The position numbers and the translations under genes were made by a program. Below are positions 1 to 64,000 of a DNA stretch of 64,000 bases, in pieces (the first letter of the stretch is position 1; each line of letters begins with the position of its first letter). The notes beneath the pieces are model-generated. The model was given only the letters and a program-made list of their open reading frames with translations, had not been told where the DNA came from and searched no databases. The stretch comes from Protoeuglena noctilucae (Eukaryota): contig OY253673.1 of the NCBI GenBank assembly GCA_958009085.1, positions 248,001-312,000 on the forward strand, in the 5' to 3' direction.

Positions 1-398
1 TTCTCTGACAAGGGTAACAGGCGGCTGCCCCGAATTCCTCCCACCGGCCCCGCACGCATCAAATCACCCTTGCGCGGGGCAAGTTGGAGTGTCTAGAGCC
101 CGAACGACGTGGTGGATCGTGCAGAGAGGTCAGGTGGGCGCGGGAGTAGCAAAAGCCTCCTCGTGGCCGGGTCTTTTTTCGCCCCGCGTGGGCCAATGGA
201 CCCACGCTAGCCCGCCACCCCTGTCTGCCCCATTAGCAAGCTAAATAATCTAGCTCCTGCCATGCGCACAGGCCTCCGGGACCGCGGAACGAGCGGGGGG
301 GGCCTGTACCTGGTCGAGGCGATGTGCTAGCGCACGCCATGGCTTTGCGCCGGAATCAGCGCCATTGATTTGTCTCTCCAATGCAGGGGACGGAGCCG

Positions 399-2846
399 AT
401 GGCCATGCTCTGTGCGGGACCGATCGTGTGTGGGCATGCCTCGCCGAGGAGGGGCGCCGGCGCGCATGGCGCGACGCGCGCGTGTCGGAATTGTGACGTG
501 GCTATCGTCGGGGCGGGACCTGCGGGACTTAGCGCGGCCATCGCGATCCGACAGGCCCTCCCTGGGGTCAGCGTGGAGGTGTTTGAGAAGGCGGCCAGGT
601 TTCAGCCGGCAGGTGAGGCCGCCGCGGCGCGGACCATCCCCGCGTCCTCATCCGTCGATTTGGCATCGTGGGGGCCTCGAACGGCCGGCCCGATCACACC
701 GACATGCGCGCGCGGGGCCAGGCGTCGCAACGGATGAGTTTGGGGGTCGCGCGTGCGCGAATCGCGCGGGATGCTGCCTTGCGGGGTCTCCATCGCGTGC
801 ACGTTTGCATCACTGACCGCGGCGCCCGGCAGCAGCGAGCGCGCCCAACGGGTGGTGCCGACCGAGGCCGGGGGCACCGCGCAACGTGACTCTCGCGCGG
901 TGGACTCGCGCGCGCAGGGTCGGTGATCAATTTGGGGGTGAACGCGATGAAGGTGTATCGGGCGATGGATCCCTCCGGTGGCCTCTACGAGAAGCTCGTC
1001 GCGGCCAAGGCGCCATCGACCTTTGCGGCCGTGTGGACGCTCGAGGGGCACGAGGCGCGCCGGCTGTGGCTGGAGGAGCTCGACCAGGCCAACGTGGCGC
1101 AATACGGACTGACGAGCCAACGCATGGCGTGGTTCGACTTCCAGACGGCCCTCCGCTCGCACCTCCCGGACGACTGCGTGCACGTCGACCACGCCTTCCA
1201 TCGCTTCTCCGAGGACGACGAGGGCGTGCTCGTCACCTTCAACGACGGGTCAGCGGCGGTGCGATGCAAGCTCCTCATCGGCGCGGACGGGGTCAACAGC
1301 CAAGTCCGCCGGCAGCTTGCGGAGGGCAGGTGCGAGGCACGCGTCGGCGGACCCACCATGCAGGGGCCTGCCATCCGCCGCCGCGCTGTCTCCAACCTTG
1401 TCGTCGACCCGCTTTGCGACGCAGCCAGCAACTCGAGTGCACGCGCCGCGTGCTGGCCCGGGCGGCGTGTTCTTTGGAGAACTGGCACGGCCCCAAGGAC
1501 GCGTTTGCGGGGATCGACAACTTCATCATCTACACCCTGGGGGGCGCCGCGGGGGCGTCCCTCCACTCCCTGTTCCACGGCTTGATTACCTTTAACGCCG
1601 TCTTCCCTCCGGAGTCTCTGGAGCAGGCGGGGGTCTCGGTCCTGTACGACCACACCGACACGACGGTCCGGGCTCACCTCGTGACCAAGGATGGGGCACT
1701 CAACTCGGACGACGGTGAGGACCACGCGATGGCGTCTTCATGTTGCTCCCAACGCTGTTGGTAGACCCAGTTGGCGGCATCGGTTGGCCCCTGTCGATCG
1801 TCTTGTGGTTGCTCCTCAAACGTGCACAGCCCTCGGGACGCGCCGCGGGTGCTCTGTGGTTCGCAGAGGATCCCGAGGTGGGGAAGCAAATCCTTCTCCG
1901 GTTGCTGGCGCCTTTCCACGACAAGGTCAAGGGCATCGTGCAGGGTATGCCCGCTGCCAAGATCGTGCTGCACAACGACTACCTGTGCGTGGACCCGGCG
2001 GAAGCCAAGTGGAGCAGGTGCGACGCGGATGCTTGGGCAGAGGGCGCTTATGCACGCCCTGCGTACCGCAACGGCTGCAGAGGACGCCACTCGCAGTAAC
2101 GGAGCCCTGCACCACCCACCCCCGCAGCGACCGCGTGTGCCTCATCGGCGACGCCGTCCACAGCATGGGCGTCACGGGAATCGGCATTGGCTTGGCGGTG
2201 GAAGACGCCTTCCTTCTGGCAAGGCGGCTGCAGGACGATGGGCTCAGCCCGGGGGCGGTGGTGAGTGATGAGAGAGATGTACAGGGATGCCAGGGAACTG
2301 CTCTCTGGTCGGTGTAGAGACGAACGTGCTTGTCGTGTCTGGTGGCACGATAACACACCGTGCCGTGCCCCTGACCGGCCGCAGGCGTCGTTCCAGAAGG
2401 AGCGCCTGCCGCGGATCCACATGCTCTACAACAAGCTGGTGGAGTTGAGGAAGCAGGGGCTGCCGACGGTCAACTCCAACTTACTCCAGCGGCCGGGTGC
2501 TCCTGCGGGTGCTCCTGCGGGGGGACCGGGGGCGCCACCAGCTGGGAACGGCCCCGCACCGGCACCGGCAGCCAGGTCGGACGGTGCGGGCGCGCCGGGG
2601 CCGGCGCCCAGGGACCCCGCGGCGCCTTTGCAGGCCGCTCCGCAGGGCCAGCCCGCGGGCGGCCCAGGTCCCGCGGCCTCAGGGCCGGGGGCGCCCCAGG
2701 GACCTCCCAAGGCAGGAGCGCCGGGGGGCCAGGGTCAGCAGTTCCAGATGTTTGAGGTGTGGGCGAACAAGTTCCTCGCAGAGCAGAACTGGGAGCCGCT
2801 GGCCGCCAGGGCCCGCAGCGTGGCGCAGACAGTGACGTTATCGTGA
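399..2846 (+). CDS. FAD-dependent monooxygenase (UbiH/zeaxanthin-epoxidase-like family), 6 exons, Pro/Gly/Ala-rich C-terminal segment
   Basis: Rossmann motif DVAIVGAGPAGL, DG motif LLIGADGVNS and GD motif CLIGDAVH. Exons approx. 399-612, 918-1329, 1425-1713, 1867-2017, 2128-2260, 2385-2846, joined by in-phase GT-AG introns. The start could be 381 or 399. Confidence 0.88.
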
Positions 2847-3060
2847 GGCCCGTCGCCAGCCCCACATAGCCAGGTTCCTGGCGCTCCCTCCCCTGCAAGT
2901 TCCACCAAGCATTTCCTTGTCCACCGCACCCGCCTATGCCGTGCACCCACTCGGGACGGCAACAGTCACCCACGCATGCATCAGTTTACTAGCAGCCCAT
3001 TGAACGGCTCTCGTGCAATGCCAGCGCAAACGTCCCAAACAATAATCTAGCGCTCCTATG

Positions 3061-3900
3061 CTAGTACGTCGGCACGACGCTCGTGAAATGGTAGACCTCG
3101 TCTGCGTCAAACACCCCCAACTCGCACCCGCAGTAATCGCAGACCACCGGGTGCAACTCACCCGGCTCGGGTCCGTCCCCAGCTCCTTGGGAGAGATCCT
3201 GACCAGACTCTTCCCCGCCCTCGCGCTGCCCCCCAGACGCCCCAGCCGGCCCCACCGCACCCTGCCCCGAGGCCTTGCCTCTCTCTCCACCCCGAGCGCT
3301 TTGGTCTACCTTCCCACGACCGCCCCCGCCCCTGCGCTTGCGTTTGCTCCCCTGTGACCCCCCCTCAGTTCTTCCCACACCCTGCCCCCGCTTGCTGCCC
3401 ACTCGCGTGCGCTGCACGAGGCGGCTCCGGTTCGCGTGGCAGTTCATCACAAAGACGGCCCTCCATTGGTCGTGGTAGACCTCGTGCTGTTGACATGCCG
3501 TGCATACGGTGGTGAAGCAGGAGGGACACGACTGCGGGCGTGGACAGTTGCGGCTCTCCGAGGATGGGCAGAGAAATTGCGCAAGGGGAGCAGCGGTAGC
3601 ATTGTCACTCCGCGGAACCCACCAGTATGGCATCGGTGCCTCCAACCCCTTTGCCCCTCATGTACTCCTCGTCCGAGTCGTCGGCGCGTGGATCGAAGAA
3701 AAGCTGGTCCAGCATCTCCTCCGTGAGATCCGCTGGCTTGCGGACGTCAATCTCCTCATCTGAATGCGATGCAGGTGGTTGGGCGTGATGCTCCGCGCAA
3801 GCATGCGCCTCGGCTGCCGTCGCAACATCGCAAACGCACCGGAGGTGCTATCCCCCTCCCCGCTCGCGCTGGATGCCAAACTCCCCTCCGCCTCGCTCAT
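3061..3900 (-). CDS. EAPP: E2F-associated phosphoprotein (EAPP C-terminal domain) homolog, 3 exons
   Basis: The spliced protein has an acidic N-terminus, then FFDPRADDSDEEY...DAILSCPSCFTTVCTACQQHE...WRAVFVMNC...HPVVCDYCGCELGVFDADEVYHFTSVVPTY, matching the Cys pattern I recall for Eapp_C. Confidence 0.85.
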
Positions 3901-4124
3901 GCTGGCTCGTACCGTAATTGCGAGATGTCGTCATCGAGAATCTGCCGCGACTCGACGCCAAGGAGGTCTCCATAAAACAACTCTGGCTCGTTTCAGCCAG
4001 TGTGTCGCGCTCTTCCCACACGCACGCTTCTCTCACGGACCATTCTCGATGTGCGGATCATTCTTGACATGAGCATGAGACAGATGAGGAATTCCAGCTT
4101 TACCTAGAGCGCGCCGCAGACTGC

Positions 4125-5028
4125 ATGTCCGCCCACGAGCAGCGGGTCTGGAGAAGCAAGGCTCAGCGAGAAGTCAGACTTGCAGCGAACCGGCTAGCGT
4201 CCCTGCTTTCCGCCTGGGACGAGCAGCGCAGCGAGGCAAGCGACGCCAACTCGAGTCGCCAATCCACGTCGTCCTGCACCCGCCCGCAACGTTTCGAGAC
4301 ATACACAGCTGCGTGTTACGTCAAGTAAGTCGCGTGACTCACGCAGGGGCGCCGCGCCATCGAGGACCTCGCGAACCAGCACCTGACGAGGGACGCGCTT
4401 CGGACGGCGGACCTGGGCGTCCTGGGCGCGGTCACCGGCATCCGCGAGGCAACTCTTAGCGCCCTGGGCAAGCGCGTCGCGGCGTTGGAGGAGGCGCTGC
4501 TGGCCTCTGCGCGTGGGCTGGGCGACACCGCACGCGAGCTCAGCTCGCTTGCAGATGATTTAGGGTCAGGTGTGATGTGGCGACCGGCGCGATGCGATGA
4601 CACGCGCAGCCTCCATTGCTCCGCCGGCCCGATACGGCCGGCGTTGCCTCAGCTGCAGTCCCCGCGCTCCCCCAGGGCTGACCGGAGCAGGCGCCGCGGC
4701 CGTGGGCGGCACATGGGCGCTGGCGCAGCCCGTGTTCCGGTGCCTGACGCTCCCCGAGATACGGGATGCATTTGCGCACCTTGGGGAGTCGATGCGCAAA
4801 GAGGCCGCGGTCAAGGGGCTGCTGGCGGAGGCGATGAAGGCGCGAGGTCAGGACTCGGCGCCCGAGAAGCCCGCAGAAGCGCCCAGGGCTGCGGGGACGG
4901 GTGCTTCGCGCGTAGACCCGAATGTCATGACCGTCTTCATCGCAACGTGGACCCTCGACCCGGAGATGGACGCGGAGGAGGGCGCCCTCCTTCGCACGAC
5001 CCTCGCGGAGGAGATGCGGGGGTTTTGA
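4125..5028 (+). CDS. Helical coiled-coil protein, CINP (CDK2-interacting protein)-like, 3 exons
   Basis: Exons approx. 4125-4235 (GC donor), 4347-4569 and 4691-5028. The C-terminal PVFRCLTL...KEAAVK...VFIATWTLDPEMD resembles the CINP-family C-terminus; family call is from memory. Confidence 0.55.
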
Positions 5029-5346
5029 TCGGCATACGGTGCCGTAGGTTGTAAGTTGTCGCGGACTCGAATGTCGTGAGATGAAAGTGTGATGGCGTGA
5101 CGCGTCTCGATGCATGGGCTCAAAGCCCTGCCGTTGAATCGCAAGACCCTCAGATCCCGACGCGGTCAAAGCCCATCGCGCCATCATCTTCTGACGTCCC
5201 TGGGCTGGCCCTCCCGCAAATAACTCGCTCCTTGACACGAACCGTCTGGCGCCGGTCCCTACGCGCGTTCTCGACACCCCTGGTGCATGGCGTCGCGCGT
5301 GCACTATCTCCCCTTCCCTTCGTGTCTCTGATGATGCGAAGGGGCC

Positions 5347-8300
5347 ATGGCGGAGCCCAAGGGCGCGGGAGATGACCCCGACAAGGGCGCCTTCCGCGTT
5401 GAGCTCGAGGCGCTGCGCAATGAAATCAAGAAGAGCGAAGGGATCACGGGGTCGATCGCGGGGTGGCTGGGAGTGGGTGAGTCGCCCGCTGGAGCAGTGC
5501 ATCGGGGCACGCTGCGGGCCACGGGAATGACGTTCCCTTCGATCCCCGACGAGCCCAGAATGTAACAGCATGCTGACGAGGAGGCGAATTCGTGCCTAGA
5601 TTTTCGCGCAGTGGCTGGCGAGCAGCCACGATGGGCTGGCAACGCCTCGCTGCTTGCACGCATCCGCCAACCGCGCGCGCCTAGTGATGCCTGGGTCACT
5701 TTGCGCGACTGCGAATGACCGTTCTGCGCAGGGGAGCTCTCGGCGCTGAGGGAGAAGGTCGATGGCGCGCTGAGCGAGACGGGGGATGCAACGGTGAGCG
5801 ATGGAGGGTCTGCCTGCGGGTCACGCGTGCCGTTACCACCCTCATCGGTGTCCAGCGCGTCGATCGAAACATCGCTTGCGCCTCCATCGCGCTCGGAGAT
5901 GCCCGAGCGCCGGCGCGGATCCGCGGCTCTGTTGGGCGCAACCAGAACGTGTTGCCCGCGCCCTGCAGGACGCCGGCACGGCCCGGGCCCTGGCTACGCT
6001 GTTCGCGGCGAGTGCATGCACCCATCCTCGCGTCGCGTCCCGTGGCATGGGCTCCGTGCAGCATTTGCTGGAGCGCGGACTGCTGGGCCCCGGGCACACG
6101 CGCGACCTCGTGGCAGCACTCAACATCCACGCGTCGTCCCCCGACCGCGCGCTGCCGCTGCGGGCCCTCCAAGTCGCACTCGCGCTCATGCAGAGCCCCT
6201 CGCGACCCACGGCCACCGATGAGATCCAGGTGAAGGCAGCCATGCGCTCTCTCAACACAACGCCCTTTGTACGCCTGGGTAACTGGCACCGTTTTCCCCG
6301 TGAACCCCGTCATGTCACCCATGCCTCCCCGCCTGCAGATGACGCTGTGGCTGTGCTTCCAGCTGGCGTGGGCGCAGAAGCCCACGCAGCCCCACACCGT
6401 CCAGGGCACGGCGGGCGCCGTGCTGAGGCAGGCCGTGTCGGTGGTGTTCAACCAGCTCGCCGCGGAGTGCGCTGCGGGCGTTTCGAGCGCGGGCGACCCC
6501 ACGCAGGCCCCCCGCGCCGAGCCTCTCGCCCAGGCGTGTGTGCACCTCCTCTCCGACCTATGCCTCCTTGCTGAAGGGTCCCAGGGCACTTGGCTCTCCG
6601 CGCCCAACATGCCCTCGAGCGTCGCTCTCGCTCTGCTCGAGGAGGCCCTCACGTGCTCCCCGGGACTGGTCGCGTCCCACAAGGCCCTGCGCGCATGCGT
6701 CCGGGACGTCGTGACGCCCACCGCGCTACGCTGCATAGCCACCGTGCCGCTCCCGCTCGGCCACCCGGACCGCGGCCACCACTCGCGCGCCTTGCTCGCC
6801 CTGGTGAGCCACCCGACAGCCTAGCCTGCCACCGCGACAGCCACTGCCCCAGTCTGCTGCGCTCCTGCCACGGTGCCGCTCATCACGCCCGCGACCCTGC
6901 CGCCCCGCCCACAGGCGTCCGCCCTCGTCGTCCGCTTCGCTCGTGCCACCCCGCCTTTCCTCCCGGCCGGTGACCTGGTCATCACCGCGTGCCAGGTCGG
7001 GGCGGGGCACCCCTGGCTGCAGGCCCTCGCCATCCGGTCCCTGCGGCCCCTCTGCGGCGACCCAGAGACCCTGCAGGCGCTCGTGATGCCATCCACGTCC
7101 GCCACTGCGAATGAGGGAGCGGGCCGCCCTCCGCGGCCTGTGGCGACTTTGGCCCGCGCCCTGGCAGCGCCCTTTGCGCAGCTGCAGGGCATGCCGGGTC
7201 CCGAGGCCGTCGCGGTGCTGCGGGAGCTGGAGGAGTCGGTGGAATCGCGGGCGGCGGCCAAGGGCGGAGAGCGGCGCAGCATGGGCGGCAGGAAGGGCCC
7301 GCTGGGCCGGGAGGCCGAGCCACCCGTGGGGCTCGGCGTCGTCTGCGCGGCGTCCCTCGAGTGCGTGCTGTCGCTGGCGCGAGCCGCCCAGGGGCTGTCG
7401 TCAGCTGCGGGCACGGAAGGCGTGGACAGTGCACCGTCCGACAACACCCGGGCTGCTGCCGCATTCGTTGCGGACGTGTGGGAAGACCTGCACTCCGTCC
7501 TGGCCCTTGTTCTTAACCAGTGCTCGTCCCTGTCCATCGTCACGGGTGAGAGATGACCCTGCTCACCACACCCAGAGGCGTTTGCGCCACAGTGTGACGC
7601 TGGGACCGCCCCGCCCGCCCCGCTCTGCGCAGACTCGATGATGGCGCTGCAGGGTCTCATCGTCGCATCCGGCAGCACGGGTCTCCCCGAGGCCCGCGAC
7701 CTGATGCTCCAGACGCTGTGCACGCTGGCGCTCCCAGGGGCGGAGGAGGCGGCTGCGGGCGAGGAGGACCCGCGGCTGTCTGCGCGCAACCAGCATGCGC
7801 TGCGGCACCTGATCAATGTGCTGCAGGAACTCGGCGCGCGGATGGGGTCGGGGTGGGACGTGGTGCTGCGCACGCTCGACGCCCTCGACCCGGTCCTCAC
7901 CTCCGCGCCTGTCCCGGCCCGCGCGGTGCCCCGGGATGTTGACGCGGCGGCGCTCATTCCCGAGAGCGCCACGAGCGTCCTCGCGTCCGCGGCCCTGGAG
8001 GCGGTGGCGGCAGCGGGGCGCATGCAGGGGCGCGCCCTGGCGGAGTTTGTGGCCGGCCTGCGGAGGGAGGCGGCGCGCGTCCTCCGAGCCTTACCAGGTG
8101 CGTCCGCTGCGTTTCGCTTGCCCCCGACCACCATTCGCTGCGCTGAGGGCGTTGGTAAGTGCTGAGAAATGCGACGTGCTAGCGCCTTCGCTCCTCGTCC
8201 CCCGCAGGCAGCGGTGATGCGCGGGGAGTGCCTGCGTGGAGTCGCCTCGTCCGCGCGGTGCTCGGCGCGCTGCTGTCGCAGCCGGGGCTGTGGGACGAGC

Positions 8301-11300
8301 TCGCTGGGTGCGTGCTGGAGGTGGCCAGGGACGCCCACCCCAACACGGCTGTGGCCGTTTGCGAGTCCCTTGGGGCGGTGGCCTCCGAGGCACTGGCGGT
8401 CCGGGAGCGTGCAGCCGCGGCGCGTTCAGCAGAGGTCGCCGACAAGACGGCAGAGGGTGTTGAGGACGCTGCGAGGCCAGCAAGTGGCGAGGACCACCGT
8501 GCAGAGGGGTCCGACGTGGTTGGGGAGTCGCCTGCGTTCAATCTGGAGGTGTCGGTGCTGGAGACCTTCTCCGGTGCCTTCTCCACGGCCCACGACGCCT
8601 CGGTGTCCCAGGCGGTCCTGGCGTCGCTCTTTGCGGTGGTGCAGCGTCATGCGGAGAGCTTCACGGCAGCCTGGACGCCGCTCCTGGACCTCCTGCCCCG
8701 CGTGGCCCTCTCGGCGCAGCCTGCCGTGGTCGCGGGGGGATTCCGCATCACACAGAGCCTCTGCAATGACTTTCTGGACGTCGTGCCACGCGCACAGCTA
8801 CGGCCCCTCATCCAGGTGCTTGGCTTCCATGACTGCGCCGCGCTGGCTTGGCCCATGTGGCCGTCTCTTGTGTCTTCTCTGCATCCGGCTCTCTACCACA
8901 CCCTGCACCCTTGGCGGTTCGTCTCATGGTGTCCTCGGTAAGAGATTCGAACTCATGGTGGCACCGTCCTCCTTGCAGGTTTGCGTGGCGTATGCCCGGC
9001 AGACGGCGGCCGTCAACGTCAGCCTCACCGCCCTGGGTGCCCTCTGGACCCTGGCGGACTTCTTCACCCAGGCATCCGACGCTGCGCTGGGCCAGGGCAG
9101 CCAGGCCGACGCCGACGTCGACGTCCTCATGGTCGAGGTGCGATTTCGAATGCTGACAAGCATGTTGCTGATGTTAATGCAGAAGCGGTTTTGGCACAGT
9201 GGCGCCTTTCGGGACCGAAAGACGCATGGTCCCGCCCCTTATCGATGTTCCCACTGCTCTCCTCTCCTTCACACTGATGCAGGGCCTGCTCCAAGTGTGC
9301 CAATCGGTGGCAAGCCTGGTGTCCGACCCCCGGTCCGAGCTCCGCAACACGGCCCTCCGCACCCTATTCTCCCTCACCGCCACCACTGCCTCCACCGCTC
9401 GCGTGTGGCTGCTGCCGGCCTCGCGCCTGCGCCGCGGCACCCCCGTGCCCCGGCAGTGCACCGCGGAGGGCAAGCTCGAGTCCGGGCCGACCGCCTCCGT
9501 CTCGGAAAGGTCTCTAGGAAGTGGCGCAGGGCCCCTGTCACCCACCAGGCATCGGTCGGTGGGGGCATTTGACATGGCTGGGCGGGGGCCCCAAGTGCTG
9601 TCGACGCCCACTGCGTCCTCGTCCGCGCGTGCGCTGCCGAGTCCGGACTCCTCCAAGAAGAGCCCTGGGGGGTTTATGGCGTGGCTGGGCCTGGGGGGCA
9701 CCCCTGTCGGGCGGGAGGCGTCCGATGGCGCCGCCAGCGGGGGCGCTTTGCCTGGGTGGGCGCGGCCGCAGGTGCAGGAGACGCTGTTCCAGAAAGTGCT
9801 GGCGGAGCTGATCATGCCCGCGGTCGTGACGCTGTGTGACAAGACGGGGGAGGTCGCGCAAGGTGAGCGGGGTGGCGAGGTAATGGGCGGTTGCGCTTTT
9901 AGATGCCCGGCACCTCTTACAGTCACACGACGCTTCTCCGTGCTTTTCCGTCCGCAGCGGGCGGCTCTCCGGGCGGCATTGAGATCGGCCGGGTGCGTGG
10001 CCAGCCCGTGACCATCCTCGTTCATCACACGCTCGACTCTGCCCGCAAGCAGTGGGACGAGACCCTGTCCATTGCCCTGGGGTCCTTCACGCGGCTGTTC
10101 CGATTGCATTGGAAGGAGATGGTGGCGCTGGAGGCCCTGGTGATTGAGTGGGAGAACTTGGTACATGCCACGTCGGCCCTGGTGGGTGATGGGCGGAAGG
10201 ATGTCACGCTCGCGGGGCTGGGGCTGCTGGTGTCGGCGCTGCATGAGCTGGCGCACCGGGGAGCGGACGAGCGGGCGCAGGAGGATGGGCGGGCGGGGCA
10301 GGAGGCCCGGAGGGAGGGTGGGCCGGGCGAGGCAGAGGGGAGTTCTGTAGCGGGGCGCGTAAGCGGTGGGGTCGGGGGTAGTGCGAGCGGTGGGGCCGTG
10401 GGGAGCCCGAGTCTGCCGGCGACGGTGGTGCAGAGTTCGCTGGATGCTCTGATCGCCATGGTGGGCCGGGCCATACGGTGGGAGGGCGGCGCGCCTCTGT
10501 CGGTCCGATTGGAGCTCTGCCGGGCGCTGACCAAGGTTCTCTCCACCTCCACGCTGGGTGAGCGGTCACTTGCTATGCAAGCGTGCATCTGAGGCTTTGT
10601 TATAACATCCTTACTCATAGGTAGCGTGCTTAGATGCTTGCACATCCTGGCTGTTACCTCCCACCGCCGCTCCATGCACCCGCCCCACCCAGCGCGCCCC
10701 TCACCTGCTCCTCCTCTCTCCCTCCCCAGTGCTCACGCCGTCCCAGCAAGACCAGGTCTTCCGGGCCATCGACCTCCTCGTGCGCCACCCCGCGTGCCAG
10801 TCCGACCCCTCCCAGCCTCCCGACACCGTCCTGCACCCAGTGCAGAAGGCAGTGCTCGAGGGCTTTCCCCAGGCCCTGGCAGGCATGCCCCGGGAACGTG
10901 GCAGCCCGGCGGCCGTCGGGGCCCCGCCCCTGTCCCCGCGCCTGTCGATGGCGGGCCTCTCTCCCGGCCTATCCCTGGGCCCTGTCCCGGGTGGCGCTGC
11001 ATTCGACGCCCCCGCCCCCAGCCACGCGACGCTGCGGCCGACCCCGGAAGAGACGGCGTTCAAGGCCCTGCGCATCGCCTTGCAGTGGGTGGACCCAGCC
11101 AGCTCCGCAGACACACCCCCGGCCCCCACGACGCCGACGGGCGCGAGGGGCGCAGGGGCGGGAGATGCGCCGCCGAGCGGGGTGGATGGCCGGGAAGCGT
11201 ATGCCCAGGAGTCTGTGACGACTGAGGGAGGCGAGGGGGCGGGGGAGGCTGCGGACGTCGCACGGCCACGGTCGGTGGGCCCTGCCTTACGCAAGGCGGC

Positions 11301-12792
11301 GGTCGAGCTCGTGCAGCACATCTATCGGTGAGGGAAGCCTGGACGCATGCGGTGGCTTGTGGCGCTGAGCAGGTGGCAGTGCCGGTGGCGGTGTCATGTT
11401 GGGGCCTGCCCATCCTCTTGACGCGCGCCTGGCTTCGCGTCTGCGCTCGCAGCAATCGGCTAACCGAGGCGGACCAGTGGCGCGTGCTGGCTCCCATCAT
11501 GGACGCCCTGGGCGCGTGCATGCTCCCCGCCGTGCGCATGGACGCCAACGCACGCGACCTCTTTCTGGGGGCGTTCCGGGCATTCTGCTCGCTCCTGGAG
11601 GCGCCGCCGGGGGCCATCCGCGGCGCGGGCGAGGCGGGGGAGCCGCAGCGTGGCAAGGAGGGCGGGGCGGAGGCGGGCGACGGTGGTGGGGACGCGGTGG
11701 GCGGCGACAGGGACCTGGGGAGAAGGCCGGCGGACGCGGCGGCGGTTGCAGCGGCCGCCGCGCACCGGGAGGAGGTGGGGATGGCGGTGGTGGGGGCGGT
11801 GGAGGGGTTCATGCGAGGGCCGGGGGCGCATGGCGCGGGTGGGTCTGCGGGGTCTGCAGCGCCCATGATGCGGAGATCCACGTCTGCCCGCGCGGTGTGG
11901 CCCGGGTCATCGATGGGGTTGTCGCGGTACGACGGGGGTCAGGGCCGAGTGGGCACGGAGGTGGCTGAGGAGGAGAGCGAGGGCGCCAGTGTGGGACTGC
12001 GCAGTGACCTGTCTATGGCGCCCTCCGCGGGACTGGAAGAGGCGAGGGACGGGTTGGGTGGAGCAGCGTCTGGAGGAGCGGACTCGACGCAGCTTGACAC
12101 AGACGAGGTGAGGGTATGAGCGCATGCGGAGATGGGGGTGTGGGTGCTTGTGGTGCCGTCCCACTGTGTTCCGCTCACGCCATGGCGCCGCTTCGGTTCG
12201 CCCTCAGGTCGTCATGCTCGACCGCGCCTGCCACCTCCTCCACGACCCCGCGTGGGACCTCCCGTCAGCAGCCGCCGCGCTCCTCGTCCGCCTCGTCGCC
12301 AGCCTCGTCGCGGCGCCCCCGGAGTCGATCCGCAGCGGCCTGCGCCGCCGACACCTCTCCCTCGTGTGCCTCACCAAGCTGGCGGCGCTGTGCTCCACGG
12401 GGTTGGATCCAGGCCCCGCCTCGGCGCGCGCCGAGCGCGTGTGCGCCATGGCCCTCTCGGCGCTGGTCGACGCATGCAACGCCGTCCTGGCGCGGGCGGC
12501 GGGCCGGGACTTCCGCGGGCGCAGCGACGCGGCCCTCGTGGGGTTTGCCCTCGACGTGCTGCACGATGCGGAGCCGGCCTTGGGTGCCCAGGAGGCCCTG
12601 GCGATGCCCTCGGACCACCTCGCGGCGGTGCAGCGGCTGTGGATCGCGCGCGGCATGCCCCAGCGCGGCTTTGGGACGCACCTCCTGGCGACCACCCCGG
12701 GCCTCCTGGCGATGGCCAGGTGCGCCTGCCCCGACGCAGCGCTGCGTGCCAAGGTGGAGCGGCTGCTCCGGGCGGCGCTCATGGGAGAGTGA
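5347..12792 (+). CDS. MON2: MON2-like protein (Sec7-family-related DCB/HUS/HDS ARM-repeat Golgi/endosome trafficking protein), multi-exon
   Basis: Segments include AFRVELEALRNEIKK, LRALQVALAL, ARDLMLQTLCTLALP...LSARNQHALRHLINV...GWDVVLRTL, GFRITQSLCNDFL, NVSLTALGALWTLADF, DPRSELRNTALRTLF and ILVHHTLDSARKQWDET. Canonical introns lie between the segments; stop at 12790-12792. Confidence 0.88.
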
Positions 12793-13551
12793 AAGGCGGC
12801 GGTGAGGCTCGCGATGCTGCCCCGCCGCATCACGACGGCTTGCAGCCATGCACACTCCGCGCGATAGCTGCAAGGTGCTGTACAGTGGGGCTGGGCACCG
12901 TGACCCACCCGCGCCCTGCTTGAGCTAATGCTCGTGCTTTGTGCCTTGCGTGAGAGTGTAGGGCGCGTCTCTTTCCGTGATGGGACGCGCTGTGGCCTTG
13001 GCTGTCTTGACGCCAAGCGATAAGAGATGCTTGCGATGCTGTGCTTTGTCAGTGTCAGAGGAAGGCGTCACATTGAACATCGACGCTGCGGCTGAATTGG
13101 CGCGGCACGAAGCGGACGAAACGCGGTGTTGGTAGCGAGCGTGCGTGCTAGCTATGGAGAGGCGAGGGCGCACTGGCCCCGGCGGAACCACAGAGGGGCC
13201 GGGGGCCGCTGCGCTAGAGGTGTAACGAGTGGAGAAAAGACGCGGTGCGGGCGTGCACCCCTCTGGTGCGAAAACGGAAGGCGCGACTCGCATGCGTGTG
13301 CGGCAATAGCGATAGTGGTGCAGAGCGGTGGCCCGGCCGGATGGGCGCCACGGCTCGTGCAGAACCGTCGAGGCGGCGAAAATGGCGAGCTCGCTTGCAC
13401 GGAAACGATCGGAGAGGTCAAGAGGTGCGCGGTCATTGCGAGGAGTCCCAATCCGGGGACCCCGGAGGCCGACGGCCAGGCCCGGCCATCGCGGTATCTG
13501 GCGAAGTGGAAAGGCAGAGCCGACGGAGATGCCGGCGCCGTGGCCGATGCG

Positions 13552-16164
13552 CTACTGCCGGATGTCGAGGTCTCCCAAGCCCTGGAGAGCGCGACCGCCA
13601 GCGTCCTGCAGAAACGAGAGGCAGTCGTTTGAATCGAACGCTGCAGCCTGCAACTGCGCTGAAGTGAACGTGCCGGGCGCGATGCTGTAGAGCTGGGCGC
13701 TTGCGTGGCGCCGGCAGCAATGGTGGCACTGGGGTTCATCGCAGCCACGGTGGCGTCGTCACCTGGTCGGGGAGTCCTTGCGCGCCGGACGCAATTCCCT
13801 TGCGCTCCATGGCCTTCTCTGCGAGCATCGACGCGACATGGACCGTCAACCGCACTTCTTCCCACCATTGCACCCTCGGGCATTGCAACGCAGGCGATGA
13901 GCATCTCGCGCCAGCTGCTGTCAGCGCCACGCCTTGCCCCGTCTCTCACCCCTCCTGGCGTCCTTGGCCTGCTGGTAGGACCGCACCAACACCTCGATGC
14001 GCGACAGCAGCGCCGCCGGCAGCGCCCGGTCCGAGTCGCCCCGTTGCTTTCCGGTGGCCACGATGCGCGCCAGGTTGCGCCACCGGTCCTTGAAGTCCAC
14101 AGACGTGCGCCCGGCGAGCTCCGGGATGCTCAGGCGAGCGATGCGCGACCACTTGCCCACCCCGTTGTCCTCCACCGCCGCCACCAGCACCTCCGTCTCC
14201 GCAACCGTCCACATACGGTTCCTGTGATAGGCGACGAGGGCTTGTGCGGTGACTACGTATATACAAGGCATGCGAGTCAGCCAGTGTCGTGCGCCACACG
14301 CAACGAGTGAGTCAGCACCACACGCAGCGACCCTCTCAATTGTGGCGGCCTCTGCAGAGCGCCGCTTGCGACGCGGCAGCCCGCAACACTGCACCCCCCC
14401 GCCGCTCACTTCTTCCCCGTCGCTGCCGGTTTGGTGGGGGGCCCCGTGGCCTCCCCCCGGTCGTCGAGAAAGAGCGCCCTCGTGTCGGTCCCACGGTCTG
14501 GGTCCTCCTGGGGCACCTGACGGGGCGTCTTGGTCACCGGGGCGCCCTGCGACGACGATGGCGTCGATGCTGTCAATGACACTCCCATCCCTACCTTCCA
14601 AGCCACACCTCTCGACCACCGTCTCCCCACCCTCGCTGGGTGGGCTGCGCGAAGTGCGACCGGCAAGGCGCAGCTGGCGGATGTCCAAAGAGACACTGCG
14701 TCAGCATTTCTCACCTCAGGCACCCGTGGCCCGTCGTCCTTCTCCCCCGCCAGCAGCGCCCAGTCGCGTTTGATGCCCCGGGTGCTGCGCCCGCTGGCGT
14801 TGCTGCGCGCACCAAGCAAACGGAAACGCTACTGCCCGTTTTGCCGACGCGCCATGGAGCGCAGCAAGGCCCAGGAGGGCGCAGTGGATGGTGGCCATCG
14901 ACGGGGACTGCGTGACCCCCCTTGCATTTGAATTTGCACTCCCGTCCGTCACCTGGCGTAGCTCCCGAAACTCGAGTTGGAGATGTAGGACGATCCCCCG
15001 ACGCCAGACGAGGCCGACACGTCGGACTCGTCCACTGACGAGGCACCCGCACTCCGGTACGCGGCCATGTCGACGGAAGGCGCGACCGGGTTGCGGGTCC
15101 CTCTCGGCTCCTCGTAGGGCTCCGACGTGCGGTTCGAGTTCCGCACCGCGTTCGACTTGACGGCATGGATGCGCATCTCCGGGCCCGGCGCCGTGCGGCC
15201 CCGGCGGCCCCGCCCCTCCACCTCCATCACAGGGTATGCGTCTGCGTCGGTCAACCCCGCCCGCCCCTCGTCGTCCGCGCGGGGGAGCAGCGCCGTGCCG
15301 TGAATGTCATTGAAAAATTCGAGGCCCGAGCGGTCGAAGCCCATCGGACCGCCCGGCACCATCACTGGGGGGCCATACCCCGGCCCCGCCGGTACGGCGA
15401 ACGCGCCGTACCCGTAGTCCGCGCCCGGCGGCGGGAAGCCCTGCCCGAAGGAGCCCTGGTGCATGGGTCCATAGGAGGAGTACCCGGCCAGATCCCCGAA
15501 GTCGCCGAACGCCGGGTGGCCCGGCCTGGGCCCTGTGTTGCTGGCGTGGGCCGTGCGCGTAGCGTCCGTGGCGTCCTGCTCCATCATGTTCTGCATCAGG
15601 CGTATCCACTGCGCGCGCGATCCGGGAGGGGCGATGCGGAGGCCGCGGCCGGAGATGCGCGCCAGGAGGCGGGAAGCGCTGGGCCAACAAGTCACCGGAG
15701 GAGTGGGCTCCTTCTTCGGCTCGGGAGGGCCATCCGTGCTGTCAGCTGCCTCCATCGCCCGTCCAAATTGCGATCTCGGCTCGCCCGGCTGATCCATCGC
15801 GCCTGGGAGGGGACAGGCACTTTGGCATGGCGCGTGAGGTACCAGCTGCGACCCGGCCCGCCAGCGAAACTCCGTTACATGAGCCCCCCGCTGCGGCGCC
15901 AAGATGTCGTTTGCGACGCGCGCAGTCACCGGCGACGTGGGCCATTTGCTCGGGGGCCACGCCCGGAACCCAGCCGATGAAGTCATCCAGCCCACCGTAT
16001 CCCAGCTGCGGGCACAGCGGCCTCCAACACCATTGCGACGTTCTGGGGGTCCGCTGTGCAGCCGCCTTCCCTGAGAGCGGAGGGGAGGCGCGCCGGATGC
16101 GGGCCGGCGTTTGCAAGGTCAACGGCACGGCGCTCACCAAATCGTCGGGAGGAGGGGCCGCCAT
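13552..16164 (-). CDS. Single-Myb (telobox, TRF-like) telomere-repeat-binding-type protein with long low-complexity N-terminus
   Basis: Myb domain WTVAETEVLVAAVEDNGVGKWSRI...RTSVDFKDRWRNL at about 14070-14220 carries the telobox motif. Upstream exons (MAAPPPDDL, LGYGGLDDFIGW and most of the 14949-15995 ORF) and downstream exons (EKAMERK, DAGGRALQGLGDLDIRQ*) splice in phase. One internal junction near 14500-14715 is unresolved. Confidence 0.75.
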
Positions 16165-16614
16165 CTTGCTTGAGGTATCGAATGTCGCGTTTAATATCGC
16201 ATGCAGGGTCCCACGGGCCACGGCTCGACGTCTTGCGGACGAGTCGCGTCAAAACCGGGCCAGCGAAACATGGCGGCCACGGTCGCCCGACCTGAGGGCA
16301 CAGGGGTGGCGGGGAGCGCTATTCGTGGGCTGCAGCCGCGTGGGGCAAGTTTCTGGCAACTTGCTAGATTCCTGTTTGGCGCGATCCGTGGGCATCTCGG
16401 ACGTGCGGCTCTGCCTTCTGAAAGTAGTGCATCGCCAGTGGTCAGTAGGGTCGCCCCGGCCACTTAAGTAGGCTTGGTTCCGTGCGGGGGACCCCATCAT
16501 CGCAGTCCTGCCACGCTGCCGGCGCAGGCGGATCCGCGGACTCTGCTTCCTCCTGGATCGATCCAGCGGTCTCCAACTCAAGCGATCAGCGTTGCGTGGT
16601 CAGCCCGCGCGCCC

Positions 16615-17839
16615 ATGAGCGCGTGGGAACGGTCTCTCGCGTGGCTGGTGGCCCCCGCCGTCAACGCCCACGATGTCGCTCTCCGGGCCGCCATCTTCTG
16701 CGCCGGATGGTCTCTCCTACTAATTGTGTTCATGCTACTGCTTCCCAACAAGTCTTTCGAGTACACGAACAGGCGAGTGCTTGGGGGGAGGGTGGTGAGT
16801 TCACCCAGGGCTTGCAGGATGGGAAATTGACCTCGGGGGAGAGGGGGCGCGACCCAAAACACCCCCATCCTGCTGTCTGGGCGTGGCCCTGACGTGTCCC
16901 ACGTCTTTGCCGCTCTCCTCCTCAGGCTCGTGAGCATCGCCCACGCCGTTCTGTGCGTGGTGATGTTCGCGCCCGACGTCATGCAAGGGCAGTGGAGTGG
17001 CTACGCTGCGCCGAACGACCTTAAGACGACCTGGAAGGTTCTCGTGTGCGTCGGTGAGCGCCCGGGGACGCAGACCTCCCAATCGTGTCACCCCGCTGCC
17101 ACCGCGTGCCGCTCACGAGCGAGCCAGGTCCGGCTCCCCTGCCCCCAGGCTACTTCATCTACGACACGGCGTGCGTGCCCTTCCTCGACGACAAGCTCGC
17201 CAACCTCTTCCACCACATGACCGGCATCTACTGCGCGGCCATCAACCTCGCCATGGGGCACGGCATCCGCATGTTCACGGCGTGCATGGGGTGCATGGAG
17301 CTGTCGACGCCCTTCCTCCACCTCCGCGGCATTTTGCGAGAGGAGGGCCTCCGGTGCGGTGCGCCCTGCCCTGCCCGGACTCATGCCTCGCGCGCCCCTC
17401 AGCCGCCAGCATGCGATGCGATCGTGCCTTCCTCATCTCCAGGGACCATTGGGCCTTCACGGCCGTCGAGGCGGCCTTCGCGGCCATTTTCGTCTACACG
17501 CGCGGGCCCTTCGCCACCCTTTCCCTCGTCACTGCCCTCCAGGCAAGGTCGCTCACCGCCCAGTTGCCCCAGGTCGGCCCCAAGTGACACCACTGCCGCG
17601 CTCGCTAGGGGTTGTGAAAACGCCCTGCCGCCTCGCCCCTTGCCCTGCAGCTGTACTGGCAGGGCCGCATCACCGTCTGGCAGCTCCTCCCCGGAGTCAT
17701 CCTGTGGCTGGTCTCCACCGTGTGGCTCTTCAAGGTGGTGCGCATCCTGGTCGCCACCTTCACGGGCGCGCGGTCCAAGAGGGCGCAGAAGGCGCCGGAC
17801 TCCAGCAAGCCGCCCGCCAAGGTTGCCAAGGCGGCCTGA
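16615..17839 (+). CDS. TLC (TRAM/LAG1/CLN8) domain membrane protein, 5 exons
   Basis: TLC motifs NRLVSIAHA, GYFIYD, LFHH, MELSTPFLHLR and FAAIFVYTR, with several hydrophobic segments. The first intron is GC-AG (16773-16925). Confidence 0.88.
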
Positions 17840-17954
17840 CGCATATGCCCAAACACATCTCATGCTCTTACGCCGTAGTCCATCCCGTAGCTCTCCAGAA
17901 GCAGTTTTCCTCGGCCGCGGTACCCGCGGCACACGCAGCAGCGCCCTTGCTTCC

Positions 17955-19310
17955 CTACACCCGCCACGATTCAAACTCCGTCTTGGGGACGTTGCAAGAG
18001 CTGGCCCTGGCGTGCCCACCGCCGCCGTAGGCCAGGCTGACGGGCGTGGTGTCCTCGTCGCCCAGCGAACGGAACGACAGCTGCGGGAGCGACACCCGAT
18101 GGTATTTGCGAGCGCCACATCTGTCGCTGCGCGAAGCTTCGCACTGGCACTGCCCTGGCTCACCTTGATGCTGTCGGGCCCCAGCTCAGCCACGTGGTAC
18201 GCAAAGACGCTCGAGGGCCGCAGCCCCTGCGCGGCGCTCTTGCTGGCCAGCTTGTTCCCAATGTCGCTGCGGAGCTCCTCCGGGCCGTCCCCCATCAACG
18301 CCAGGCACTGGCCCCAGCCCCGGCTCTTCCCGCTCTCTCCGCCAAGCTGCACCACGAACGACGTCGCCAAGCACGCGTCCACACGCCGCTCCTGCTCCTC
18401 CAGGGCCCGCTCGCCCTCCGCGATCGCATGCTTGACGTCGATGCCGAGCAGCTGGTCGAAGATGCCCGGGTTTTTCACCGCGTCGAACTCCAAGTCCAGA
18501 GTCTTGAGGTAGGCGTAGAAGGCCTTGCTCTGCGGAGCGCACGTGTGCCACCTCGTGTTGCCGAGGCACCTGGAGACCAGTGAGGCACGCCAAGAGGGCC
18601 AGTGACGCTTGGGGTGGCATGCGTGTCGCAAAACTCACCCCAGCGACCTTCCAGCGCCAGAGGTCCCCGTCCTCCACAAACGCCACCATGCGTGCGGCAC
18701 CGTCGCTCAGCTGCGAGGGGACGGTCAGCTGCCTCAGTCTCTCTCAGAGTGCGCAATTCGACCTGCTCGCTCTGCCACGCAGTTGCATGGCCCATCGCAC
18801 CTTTGGCTGGAAGAAATCCCTGGAGATTGACGCCCCGCTGCGCTCCATGTCGAACACCACCTTCATGTTGCTCGGCCGCACCTCCCCCAGGTCCGCCATT
18901 GCCGTCTTGTGGTGGTCCAAGACCTGGACCTCCTTGCAGAGCTCGGCAAGCTTGACGGCGTAGCCGGGGGGCCCCACGAAGTCGAGCATGTAGACAGTCT
19001 CGTCCCCACTCAGGCCGATCTCCGACGGATCGTGCTTCTTGTAGACCGTGAGCGGGACATACCTGGGACGACGAAGCAGCGAGCGCGGGTGTGTTGCAGG
19101 GAGCTGCGAGATAGAGCGGCGCAGTTAACGAGGAGGATGCCAAGGTGGACTTCGACTGACTTACCTAACGGGCTGGCCAGCCGCAGTAAAGTGCAGGTGT
19201 GCGCACAGGGCGGCGAAGACCCCGTCGACGCACGGGTAGTGGTAGCACACGACATGCTTGGGCGAGCTTGCCATGGCGATGCGTCTGGCTATGTTGAGCA
19301 GCGCTCTCAT
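17955..19310 (-). CDS. DHH/DHHA1-family phosphoesterase (nanoRNase/pAp-phosphatase-like)
   Basis: Motifs YHYPCVDG, VYMLDF, VLDHHKT, DMERSGA, VEDGDLWRWK and C-terminal LSFRS...YGGGGHARAS. There are two in-frame ATGs (19310, 19274). Confidence 0.85.
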
Positions 19311-19558
19311 GCGGCCTCCGGGTCTGCAGACCCAGCCGACCCCACCGCCCAGTTGTCACGCTCGAGACTGGCAGAGGATGCGCCAGACATCGAGACAGCG
19401 CGGCCTTCCGCACCGCGATGCACTCCTTGTTCGATCATCTGGCGATCCGCATCCACGCACACGGCTGCGAGGCTGCTCAGGCCAAGCACACTGTCTGGAT
19501 TGAGCCACACGGCGCGACTGCTCCGCCGCCGGCCCTGTGCTGATCGCTCGTTGCTCGG

Positions 19559-20210
19559 ATGGCTCAGCGGGGGGGGCTCCTCGCGGGCCGGATGTGGGCG
19601 CAGGGTGGCTTCCTGGGGTTCGCGTGCGGTGAGTCCCACGGCTCGCGGTTCTTCCACTTCCAAAGGCGAGCGGATCCACGCATTGCGTCACAGCGAGGCC
19701 TTTCCTTCGCAGGGCATGGTTTTGGAGGCGGCGCGCTCCTCCAGCTCCGCACGGCCACCAAGAAGGCGGGCGGGTCGAGCGCCAACGGCCGTGACTCGCT
19801 CCCCAAGCACCTGGGCCTCAAGTTGTCGGACGGTCAGCAAGCAAAGGTCGGCGCGATGATCTACAAGCAACGGGGGACGCGGCTGATGCCGGGGTTCGGC
19901 GTGCGGGCGGGGCGGGACGGGAGCTTGCACGCGGAGCTCCCAGGGGTCGTTCGCTACGAAACGGACAAGCGGACGGGGAGGCAGTCGGTCTCCATACAGG
20001 CGAGAGTCCAGAGACGACGCGCACGCGTGGCCGGGACTCCCGCGGAGGACGCGCTGCGACGAACGGGCATGCTGCACTGTTCCGCAGATCAGCGACGACA
20101 TCCGGGAGGCCATTACGAAGCGGTCGGCAGCTGATCCGAAGCCCTTGTTCCACGCCACGGGGTTGGTAGGCTTCAAGAGCAGTGCCAAAAGCAATGCCAC
20201 ACCGGCATAG
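19559..20210 (+). CDS. RPL27: Organellar (probably mitochondrial) ribosomal protein bL27
   Basis: ATKKAGGSSANGRDSLPKHLGLK...IYKQRGTRLMPGFGV..GRDGSLHA, with an N-terminal presequence. The last exon probably follows a GC-AG intron at 20000-20087. Confidence 0.9.
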
Positions 20211-20318
20211 CGCTGACGGATGCTGCGCTGTCTTTCCATGCCTAACTTGCTGTGCGATGCATGCATGGTCTGGGTCGTCGTCGGCGACTGTAGTTGATGC
20301 GATGCATGAGTGAAAGAG

Positions 20319-22768
20319 TCACGCGGATACGTTTGGGACCCCTGCGCCCTCAGCAGGCGCCATGATGAGTGGGGCCCCATGGTCGATGGCCCGCGCCACC
20401 AGGGGCGTGCGAGACATGCAGACGCACACGCACCCGGCGGACGGGCCAGGGACGGACCACGCTCCCTCGGAACTGCGGCCCAGGGAAGCGTGGGTGGGAC
20501 CGGTCGTGCACCGCCCCCGAACCCGGCCCTTGCTCCATCATCCCCAGGCCCGCAGCGTCTCACCTGAGCGTGTTGTGTCCATCACGGGTCAGCGTGAAGG
20601 CCGTCACTTTGCCGCCCTGGCTCGGACTCGCCACCAGCAGGTAAGGCCCCACGAACTGAAGTGCGGACACCTTGCCCAACGACAGCCCCAAGTCCAGCAT
20701 GCACGCTAGCTGATACCCTGGAGCAAGCAGAGGAGCCACAGGTTTTGGCCAGCGTACGGCGACCCATGACCTCCTCGGCACGGCCGCTGGCGACCCTCAC
20801 CTGTCCTGCAACAGGGCGGCGAGTTACGGCGGCGGCCCTCCGCCGTGTCCTGGAGATCCACCTTGGCGAAAACCGAGTCGATGCTGGACGCCACGCTCGG
20901 CGCCCTGGGGCGCGTCTGGCCCTGGCTCCAGGTGCTGCAAGGGTGACACGCACCGGGGATGCGTGGGAGGTCCCCGTGTGCATCGCTGGCACGCCAACTG
21001 CCCGCCCACCCGCACACTCGCCTCGAGACACGTCGGCTGGCCAAGATGCCCGATGACCCGCCAGCACCGTGGAGCGCCGCTGCGGGACTGCCCTGGCCGG
21101 CGTCCGTCTCTGAGTCGACATTTGTGGACGCCGGCACCGACGACCCTTGCCGGACGATGCACGCCCCCGGGTCATCCCATGCCTCGCCGCGACACTCCTG
21201 CGCGCCAGCGAACGGCCCGACGCCTCCTCGCGATGCTCCACGCGCGCCGCGCCACGATGCCTCACACAGCGCAGCTGCCTCACCGGGTCCGCCGCCCACA
21301 CCTCCGCCTCCCGCTGCCGCTCCCAGACCTTCACGACGCCCGTGTAGAGCCCCACGGCAAGTCGCGACGCATCCAGCGCCACGGCCAGGCTCGCCGGCTG
21401 CTCCTTCCCGGCCCTGCCTGTCGTCACCATGTGCACCAGCCTCACGGTGTCGTCTCCCGGACCCCGCATACACCCCGCCCCTGACTCCTGCGTGGCGCAG
21501 ACCAATTGCTCGCCCTGCAGCGACCGCACCCGCTCTGCTATGGGCCACCAGCAGCGGAGTGCCGCCCCGCACCTCGCTCTCAACCTCGGACCCGCCTCCG
21601 CCTCCGCCTCCGTTCCACGCGCTCAGGTAGTCGCAGGCAGGCGCGCAGTCCCACACGTGCAGCTGGGTGCCGATGCATGCGCCCAGGTATCGCCCCTCGG
21701 GAGACGTCCCCATGCACCACGCGACGCTGGGGCCTTTCCGGCACAACAGCGCATGCCACTGCCGCGACGATGACTCCTGCTCAGACGAGCCCACGTCCAC
21801 GGACCCACGCGTCCCAGCGGCATTCGCCGTCGCCGCGCCGTCCGCCCCCGCGGCCGGCGGCCTCTGATGCCTGGCGCTCGCCTCTGCAGGGCACGGCAGC
21901 TTGTGTGGGTTTGCCACCCAGTCAAAGACCGCAATGTTTGCCCAGGAGGACACGCCCGCTCGCTTCACCTCGCAAAGCTGTCGCGTGCGCCGCGGCGTGC
22001 CAGTCCGGGAGTGCCCACACGCGCACCGTGCCTGCCGCGTCGCCCGCCCCCACAAACAGCGCCCCGCGGTACTCCCACACGCTGACGCACTGGACGCACT
22101 CGGAGAGCAGGCGCGTGGCCACCGGGCGATCCGCGCGCACTCCGGGCATCCAGATGCTGACGCGGCCATCCCAGGCGCCCCCCACGACGACGCTGTGGCT
22201 GCCAGGCTGGCCCAGGCACGCCACGGAGCATATGGAGGCGTTCTGGTTGGGCAGGCGCGCCCACCGGGAGCCGTCTCTCGCGTCGAAGCAGATGATGTCC
22301 CCCGAAAAGACTGCAAAGGGTGTCTGGCGGGAGCAGGTCAGGGGCGGCGCAGGAAATCAAGGAACTCGCGTGCCGTGGTCTGCACCCACGCAGCCGCTCA
22401 CCTGTCCCGATGACAAGGGCATCGTCAGGCGCGCTGGCCAATTTCAGGAGCTGGCTGGGGCCCCCGCACTCCACCGGGCGCCACTGCATCGTGCGCCACA
22501 GCTGGCCGTCAGCATGCAGCGACGAGTAGCTCTGACGACTCGCTCCGTTCGGAGCCTTGACGGCGAAGTCTCGCCACAGAAGCGCGCGCCATACGGTCTC
22601 CGACCGCGCCGCGACGAGGGCCTGTTTGCACGTGCTCCCGAACCGGCAGACGTCCGTGTGTGGGAGCAGCGATAGGACGGATTCAACCACCTCCTCCGGT
22701 AGATCGAAGAGCGTTCTTTCCCCTAGACCATCGTCAGGGTCGAAAGCGCCGTTGCCGGGTGGCTCCAT
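20319..22768 (-). CDS. F-box protein with WD40-like repeats
   Basis: F-box LFDLPEEVVESVLSLLPHTDVCRFGSTCK...VWRALLWRDF. WD-like segments VVGGAWDGRVSIW, VGAGDAAGTVRVW, GTQLHVWD and AVGLYTGVVKVWE. The 3' end is inferred. Confidence 0.8.
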
Positions 22769-23040
22769 CGCCCCAGGCAGTCGTGGAGTGCGCCCACCGC
22801 CACGGGAGCACGAAAGGCCGGGACCGCGGGACGGCAGATGCCACGCAACGGACGCCCGGAACTTGAGCATGGTGAACACGGATGGCGAGGAAGCGCGGCG
22901 ACGCGAGGGTCAGCCCTAGTTTCCCTGCAGGTCAAACCCCTCCCGTTGCGCGCCCCGCGGAGCACTCAAGGCTCGGATGCTTAGCGCTCCCTTCACTTCC
23001 ACACACGTGCTTCCGCGACATAAGCTCTTTGCGCGCGGGG

Positions 23041-24369
23041 ATGGCGCTGCTGACCCTGCTGCCCATCGTGGCAGCCCTGTGCGCCGCGGGGAGCGCGATG
23101 CGCTATCATCCGCAGCATCACGTGGTGCGTTTTGGTAGTAAGATGCTGCAGGCGCCGCGGGAGGGGTGCATGTGCATCGCTGAGGCGCAGGCGACGACCT
23201 GTGCGCGCAGGCAACCGACGTTAAACGTCAAGCACGTGCACCCCATGACGCAGGAAGCCCCATGGCACTCCGAGTTCGTGGGGACGGGGCGAGCGCACCG
23301 CCCGGCGCCGGAAAACTGGGGTCTTGTGCTCACGACGCCACCATATGAGGCGCTGACGGAGGCCGAGCTGCCGCGGCAGTTCACGTGGGGCAACGTCTCG
23401 GGCACGAATTTCCTCACGCCAATTCGCAATCAGCACATTCCAACGTACTGCGGAAGTTGCTTCATTCACAGCGCCACGTCCGCCCTCATTGACCGGTGGA
23501 ATATCAAGCACAACGCCTTCGTTGGGCCGTTCAAGCTCCTCTCGGTTCAGAACGTGCTGGCATGCGGGCAGGCGGGGACCTGTGTGGAGGGTGGCGAGGA
23601 CCACCTGGTTTATGAGTACGTCCACACACACGGAATTCCCGACGAGACGTGCAACCTCTACCGGGCCGTGGACGAGGACTGCACGCCCAGGGCCGAGTGC
23701 TTCACGTGCTCTCCCGACTCTTGCTGGCCCGTCCGCGACTACAAGCGGCTAATGGTGGCGGAGTACGGCAGGTGCAGCGGCTACCACAAGATGAAGGCCG
23801 AGATATTCGGAAGGCGAGGGAGGCCAGCGCAGTGCAGCGTCATGCTAGACGTGAGCTCTGCTGACGCCGGCAGGCGAGTGCCCGCGTGCCTGCAGGGGTC
23901 CCATCTCGTGCGGCATCGCCGCGACCGAGGGACTCGATGCATACAAGGGCGGCATCTACGAGGAGTACCACGAGGACCCGCACGAAGTCGAGATCAACCA
24001 CGACGTGTCGGTGGTGGGCTGGGGCGTGGAGGAGGCCACGGGCGAGGAATACTGGATCATTCGCAACAGCTGGGGCGTGTTCTGGGGCGAGGAGGGCTTC
24101 TTCCGCGTCCCGACCAGCCGAGCGAAGGGCGGGCAAGGCAACAAGTACAACCTGTGAGTACCGTGCAGCGCGCGACATGCACCGTCCACGGTCTCGTCTG
24201 CCAGGGCCGCGACCGCCCCTGCCCGTGCTACCGCCCCTGCCCGTGCTGCCTCTGCCGGGGACACGACCACCCTTGCTCGAGCTGCCTCCGCAGGCACATC
24301 GAGGACGACTGCGTGTGGGCCGTTCCCGACGGCTGGGTGGACGCCACCACGCCTTCGGCGGCTGCCTGA
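23041..24369 (+). CDS. CTSZ: Cathepsin Z/X-like papain-family (C1A) cysteine protease with signal peptide
   Basis: Signal peptide [17 protein letters not shown], then [12 protein letters not shown] (with the cathepsin X HIP mini-loop), [23 protein letters not shown] and [13 protein letters not shown] intron at 23814-23895. Confidence 0.93.
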
Positions 24370-24487
24370 CCGGACTGACCAGCACTGACGGGCAATCGGG
24401 CTGCGCGGCTAGATGGGCCCTGGTCGCCCTATCTGCGCACACAACCTAAGTTATCCATAAAGAGATTCCCGCTAGACGTTTGAAGCC

Positions 24488-26309
24488 ATGAGCGCAGCCA
24501 TCGACAGCACCCAGCTGCAGGTGTCGCGCCGTCTGCTCTGCGCGAGAGAGACTACGCTGCGATGTAGCGTATGAGGCTGAATAAGATGCACGGGATGTGC
24601 ACATTCGGACAGAAGGGCGTCTGCGGGCCGGAATCGAGCTCGTAACAACCGGCCCCTCGCAGGTCGCAGCCGACGACGAGGAGGAGACGGAGTTCGTCCC
24701 GGTCGATCAGCTGGCTGCGCAGGGGATCAATGCAGGTCGCTGAGCGATTTGAGAGCTTGCCGGCCTCCAGGGGAGCGCGGAAGGCCGATAAGGAGCTGGG
24801 CGAAAGTTTGGGCCGAGCGCGCCGATCCCGGGGATTTCCACGGTTATCGATGCGCATACCGATGTAACTTGCAACGAGTGACTCCGTGAGACCGTCTTCC
24901 TGCGCCCTGATCCCCCCCAGGCGACGTGAAGAAGCTCAAGGAGGCCGGGTTCATGACGGTCCAGGCCATCACCATGAACACGACCCGGACGCTCACGAAC
25001 GTCAAGGGCCTCTCTGAAGCCAAGGTGGAGAAGGTGACGCGGCCGCTGGGCCAGCGGAGCTGCGGGGCCCGCGACCGCCGGACCTGGCAATCGGCCAGCT
25101 CCTGCACCCTGCTCCCCCGACGCTCGGCGCCTCAGCGCGGCCGCGTCGCGCCCGACCGCAGATCGTGGAGGCGGCGACGAAGCTCCTGCCCGAGTACGGC
25201 TTCGTTTCCGGGACCATGGCCCTCCAGAGGCGCAAGTCGACGGTGCTGCACATCACGACGGGCTGCGAGGCGCTCAACCAGATCCTCGGGGGAGGTCCGA
25301 GATGCTCAGACACACGGAACGCGATGGCTGAAGCTGCCTGTATAAGCCGTGAAGCTTGACCCGTGAGTCCCCCTGCCCACCTGCAGGCGTCGAGACGCAG
25401 TCCATTACGGAGCTCTTTGGCGAGTACCGCACGGGCAAGACCCAGATCTGCCACACGCTGTGCGTGACGTGCCAGCTCCCCACGGAGATGGGCGGAGGGG
25501 CCGGGAAGGCTGCCTACATCGACACCGAGGGGACCTTCCGTCCGGAGAAGGTGGCTGCCATCGCGGACCGCTTTGGACTCGACGCCGAGGCCGTCCTGGA
25601 CAACATCCTCGTGGCACGGGCCTTCACGTACGAGATGCAGCTCAACCTCATCGCGGCTGTGGCGGCGAAGGCGAGGCGGGGTCGGGGCAGGCGATGGCGC
25701 AGCCAAGACTATTGCACAGACTGCTCAGACTGCCGGCCGGCAGGGTCGTGCGCCTCGCTGCGCCTACCGCGTCTGCACCGCCCTGGCCCCGCAGATGGTC
25801 GAGGAGCCCTTCAAGATGCTCATCATCGACTCGATCATGGGCCTCCTCAAGCACGACTTCACGGGGCGCGGGGAGCTCAGCGAGCGCCAGCAGATCCTCG
25901 GGCAGATGCTCAGCAAGCTCAAGAAGCTGGCGTACGAGTTCAACTTGGCCATCGTCATCACCAACCAGGTCATCAGCGATCCTTCAGGGGGCGCCGTCTT
26001 CGTCTCGGACCCCAAGAAGCCCATCGGCGGACACGGTGAGCGATCTCGCGGGTCTCTTGCGTCTCGCGGCATGCCTCGCGCTGCGGAAGCCCCGCTGTGG
26101 CAGCTGTCGCTGCCCCCCGGAGGGCGGTCATGCAGACTCCGCCGCGCCATTCAACTGCAGTGCTGGCCCACGCCGTGACCCACCGCATCAGCCTCCGGAA
26201 GGGCAAGGGGGAGCAGCGCATTGCCAAGCTGGTGGACAGCCCCGCGCTCGCCGAGGCCGACGCCTCCTTCTGCATCTCCGAGGGAGGGGTCCAAGAGTAC
26301 AAGGACTAG
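24488..26309 (+). CDS. DMC1: Meiotic recombinase DMC1, 7 exons
   Basis: [87 protein letters not shown] and [17 protein letters not shown] and KGKGEQR are DMC1-type rather than RAD51-type. Confidence 0.93.
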
Positions 26310-26537
26310 GCCGCGAGAGAGACAGGGTAGAGTGTAGGAAGAACGGACAGTGCACAAACGGAGCTATGTCATGGCGCCAGGGGTACCCCTAGTCGTGCCC
26401 GCGCTGCTCGTCGCCCTAGCACCGCTCTGGCAAACGGTGCTGCACTACCCTGCGGAGAGGAGGGCGGCGGCGGCGGTTTTGTGAAAAATGACAACTGGCT
26501 GTAAGAACAAAGCGACGATGCTACAGGCCCAGAGGGC

Positions 26538-27858
26538 TCACCGAACAGCCCGGCCCGCGTGGCGGCGCCGGAGCTCGGACCACCCCTCCGTCGCCCTCCG
26601 AGAGACCTCCGACACCCGGTCCCGGACCTTGCTGCTGGGCGGTAAGGCCCCGGGCCCGCTCCCGTCCTGTGGGGAGATGATGAGACGAGTGTTGGCAGTA
26701 ACAAGGGCCTCGCCAGCCAAGCGCGGCGCTTGTTTTGGCCCTCTCGACAGTCACCCTGGGCCTTGGGTTCCACCGCGCCCCCGTTCTCGTTCCCACCCCC
26801 CCCTGCCACCAGGCCCCCCCGCCAAAGATGCCCCACCCTGGGCTCTTCTGTTCCTGCGCCATGTCCTCCATGAGCATCGCCCGGCGCTTCTCCCACCGGT
26901 AGCTCGCCTGCGTAACGGGCAAGGCCGTAGCTCGGGTACGCCGGCACACGCGTGCGCGGCACAGGTAGCTAGGAGAGGAGAGAGCGGCAACGCACCAGTC
27001 GGAAAACGCTGGGCCCGTCTGACCCCGACTGGAGGCGGTCCACGGAGGGGCGGTCCATCTCCGCCATCTGCTCCTCGAGGAGCGGGAGTTGGGCAGCGGT
27101 GACCTTGTGGATGCATGACACGGGGCATGCGTCGATGGCCTCCGTGATCCTCTCCTCGGTGTCGCCCCTCTGGTCCGTGACCCGCGCGCGCCCATACTCG
27201 GGCTCGATCGCGAAGACCTTGGAGCAGATGTGCGCGCACTTGAGGCACCCGATGCAGGACGCCTCGTCGACGAACGTCGCCGTCCGGGGCTCCGACACCA
27301 TGAACGGGTTGGCGCTGCCCCAGGGGCCCACGCCGAGGAGGGCGTCGTACTCGAGCCGACGCTCCGGGTTGTGCAGGATCTCGTAGACCTCGTTCAGCGT
27401 CGCGCAGAGGGCGTGCGACTCCTCCCCGGCGCGGTCTGGGTGCAGGCCCTGCATCAGCCCGCGATAGGCCGCCTTAATCTCGGCCTGCGTGGCCCTGGGA
27501 GAGACTCCCAACACCGAGTAGAGCGTCGCTGGCCTCTCGGCGCTCTTGCACCGCGGCGATGCTCGGGGCCTGCGGTGCAAGGGAGCTGGGACGGCACATC
27601 CCGTCGACGCGTCCGGGGGACACACAAACGCGCTCGAACGGAGTCCCGGGAGCTTCGAAACGCCACACAGGCTCCATGGGCGAACTATGGCTGCGGCTGA
27701 GCGCGAATTCGCTGCGGGGTCCGCGTCAGACGGTCCAGCTTGGACGAGCCCCGTGGCGATCACCTAGAGCACGTCAGCTCATGTACCCGAGCCCCTCGAT
27801 TTTTCTGTCCCAAAACACCCCGCGCAGGGCGGGTCGGGAGCGCCAATTGCGCTCGCAT
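26538..27858 (-). CDS. Chloroplast DnaJ-ferredoxin protein (J-domain plus 4Fe-4S Fer domain; CDJ3/4, DJC76-like)
   Basis: Transit-peptide exon MRAQLALPTRPARG, J-domain LYSVLGV...LHPD, and FVDEASCIGCLKCAHIC...YGRARV...AIDACPVSCIH. Confidence 0.9.
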
Positions 27859-28121
27859 TGGTTGCACGAAGTCGGGAGTGCTCGAGACACCTCGACGGTC
27901 GACGAATCTGAAATTCCCGAGGTTCAGTGACGGTCACTTGCCCCGAGATGAGACCGGCAGCCCCTTTCATCATTCGCTGGCGACGCTAGGGTTCTGACCC
28001 TAGGTCACCCCACATGCCCGCTTTTCTTCCGCAAGCAGGGTTTCCGGAAGGCACATGTTTGACACCGGAGGCCGCTCAGACAGCGATGATTCAATCCAGC
28101 AGCCAAGTCGCGCGACGCAGG

Positions 28122-29396
28122 CTACATGACACTCATGGCCAGGGCGGTGACTGCCGACACGCCAAGGAGCACCTTGCTGGAGGTGTTGGCTGCGGGGAGC
28201 GAAGCCGGGAGTGCCGTCTTTTCAGGGTTTGCAAACAACGCGGGCAGGCCCTGGCTCGTGGCAAACTCAACACCGCCAGCCCCGCACCTGACTCGAGCTC
28301 GAGCATGGACGTCGTGTCCGTCTGAGCCCCAATCTTGCCGTGATCCCACGCGAAGTGCCGGAGGCCGCTGCGTGCGTGAGACCAAGCGGCGCTTCCGTAT
28401 ATATCTACTAAACGCAGATGCTCATGCTGCGGCACGCGCCACTGCCGCCGCACGGAGGTCCCTCCTCACCCGAAGAAGTGGTAAGTGAGGGGCAGGGAGA
28501 CGCCAAACTTAGCCAGCGAGCACAGCACGGGGGGCGCGGCGACGGTGTCCATCACAGGGGCGAGGTCGCCCGTCAGGGCGAGGAGGCCGATGGCCGTGCA
28601 GCCACCTGGGGCGGCGGGAGGGACCGCCATCGCCGACGAGTCGCAGGTCGCATGCGAGGGGAGCGACGGGCTGCGCCCGGGTCGAGGGCCGCGGCGCGGC
28701 CTCACCCGAGAGCGTCACGCCCGTGACCCGGTTGGCGATGGACGTGATGGCCGGCAGCGGGAACTTGTAATGGGGCTTGCTGCCCTTGATGTCGAACACG
28801 TCCGGAGACAGGGGCCTCCTCCCTGCGCGCGGGGACGGGACGCGGCGCTCGATGGCCGGGCCAACCGAGCGGAGCAACCAGGGTGCCCAGGGGCACAAAG
28901 CGCTGGCCCGGGACTCACGAACGCGGTCCATGTGGTCCTTCGGCGTCCCCAGGAATTCCGTGCCCTCCGTATACTGCGACTTCTGCCCCCAGAACTCGGG
29001 GACGCCACCTCCCAGGCCCCTGCGCATGGAAACGCTCCCCTGAGTCGTGCGCAGGAGCGATGGGCGTGCGACACCGCTCGCTGGCACTATTGGATGGCAA
29101 AAAAGCGCGAGGCTGGCCCGACAAGGCCTCGGTCGCCCTCCGCGGTCCCGCTCGCCTGGTCTGGCCAGCGTCGAGGCCCCCAGCGCAGGCCGCCGCCCGC
29201 AGCCGGCACGCCTCGCGCAAAAGGCCCCGCTGCCTCCCACACAGCATCCTCGCCCTCCACGTCCACTGCTCTGCCAAGGCGACCCCCCACGAGCAGGACC
29301 CGACACCTCGCGCGAACCTGAGGCGCTGAGAGCTACTTCGACCAAGCCTGAGTTTTCCTCCTTTCGTGCGAGTCGCAGATTGCTACTACACCGCAT
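28122..29396 (-). CDS. SDH3: Succinate dehydrogenase cytochrome b560 subunit (nuclear-encoded); start uncertain
   Basis: RPLSPDV...HYKFPLPAITSIANRVTGVTLS and LTYHFFGGLRHFAWD, with three hydrophobic helices and N-terminal VPEFWG...FLGTP. The first exon is not resolved. Confidence 0.85.
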
Positions 29397-29577
29397 GGGC
29401 GAAGCGCAATGCCCTGTCAGAGAGCCGTGTCATCACGAGCAGAGGCTCTTCGCGAGCCCTTGCGTGCCTAAGCTTCTGAACGGCAACCAGAAGGCATGTG
29501 CGAGCCTCGGCGTTTCAAGTCTGGGTTGGGTTTGCGTCGAAAGGGGGGGGTGACTACTAGACGACGAGGAGCCCCGC

Positions 29578-31322
29578 TCAACCCTCAAGCGCAGAAGCAC
29601 CCGAGATGATCTCAATGAGCTCCGTGGTGATGGAGGCCTGGCGGGCCCGGTTGTACGTGATGGACAGCTTCTCGATCATCTCCGACGCGTTCTGCGGGCC
29701 GACGGGATGTGCAAGGTGCCTCCCCTTCCCTCCCCGTTCCCCTGCTGGCCGCAGCTGGCCGGCGCCGCGCCGCATAGCAACCCCTGCGCACCTTGGTGGA
29801 GTTCTCCATGGCCTGCATCCGCGAGGCGTTCTCCGACGTCTGGTTCTCCAAGAGGCCGTTGAAGAGCACCGTGGCGAGCTGGAACTCGGCCAGGTTCTGC
29901 GCCAGCTCCAGCTCGTCCTCCGGCCCCTCGATCTCGTACTTGTCCATCGTGCCCTTGGACTGCAGCACGTCCAGGAGCTGCGGGGCGGGGGCGGGGGGCA
30001 ATTCGCGTCACGCTGTGGCCATCCTCGGCGCTCCCGACCTTCCGCCAAGCGCGGGCGGGCAGACGCACCATGGGCCCCGAGAGCGCCGTGGCGATGGTGG
30101 GCCTGAAGCTGATGGCAGACTGGAACTTGTTGAACACGATGCGCACCGTCTCCGGCTCACGCTTCATCAGCTCCTCCGCCACCTGGCTCGCCGTCGTGAA
30201 CGTCAGTCGCGCCTGTGGACCGCGGCACGCCGAGTCGGATGGGCCCCACGACGATGCGACGGCAGGGAGGGCAAGCGAGCACCCACGCTGAGCCACGCGG
30301 ACCGCCACCCCAACGCACCTTGGCGAGGTCCCCGATCGTCTGCGTGATCCGCGACCCCTCAGAGCGTTGCAGCTGCGCCCGGCCCTTCTCGCCCAGCACC
30401 ACGTACGATGCATCCTCCCCCCCCGCCGCGGCGAACGTCGCGCGCGAGAAGCGCGCCACGCTCGAGTTGATGCCGCCGCACAGACCCCTGTCCGACGTCA
30501 GCGGCACCGTGAGGTTCTTCCTCCCCTCCGTGGCCGGGTGGTCCCCCACGATCCGCACGAACGGCGCCACCATCTGCCGCGACTTCTCCATGTCCACCTG
30601 GGCCTTCCGCAGCTTCGAGGCCGCAACCAGCTTCATGGCCGATGTAATTTTCTTGATGTTCTTCACCGTCTTCATGCGGTTCTTGACTGCAGGGGCGCGC
30701 AGGGGGGGGAGGGGTCGCACAGATGCCGCGCTCGCGTCCTCCGCCCCAAGCTCCGAGCGACGGGCCCGCGACCCCAGCCACGCGTCTGCCCACACACGGC
30801 GGCGTCCGGGACGCCCGTCGCCGCGCGGTGGCCTGCCGCAGCGAGCGCGTCGCGGCCCGGAACGCGGAACCGCACGCGCAAGGCGAGTCACCTGCCTCCA
30901 GGCCCCCCGCAAACCTCGCGTTCGTCGGCACGCTCGCCGGCCTGCATCCAGAGCACGCAGGGGCCACTTCTCGACCCAGAGCTCGGGCGTAGCGCCCGCT
31001 CCCGTGGGCACCATCGCTCAAAGTCGGGGTCCGAGCACGAGGCAGCGCCGATGCCCCCGCCCGCAGCGCTACTAAGAAGCCGTATGTGCAAAAACCGAGG
31101 TGCGCGCGGGACCCGTCGCGACTTCCGGACCGCGAGTCCGTCCCGACCCGACCCGACCCGCCAGCGCTGATCCCGGCCCGCCACCCGCAGCAGCATCGCA
31201 TCTCACCCATGCGCGAGCTCCCCGAGAGCCGCGGGCGTGCCGGCAGCCACATTGTTGCAACTGGCGACGCTCGCCGAGGCCAGCCGCCCCGCAAGGGCGC
31301 TGGCTGCCCGTCGCAGCGACAT
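29578..31322 (-). CDS. ATP3: Mitochondrial F1-ATP synthase gamma subunit
   Basis: Presequence [17 protein letters not shown], then [50 protein letters not shown] and [25 protein letters not shown]. Confidence 0.96.
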
Positions 31323-31620
31323 CCTGCCCCAACGTTCGCGTCTCTCCGCCGGCCCAGGGGTGCGAGGACGCGGGAGAGCGGGGGACGAGTGTGCCGGTTT
31401 CTGGCGGTCAGACTGGGGGCTTTCACGAAGTCCCCCGGGCCACGCGGCTGTTTGCAGTCCCCGCCGTCCTCGTTCAACGACTGCCTGGCCTCCCATTCCG
31501 CCTTTGACGTGCTCTGTGCGAAGCCGCTGTTACTGAGCTGCTGCGCCCTAGGAGCACGCGCCACACGCGCCTCTGATCCATCGGCCGTGGTCTCAGCGGG
31601 CGTGCGTGGTGGAGACATCT

Positions 31621-32651
31621 ATGCAGGGTCGTTTGAGACCGACGACGTCGGGCGTCAGCGACCCCGCGGTCCGCATCAATGGTGCGTGATGCGGAATGCG
31701 TGAGCGGCGCCCGCCTCGCGGCGCCCGCTTCTTGGAACGCGGATATCGCCGTTAATTGGGGTTGCCTCGCTGCCGCCGGCCGCACTCGGCGCAGGACTGC
31801 CGGCGTGCGGGCCGTCTCGTGGCAGCTCAGCAAGCTCAGCGAAATCAGGGAGAGGCGCGACGGCCCTCGGCCCCGTGTCCCCCGCAGTCTACGACATGAC
31901 GAACAACGACTCGATGTATTGGTGCGGTTTGGGCATTTACCACAGCGGCGTCGAGGTCTACGGCTGCGAGTACGCCTTCGGGGCGCACGACGTGAGCCTG
32001 CCGCGCGCGCCCCGCGGAGGCACCGGCGCCTCTCCGCTCCTGCACACACCGCGTTCATGCCTTTCCCCACCTCTTGCGCCACACAGGGCCCGGAGACGGG
32101 CATCTTCGTGATGCCTCCGCGGCAATGCGTCGGGGACGTGCGCTTCCGGGAGTCGGTGTCGATGGGGAGGGCGCAGCTGCGGCCGGCCGAGGTGGAGAAG
32201 CTCATAATCGAGCTGGGGCAGATCTTCCGGGGCAACCGATACCACCTCTTGCAACGCAACTGCAACCACTTCACGGCTGCCTTCGTGCACGCCCTGACGG
32301 GGAAGCGGGCGCCGGGGTGGATCAACCGCCTGGCAGGGTTCGCAGGTCAGTGCAGCGGGCGTCACCGGCAGCCTTGGTGCGGATGGTGCACGCCCTGTGG
32401 GTGCCGTGGGGCACCGTGCTGTTGCCCACGTTGCTGTCGCCCCCGCCGCAGTGGCACTCCATTGCCTTCTGCCGTCCACGTGGCTCCCGCCGCTCGAGCC
32501 TCCCACAGCGACGCGGACCGAGGGCTCGACGACGTCCGGCTCCGAGTTACACGAGGACGAGGTGCGGCACATCCTGGTGGGGCAGTTGTCGTCAGAAGAC
32601 CACCCCAGGAAGCATCTCGTATTGGACCGATCAGACGTCATGGACGACTGA
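31621..32651 (+). CDS. PPPDE/DeSI-like desumoylating isopeptidase, 4 exons
   Basis: VRINVYDM, GLGIYHSGVEVYGCEYAFG, YHLLQRNCNHF and PGWINRLA; the catalytic His and Cys are present. Confidence 0.92.
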
Positions 32652-33055
32652 GGGTGCCCGTGGAGCCAGGGGCACTCCCTACCGGGCGGGGGCAGCGCAT
32701 TGGCCGCGCCTACCCGGGTGCAGCGTTGTTCTACCACCCTCCGTTTCCTGAGAGATACTCTTTTGCGTTGCTACCCTGGGCCCGGTCACACCATGCGAGG
32801 GCCAGGCACCCCACCTGCCGTGCAAGCGCCAAGTGCTAGAGCGGGGACATTTGACACCGGGCGCGTCTGCCTTGCACGGCCATGCCATGTGACGCGTGCT
32901 TTGCGCCGGCGTCTTGTGAACAGCCATGTCCGCATCGACCCATGCGCTCGCCCCGTGGCTCGCTCTCGTCGGCCGACACAGCCGCACGCGGACACGCGGG
33001 TGCTGGCCTAGACAGCCCAAGTCAGGACTCTGTGCAGGTGACTTGATAGACCTAG

Positions 33056-36000
33056 TCAGGACTCAGTGCGGGTGGCGCGGTCCACAGCCGCAAGGAGGTC
33101 CCCGACCTCGGCGCTGCTGACGGCCAGCCGGCCCTCGCCCCGGAGCAAGTGGGGAGGGAGCAGGTCGCCGTGGAAGGCCTCGCGCACGAAGCGGGCGGCC
33201 AGGGCACTGCGGGAAAGTCACAGCACGGACCCTGTTCACCCGCACAGTACACCCGCACCCAAGCCGGTGCAGCAGCATGCAACATGCTCATGTCGCAAAC
33301 TTATGCAGCAGCTTTGGGCCAAGACGCGACATCTCGTTGGCATGAGTCCACCCATTCGTTGCATCCGCCGCACCTGTGCCTTCTCAGGTACCCCTTGGTC
33401 AGCATGTATTCCCTCACGACCAGTCCCGTCTCAGCGCCACCTCCCCGGCTGCGGAAGGGCAACGCGTTGCCCTCCCCGGCCACCGCCCGTCTCTGCTCCT
33501 TGATGTCCTCCAAAGGCCACTCCCTGCGAGGGCTCACCAAGTCATCAACTTACAGGCGATAGTTGTCTGCCACAGCATTGACGCAGCTGCCAGCCACCAC
33601 CGTCGCCCTCGCGTATGTCAGTCCCGGCACCAAGGAGCCTGCTCGGCACATGCTCCACACCTCTGACACACGGTGAGGACCTCGTTAGATCCAGTCCTCC
33701 GGGGGGACAGGACAATGCGTGCCCATTGACCCGCGTCCCTGCGCGCCACCTCCAACGATGCCTCGTCCACCCCGCCGCGCACGTGGCGCAGGAACTTGTC
33801 GCCCGTCCTCATCCGCCGCGCCGACGTCCACCCGGGGCCCTCGGCTCCTCGCTCGCCACGCCCCTGCACCTCAGCCGCCCCGTCTGCATCACCCTCGCCT
33901 CCCCGCTCGCCATGTCCCTCCACCTCAACCGCCTGATCACTTTCCTCGCCTTCCGGCGCGTCGTCGATGAGCGCGGCACCCCCGCCCGCAGCCTCGCTCC
34001 TGGGTCCTCTCCGCAACACCACGAATGAGAACTTCTCATCCTGAAAACTCCGAGGGCTTTTCGTCTCGGTCAGCCCCTTGGTGCGCTGGGTCAGGGCCGG
34101 GCGCGAGAAACGCTGCCCAAAGGCGCACCACAGCGCCTTGCCGTCCATTGGACACTCCCCGTCACCCGGGCATGGGGCGACCACGTGCGCACCCGTCACG
34201 TGCCGCGCACCCTGCGCAGCAACGAGAGCCTGCACCCCTCAGCAAAGTGCATTGACCCGCACTGCTCCAGACGCCATGCAACCATCACCTCACTGCCACG
34301 TCTCTGTCACAATGTCTTTACCACACCCACTCACCGCCTTGGTCCCATCCTGCGTAGGACTCCCAGCCCCCTTGGCAATGTCCGCAGCCACGAAGCGGTC
34401 CCATTCCTCGTCTGGCTCCTCGTCGATGCTCTTTAGCATATCCAACGCACGCTCTCGGTCCCGACCCTCCAGCCGCCGCACCCACTCGGGCAGCTCCTCC
34501 TCAACCCCCGCGCTCCCCTCCTCCGTCCCTCCGCCCACGCCGCCCGCCTCTCCCTCTCCCTCGACGGGCTTGTCCGCACCGACCCTCGCCCCACCCTCCC
34601 CAACGCTCGCCCCGCCCTCATCGCTTGTCCCGCCCGCCCTCCCCGTCATCTCCCAATGCGCCAGCTCCGGCACGGTTACCATGAACCCAGGCCTCGGCAA
34701 GGGCCCACCCCCGTGGTTCTCCAATGACAACACCAGCTCCCTCGCCTCCTTGATGCGCGTGAACCCCACGGGTGTCCCTGGCTCCACGAGCACCAGCACA
34801 TCGCCAGTCCGGTCCCACAGGTCCTTCACCAGGCGCTTGCGCTCCTGCAGGGTGCGGGTGCCGGGTGTGGGAGCTTGGGGCTGGTAGGCGTGTATGCTGC
34901 CGGGTGCCACACTCGCATGCGTAACCACAAACCAATGCCAAGGGCTGACTGGATGAGAAGAGGCCCACGTAAGAGCAGCGGACTCGCCTTGGGATCGTCA
35001 ATTTCTGCCAGAACGTATGACGCGCTGACGATGTCGTACGCGCGGCGGTTGGACCTGCCCGACCTCCTGTCACGGACTCCTGGCAGCGTGGGCGTCCACA
35101 GCACGTCGGGCATGAGCTGGCGCCCCGCACGCACCGCAGCCGCCACCGACTCCGGCACGCTTCCAACCACGCCCTCGGGAAGCCCCACGTCAGTCGCCTC
35201 GCCCTCGCGCGCCAGCCCGGCCGCGTCGCCCGCTCCACGGCGCCCCGCGTGGCTCGCAGCGAAGTCCGCGGCAGAAACGTGCGTCAAGACGCCTCCTGCG
35301 CCCGCCACTGCGATGCGCGGCCCCGCGTCATGTGCCTCCGACACCCCAACACCCCTGGCGTCTGTGCCTGCCAGGCGGGACTGCAGCTGGAGGAGGTCAC
35401 GCTTGCGGCGACTCTCGATGTCCCTCCCCAGCTCCACCATGGCCTGCACCGTCTCGACCAACGTGACCTGCAAAACCGCAACGATTGCACATGCGCCTTG
35501 GCCTGACCCGGCTCAACAGCACCCGGCATCAACAGCATCGTGTACCATACAACCATGACGTCTCCTGCACGGGAGCACAGGTTCGCCCAAAGGCGGGCTC
35601 GCAGGGGCTCTGGGATGCAAGCAAGCAGAGTGCGTGGGGGACGCTCACGTTCTGCAGGCGCCCCGGTGCGACCGTGTCCATCAGAGCCCAGAGGGCCGCG
35701 CCAGGGCCGGCGCCGAAATCCAGCATGCTTGACGGGGAGAAGGCCGAGGACCTGGAGGCGACCTCCGAGAACACTCGCCTGTACGGACAGACGTCAGACG
35801 TCACGCTTGCCGTGTGCTGGGCAAGCAGATCTTTCAGGCCACATATGCAAAGGACATCCATCCCCCCTCTGCAGAGGACATCCATCACCCCTGAAAATTA
35901 CCGCCTGCCCTGACACTGTCCCACCGACTCACCGGAGAGCCGAGTAGCAGCCCGGCATGCGCTGCACGGCATACGCCGCCACTTGCTCCGCGCCGTAGCG

Positions 36001-37049
36001 GATCGTGCTCTCCCGGAACTGCCGCTTCCTCGACTCGAACTCTGTGGCCGCCGCCTGCTTCCACATCACCGGGTCAATCAGGCCCCTGCGAGCGTGATGC
36101 CTAGGGATGCTCCGAGCATGGCAACAGCCTGTCCACGATACGCAGCACAGTGGGACAGCCAATTGAGCCAGCCACGCACGTGAGCGTCTCGGGATCTGCG
36201 CCGAGCTCGAAGAGACGGTCCGCCGCTGCTGCCTCCGCCTCCCGAAGTCGACTCCACGCCGTCGCCTGCCGCACGGTCTGCTGCTCCGGTCCCTGCCACG
36301 CCTCCAGAGCCCGCCCGTCCATCGCACCTCCCCGCGCGATCGTCCGGGTCTTGCTCCTGCGCGGCATTCGAATCAGGGAGCGGTGCCGATGCGCCCAGTC
36401 GGGCATGGGCACAGCACGTCTGGCGGCAGGCGGTGCGGGCTCGTACCTCAAGCGCTCCTTCAGGTCTTCCGCCACGCGGCGTAGATGCCCTGACGTTCGC
36501 CCTTTTGCGACGCGTTTGATGGCAGCGTCGATGTCCGCCGGTAAGCGCAGCTGGGGGATCATCTGCAGCGCGATGGCTGCGGCAGCCCCGATGGGGAGCT
36601 TCGCGCCATGTTCGGAGGCTCCTTTGGTCGGTGCCTCAGGCTCGTCCTCGCTCTTGATCTGCGCAGGCATACAGGGTGGTCGTCGGCGCTTCCAAGCGGA
36701 CGGACCGACGCATTGACATACCCCCGGCGGCAGGTTGCCAGACAAGCGCGAGGGCCATTGGATGCCAGACAAGACTTTCTCCACCCGATCATCGATGGAT
36801 ACTGCAGCAACTGGCGCAGGTGCGACATCGGATGCCAGCGTGAGCGTGGCTGAGGCGTGCGAAACACACCTCGCTGCTCCTGCCCGCGCTCCGCCGGGGA
36901 AGCGCGCGTGGGGAGAACCACCGCCTCCCGCAGAGGACGCAACTACTTCGCAGGCCTTCCGGCCAGCCGCTGGAGCTTGAGAAATCGCTGCTCGAGGCAA
37001 GGGGGAGGCGATGGGCGACGGTGGGGACGAGCGCCCGCCGCAGCGACAT
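33056..37049 (-). CDS. RSM22: Mitochondrial small-subunit assembly methyltransferase-like protein RSM22/METTL17
   Basis: YGAEQVAAYAVQRMPGCY, MLDFGAGPGAALWA, YDIVSASYVLAEI, LVLVEPGTPVGF, HVVAPCPGDGECPM...WCAFGQR, EKFSFVVLRRG, WARIV and FHGDLLP. The N-terminus is presequence-like. Confidence 0.9.
35846..35893. repeat. Two imperfect 24-nt tandem copies in an RSM22 intron
   Basis: tgcaaaggacatccatcccccctc / tgcagaggacatccatcacccctg. Confidence 0.85.
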
Positions 37050-37196
37050 TGCTCTGACGCAGAGCCACGTCGCTACCGCTTAGCGACTGCAGGAGGCCCT
37101 CCTGGCGCCTCGGCATCCTATCAACGCTGCTTCTTCCATGTTTCAAGCGGTTGCAAGCGGCGGCTGCGATGCGGGGGCATCCGAATCGCAGGGCCG

Positions 37197-39322
37197 TCAG
37201 CGCTCCTCGATTTGGGGGAGGTCCATGATGGCCAGCATCGCCTCGCGCGGGGTCACGTGGCCGTCGAGGATTTGCGCCACGGCCGTGAGGACGGGCAGCT
37301 GCACCCGGTACTCGTAGGCCAGCTTCACGACCACGCGAGCCGTGGCCACGCCCTCTGCGACCTGCGACATGGACCCGAGGATGTCATCGAGGGCCTCGCC
37401 GCGGCCCAGGCGCAGGCCGACGCTGCGGTTGCGGCTGAGGCTCCCGTAGCACGTCAGCATGATGTCCCCCAGCCCCGAGATGCCGGAAACAGTCGCGGCC
37501 TTGGCCCCCATGCGCTCCGCCAGCCACCGAATCTCCATGGTCCCCTGCGCCGTCACCGCCGCGGTCGCGTTCAGGCCCAGGCCCATGCCATCCACGATCC
37601 CCGCCGCAATCGCCAGCACGTTCTTCAGGGCCCCCGCGATCTCCACCCCCGTCACGTCCGTCGTGCTCGACACGCGCATGTACGGCGACGAGAACAGCCG
37701 CTGCGCCCGGCGGATCAACGCACGGTCCCGCGACGCCACCACCAGCGCCGTCGGGCGCATCTGCGGGCGCAAGGGGCGTCGTGCGTCCTGCCTCGCTCCC
37801 GGGCGCCCGAGCATCTCAGCGGCGCAGTTCCACCCCGCTGGTGATGCACTGGATGCACTCCTCTCACCTCCATGACCTCCCTCGCGAAGGACGGGCCCGA
37901 CAGGAAGGCGCAGGGCTGCTTGCGGCCCAGGGCGGACGGAATGACGTCCGCCATCGTGAGGCCTGACTCCACCTCGAGTCCTTTGGACAGGCACACGATG
38001 GGCAGGTCGGGCGGCACCAAGGCAGAGATGCCTTGGAGGAAGGCCCGCGAGTGCTGCACGGGGACGGCGTGGATGGCCAGCTGCGCGCCCTCGATGGCGT
38101 CCTTCGGGGAGGTCGTCGCCGACACGTTGGGTGGCAGGGTGAAGTCCGACAGGTAGCGCGTGTTGCAATGCCGCTCGTTGATGTCCCGGCACAGCTCGGC
38201 GTCCCGGAGGAGGCAGACGACGCGGAGGCTGGGCACTTTTTTAGCCAAAGAGCTCGCCATCGCCGTCCCGAAAGACCCGCCCCCGAAAACCACCACCTGT
38301 GGGGGGTGCGGGTGAGGTTCGTGGCACGTCGGCGCGACGGCGGAGCCGCAGCTGCCGCGCGGCGCTGGAACCGCGCGATCGACAGCTCGCGGAGCGGTCA
38401 CTGCATGGAGTGGCTCACCTTTTCCAGGCGGTCAAAGAAGCTGTCTGCCAGGGCTTCCTCCTGGGCACGAAGCGCCTTGCCCCAGCGCACCATGATGTTC
38501 CACGACCTCTGAGACGTCGATGCCAGGTCGACGCTCTCAAATATGTCGATCTTCTCACGCTCCCGCTCCCGTTCCTGCACCCTACCCTGTGCTGCCCAGG
38601 CTGCGCCACCTGCGTCCTCCTGCGCGGAGGCAGGGAGCGCCGCGTAGCTCATTACTTGCGCCGCGGAGCTGCGTGAGCACGCAGTCGATGACATAGCGCG
38701 CGCAAACACCGTCGGGCCCCGCACCTGCGGCCCGTCGGCACGCGCAGCCCCCCCCTCCCGTGCCACCACCGCTGCCGCGCCCCGGTCCCCCTCTCCGCTC
38801 CCTACGTGGGGTGCGGTTAGCTCTTTGGAATCCACCTGCGGAGAAGTCATCGGGAATTGACGCATGAGGCCCCGGTTGCCGAAGTGGACCTCGTGAGCCA
38901 ACACGCAGCCATCCACACCGCGCTGAAGACCCAGGTGCGAGCCGGACGCGGATACCGACGGATTCGCAAACCACGACAACGATTACGCAAGCGGGCAACC
39001 CCCGGACCCGCCCGCGCTCGCGGTCGCCGCGACGAAGGCGACGACCGCCGCCCGCCCAGCCCCTCGCCCAGCTCGCCTTGCTCCGTGCGATGCACTTGGA
39101 CCGCGTGTACAGAGGGCGCGTCTTATCATATGGGGCAGGAGCGCATGTGCATGGCAACGCAGGGACGCTGACATGGGACGATCCACCCCCCGCGGGCTCC
39201 CCTGCGCCCCGGCTGCATGAGGGACGGACCCATGCGGCTGATGACTGTATCCTTTCTCTACTGAGGGGCCGGAGACTCAAGCCCGGGGCGCCAGCGCAGG
39301 GCGCCAGGCCCCCCCCTGGCAT
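37197..39322 (-). CDS. NAD(P)H-dependent glycerol-3-phosphate dehydrogenase (GpsA-type, plastid GLY1/SFD1-like); start uncertain
   Basis: VVVFGGGSFGTAMA, IVCLSKGLE, LSGPSFAREV, GVEIAGALKNVLAIAAG, GLGDIMLTCYGSLSRNRSVG and VAEGVATA. Confidence 0.92.
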
Positions 39323-39626
39323 GACGGGCACCCAGCCTGGCGATGCGGGTTAGGCCTGCACACGGAAGTGACGACGGACACCACAGCGTGGATCTGAGCG
39401 TATGGGAGCAACAGACGAGGACTGACACCCGCAAGTGGCCGACACGCTCGGGGCTGGCGGCCTTTCTTGCTCGCTGTGGTGAGGCGATTCGCGCCGTGTT
39501 GCTCGCTTCACATTCCTCTCCCATCAAAGTATCCAAGGAGAGAGGCCTGTCCCGGCAGGTCCCTGTCCGGCGCGCCTTCCACGCATGGCAATGGCTTAAG
39601 GTCAGAGCTCTTGCGCGGCGTGATAG

Positions 39627-41089
39627 ATGGGCCTGTCCAGGGGCGTCCTCCGCCTCGTATATGCGGATGGGCTGCCGGTCCTCCGGATGCTCCACCTGGG
39701 CGAGGCTCTCTACCGCGCGGACACGGGTGAGCCTCTGGGCGGTGCTGGGTTTGGCGACCGGGGACGGCGCCCGGGGAAGCCTGCCGCACGGTCGACGCAG
39801 GCAACTGGTTTCTCATAAACAATGGAAAGTCTGGGCGTCACATCGTCATGGGGATTTCAGGCAAGGCGGAGGAGCTGGTGGACCTGGAGCGAGCCCGCTC
39901 TGCCGGGGTGCGCCTCATCCGGCGGTACAGGCGAGCAGGGCCACGCAATACACGATTCGTCTATAGCTGCGCATTCGAGCGCATTGGAGCGCTCGCCATC
40001 CTCGCCCGTGTCGCGCAGCGGCGGCGGGACGGTCGTGGTGGATCACAACACGGTCTTTGCTTCCCTCATCGTCAGCCCCGAGGCCGCGCCGGGTGAGACG
40101 CTGACCTCGCCTGTGCCTTTCGGGTTCTCGCTTGATCCCGCTGATGTCGAGCCGTTTACTGCGCCTTTGGCGAGGCAAAACCTCGTGCGCCCGGTTGGTG
40201 TCGACTTGCAGACGTGCAACCGTTCCCCGAGCACATCATGCGCTGGTCCGAGGGCTTCTACCGCCCGGCCCTGGGTCACTTATCCCTGCCAGACACAGCA
40301 GGGACCCCAGGAACCCCCCAGCAGGGGTCCTTCCATCTCCGTGAAAACGACTACGTGATCGGGACGCGCAAGTTCGGGGGCAACGCGCAGGCGATATCCA
40401 AGGGCCGGTGGGTGCACCACACGAGCTTCCTGTGGGACTACGACTGCGACGCCATGGCCCTCCTCAGGCATCCCCGCCGCACACCCAAGTACCGGGACGG
40501 GCGCGACCACGAGGAGTTCGTGTGCCGGTGAGGGCTGGGCTGATACTCACGATGCAAGCCGTCTGAGAGTCGCCATGGAGTGCTCTTGACTGGCATGGTG
40601 AAAGGGCGGCTGTATCATCCTCGCAGCGTGAGAGGCACTCAGCGTTGGGCAGCCGTGTCTCGTCCCTGCTTGCGTGTTGTATTGGGCACCTCTGTAGTAA
40701 GCCCACCGCTTCTGCGCAGGCTCTCGTCCGTGATGGCTGACCGGTCCCAGTTCGTCTCAAGTCTGAAGCGGCTGCCGGGCCTGGCGGGGTGGCAAGTGGA
40801 GGAGGTCGGGGTGGAGGAGGCGAGGAGCAGGGCCGCTGGGTGGATGTGGCATGGCACTAGCACACGCGTGTGCCTGCCGACTTGTCGCATCTCACACGTT
40901 CCTTTCTGTCAAAGTGCATCATGCGGTCGGTTACTAAACCCGCAGCTGCGCATGTCCCCCACGCAGGCGGAGGGATGGGTGCTGGGGCGCCGCCATTTGC
41001 GGAGTACGCGGGAGGTGGAGATGCTTCCAGGCAACCGTACAAGGGAGGGCGCTAGCGTCATTGTGGGGGGTGGCGAGCCCGGCACGTGA
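39627..41089 (+). CDS. Biotin/lipoate protein ligase family protein (LplA-like catalytic domain)
   Basis: LHLGEALYRAD, IVMGISGK, RRYSGGGTVVVD (restored across GC-AG intron 39931-40018), RKFGGNAQ, HHTSFLWDY and PKYRDGRDHEEF. Confidence 0.9.
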
Positions 41090-41536
41090 CCGCGGATCGT
41101 GGAGAGTGGGGGTTTGAAAGAGCACAACGTCACATGCACGCTTCACGTCGAACACCACAGGTGCAAACGGCGAGGAGTTGGCGAGGGAAGGGAGCGGCAC
41201 TAAGGTCAGCCGACAGCTGCCGTAAGCTTGGCCAGATGGACAGCACGTCAATAGCTGCGGACCAAGCCAAAGCCGCTGGGTGGCTGGCCCCTACCGCGAC
41301 CGCTGCACGGGTGGCACGGGCAGCCTCGCTGGGGGTTCCCGCACGTCCCTCGTCGCACTCTTACTGGCGACGGTTTGCGTCGCAGAGGCACTCTGCGTAC
41401 AAGGGAGGGAGGGAGGCTCGGAGGGCTTCACGCTAGCGCACTCAACCAGGGGCGTTGGCATGAACTGGCTTAGCACAGAAACAACATCTTCGGATCATCG
41501 ACATAACGCAGTTCGTCAGGGTGAGGCTCAGGAGGG

Positions 41537-42977
41537 TTAGTGAACATCCACGGCTCTGCTGGTCGCCTGGTCGCGGTGGGACTGGTAATCCTCCGGCATC
41601 ATCACTGCCCGCGTCACGGGCATCAACACGGCCTCCTTGACCGATGGCTGGTGCACGAGGTCGAAGGTAATAACCTCCATGTCGTCCATGACCTCAAAGT
41701 CACCCGTGTCCAGGCGTCTCACTGCCAGAGAAGAGGCGGAGAGGAGGAGAAACCATGGGCGCTTCAACCACTGCGACATGTGTGGCATGGGCGAGCACCA
41801 TCCTACCCAGCCGCTGCACAGCCCTGCCGGGTACATTCCAGACCACAGGGCAGACCAAAAACCCAGCCGGGCAGACCTTAAGCCCCGCCAGGCACCAAAA
41901 CACGCAGGCGCATCTGAGACCATGGCGGTGGCATCAACAGCAGCCCTCACGTGAGGCCCACGTGCGGATGCTGATACCGATGAGCTTGCCCTCCTTGAGC
42001 CTGTCGTAAACCTCTCTGCCCCGCTTGCTCTTGAGCAGCACCTCCACCATGACTACCAGCGCGTCGCCCTCCCATCGCACGCTCACCACCTCATGGCTCA
42101 CCAAGGACAGCCTGCGAGTGCAGCGATACAGAGCTCATTTGTTCGACACTCACAGCTGCGGACGATGCGCTCCGATCTTATAGCTATACGTCCCACTCGC
42201 ACCCCATGAGCCTGTCCGGAACGCCCGCCCGCTTCTCATGTCACGCGCAGCTGTCGACCGCAGCGGCCAAAGCAGCCCCCACACTCACTTGAGGCTGCAG
42301 TAGCGCTTGCGGTCGTCGTAGGGAGGGTGCTCTAACTCGCCCTTGAGGAAAGGCCTGTCTGCCGGGCTGCCGTCATCTCCCTGCCCACTCGGCCCCGGCG
42401 CCCAGTTGTCAGCCGTCTTGTTCTGCCGGTTGTCCAAATACCTGCGAGGTGATCAGAATAAAAGCGTCGTATAAGCGTCATAATCGCACGCCCCAATCTC
42501 TCCTGCCCAAATCTCTGGGCAGCCGACATGGGCCCATGTAACTGAGAGGCCATGCGCATGCGCATTGGCCTTTTGCAAGGGTGATCGTGGAGTCTGTCAC
42601 GGCCCGCACCTGAGCACTGCGCTGGACACGATGTCCCTGGGATACACGCGGCTGTTCAACGTGGGCTTCTCGACGACCAGCGCCAGTCCCTCCAAAAAGA
42701 GGCGGCCGTCGTTCTCCTGGAGGCTCCGCTTGAGCCGCCGGACGTTGTACTGCGAGCCAAAGCAGGGTCTTGCAACGTGAGAGTAGTAAGGGAGCTCGTG
42801 TGCCCCAGCGTTGCGCTAACCTTGAAAGAGTGGTCCTGAAAGTTGCTAAAGTGAAACATACCAGTCGTGAGCGCATGCAGAGCGACTCGCCTTGATGACC
42901 GCTCTGTCGCTGGGGTCCACTTGGGGAGCGGTCTCCGGCTCAGGGAAGGGCGTGTGCCGGCTGCACACGCAGCCCAT
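41537..42977 (-). CDS. T4 gp21-like phage prohead (capsid maturation) serine protease homolog with N-terminal MGCVCS lipidation motif; 5 exons, 241 aa
   Basis: Exons 42977-42891, 42749-42610, 42441-42289, 42111-41951 and 41721-41537 splice in phase to 726 nt. Motifs are LFLEGL, NSRVYPRDIV, KGELEHP, VSHEV...WEGD, KLIGISIRTWAS and EVMDDMEVITFDLVHQPS. Confidence 0.85.
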
Positions 42978-43386
42978 GGCTCGCTAGCACGAGGGAGGCG
43001 ATGACCGCGTTGTGCAACCTGGGGCGCAAGCTGAGCAGAGGATGGGAGGCCAGGGCGCGGGGATGCCGGCACAGATCGGTGGCAGGAGATGTACGAAGCT
43101 AGGAAACTCAGAAAGCCCACTTCAAGGGCATGGGGTGTGCGGCACACGACGGGGCAGTGGTGTCGAAATCGCACCGTGCCGTGGGAAAGGAGGGTCACGC
43201 TAAAGGGTGCGGTGAGGGGCTAGGTGAAAAGAAACGCGCGCATCGCGGCGCCGATACGGTAAAAGGAAACCACACAGATTGGTCAGTGTGCAATCCAGTG
43301 CACGGCCTGTCCCGGCGCTGGGAAGAGAGGCTGCCAGGCACAGCTACCACCAGGCAGGACGGCAAGTGCGGCGGAGCGGTCTCGCA

Positions 43387-45199
43387 TTACAGCTCGAGGA
43401 CTTCGTCATTGGCACCGCTCTGCATATCGAGCTCCATCTCAGTCAGGGACTGCCACTTGCTCCCCAGTCCCGGCAGTGACAGGTGCGCGTCTAGGCCCGG
43501 CGAGTCGGGCCCGGGCACCCCCAGGCGGCTCCGGCCGTGCGCGTGGCTCGCGTGGTGTGCCGCAGATATCGGCCGGTGCCCCTCGCTCCCCTCTGTCCCC
43601 GTCTCCAGCCCCTGGCTCATGTCCTCGGACAGCTGGATCATCTCGCTCGCCCCGCTCAGCCGAGGGATCTTGCTGCTCGGCTCAGAGATCAGGATGGATG
43701 CACTCTCATGTGGCGTGACCGCGACACCCGACCCGTCCGACGGGCGCACGAAGTCCGAGCGATGGGGCCCGCCGGGATCGACGCGCTTGAGCCGCGCGAA
43801 CCACCCGCGCACGCGGGCCTCGCCCGCAGGGGGCCGCGCGGGGCGCCGTTGCAGCCCCCGGGGCGCGCGCTCGCCCTCGCCCCCCGCGCCGCTCGGCTCG
43901 CCCTCGGCAAACGGCGGCTCCCGCGCTGGCGAGGCGCGGGCCCGGTCCCGCGACGCCTGTCGGCTGGGCTCCGGCGTCGCCTCCACCGCCCCCAGCAACG
44001 TGTCGTCCAGCACCACCGCCTCCTCAGCGTCCTCGGATGGCCGCAGCACGAAATGCCCCGTGTGGCTCATGGAGACGTGGAGGCTCTCGTGGGCGCTCTT
44101 GTCGCCGCCGCAGCAGTGCTCGGGCAGCGCCGTGAGGGCGCAGGAGCGGGAGACGGTCTCTATCGCCTCGGGAACGCTCGGGGCCTCGCTGTCGCCCCGG
44201 TCGCGGAGGCGAGGGAGGGTCCGGTCGTCCTCGGACCCGACGCTCTCGGCAAGGTCGACCGAGTCGCGGCGCGCGCTGCTCACGAGCACCACGACCGTCG
44301 CGGTGTGCCTCAGCCCGTCGTCCGCCACGACCTCCCCAATGCGGCCCCCCGCGCTCAGGCGCCGGGGCTTGACGATCGCCGCGCGGGTGTCCTGGTCCCA
44401 GCCTGCACGCGAAAACAGTGGCGATGCCTTCGGACAAGGCGACCAGTCGGCCAGCGCACGGTGCACACATGCAGGTGTGCGCGTGAGAGTCTCACCTTCG
44501 CACACGAACACGGCAGTGTTGACCCCGAGCGCCAGCGCGGCCGCCTCTCCCAGCATCTGCTTCTCCGTCAGGCACACCACGCGTCGCCGCCCGTGCCCCA
44601 CGCCCACGCCCTTCCTGTGGAGCACAGCACAAGGCGGAGGTTGGCAGCTGCAACCTGCTCAATCGGCAGTCCACCCAGCACAGTGGCGACGATAGGGCCA
44701 TCGCTTGCGGCCCCGCTCCGCTCCGACTGGAGAAGCAGGCCCGGGCAGCGGCAGCGCTCACGTGGGCTTGGCGGTGGGGCCGTGGGTCGCGGAGCAAGAG
44801 AGGACCGGGGAAGCGCCGTCCAGACCCGCGAGACCGTTCCTTAGCAGCGACTTTGCCACGGCTACGATGTAGACGCGCGGGACGGACTCCAGGAGCCTCG
44901 CATTGTAGTGATCCAGGTGGCTGGGCGACAGGGTCACGAGCTGCATGGCCGACAGGGACGTCAGCTGCGGCGGGAGAGAGCGGGTCGGGCGGCTCGGCGG
45001 CTGCGTGACGCGTGCGGCAAAACCGGACGGCGGCGAGCGGGGCGCGCCATCACACCTGGGCGTGCGACAGCCTCCCGAGACGGTCGGGAGGCAGGGTCAA
45101 GATGTCGGCGGCAGAGAGTTTGGCGAGGTAAGCCGGATCCACGCTCTTCGCTCCGCGCGAAGCGAGCTGTGCAACTGTCTCGACGGCCGCCGACGCCAT
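43387..45199 (-). CDS. Protein of unknown function: N-terminal short Leu-rich repeats, long Ser/acidic disordered C-terminus; 4 exons
   Basis: In-phase GT-AG splicing gives MASAAVETVAQ...LSHAQ / LTSLSAMQLV...AKPT / KGVGVGHG...VFVCE / GWDQDTRAAIV...NDEVLEL*. I do not recognise a family. Confidence 0.65.
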
Positions 45200-46284
45200 G
45201 GTGCCGATCGGGCCGGACTGCGCGGGGCAGTGGGCTCCCGACCGTCACTTCGGCGGCAGGTAGTGCCGGCGCGGGCCGCCGGGTCCAGGGCGCGGTGGGG
45301 CTCGCGTTCTCTTGGCTTCCTCACCTACTCAAAAGACCGCAGCGAGGTCCTCCTTTCCAGGATGCCTGGAGGTGCGAGGGCCAGGACCCGTCGCCGGGCA
45401 CAGCAACGCCGTGTCGAGAGGGGGGTCTCTCTGGTCTGATTAGGGTCTCGATGCAAAAGGAAAACGGAAACGCTACCAGTAAATCGATTTCCCGCCCAAA
45501 AAACGGCCCCTGGTTGCGACGGAAATGTGTCGCTTCCAGGGCGAGATGTGCGGGACCGCCAGCCCGCAAAGTACGTGGCCCCTGCGCACCTGTCAGCGAG
45601 GAGAGGGGATCTGAACCCAACACGTGCGGGAAAGGGGCTGGGCAACGCGCGAATCGTGACCGTTCCTACTCTCGGCCGTGGTGGAGAGCGACGGGATGGG
45701 AGAAGAAGCGAGGGAACGCGGACATGCGTAACAACGACCTTCATCAAAACGCAGCGGCATGAGATTCCCCACAGTGTTGATTTTCTAAGATGTCAGAAAA
45801 GTGCGGCGGTGAAACTCTCGGGAGCGCCGGCATCGGTCGGCTCCCATGCGTGTCCAGCGCCGTCAATTCTGCGGATTTGGCACGCCTGGTTATCAAAAAG
45901 GTTCCGTCTCTTTCTTCTCGCGCCCGTAGACTTGAGGCAGCTCGGGCTTGGTGTCCCTGGGAGCCGTCCGTCGAATGGGGAGGAGTTTCGGCGGGCTTGA
46001 TCATCAGCCATGAGCTTGGCCGCCGCAGCCCGCGGATCGGCGGTCGTTGGGGGTGGCCACGAGAGGAGGGGCAGGAACTTGAAATGGGGGCGGGAGCGGA
46101 CGGCGTCTCGGCAGGTCCTGACGGGGTCGACGTCCAGGGGAATGTGTGTGCGGTCGAGGGCATCCACCCTCGTCGCTCGCGTCGTCCCCAAGGTGACGAT
46201 GCTGGGACCGGGTCGGGGACGGAGGCTCCTGCGATGCCGGGGATTGGAGCGTCGGCCTGACCCCGCCTGATCGGAGATGCTTGC

Positions 46285-49200
46285 ATGAAGGCACCGTTGC
46301 GATCCTTGCACTGCTTCTCAGCTACGCGCGCGGCGCGGGCGGATGGTGTGTGGGATGGGCTCCACGCTGCGCGATCATGGGCAGCCCGCTCCCCTCGCCC
46401 CGCCACGACGGCCGCTTCGCAGAATTTAGCTCGCGATCTACATTCTTCCCCGCATAGCCATCCCTCCCGCGGCTCGCTCACCTCCCCGCGCGGGCTGCGA
46501 TGGTTTGTCTTGCGTCCATCGGTGCCCCGCTGCGCGGAACAGCGCTCCCGGCGCTCCCGGTCCCCGCAGGCGAACTCCGAGGGCATCGTGGTCCCGCTGG
46601 ATTACTACAAGATCCTCGGCGTCACGCGGATGTCGTCCCCCGACGCGGTGCAGCGGGGCTACCGGGCAGCCATCGAGAATCCCATCGACGCGGGTGCGTG
46701 TCTGCCGACGGAGAGCACACTCTCCGGCACGACTCACTGCGTGCCCGGGAGTCCAGACGATGAGGTCCAGATCCTGCCCACAACCGCGTCTCCGTGCCTA
46801 CCCCGCCATTGCAGGGTACTCGGACCAGGCCCTCCGCCTGCGCGAGGCGATCCTTACGGAAGCGTGCCAGGTGTTGTCCAGCCGGGAGCTGAAGGCCACG
46901 TATGACGCGGCGTACCAAATGGGCCGGGCGGGTGAGGGGCGTGACGGCTGCCCCGCTCAAGCGCTCCGTCCTCGGAACTGCCACCCTTCTACCTGTGCAC
47001 ATCCCGCGCCCGCTGCTCGCGCAGGGGATATCGACGTGTCCCTCGACCAGCTCCCGGGCGCCCTGGTGCTGCTGCACGAGGTCGGGGAGCTGGAGGTCGT
47101 GATGGAGCTGGGGGACACGCTGCTCAAGGTGCGTCGCTCGTTGCTGGGTCTTAGTGGCGAGTTTTCCACTGGTTTTGTGCCGCGTCGGGCGTGGCCGCCT
47201 CACCTCGCCAGGCAGCCTGAGCAGCATCGAGGCATCGTGCGTTACTCCTGAGATATGGGGAGGCGCAACCCCACACCGGGCGACGGCCAACAATTGCCGT
47301 CGCTTCGCTGTTTGCGCAGGAGAACGTGCTGCCGTCGCTGACGCCCGACGTGGCCATCACGGTCGCCCTGGCGCACTGCGACATCGCCAGCCGGGTCATG
47401 TCCGGGTCCGGGGCTTCGGTGGAGGATGCGTACGAGGAGCTGGAAGCAGCCATCGCGACGCTGGTCAAGTACCGGGCCCCGAACGAGCAGCTCAAGAAGG
47501 GTGAGAGGGCAGGGAGCTGTGCTCGCTCACCGACCCGCACGCTCGCACTGCAGTAGATGGTCGATGCGACGTCGATGTTCCGTTGCTTGCGCAGACATCG
47601 CCGAGGCGCTGCTGAGCATGGCCCCCGACTACGCGACCACGATGCTGTCGAGGCCCATTGAGGACACCGCCTCGCGTGCCCGTGGGCTGAGGGTCCTGAA
47701 GCGACTCGCCTGGGGGCCCAACCTCGCGCCGGGCGTGCCCATCGTGCCCCGCGAGCGTGCTCAGGTGGTAGGGCCCCTCCAGGGCAGCCTCACGGCGGCC
47801 GAGGTGAGACGGCGAGCGAGTTAGCACAATGCGCTCCAGGACTTGTACTGGCATGCATGAGATGCCGTCTCACGATCACAGACAGGGATCTGTCTTGCCT
47901 TATCAATCTTCCCCGCTGCCCTTCTGTCTCTCCTCAGGTCCTGGACCTCTACTCGGCGGCACCCAAGACGTCCCTGGGGCTGGAGGACAAGTATGACGTG
48001 GCCCTGGCGCTCCTGGCGCAGGCGCTGGTGGATGCCAAGCCCCCGGTGCTGAACCGGGCAGCGGACCTCCTGGGGGCCGTGGCGACCGCCGACCTGGACC
48101 GCGGCCGCCGCGATACCGTGATCGTGGAGCTGGCCGTCGCCGAGCTGCTGCGCGGGGCGCCGGAGGCCTCCCTGGCCTGGCTGGGGTTCGCGGAGGCGCA
48201 GACGTCCCAGCAGCGGCAGGTCCTGCTGCGCGCGGGGATGGACGCGTCGATCCGGGAGTTCGTGCGCGAGAACAGCCCCGGGACTGACTACCTCACGGGT
48301 GCATGCACGCTGGTCGAGCGGTGGGTCAACGAGGTGCGTGCTTGTGCCGACGCGCATGTGCGTGATGGCTGGCAGTGCCCCGTGCTGGGCTGGGGTCGTT
48401 TTTGACTGCGGGCGGCGCTTACCCAGTCGCCTGGTCTGCACCGGCACGCGTGTCTGCGGGGCTGGCGACGGGGCAGCGTGAGCGTTCGTCCCTGCAGACG
48501 TTGGTCTCGGGCTTCCCGGAGCTCAAGGGCGCCACGTTCACGCTGGCCGACTGGTTCGACGACCCCAACGTCGCACAGGAGCTGCAGGCGATGCAGAGGG
48601 CACGCAACCTGGGCCTCACGCAGATCGCGTCCGCCGCCTCGGATGCCATTGGGTGCGTGGCGCGCAAAGAGGGGCGCCTATGGCCTGTGCGCCCCAGTCA
48701 ACCTCGTCACCCTTGCTTCACTCTCAGTACTATGGCCCCCGTCGCCTCGCTTGCAGGATGACGACGGACGCGGTGGCTGGGGTGCGCAAGGCCATCTCCT
48801 CGGCCATCTCCCGGATGTCCAAGCCGGGGACGCGCCCCGCGGGGACGGACGCCAAGCCCACCGCGCTGCCCAAGAGCGCGTCCCTCCGGCAGCGCATCAC
48901 GGGGGTGCTCAGCCCGGCGCCGGCCGAGCCCTCGGCCCCCGCGCGGCCCGGCGACGGCGTGCTGTCGCGCGAGGGCGCGGACGCGCAGCTGCGGGGGTAC
49001 GTGCGCGGCACGCGGCTGGAGGGCGTGGCCCTGCGCGGCGCCGTGTTTGCGCTGCTCACGGCTGGCGGGTACATGGTCGCCGCCAAGCAGGGCCTCGTGC
49101 CCCGCATCGGGCCCATGCCAGGCCACGTCCACACGGTCACCCCGGGCATCCCCGGGGGCCCCTCGGCCGTGGTGGTGCGGGACACGACCGTCCCAGCGGC

Positions 49201-49883
49201 GCCCTTCAAGCGCTCTCCGGCCCCGCAGCAGGAGTACACGCCGGTGAGGCTTCGCGAAGCCCACGTGTCGCTGGAGCAGTCCTCCGCATGTCTGCTATGA
49301 CAGGGTAGCAGCGTCGGGCGTCCATCGTTTGCTGGGATTGGCTTGCCCCTTGGGATGCACCGAGTGTGAGAGAGGCCACTGCCTGCCCACGCGCCCGCCG
49401 CAGGCCACGGGCAAGATGACGGCGGCGGTGGCGGAGCAGGTGGTTCGGCACTGGCAGCAGATCAAGGCGCTGGCGCTGGGGGGCACGCACGAGGTGCATC
49501 GGCTGGCGGACGTGCTGGACGGCCGCATGCTCCAGCAGTGGAAGGCGCGGGCGGAGGATGTGCGGACGCAGGGCTGGCACTGGGAGTACCGCGTGGGGAA
49601 GGTGGTGGTCGACTCAGGTGAGCGTGGGGTCGCGTGGGGCCTGTTGGTGTCATGGACCTGGACCGGCAATACCTGAGCAAGTACCCTTGCTGTGGCCTCC
49701 GCAGTGGAGGTGTCGTTAGACGGCGACCGCGCGATCGTGGAGGCGACGCTCGACGAGAGCGCGCAGCTGGTGGAGAACAACCAGGCGCTGGACGCTTACA
49801 AGAGCACGTACACGGCGCAGTACCAGATGATGCGCAAGGGGGGCCAGTGGAAGATCGTTGGCGGGAAGGTCATCTATCGATAG
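46285..49883 (+). CDS. ARC6: Plastid division protein ARC6/Ftn2
   Basis: J-like PLDYYKILGV, GYSDQALRLREAIL, LPGALVLLHEVGE, a TM segment GAVFALLTAGGYMV, and a C-terminal DUF4101-type region AEQVVRHWQQIKALALG...VEATLDESAQL...YKSTYTAQYQM..GGQWKI. Confidence 0.93.
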
Positions 49884-50090
49884 CTGTCTAGGTGTTGTCT
49901 AACGCGATTCAACGGCAGCGACTGTCAGCGGCTCTCGATCGCAAAAGCGCCCCGCGGCTTTGAGACGGAGGGTGCAGTCCTAGAGCTACGGGCGCAGACT
50001 CACCGCCCTGGCCGGGTGCAGAGGTGAAAGTGGCGCGAGAGAACGATATCACTACTAGAAAGAGAGCGCAGGGACGTCATGGCTCCGCCG

Positions 50091-51813
50091 TTACGGCTCT
50101 GCCCTGTGCCGCTTCCCCTGCCGCTCCCCGCCACCGTCGCCCTGCAGCATCCGCTTCAGGGACGCGACCTCCTCTCTCAAATCCCGGACCTCAGACTCAA
50201 AGTCCCGCACCCGATTCCGAGCCTGCGCGCAAAAGCGACAAAACGACGGGCGTCGGCAAGGGGACAGTGGGCGTGGCCGTCACCATGCCTCGCCCCACGC
50301 AGCGTCCCGCTCGCCTGATCCAGCTCCTTCGCCAGTCTGTCCCGCTCCGACGTCAGGTCCTTGACGGTCGCCTCCAGCGTCGCCAGGTGCTCCTGCTTCC
50401 GGCGGCGACTCCGGCGCGCGCTCTCCCGGTTGCTCAGCATGCGGCGCGCCCGCCGCGCCTCCTTCTTGGCGTCCGCGTCGTTCTCGGACTCGACGTCCGG
50501 CGACGTGGTGTACGCGGACGGCGCGTACGCGGGCGGGCGGGCCGGGCGGACGGGAGGCCGGATATGCGGGGCCGGGGACAGGGCCGGCGTCGCCCCGGTC
50601 GAAAAGCGCGTCGCCAACGGCACGGCCTGGGCGGCGGAGGTCCCCAGGGACGGGAGACTTGGGAGAGAAGCCGACTCTGCCTTGGGACCTGCGGCGGGCA
50701 CCGGAAGGCATGGGCACCTCGAAGCAGCACCTGAGCACGGCCTGGGGCCTCGTTCCAGACTCGGGGGCTGGTCCCCAGTGCCCACGTCTGCGTCCATGCA
50801 GGCATGGCCTCACCTGGGCTGGGGGCGAATCCGGGGCCGAAGCCCGTGGGAGTGGGGGGAAAGAGGTTGGCGAGCATGGGGACGCCCGCCTCGGTCATGG
50901 ACGGGTTTGGAGGGCCTGCGAGGGGGGCGACCGGGAGCACGCGATGCAGGGGGTGGAGAACGCGCAATCGGGCGCCGCATGCGGGGTCCGCCCCGTCTAG
51001 GCCGAGCTCTTGAAGAGCAAACGGGCCAAGGCCGGTGTAGCGGGGGCGCCGCGCGGCGCAGCTCGTGCCCGATTCCCTCTAACTGCTCCAAAATTGCCGC
51101 GTCGACCCCCGCTCGTCTCCCGAAAAGCGCGCTCGACGGCGCGCCGGGCCAGAATGTCTCGGGGGACAAACCGGTGCCGAGTGGCCCGGGACGGGGGGCC
51201 CAGCGGAAAAGAAAGGGCGCATCCGGACCGCATCGCAAGCCATGAAATCGTGAATTCGGCCGCGCCCCGAAAGGCCCGGGCGCTTCTGCGCTCCGATCGG
51301 GAGCCCGCGACCCCGTCACGTCGGGCCCGGCGGGGCCACGCCGGAAGTCCTACCCCGGAGCCGAATCCACCGCACGAGAATTCCCACGCGACGGATGTAT
51401 AATCGGCTCGATGGAGGCCAACACCGTCGCGCTCGAGGCGCGTCAAAGCAAGGCAGCACCGCGGTCGCTTCCAAGCGGGGAGGGCGGCCAGCCTCACCCG
51501 CCTGCCTCCTGTCCTTGGACGTGGGGGTCGGGGGCTGGTTGGAGCCCTGGTTGACGAGGAGCCTGAAGAGGTCTAGCGACGGGACCCGCGGCATGGCCGA
51601 CGACACCGCGCCCTCGCTCCTCCGCCCGTCCCGCTCGGAGGCGGGCTGGAAGAGCTGCGGAGCCTGCATACCGCCCAGGTCGCCATTGCTGGGAAAGCCC
51701 GCAAGGGTCCCCCGCGAAGGGAAGCTTTTCTTCAACAAGTCGTGCACCGACGCAGAGGACCCCAGGCCCCACAGGGGGGCCACGAAATCGTCGACGGACA
51801 CTGAACGCTCCAT
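50091..51813 (-). CDS. bZIP transcription factor (group C/S-like basic region)
   Basis: RRARRMLSNRESARRSRRRKQEHL is followed by a zipper that continues across GC-AG intron 50314-50223 (ARNRVRDFESEVRDLREEVASLKRML). N-terminal MERSVSVDDF and MPRVPSLDLF motifs. Confidence 0.9.
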
Positions 51814-52270
51814 TTTTTTCGCTTGATATCCAGCATACGGGCCCCTCGTGCGGGTCAAGTGCGACGGCCGCTCAACGCTGGCGCCAGACACTGCCCTGAC
51901 CTAGCGCCGCCTTGCCGACCATTTGGCACCCGCCGCGCCGCTTTGCACCCGCCAGTTGCGTCTGCGGACGAACCAGCCGTGGAAACGGCGCCTGGCCCTG
52001 GCCCAGGACTCACCAGCTGTTGAGGCCCTGCCACCTATCTAACAGTGTCGGCTCTTACAGCTGTTGCAAAGCCAGCCCTGGTAGGGACGTGGTGGACGGG
52101 ATAGCCGGTGCGCGTGGGCTCCTCTACCTGTCCGAAAGCGCCTGGGACGCCCACTCATGGCCGCCAGGGGCCGCGCGTGGTTGAGGAGTTTCCGTCTTTT
52201 GGTTGACGCTGGTAACATGAGCGCGAGCGGACAGCCGGACATTTTCAGCGTCCCGGGGGGCGCGGGAGCC

Positions 52271-55200
52271 ATGGGCCATGCCCTGGGCTGCCACATTGGC
52301 CTCAGGAGGTGACGGATGGGGTCGATGCCGAGCGTCAATGCCTCATGATGTATGTTGCAGCTTCCATGCACGCTCGCCTGCGCATCGACTGGCCCCTGCC
52401 GACGCCCGAAGCAACGGAGCAGGACCCAGCCCACGCTGAGGCCTACTGGCACCGCGCGGCTACAATGTCGACCTTGTGGGGCAGCCTCCGTTCATCTCGA
52501 GTTACTCTTCATCTCGAGTTACTCTTCCCGGCGCAGGTACACGCCGCCCCATGGGCCCTCGCCGCGCTCCCTCGGGCGGGCGAGAGCTTCTGGGTTCAAT
52601 GGCAGGGGCCCGCCCCTGCAGCGGGAGCAGCTCCCGCGGCCCCAACCGGGTGAGAATGGTGTAGGTGTGTCGAGCTCTCATGGCGTGGTGCGGCATTCCA
52701 GCCCGGCCAACGGTGAGAGCCCTTTCCACCCCCGCAGCAGCAACGGAGCTGCGAAAGCCGCCCAAGCCGGCAGATGCGTCGCCGGGGGGTCCCGGAGAGG
52801 CCCGCTTCGGGACAAGTTATCGCAATGACGCCGATCCGGGGCCAGCAGGCTTCAGGGACTCTCGCGGGCAGGTTCCGCGGGAGCCCACGACGCTGGGCCC
52901 GCTCCCGGCCCCACCCAAGGCTCCTTCCTCGTCCCCCGACGCCCCCCGCGCCGCACCAGTCTACCCCCCGAGCCCTCCTGTGCGCGTCCCTGGTGGCCGC
53001 GGCCCTGTGCAAGTGCCTCCCGAGTGGCCCAGCCCGGCCACGGCTGCCGCACCTGACCTGGCCCCCTTTTGGCCACCGCCCGGGGCGCAACAGGTCCAGG
53101 CGAACACACCCACGCTCGCCGAGGCGTTGGAGACGAACCTGGGCGTGCGGGTGGGCGTCCCGGGTGAGGGGTGGCGCGCCTGGCATATGTAGGGGCGTAT
53201 GGGGCGTATGTGTCAATGCGCCCTTTGCTGGACTTGCCCACACCCCGCCTGCGTGCCCTTGCCGCAGAGCCGGAGGGCATCGCGAGCGTGGAGCCGGGTC
53301 AGCAGTACCGCATCCTCTGCCCCTTCTGCATGGGCGGCAGCTCGCGTGAGGCCTCCCTGTCTTTGCGCATCGACGACACGGGCCGTGCTGCGGTGTACAA
53401 CTGCTTCCGCGCCACCTGCGGCGAGTCGGGGACCGTCAGGCTCCGCGGGGGGCAGGTGAGGGCGCGTGGCTGCTTGGCCATCGGTGCCGCGCCGCGGTTT
53501 CTTGCCACGCCCTTTTGCATGGAAGCGGCGTGCCGTGGTCTCACGCTTTCGAATGGTAAGTAGCGTCACCTGGGCATCTGCAAATTCAGTGTTTCACTGG
53601 CTTTGCACTTCGACGCACCCGCAGTGGCAGAAGCTGGGCGACCCCGCGGTGCCTCAGCAGAAAGCCAAGGGGCAGCCCGTGCGGCCCAACGCGGGCCACC
53701 TGCGGCCCCTGGGGGAGGAGGCACTGAAGGTGACTGATGCGCGATGCATCATGGGCCATTGGTGTCGCAGTGAGGGCCTGTCGATGTCCTGTGGAGCCCC
53801 GTGCTCTCCGTCACTTCCTCGATGCCATTAGTCGACCGTATGGTGCAAGGTATCCATTCCACTAGTCCATGCCATCTACTCTCTCCCCTGTGCAGTTCTT
53901 TGCTGGCCGGGGCATCAGCGCAGAGGCCCTGGAGCGGTGCGGGGTGAGAGAGGACCACGGTGCGGACGGCAAGGGCGTCTACTGCCCATCCACGGGGGAG
54001 CTCGAGATCCCCATCGCTTTCGGATACTGGTGCGTGATGATGCTCGTGAGGTGTTAGTGGGTGGCAGTGGGTGCATGTGATGGGCGCGCAGGGTGCAACT
54101 GTCCGTGTCCTTTGCAAGGAAGCTTCACAGCTGAGAAACCCTCGCCCGCGCTTGTGCTTGTGCTGCAGGAGGGACGGGGACCTGGTGAACGTCAAGTACC
54201 GTCGATTGGGGAAGAAGGAGTTCTGGCAAGTCAAGGGGGCGGAGAAGGTGCTGTACGGACTTGACGACATCAAAGACACCGACGCGGGTGAGCGGGACAG
54301 AGCAGAGCAGATCTGGGGAGGTCATCTGTGTGGGCGCTGAGAGGGGTGGCGCGAGCGTAGAGAGGGGACACGCCTGTGCACGTTCAGTCCATGGGTCCAC
54401 ACCCCACAGCACGTTCCTTACCCCGCCCACGTTTGAACCATATTCGTATCTCCGCAGTGGTGATCGTGGAGGGCGAGATTGACAAGCTGTCTCTGACGGA
54501 GGTGGGTGTGCATGCGGCCGTGAGCGTGCCGGACGGGGCGCCAGGGAAGGTCAAGGACGACGTGCCGGACCCGGCACAGGACAAGAAGTACGAGGTGAGA
54601 CGCTAGCATGCATGGTAAAAGAGAGAAGGAGAAGTACGAGCTGAGTTTGCCGCAGCTACTAGAACTGTCCTTCACTGTGGTACGTCTGCAACAGCCCCAG
54701 CCAATCACTCTCACTCCCATCTCCATCTCCCTCGCAGTACCTGTATAGCAATTTCAATCACTCTCATCCCCATCTCCCTCTCCCTCGCAGTACCTGTGGA
54801 ACAGCCTTGCGTACCTGGACAGCAAGACGTCGGTCATTCTGGCGACTGACAACGACGAGCCGGGCCAGGCGCTGGCCGAGGAGCTCGCGAGGCGCCTGGG
54901 CCGCGAGCGGTGTTACCTCGTGGACTGGCCCAACGGGGGGCCGGACAGGCGGGAGGTGGCGAGGCTGGACGCCAAGGTGGCGGAGGCGGAGCGCATGGTC
55001 GAGGAGGCCAGGTGAGGGGGCGAGGGTGTTGGTGGGGTGGTTGCATGGTAGAGTGGTGGAGGCGGCCAGGTGAGATAAAGAGAGGGTGTTGGTGGCGTGG
55101 TTGCGTGGTCCAGGTGGCCAGGTGAGGGGCGAGGGTGTTGGTGGGGGGGTGGCGAGGGCGTTGCATGGAGGGGTGCGTTGAGGGTGGGGGTGAAGACTGC

Positions 55201-57711
55201 GGGGAGCTGTTGAGTGATGTGGGCCGTGGCTGGGTGGGTGAGGTGCATTGCAATGGACTAGAGAACAGGGCAAGTTTCTTGCATGCACCAGCACACGCGC
55301 TTCATGAGCACCACTGTGCCATGCGCCTGTTGTGTCCGTGACTCTGCAGGGCTGGATCCATGGAGAATGGCCCCGTCGATGCTTTGGAGGAGGAGCTGGC
55401 GATGCTGCGGAGGCGCGCCGAGGAGGCCAGGTAAGCCACGGATTTGATGTTTTGCGACATGGTATGTGGTTGTGATGCGGGCATGGTGCAGACGTGACTC
55501 GCGCAGCTGCTGCTGTCTGGCTCCTCTCCCCACCCCATCACAGCTGCCCCCTCCTCACCCACCCTAACACCCCTCTCGACCACCCCAGGCACCGCGACGC
55601 GGGTCCACGGAAGGACGCCAACGACGTGCTTTTGCTCGACGGCCCAGAGACGCTGCGCCTGCTGATCGACAACCCCCGCCCGTACCCTATCCGGGGCCTG
55701 TTCGGCTTCGACGACTTCGTGGACGACATCTATCGGTACTACGAGGCGGGGGACGAGAGCGGGGTCAGCACGGGGTGGGCGTCGCTGGACACTCTCTACA
55801 GGGTGGTCCCCGGGGAGCTGACGATTGTGACGGGCGTGCCCAACAGCGGCAAGAGCGAGTGGCTGGACGCCCTGCTGGTCAATTTGGCGCACGCCCAGGG
55901 GTGGACGTTCGCCATGTGCTCGATGGAGAAGAGCGTCCGGCACCACGCGCGGCAGCTGCTGGAGAAGTATGTGGGGAGGCCCTTCTTCGACAAGGCCATC
56001 TACAGGCGAGTAGTAGTTAGTAGTAGATAGTCTGGGGGGGGGGGGGGGTTGAGATGGGGATAGGGATGGGTCATTCTTTGATAAAGCCGTCTACAGAGGC
56101 GAGGTTTACCAGGCATAGGGATAGGTCAGTCGCGTCTTAGACTCGGGCCTGACACGCTCACTTGACCCCATCGCGCGCACCTCACCTCACCTCACCTCAC
56201 CTCACCGCACGCGTCTCATCTCCCCTTTGCAGCAAGGACAGGCAGATGCGGAGGATGACGCAGGACGAGCTGGACGGGGGACTGCAGGCGAGTGAAATTA
56301 GTGTCTGATTGTGTTGCCCATCAACTCTGTTTACTTAGCTAGTAACCCTACTCTCTCCCAGCCCACTGCCCCTTCCTCTCTCACACCATCTCTTCAGCCC
56401 CTCTCAACCCTACTCCCTCCCCACCCTTCCCCCTCCCCAGTGGATCTCCCAGCACTTCTCCTTGATCCGATTCGAGGACGACGCCCTCCCCTCCGTCGAC
56501 TGGGTCCTCGAAAAGGCGAAGAGCGCCGTCCTACGCTTCGGCATCCGAGGTCTGGTGATCGATCCCTACAACGAACTCGACCACTCGAGGGAAAAGTACA
56601 CGAGCGAGACCGAGTATGTGTCCAAGATGCTCACGCAGCTGAAGAGGTTCGCGCAGCACTACGACGTGCACGTGTGGTTCGTTGTGCACCCCAGGTGAGG
56701 GGTGGGGCCTATGGGTAGGGTGGGGTGGGGTGGGATGGGAGGTGGCATGTAGCAGGGGCAAGGGGCAGTGAGAGGGGTGCGGAGGGCAACGGGGCTAAAG
56801 CATGGCGCGGCGGCAACACACTGACGTCTCCGCCCCTTGCTGTGCCCATGCCTGCCCCTCTGCTAAACCCACGCCTGCACCTCTGCTATTCTCACGCTTG
56901 CCCCTCTGCCGTGGTGTTATTGCAGGATCATGCGTGACTGGCGCGGGCAGGCTCCGAACCTCTACGACATCTCCGGGTCCGCGCACTTCGTCAACAAGAC
57001 CGACAACGGCGTCGTGGTGCACCGGGTGCGCGACCCGGACGGGGACGAGAGGAAGAACCGGCAGGCGAGTGGCATGGGTGGGGTGGAGCATGGGTGATGT
57101 GGGTGACGGCAATTGGTGTGGGTGGTGCGGGGGTGGCGACCCTTCGGTGCTTGTGACGTTACAGACACAAAGAGACACAAGCTCGTCTCACGTCGCCCCC
57201 TCTGCAGGTCCAGATCCTGATCCGCAAGGTGCGCAACAAGGCAGCAGGTACCATCGGGGAGACCACCCTCATCTACGACACGCTCACGGGGAGGTACGAG
57301 GATGTGACGGGGAACCAGGTGGCCCTGCCGAACGACGGGAGGGCGGGGCAGGGGCCGGGCGGGGGCGGGCAGGGGTACACGGGGCGCGCCGGTGCGGGTG
57401 CCAATGCCGACGCTGCCCGTGCGAGCGCCGGAGCCGCCTTTGTGTTCCAGGTGCGGAGTGCTTTGTATCGGCATGCTAGTGTGCTGGTATAAAGGGCTCG
57501 GATCATGGCTGCGCCGCCTCGTGCTGTGCGATTGCTCTCCCACACCCGCATGCACACCCACATCCACTCCCACCCCCACCCGCACCCTCTCCCCCGCTTC
57601 CAGAATGGCAGCATGGTGCCTGGCGCTCCCCTGACCCAGGCACAGGAGGAGGACCTCCCCGATGACGACGACCTGGGCATGCCACCTGGGGCCATGCGAG
57701 CCCTGTACTGA
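52271..57711 (+). CDS. TWINKLE: Organellar Twinkle (T7 gp4-like) DNA primase-helicase
   Basis: Zn finger CPFC...YNCFRATC; TOPRIM VIVEGEIDKLS, LATDNDEPG, KDANDVL; SF4 helicase VTGVPNSGKSEW, VIDPYNEL, HVWFVVHPR, YDISGSAHF. The start is 52271 or the in-frame ATG at 52217. Confidence 0.95.
52491..52527. repeat. Perfect 17-nt tandem duplication just upstream of a splice acceptor
   Basis: ttcatctcgagttactc x2, followed by ttc. Confidence 0.9.
54702..54797 (+). repeat. About 53-nt tandem duplication that includes the splice acceptor of a Twinkle exon
   Basis: caatcactctca...ctccctcgcagtacctgt occurs at 54702 and at 54755. Confidence 0.9.
55003..55150 (+). repeat. Three imperfect ~55-nt copies, each carrying the donor GGCCAG|GTGAG
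   Basis: ggccaggtgag...gagggtgttggtgg is repeated three times. Confidence 0.85.
56034..56206. repeat. G15 homopolymer (56034-56048) and (CACCT)5 microsatellite (56178-56206) in a Twinkle intron
   Basis: Read directly from the sequence. Confidence 0.9.
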
Positions 57712-58289
57712 GATGCCTGCCCACCTCTTGCATCGCTGAGTGCATCTTGTACCTGTCAACGCAACACAACAGCGCGTCCAGGTTCCAAGGGGCGCGTTTC
57801 GTCTCATGCCGAAGGCCTAAGGCCACGCTCACTCAGTGTGGGTCGAGTGCTTTGTTCTGCGGTCACGCTGTCGCTTGCAACCCCACCCAAACGGTGGGTG
57901 CTCGGCTGCTTGTTGGCCTTGCAGTTGCAACTAAACTCCGTCGCTGTGTCTACCACCCAGGCTTGAATGCCTGGCGCTTTCCCTCGTTGCGCTGAGCGCA
58001 TGGAATGCCCTGGCTCCTACAAGCTCTTTCAAAACTGCAATGCGACGGCGTCTACGAGGATTAAGGCTCAACGACGCTTAACAACATAGCCCCACACATG
58101 TGCGGACGCAACGCACTGATTGTCAGGCCCACCAAAGCAGCAATGCCCCTCCCCACCAATGCTTACCTCATCCAGTTGTCACACCCGCTTCCTACCGCAT
58201 TAACGACGAGACAAGAGTCAAACACCATTCAAGCGTTTCAGAGCAAGCACCTCAACTGCCGTGCCCGCCACCCTTTCACTGCCCGCCCC

Positions 58290-61200
58290 TCACTGCTCGG
58301 CCATCCCGTCCACCTCCTCCGTCCCAAAGTCCAATGCCTCTTCCTCCTCATCCCGGCCACCCCCGCCGCCACCACCACCACCACCACCCTCATTCCCACC
58401 GTCATCACCCCCGTCGTAACCCCCACCCATGTCTCCCTGACCGTCGCCCCCGCCACTCGCGCCCCCGTCCCATCCCCCACTCTGCTCCGTCCCCTCACTA
58501 TGCATCTCCACATGCACATCCTGCTGCACATCCTGCTGCCCACCCGCACCCATATCTGCAGCACCCGCACCCGCACCCGCATCCACCCCGCCCTCTTCCG
58601 CACCCTCCCGCCGCTCCCCGCCGCGCTCCCCATCACCGCCCTCCTCCCGCCGCGCCCGCTTCTCCCTCGCACCCCACCCTTCCTCTTCCTGCCCCGCAGG
58701 ACCCCGCTTCCGCCCTTGCGGCGGCGACCCCCGGGACCCCGCCGAGCCCCGCCGGCGCCCATCCTGGCCCCCGCGGCCGCCCTCGCCCCTTCCCCGGCCC
58801 CGCCCGCGCCCCCCGGGCCCGGCCCGGGAGTCCATGGGACCCCTCCCGCGGTTGGGCGGCTCCAGAAGCCTCGCAGCCCCCGGGTTCGCGCGGGCAAAGT
58901 CAAACGGCAGGTACTTGTACCTGGCATGCGGGGCCTCGGTGCGGATACCTGCGGGAATGGCGGGGGTGCGAGGTCAGATGAGGCATTGCAGTCGGTGTGG
59001 TGCGCATATCACGACACCCTCCCCTACCCTGCCCACAGCCCTCTTCGCTCACACCACTCTCAAACAGCAGTCTCCCACTCCCTCCCACTCACCCGGGTCT
59101 GCGCCGTTGTCGAGCAAGAAGCGGATCGCCCCCATGTCCCCCCGCAGCGCTGCGACGTGGAGTGGCGTGGCCCCACGCAGGAGCATCACCGAGGGAGGGA
59201 CCATCTGGGCGGGCCAGTGGGCCCCGAGCGTGCCCCGGTCCATGTCGGCACGCGCGTTGACGTTGGCGCGGTAACGCAGCACCAGCAGCTCCACCAACTC
59301 CATGCTGCCGATGCACACGGCCTGAGGGTGGGTTGGAGGGAGCGAGGGTGTCGCTGGTGCGGGGCCAAGGGGTTTATGAACACGCACCTCGCACAGTCCA
59401 CGCTACATCGCTTTACTCATGCCACGCTCCCTCGTCTCACCCAACTCTCTCCTCACCCACTGCCCCCCACTGCCCCCCCTAACCCGCACCTCATGTCTCA
59501 CCTCATGCAGGGCCACGTGCTTGGAGGTGCGGTTGATGTCTCGGTGGGCGCCGTGCTCGAGCAGATCGACGACAGCCGCGATGGGCGCGCGGGAGCGGAT
59601 GAGCGCCACGAGAGGGTACAGGTCGGGGGACGCCCCCAGGCAAACGTCGATCTTGGGGTGGCGCTGCGGAGGGGACGAGGAGAGAGGAGAGTGAGCGGAG
59701 ATGGCGGTATGTAAGGCGATATGTAAGGCGAATTCCTCCTCTTTGATAATCAAACCAACGCCACTACTCTGCACCCGACCTGCCACCCCCTGCAGATGCG
59801 CTCACAAGCATTTCCCACTAGTCTACCTCCCTCTCCCACCAACCAACACCGCGCTGCCGACCACCGCGCTCACCAGCAGCTCCTTCAGCACGCCCTACTA
59901 CGATTTCAGAAACTACTCTACCTCCCTCTCTTACCAACCACCACCATGCGCTCACCAGCAGCTCCTTCAGCACGTCCTGCCACGCCACCTCGGACCCCCG
60001 CGTGCACGCCAGGATGAGCGGCGTGAGTCCCTTGTTGTCCTGGACGTTGGGGCGCGCGTTGGCGCGCAGCAGGAGCACCTGCGCCACGCCAGGCAGGCCC
60101 CCCTCGGCCGCCAAGTGCAGAGGCCGCTTCCCCGTCTCCCCGTCCCGGCACTCCACGTCCAACCCCGCGGCCAGCAGCGCCACCGCCGCCGCCGCCGCCG
60201 TCTCGTCGGGCGCGCGGATGGCCGCGTCCCACATCGCTCCGGCCACGGCTGCAGGGATGGCGATGCTGCGGTCCTCCGGGCCCATCCGCGCCCCGGCCTT
60301 GAGGAGCGCCTTGGCGATGGTAGCGTTGCCCATGGCGAGCGCCAGCGAGAGGGGCGTGACGCGGCCGTAGGGCGTGATGGTGTGCCTCAGGTCCAGCCCC
60401 GTGGCCGGTCGCAGCCGCAGCAGGACGTCCACGACGGAGAGGTGGTTCTCCAGGACGGCGATGAACTGCAGGGGGGTAAGTGGGGAAGGGAGTGGTGTGG
60501 GAGAGGAGAGGTGGGGGGCAGGAGAGGTGAGGGACAGGAGAGGTGCAGCTTTGGTTGGTGGGAGAGAGGGCTGGTGTGCCACCATCTGTGTGCAGTGCAT
60601 CCATGCCATGGCAGCGTGAATCATCGCAAGCCTTCTTGCGCTTCTCACCAGCGGCTCCAGTTTGAATTTGGGGTCCTTGGTCTGGACGAGCGCGTCCGCC
60701 CCCCGCATCAACAGCACCTCAGCCACGCGCGAGAGGCCCAGGGCGGCCGCCACGCCGAGGGGAGTCATGCCGTTGAAGATGCCGCCCACGAAGTGCTCGT
60801 TCAGATCCGCCTTGGCCTGCGGGTGGGCAGTGAGGGCAGAGGCATGGGCCAAGGCACCCGGTTACCAACCATAGCCACAGTGTCGACCAACTCTGCTCCT
60901 ACCCACCATCATTCAATCACCCCATCAGTCTCACTCACCATGGCCACCGTGTCGATCAGGTCCGCGTCCGGGTCCGCCAGCCCCGCCCCGTCCGTCTTGG
61001 AGGTCATGGCCGCGTGCAAAGGCGACAGGCCCGCCGCATTGCGCGCCGCAGCCGACGCCCCGGCCCCCACCAGGGCCTTGGCAGCCGCGGCCGCGTGCGC
61101 CTGGCACGCCACCATCAGCGCCGTGTTGCCGTCCGGGTCAGCCCCGTCCACCGCCACCCCAGGCACCGTCAGCTCGCGCTTGATGCCCGCCACGTCGTTG

Positions 61201-63869
61201 CGCGCCGCCGCATACAGCAGCTGGGGCGAGTAGCTGCCGCGCAGCACAAACGTCCCCGGCTCTGGGCCCGCGGAGGCCTGAACGCTCCCCGACGGCCACT
61301 GCGCTGCATCGGGCACTGCCAGGCTCATCGCGCTCACCACCTCCAGCTCCACGCGCAGCAGCAGGGCGTGGTCCCGCAGGTACCCCTGTGGGCGAGGGTC
61401 ACAGGGTTTTCGGTAACGAGGGGTGCGATGTTTTACACAACGCGTGCAGCCCGATGCATGTGCTGGAAAGACCAGTCCAAGGGCTCATTGCCCCATCGAC
61501 TTGTCTCCACACATGGCTGTACCTAACGAACAACCAACAGCATGACAACGACCACGCCTGCACCCCCTCCGCACCAGCGCCAGGGCCCACACACACACAC
61601 CCCACGCCGCCCCGCCTCTCGCCTGGTAGAGCACTTCGAGGGGCGCAAAGTGGTCCCATCCCGTGTGGGGCTTGCTCTGCTGCACCGTCTGCAGGATCTC
61701 CTGGGAGAGGCTTGGGCGGGACCCGTCCTGTGACACCGCTGAGACTTTGACTTTGATGTCGATGGGAGTGAGATCGCAGTTCTCCTCCCCCACCAGCGCT
61801 GCAGGGGAGAGGGGCCGGGGGCATGGGCGGGGGCGAGGGTATCGGTGCCGTCGGCATGGTGGTGAGCAGGGGCGAGTTGTGGAGATGGATGAGCATGTGT
61901 AGGCAAGCCTGTCGGTAGTAATCAAAACGAGGACAGGGACTGAGGCAAAGCGTACCTGACAGGAAGAGCCGCAGCACTCCCATCTGCTGCCTGGGCTGGA
62001 TGTCAAGACGCCAGGGCTTCTTCTCGAACCTGCGTTGGCATCGGGAACGAACCCCACTGACATGACAGGGCGTGGCTCGGGAAGGCCAACGAGCGAGTGT
62101 GATATGTTGGCACGTAGGCGTGTCGTTACGCAAGCGGCTCCATCTAAGGGCCGTCACCAGAACACCGGGGACGACAGCCAGGACGTGGGGATGCGGTCGA
62201 AGTTGGGAACGCGCCAATCAAAGACGTACACTGCGGAGAGATGAGAGAGGCGCTGCGGTGGCGACGTGGCCGCATCCCCTATGCACGCATGCACTGCTTC
62301 TGCACTCCGCTGCTGCCAGAGCTGCTGGTCGCTAGGGCCCTGCCGCGTGACAGAGCCGCATGCCAGTGCACGGGGCGCCACTGTGTGTCTGACGCACGCA
62401 CCCACGCGGCAGCTGGGGTCCCGGGGGTTCATGTTGTCGAGCTGGGTGAGGGCGGGGGCGCTGTCCTGCGCGTTCCGCGAGTCCATCGCGAGGTCCGCGG
62501 GGCCACGCTGGCCCAGAATCCCCGGCTCTGCTGCGACCTGCGACGACGCCGACTGACCCACCGCCTGCGGGGCGGTTGTGCCTGCCAGCCGCCCCGCCAC
62601 CACCGCCTGGATGACCGCGGGGTCCAGCCGGGCCAGCGCGTCCGCCGCGCTCAGCGCCGCGGACACCGCGGGCGCTGCCATCGGTGCCCCGCGCATCCCC
62701 GCTGCCGCCCCCGTGTAGCCGCCCACGCTGCCCATGCCTGCCTGTGCCTGGCCCATCGGCGCGTAGCCCCCCACGTTCGCCACCTCTCCCACCCGCGGCG
62801 CACGCACGGCGGGAGACTCGGGGCCCCGGGCGTCCACCGCGCCGCGTGCCATGCCGGTGCCTGGACCGTCAAACTGCACCCTGCGCCAACGTGGGGCGCG
62901 AACCGGCATGTCGCGCCTTGAGTGACTGCCACTGACCAGCAGGTCGCGTGCGACCGGCCCCGCGAGCACTGCTATGCATTGCGCTGCAATGTGCTCGCGC
63001 TGCCCCAGGTGACCCCTGGCAGTGCCGTGGGACCCTCTCGCACCCGCTGCCCAGCAATTCCTGCACCCTGTCATCACCTTTCGCCCACCACGATGGGCGG
63101 CCTTCGGTACTCGCTTGCACCCGCGCTGTCGTTGCCCTGCCAACCGGCCCCGTCCGCATCTGCACGGCCCCGCTGCGCCGAGTTGTCGCCGCGGCCCCTG
63201 TTGTTCTGCGCGCCCCATTCCCCTCGTCCGCCTCTTCCCCGATTGGAGCCCCCTCGGCCCCGGCGCTGGCCGTCGTTGCCGTCCCAGCCCCCGTCGGCTT
63301 GCCCGTACCCGCGGCCCCTGCCGCGTCCCCTTCTGCCTCCGCCTCTGCCTCCGTAGCTTTCCTGGCCGCCCTGCTTGGGCAGACAGCGAGGCGCGGGCGT
63401 CGCGTGAGGGGCATCGGAGGTACGCGGCGGGGAGGGAACCAACCGGCGGATGCTGTGGGGCGGCGCGCCCCGCATCGTGCGCTGCATATACAGCGCAAGC
63501 GCTGGAGAATGGTAGCTATGAGCACTGCGCTTTCCGTCAGGGAGAATCGGCATTGGCCGGGGCCGGAGGCGGGCGTGGCGGGGGTGCAACCATTGCGGCG
63601 ACCAAGTCGCCGGCTGCATCGCCTGGCGTGCGGCGGGGTGAGGTCTCCCCATCTGCCTCGACGCTCTCGGCGTTGTCTGCCCTCGGCGACAGGCAATCGC
63701 CCCGCGGAGGGCGACGAGGCGGCGATGCTCGGCCCCGCAGGCCGGAACGCCCACCAGGATGGTCACTGAGCCCATACACCCCCATACACCACCGCCCAGT
63801 GATCTCCACCTGCTCAGACTCCAGGGGCCTCGCTCCCACGGCTTCGGGATGATATCTTCCGCCCCTCAT
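58290..63869 (-). CDS. RGG-rich + MATH/TRAF domain + ankyrin-repeat protein with RGG/acidic C-terminal tail; start uncertain
   Basis: MATH-like VYVFDWRVPNF...SSPVFWFEKKPWRLDIQP...LFLS...GWDHFAPLEVL...GYLRDHALLLRVELEV, followed by ankyrin repeats (GNTALMVAC, GLSPLHAA, GMTPLGVAA, GKRPLHLAA, GLTPLILAC, GATPLHVAA). Confidence 0.82.
59822..59985 (-). repeat. Tandem duplication (about 85-95 nt period) covering an exon end and donor of the ankyrin gene
   Basis: tctacctccctctc...gcgctcaccagcagctccttcagcacg occurs twice. Confidence 0.88.
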
Positions 63870-64000
63870 GGCGTCCTGCTCCCCTCGAGCGCACTCGGCG
63901 CCTCGATCCACGCGCCAGAGATGGCGAGATCGAGCTTTGGGACCTTCTTGATGAAGCGCTCGCCGATTCCTGGGCGCCAATTCCTCCCCCCGCCAACGAT

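Follow-up and report, generated by a model that had tools for sequence, protein, structure and literature searches.

Our study identified, on the minus strand of the window (the whole stretch of 64,000 nucleotides that was analysed), a spliced and expressed gene whose product, P0002, is a homolog of the prohead protease gp21 and begins with the residues MGCVCS. This N-terminus fits the myristoylation-plus-palmitoylation type, and P0002 is probably a cytosolic serine protease of the S77/gp21 fold whose N-terminal lipid anchor ties it to the cytosolic side of a membrane. Prohead proteases of the gp21 and assemblin kinds are generally seen as purely viral, acting within the closed procapsid. A cellular, intron-bearing and expressed S77 version nevertheless exists in a marine alga of the green lineage, as part of a sizeable eukaryote-type clade, and its sequence features point to a virus capsid enzyme that was domesticated for proteolysis at membranes. 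Candidate roles named in the original prediction are signalling, the processing of walls, scales or flagella, and defence. We infer the lipid modification, membrane location, protease activity and substrates of P0002 from sequence.

Gene structure, transcripts and start codon

The gene runs from 42977 to 41537 of the window in five coding exons (Table 1), and the 241-residue product of this exon model is exactly the database protein P0002, the source of which is a 979-nt contig. Its transcripts occur, with 0 mismatches, in the marine metatranscriptomes of two separate studies. Exon 1 translates to MGCVCSRHTPFPEPETAPQVDPSDRAVIK, in which the MGCVCS acylation-type motif is followed by a linker rich in proline and acidic residues, and it ends AAG/GCGAGT, with a GC donor at 42890-42889. 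In study P1 (runs X1 and X4) as well as study P2 (run X5), RNA contigs carried the joint from 42891 to 42749, and DNA run X6 covered the same stretch unspliced, without this joint. The junction is in phase 0 and reading continues as YNVRRLK. The original prediction, an MGCVCS exon 1 with a GC donor in phase with the protease exon, was therefore borne out by RNA, as three contigs from two studies splice exon 1 to exon 2 across a GC-AG intron. Its further suggestion of a DHSFK microexon within intron 1 found no support in RNA: flanking AG and GT are present, but DHSFK is absent from all three RNA contigs crossing the intron, contigs being a form of evidence that loses rare variants. At the other end of the gene, an alternative intron removes the last nine codons and the stop, for which a 33-residue C-terminal tail is the predicted replacement.

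Two forms of the 5'UTR were seen, one contiguous and one spliced from a distal exon. Past 43021 the X5 RNA contig has 42 loose letters, and the 30-letter consensus of this loose end equals window positions 45593-45622 exactly (chance matches expected, 0), with CAG/GTGCGC reading at 45590/45589, the border of exon 0 and the 5'UTR intron. The intron junction is ambiguous by three letters (CAG), and the X4 contig likewise stops at 43021. ORFs within this intron (43.1-44.8 kb) gave no Pfam match. The start ATG at 42977-42975 lies in the context GCCATGG, and just one ATG precedes it, that of a 7-codon uORF which is out of frame and belongs to the unspliced form. Because the in-frame TAG (42986-42984) lies downstream of the acceptor of the second 5'UTR form, both forms give one start; the ATG at 42977, the upstream stop and the exon 1 RNA from two studies place Met1-Gly2 at the true N-terminus.

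It is hardly credible that the start codon or exon 1 was mis-assigned and that the MGCVCS peptide is never made. RNA evidence in the form of contigs, which hide transcript 5' ends and rare isoforms, leaves some room for such an error, as do the two 5'UTR forms, but three RNA contigs of two studies hold exon 1 in frame with exon 2, both UTR forms have the in-frame stop 9 nt before the ATG, no further in-frame Met comes until deep within the protease domain, and exon 1 is conserved in two relatives. These are the metagenome locus L002, with a homologous exon 1 MGFCDCLAGSHKPFPEP…KKAIK and a junction …AIK/YN… as in P0002, and the protein P0047, with the homologous exon 1 MTWNCCGG…KKAIK and the same junction.

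Among 48 neighbouring ORFs (36-50 kb), the only Pfam matches were to glycerol-3-phosphate dehydrogenase and ARC6, and there was no Pfam match to a capsid, portal or terminase protein. An endogenous viral island was rejected, since no viral Pfam match occurred among these 48 ORFs. With spliceosomal introns and cellular neighbours, the locus does not resemble a phage head-assembly module.

Table 1. Features of the P0002 gene and its transcripts, in coordinates of the window
Feature	Position	Strand	Evidence or note
Exon 0, alternative upstream non-coding 5'UTR exon, 3' end	45590..45622	-	X5 RNA contig
5'UTR intron, GT-AG, distal-start transcript form	43019..45589	-	one contig, one run (X5)
Contiguous, unspliced 5'UTR form	42978..43198	-	X1 contig record 2 extends to 43198
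In-frame TAG, 9 nt 5' of the ATG	42984..42986	-	sequence; fixes Met1
Exon 1 coding part, 29 aa, phase 0	42891..42977	-	sequence and RNA contigs
Intron 1, GC-AG, 141 nt	42750..42890	-	joint 42749/42891 in 3 RNA contigs
Candidate 15-nt microexon GACCACTCTTTCAAG (DHSFK) in intron 1	42821..42835	-	flanks AG and GT
Exon 2 (residues 30-76 in part), protease-domain N-terminal helix and strand	42610..42749	-	sequence, RNA, phrog_207 positions 33-68
Exon 3, disordered insertion (residues 83-97), GELEHP	42289..42441	-	sequence, RNA, alignment, model
Exon 4, GISIRTW	41951..42111	-	sequence, RNA, alignment
Exon 5 coding part and stop codon	41537..41721	-	sequence, RNA, alignment
Alternative intron, GC-AG	41393..41566	-	joint 41392/41567, X4 contig only

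Protease family, fold and catalytic residues

P0002 was assigned to Peptidase_S77 by Pfam (PF03420, E 2.9e-7), its 30.6 bits exceeding the curated cut-off of 27. Nothing besides PF03420 was matched by the spliced product, and single exons alone gave no Pfam match; phrog_207 matched three exons, which were colinear. When the AF2 model of P0002 (pLDDT 84, pTM 0.79) was compared with the PDB by Foldseek, the top three matches were 5JBL chains, which represent T4 gp21 (E 1.3e-7, TM by target 0.71-0.74), and herpesvirus proteases ranked next. The Pfam score, the fold match and the RNA contigs together uphold the description of this gene as a spliced and expressed prohead-protease homolog.

His114 (codon 42329-42327, exon 3) aligns to T4 gp21 His85 and Ser174 (codon 41972-41970, exon 4) to Ser140, and both of these columns were invariant in alignment A1 (18 sequences). 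Asp201 (codon 41662-41660, exon 5) aligns to T4 D168, the sole conserved Asp of that region, and is on grounds of conservation alone a putative third catalytic residue. H85A/S140A serves as the catalytically dead gp21 in bioRxiv 10.64898/2026.03.04.709575, and PMC5694885 describes a gp21 triad of His, Ser and Asp but gives no T4 residue numbers. In P0002, T4 Ser141 is replaced by Ile (GISIR vs GVSSR). Loss of the catalytic serine, as read from the 5JBL chain (GVASRG vs GISIRT), was rejected on alignment with the wild-type T4 gene, which showed that the conserved S140 corresponds to the first Ser in GVSSRG; in the 5JBL crystal chain this position seems to be occupied by Ala.

These residues bear upon the suggestion that P0002 derives from a viral protease but has fallen catalytically silent, being either a membrane-bound scaffold or adaptor or a decaying endogenous viral relic. 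The alteration of the residue following the catalytic Ser in the near subclade (GIS-I/V-R-T vs GVSSRG) and the disordered insertion at residues 83-97 would be in keeping with such a remnant. However, the His85- and Ser140-aligned residues and the conserved Asp are retained throughout the clade, the introns lie at conserved positions, metatranscriptomes of two studies show expression with 0 mismatches, and the neighbours are cellular, nothing else of viral origin lying within about 6 kb; we therefore consider a silent remnant highly improbable.

The N-terminal motif in P0002 and its homologs

The sequence GCVCSR of P0002 fits the NMT consensus at residues 3-7, represented by the N-myristoylation pattern G-{EDRKHPFYW}-x(2)-[STAGCN]-{P} (PROSITE PS00008), and Cys3 and Cys5 adjoin Gly2 at the positions that they occupy in Lck. 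The proposal of a myristoylation-plus-palmitoylation type of N-terminus is supported both by this fit and by the identity of the first six residues with those of mouse Lck. A signal or transit peptide was rejected by inspection, the segment being acidic and proline-rich, not hydrophobic.

Homolog groups were defined by the clade in the tree; a motif-based split was set aside, as it wrongly counted several phage-like proteins with GISSRGFGS among the eukaryote type. Among the 31 complete N-termini of the P0002 tree clade, which like those of the other homologs are automated gene calls, 25 had a Cys within residues 2-12, 16 had at least two, and nine had an MG start (Gly2), each of these with Cys too. 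Outside the clade, early Cys was found in 5/83 and Gly2 in 4/83, a difference with p = 7e-15 for Cys and p = 1e-3 for Gly2 by Fisher test, although the sequences are related and the counts are not independent events. Viral-contig homologs (n=80) had early Cys in five cases, Gly2 in three and the eukaryote-type SRGW motif in none (0/80), and viral homologs could be aligned to P0010 only from its residues 25-38 onward. The six clade N-termini without early Cys (6/31) include P0005, which looks like a case of intron read-through. Conservation in exon 1 also extends to the linker motifs PFPE and D-x-K/R-A-I-K.

A cysteine-rich, acylation-like N-terminal motif, often MGCxxS, is the rule in the eukaryote-type clade, the conserved trait being the cysteines and Gly2 a minority state. 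Since a Cys-rich or MGC N-terminus was found in all main branches of this clade, the motif is an old family feature, and the wording of the original prediction, that the homolog has acquired it, is not supported in so far as it suggests a novelty of this gene. The check proposed with the prediction, conservation among orthologs, gave a largely positive outcome, the cysteines being conserved (25/31) and Gly2 less often present (9/31). Of the relatives whose start can be read, the closest two begin MGFCDC (L002), whose Phe3 falls outside the consensus, and MTWNCC (P0047), which has no Gly2. Together with the Gly2 count, these starts suggest that myristoylation in the family may be dispensable or lineage-specific.

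In the tree, P0002 groups with P0003, P0004, P0005, P0007, P0011, P0046 and P0080 as a divergent subclade (support 0.96). Word-index protein searches returned P0002 itself only, a word-index search with alignment A2 returned six proteins, one of them named, and locus scans for close relatives with P0002 as the sole query found nothing in metagenome contigs or viral contigs. The taxonomic range is stated here as green algae, an atlas search with P0030 having given no taxon for its branch; the atlas cluster of eukaryote-type proteins was 75% Eukaryota, with Chlorophyta the commonest among the four members of known phylum.

The scarcity of Gly2 raises the question of an anchor made by S-acylation only, in which the conserved cysteine pair is palmitoylated and Gly2 is incidental or optional, either unmyristoylated or myristoylated without consequence. 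GAP-43 and PSD-95-type proteins have palmitoylated N-terminal cysteines. Of the 25 clade N-termini with early Cys, 16 have no Gly2 (for example MPFCCS, MRLWCC, MVFACC and MLKCFPCC), and the starts of the closest relatives agree with this, MGFCDC being a poor NMT context. Yet all 11 eukaryote-type MG starts (P0002 and ten others) fit the myristoylation pattern, ten of them with Ser6, as would be unexpected if Gly2 were incidental; other MG starts gave no fit (0/6). Furthermore, MGCVCS is identical to Lck 1-6, and palmitoylation of Lck depends on prior myristoylation of Gly2 (PMC7655920). We regard S-acylation alone as unlikely.

On another view the segment bears no lipid and acts as a propeptide or in regulation, its cysteines serving metal binding, redox sensing, a disulfide or the blocking of the active site. 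The N-terminal region of T4 gp21 blocks the catalytic centre and activation removes nine residues (PMC9958956), and the exon 1 linker motifs are conserved besides the cysteines. This reading is very unlikely, as the cysteines lie in the first 3-10 residues in nearly all branches while the remainder of the segment is variable, the co-occurrence of Gly2 and Ser6 is specific to NMT substrates, and the AF2 model predicts the exon 1 segment to be disordered (residues 1-20, mean pLDDT 54-57) and undocked from the domain.

For a lipid-anchored protease, the reading that we prefer, Met1 would be removed co-translationally and Gly2 would be acylated by N-myristoyltransferase, for which the context G-C-V-C-S-R fits the consensus. 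Transient membrane contact would then lead to S-acylation of Cys3 and Cys5 by DHHC palmitoyl-transferases, as in Lck, and the flexible exon 1 linker, of about 24 residues, would join the anchor to a presumably active protease domain, in which the aligned counterparts of gp21's catalytic His and Ser are retained along with the conserved Asp. The ancestors of the eukaryote-type S77 clade would have been proteases of the kind found in T4-like phages.

A more specific and distinctly doubtful version is that eukaryotes long ago captured a capsid-maturation protease of the T4-like phage kind, which became a family of lipid-anchored proteases, and that the acyl anchor sits on a self-cleaved propeptide, giving a one-shot switch from membrane to cytosol in which self-cleavage would activate the protease and free it from the membrane at once. 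T4 gp21 activates itself by removal of an N-terminal peptide, so the eukaryotic anchor may sit on the equivalent propeptide. In P0002, L002 and P0047 the domain opens with SL[QAK]EN, which holds an L-x-E triplet; marine phage homologs have I-K-E-N there, and the triplet may match the cleavage preference of gp21. An anchor that is shed by self-cleavage would, if real, amount to a membrane-release switch of a new type.

Comparison with known systems

Eukaryotic S77-domain proteins were already visible through automatic annotations; what is new is the conserved anchor-like motif, together with evidence for a spliced gene with conserved, putatively catalytic residues. Our literature search found no study of eukaryotic S77-domain proteins and no paper on a domesticated membrane-associated role for a gp21-type protease. 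The eukaryotic proteins termed 'Prohead core protein serine protease domain-containing' carry automatic annotations only. One of these, BSKO_06904 of Bryopsis sp. KO-2023 (P0153), belongs to the same eukaryote-type family and starts MVECVT, with an early Cys; P0002 differs from proteins of this kind in sitting in a divergent subclade.

P0002 shares with T4 gp21 (5JBL) and its homologs in T4-like phages, notably cyanophages, the Pfam family, the fold, the aligned counterparts of His85 and Ser140, and a conserved Asp. A tblastn search matched 268 phage records, 129 of which were named Synechococcus, Prochlorococcus or Cyanophage, and the top matches listed were annotated as head maturation or prohead proteases. 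However, P0002 has an identity of only about 25-28% to the phage matches listed, and its gene is nuclear, with spliceosomal introns and cellular neighbours, outside any head-assembly module. The additional 29-residue N-terminal exon with its acylation motif is lacking in phages, the disordered insertion at residues 83-97 is a further difference, and phage GISSRG[LM]G contrasts with eukaryote-type G-x-S-x-R-x-W.

Herpesvirus assemblin (Peptidase S21) has a distantly similar fold, found by Foldseek for HCMV, VZV, EBV and HSV at E 1e-3 to 1e-2, but with a TM of about 0.29-0.37, an rmsd of 7-10 Å and no sequence-family match. Membership of P0002 in Peptidase S21 was rejected, the structural match being weak and PF03420 the sole Pfam match.

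At the N-terminus, the closest parallel considered is mouse Lck, a Src-family kinase with an SH4-type start (residues 1-10, MGCVCSSNPE), which shares MGCVCS as its first six residues and in which residues 1-10 serve as a membrane tag. Lck bears myristate on Gly2 and palmitate on Cys3 and Cys5, and through them binds the plasma membrane stably (PMC7655920). The resemblance of P0002 to Lck ends with the motif and the catalytic domains are unrelated, which makes this a convergent short signal on an unrelated algal protein.

Gene structure and transcription

The prohead-protease homolog lies on the minus strand of the window, in which G+C content is 63–72 % throughout, and a five-exon model was built by eye and from stop-to-stop ORFs. 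Its ATG at 42977 (context GCCATGG) opens a frame reading MGCVCSRHTPFPEPETAPQVDPSDRAVIK, which ends at 42891 and is directly followed by GCGAGT. When exon 4 alone was used in a word-index search, the single protein found was P0002 (241 aa, from a 979-nt contig), and its sequence was the exact product of the model, including MGCVCS…AVIK joined to YNVRRLK. In a run search, study P1 contributed four marine metatranscriptomes with 41–46 % of sampled words; a single run from another study (P2) also matched, as did DNA-type runs with 100 % of sampled words.

Coordinates of the prohead-protease gene and its neighbours in the window
Feature	Position	Strand	Remark
Exon 1	42977–42891	minus	five-exon model
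Exon 2	42749–42610	minus	five-exon model
Exon 3	42441–42289	minus	five-exon model
Exon 4	42111–41951	minus	five-exon model
Exon 5	41721–41540	minus	five-exon model; stop codon 41539–41537
5′UTR intron and distal exon	43019–45622	minus	distal exon is non-coding; GT-AG intron, ~2.57 kb
Alternative intron	41393–41566	minus	GC-AG; one RNA contig (X4)
NAD-dependent glycerol-3-phosphate dehydrogenase	37200–38431	minus	Pfam; one ORF each for the N- and C-terminal domains
ARC6-like plastid-division protein	46430–49673	plus	Pfam Arm_PDR, ARC6 and ARC6-like_IMS in three ORFs

Contigs from three RNA runs (X1 and X4 of P1, X5 of P2) and one DNA run (X6) were compared with window positions 40800–43800. The 42891–42749 junction was present in a contig from each RNA run, skipping an intron 1 of 141 nt with GC..AG ends on the gene's strand. 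All four coding introns were spliced in X1 and X4 with no mismatches, as were introns 1, 3 and 4 in X5 contigs. Since the X6 DNA covered the stretch with one unspliced piece, the spliced form represents RNA rather than a processed DNA copy. The original prediction of an MGCVCS exon 1 with a GC donor in phase, and RNA as the means of checking it, was thus confirmed by three RNA contigs from two studies and by the identity of P0002 to the model. Its possible 15-nt microexon in intron 1 (DHSFK, 42835–42821) is flanked by AG and GT in the sequence and is unsupported, being absent from all three RNA contigs crossing intron 1, although such contigs could miss a rare isoform.

Both forms of the 5′UTR retain an in-frame TAG (42986–42984), 9 nt before the ATG, and give the same Met1. 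The first form (X1) is unspliced to at least 43198, and the second (X5) carries 42 extra letters past 43021, the 30-letter consensus of which matches 45593–45622 exactly; the distal exon ends at 45590, where the sequence reads CAG|GTGCGC. Upstream there is just one other ATG, confined to the unspliced form, where it opens a uORF of 7 codons out of frame.

Several side observations concern the ends of this gene. About 0.8 kb separates the distal exon from the ARC6-like gene of the opposite strand, and the two genes may therefore share a bidirectional promoter region. X1 and X4 RNA contigs partly cover the 5′UTR intron (43039–43800), and ORFs of 530, 449 and 423 aa without a Pfam match occupy 43103–44841 on both strands; possible explanations are a gene nested in the intron, retention of the intron, or ORFs arising by chance in GC-rich sequence. 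At the 3′ end, the alternative intron begins 27 nt before the stop codon and would swap the last 9 residues for a tail of 33 residues encoded from 41392 downward; an X1 contig left it unused and read through to the normal stop.

Protease family, fold and genomic surroundings

A Pfam search with single exons gave no match. Three exons matched phrog_207 (head maturation protease) colinearly, and the full protein scored 30.6 bits against PF03420 Peptidase_S77 (cut-off 27), with the T4 phage prohead core protease gp21 (5JBL) as its sole, weak PDB sequence match. An AlphaFold2 model from a 22-sequence alignment had a mean pLDDT of 84, with residues 1–20 (pLDDT 54–57) and 83–97 disordered. In the PDB, Foldseek placed the three 5JBL chains at the top (E 1.3e-7; TM 0.71–0.74 by target), whereas the herpesvirus proteases that came next were a far weaker match.

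When T4 gene 21 was aligned with P0002 and 16 homologs, the columns of T4 His85 and Ser140 were invariant, corresponding to His114 and Ser174 of P0002. Published work gives H85A/S140A as the catalytically dead gp21 (bioRxiv 10.64898/2026.03.04.709575) and His, Ser and Asp as its triad (PMC5694885). Asp201 of P0002 aligned with T4 Asp168; no other Asp is conserved in that part of the alignment, which makes it the candidate Asp of the triad. Loss of the catalytic Ser, suggested by an Ala in the 5JBL chain, was ruled out by the conservation of Ser140 in the T4 gene 21 alignment. The S77 domain of the window protein appears catalytically competent.

A Pfam scan of the surroundings covered 48 ORFs (minimum length about 140 aa) from 36 to 50 kb. 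It matched cellular genes only, and no capsid, portal or terminase family. The glycerol-3-phosphate dehydrogenase gene is probably split by an intron, as its two domains lie in separate ORFs. Eukaryota made up 75 % of the protein's atlas cluster, in which 4 members had a known phylum, most often Chlorophyta; together with ARC6 and the marine RNA runs, this indicates a marine alga of the green lineage. The sole named eukaryotic homolog obtained comes from Bryopsis sp. KO-2023 and is annotated as a hypothetical protein. By tblastn, P0002 matched 268 of 50,697 phage records, 129 of them named Synechococcus, Prochlorococcus or Cyanophage, with ~25–28 % identity among the matches listed. P0010-type eukaryotic proteins were 46–56 % identical to viral-contig proteases.

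The N-terminal motif among homologs

Using a narrower homolog alignment (A3) as query, three metagenome loci were found, one of which (L002) is ~60 % identical to the window protein over the domain. Its exon 1 reads MGFCDCLAGSHKPFPEPTWELEVDPVDKKAIK, then a GT intron, then YNKKRLKRSL, with the same junction as the window gene. Homolog P0047 reads MTWNCCGG…SDKKAIK, an apparent in-frame intron read-through, and then YNKRRLK. From these matching sequences and junctions, exon 1, the cysteine pair and the linker motifs (PFPE, D-x-K/R-A-I-K) are judged to be conserved in both. Gly2 occurs in one of the two, there with Phe3, which falls outside the myristoylation consensus. P0003, P0004, P0005 and P0007 are apparent genomic translations broken at the same exon borders, and are uninformative on the start. 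These four and L002 stop or enter Pro-rich read-through at the exon 1/2 and 4/5 borders of the window gene, which suggests conserved intron positions among close homologs; in P0005, an additional intron seems to interrupt the region matching exon 3.

An exhaustive profile-free search gave 512 proteins at E ≤ 1e-3. Among the best 150 of 512, starts with Gly2 and Cys were frequent (MGCGAS, MGACCS, MGCFSCS, MGCYLS, MGCQAS, MGAAASCC), and Cys clusters also occurred without Gly2 (MPFCCS, MRLWCC, MVFACC, MLKCFPCC). A FastTree phylogeny of the core domain only (P0002 residues 40–224), rooted on T4 gp21, had 146 leaves after exclusion of P0001, P0006, P0008, P0047, P0048 and two more rows under length filters, and placed P0002 in a clade of 59 leaves (support 0.83).

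An N-terminus was taken as complete if it had an M start and the N-x-x-R-x-Y strand at least 35 residues in, and P0002 itself was excluded from the clade counts. Among the 58 other clade members, 31 N-termini were complete; 25 had Cys in residues 2–12, 16 had at least two Cys, and 9 had Gly2, all with Cys. Outside the clade the corresponding counts from 83 complete N-termini were 5, 1 and 4 (Fisher tests against the clade: Cys, p = 7e-15; Gly2, p = 1e-3), and two of these outside rows look eukaryote-type (P0051, MGVCVS; P0052, MFACCC). A search of IMG/VR viral contigs with alignment A4 supplied 80 complete N-termini, 5 with Cys in residues 2–12 and 3 with Gly2. The eukaryote-type G-x-S-x-R-x-W motif was found in 0/80 of these viral homologs, and in 80/80 the alignment to P0010 started only at residues 25–38; the anchor segment is therefore missing in these viral homologs.

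The set held 17 MG starts. All 11 of eukaryote type fit G-{EDRKHPFYW}-x(2)-[STAGCN]-{P}, the PROSITE PS00008 pattern, with Ser6 in 10; none of the other six did (three phage-type, two truncated, and P0093). The motif was found in every main branch of the clade and Gly2 in at least four separate branches. The homologs are 50 %-identity representatives with automated start calls and share ancestry among themselves; their counts show a family-wide feature rather than equally many independent events. Contrary to the original proposal, the anchor was not acquired by this gene but is an old family trait. Conservation of MGC among relatives held for the cysteines (25/31), but only in part for Gly2 (9/31). 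A combined myristoylation and palmitoylation anchor is therefore plausible and conserved, although its myristoylation is less so: the putatively S-acylatable cysteines are the conserved common denominator of the family, and predicted myristoylation is often, but not always, added to them.

Beyond the protease domain, several long eukaryote-type homologs (P0015, P0017, P0019 and P0020) have another conserved block in common (…LDKLLLYSHY…) and then low-complexity tails; its remainder, from DREAHARDY onward, was seen in P0017, P0019 and P0020. The window protein is without this region.

Proposed membrane anchoring and comparison with Lck

The S77 domain is already recorded in eukaryotes through automatic database names. 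Among the papers listed by literature searches whose coverage left out most subscription journals, none concerned eukaryotic S77 proteins or an acylated prohead-protease homolog; those matching the family terms appeared to deal with phages or prophages. For the window protein, the data establish the transcript, start codon, family, fold, catalytic residues and conservation. We infer its lipidation, location, activity and substrates within a proposed mechanism, in which Met1 would be removed co-translationally and Gly2 then myristoylated, Cys3 and Cys5 would be S-palmitoylated at a membrane, and a flexible linker of ~24 residues would tether the S77 serine-protease domain to the cytosolic leaflet.

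The peptide MGCVCSSNPE, residues 1–10 of the mouse kinase Lck, is described in two preprints as a membrane-targeting tag (bioRxiv 10.1101/160374, 10.1101/062729), and the string occurs in 22 papers. The first 18 nt of the coding sequence (42960–42977) equal the start of a synthetic Lck-tag oligonucleotide printed in the latter, and diverge afterwards. Contamination by Lck-tag DNA is disfavoured, as the sequences diverge after 18 nt and the window copy has introns and occurs in environmental RNA; the identity most likely reflects one peptide encoded twice in G+C-rich codons. In Lck, according to PMC7655920, myristoylation of Gly2 is needed for palmitoylation of Cys3 and Cys5, leading to stable plasma-membrane binding, and the window protein is identical to mouse Lck over residues 1–6.
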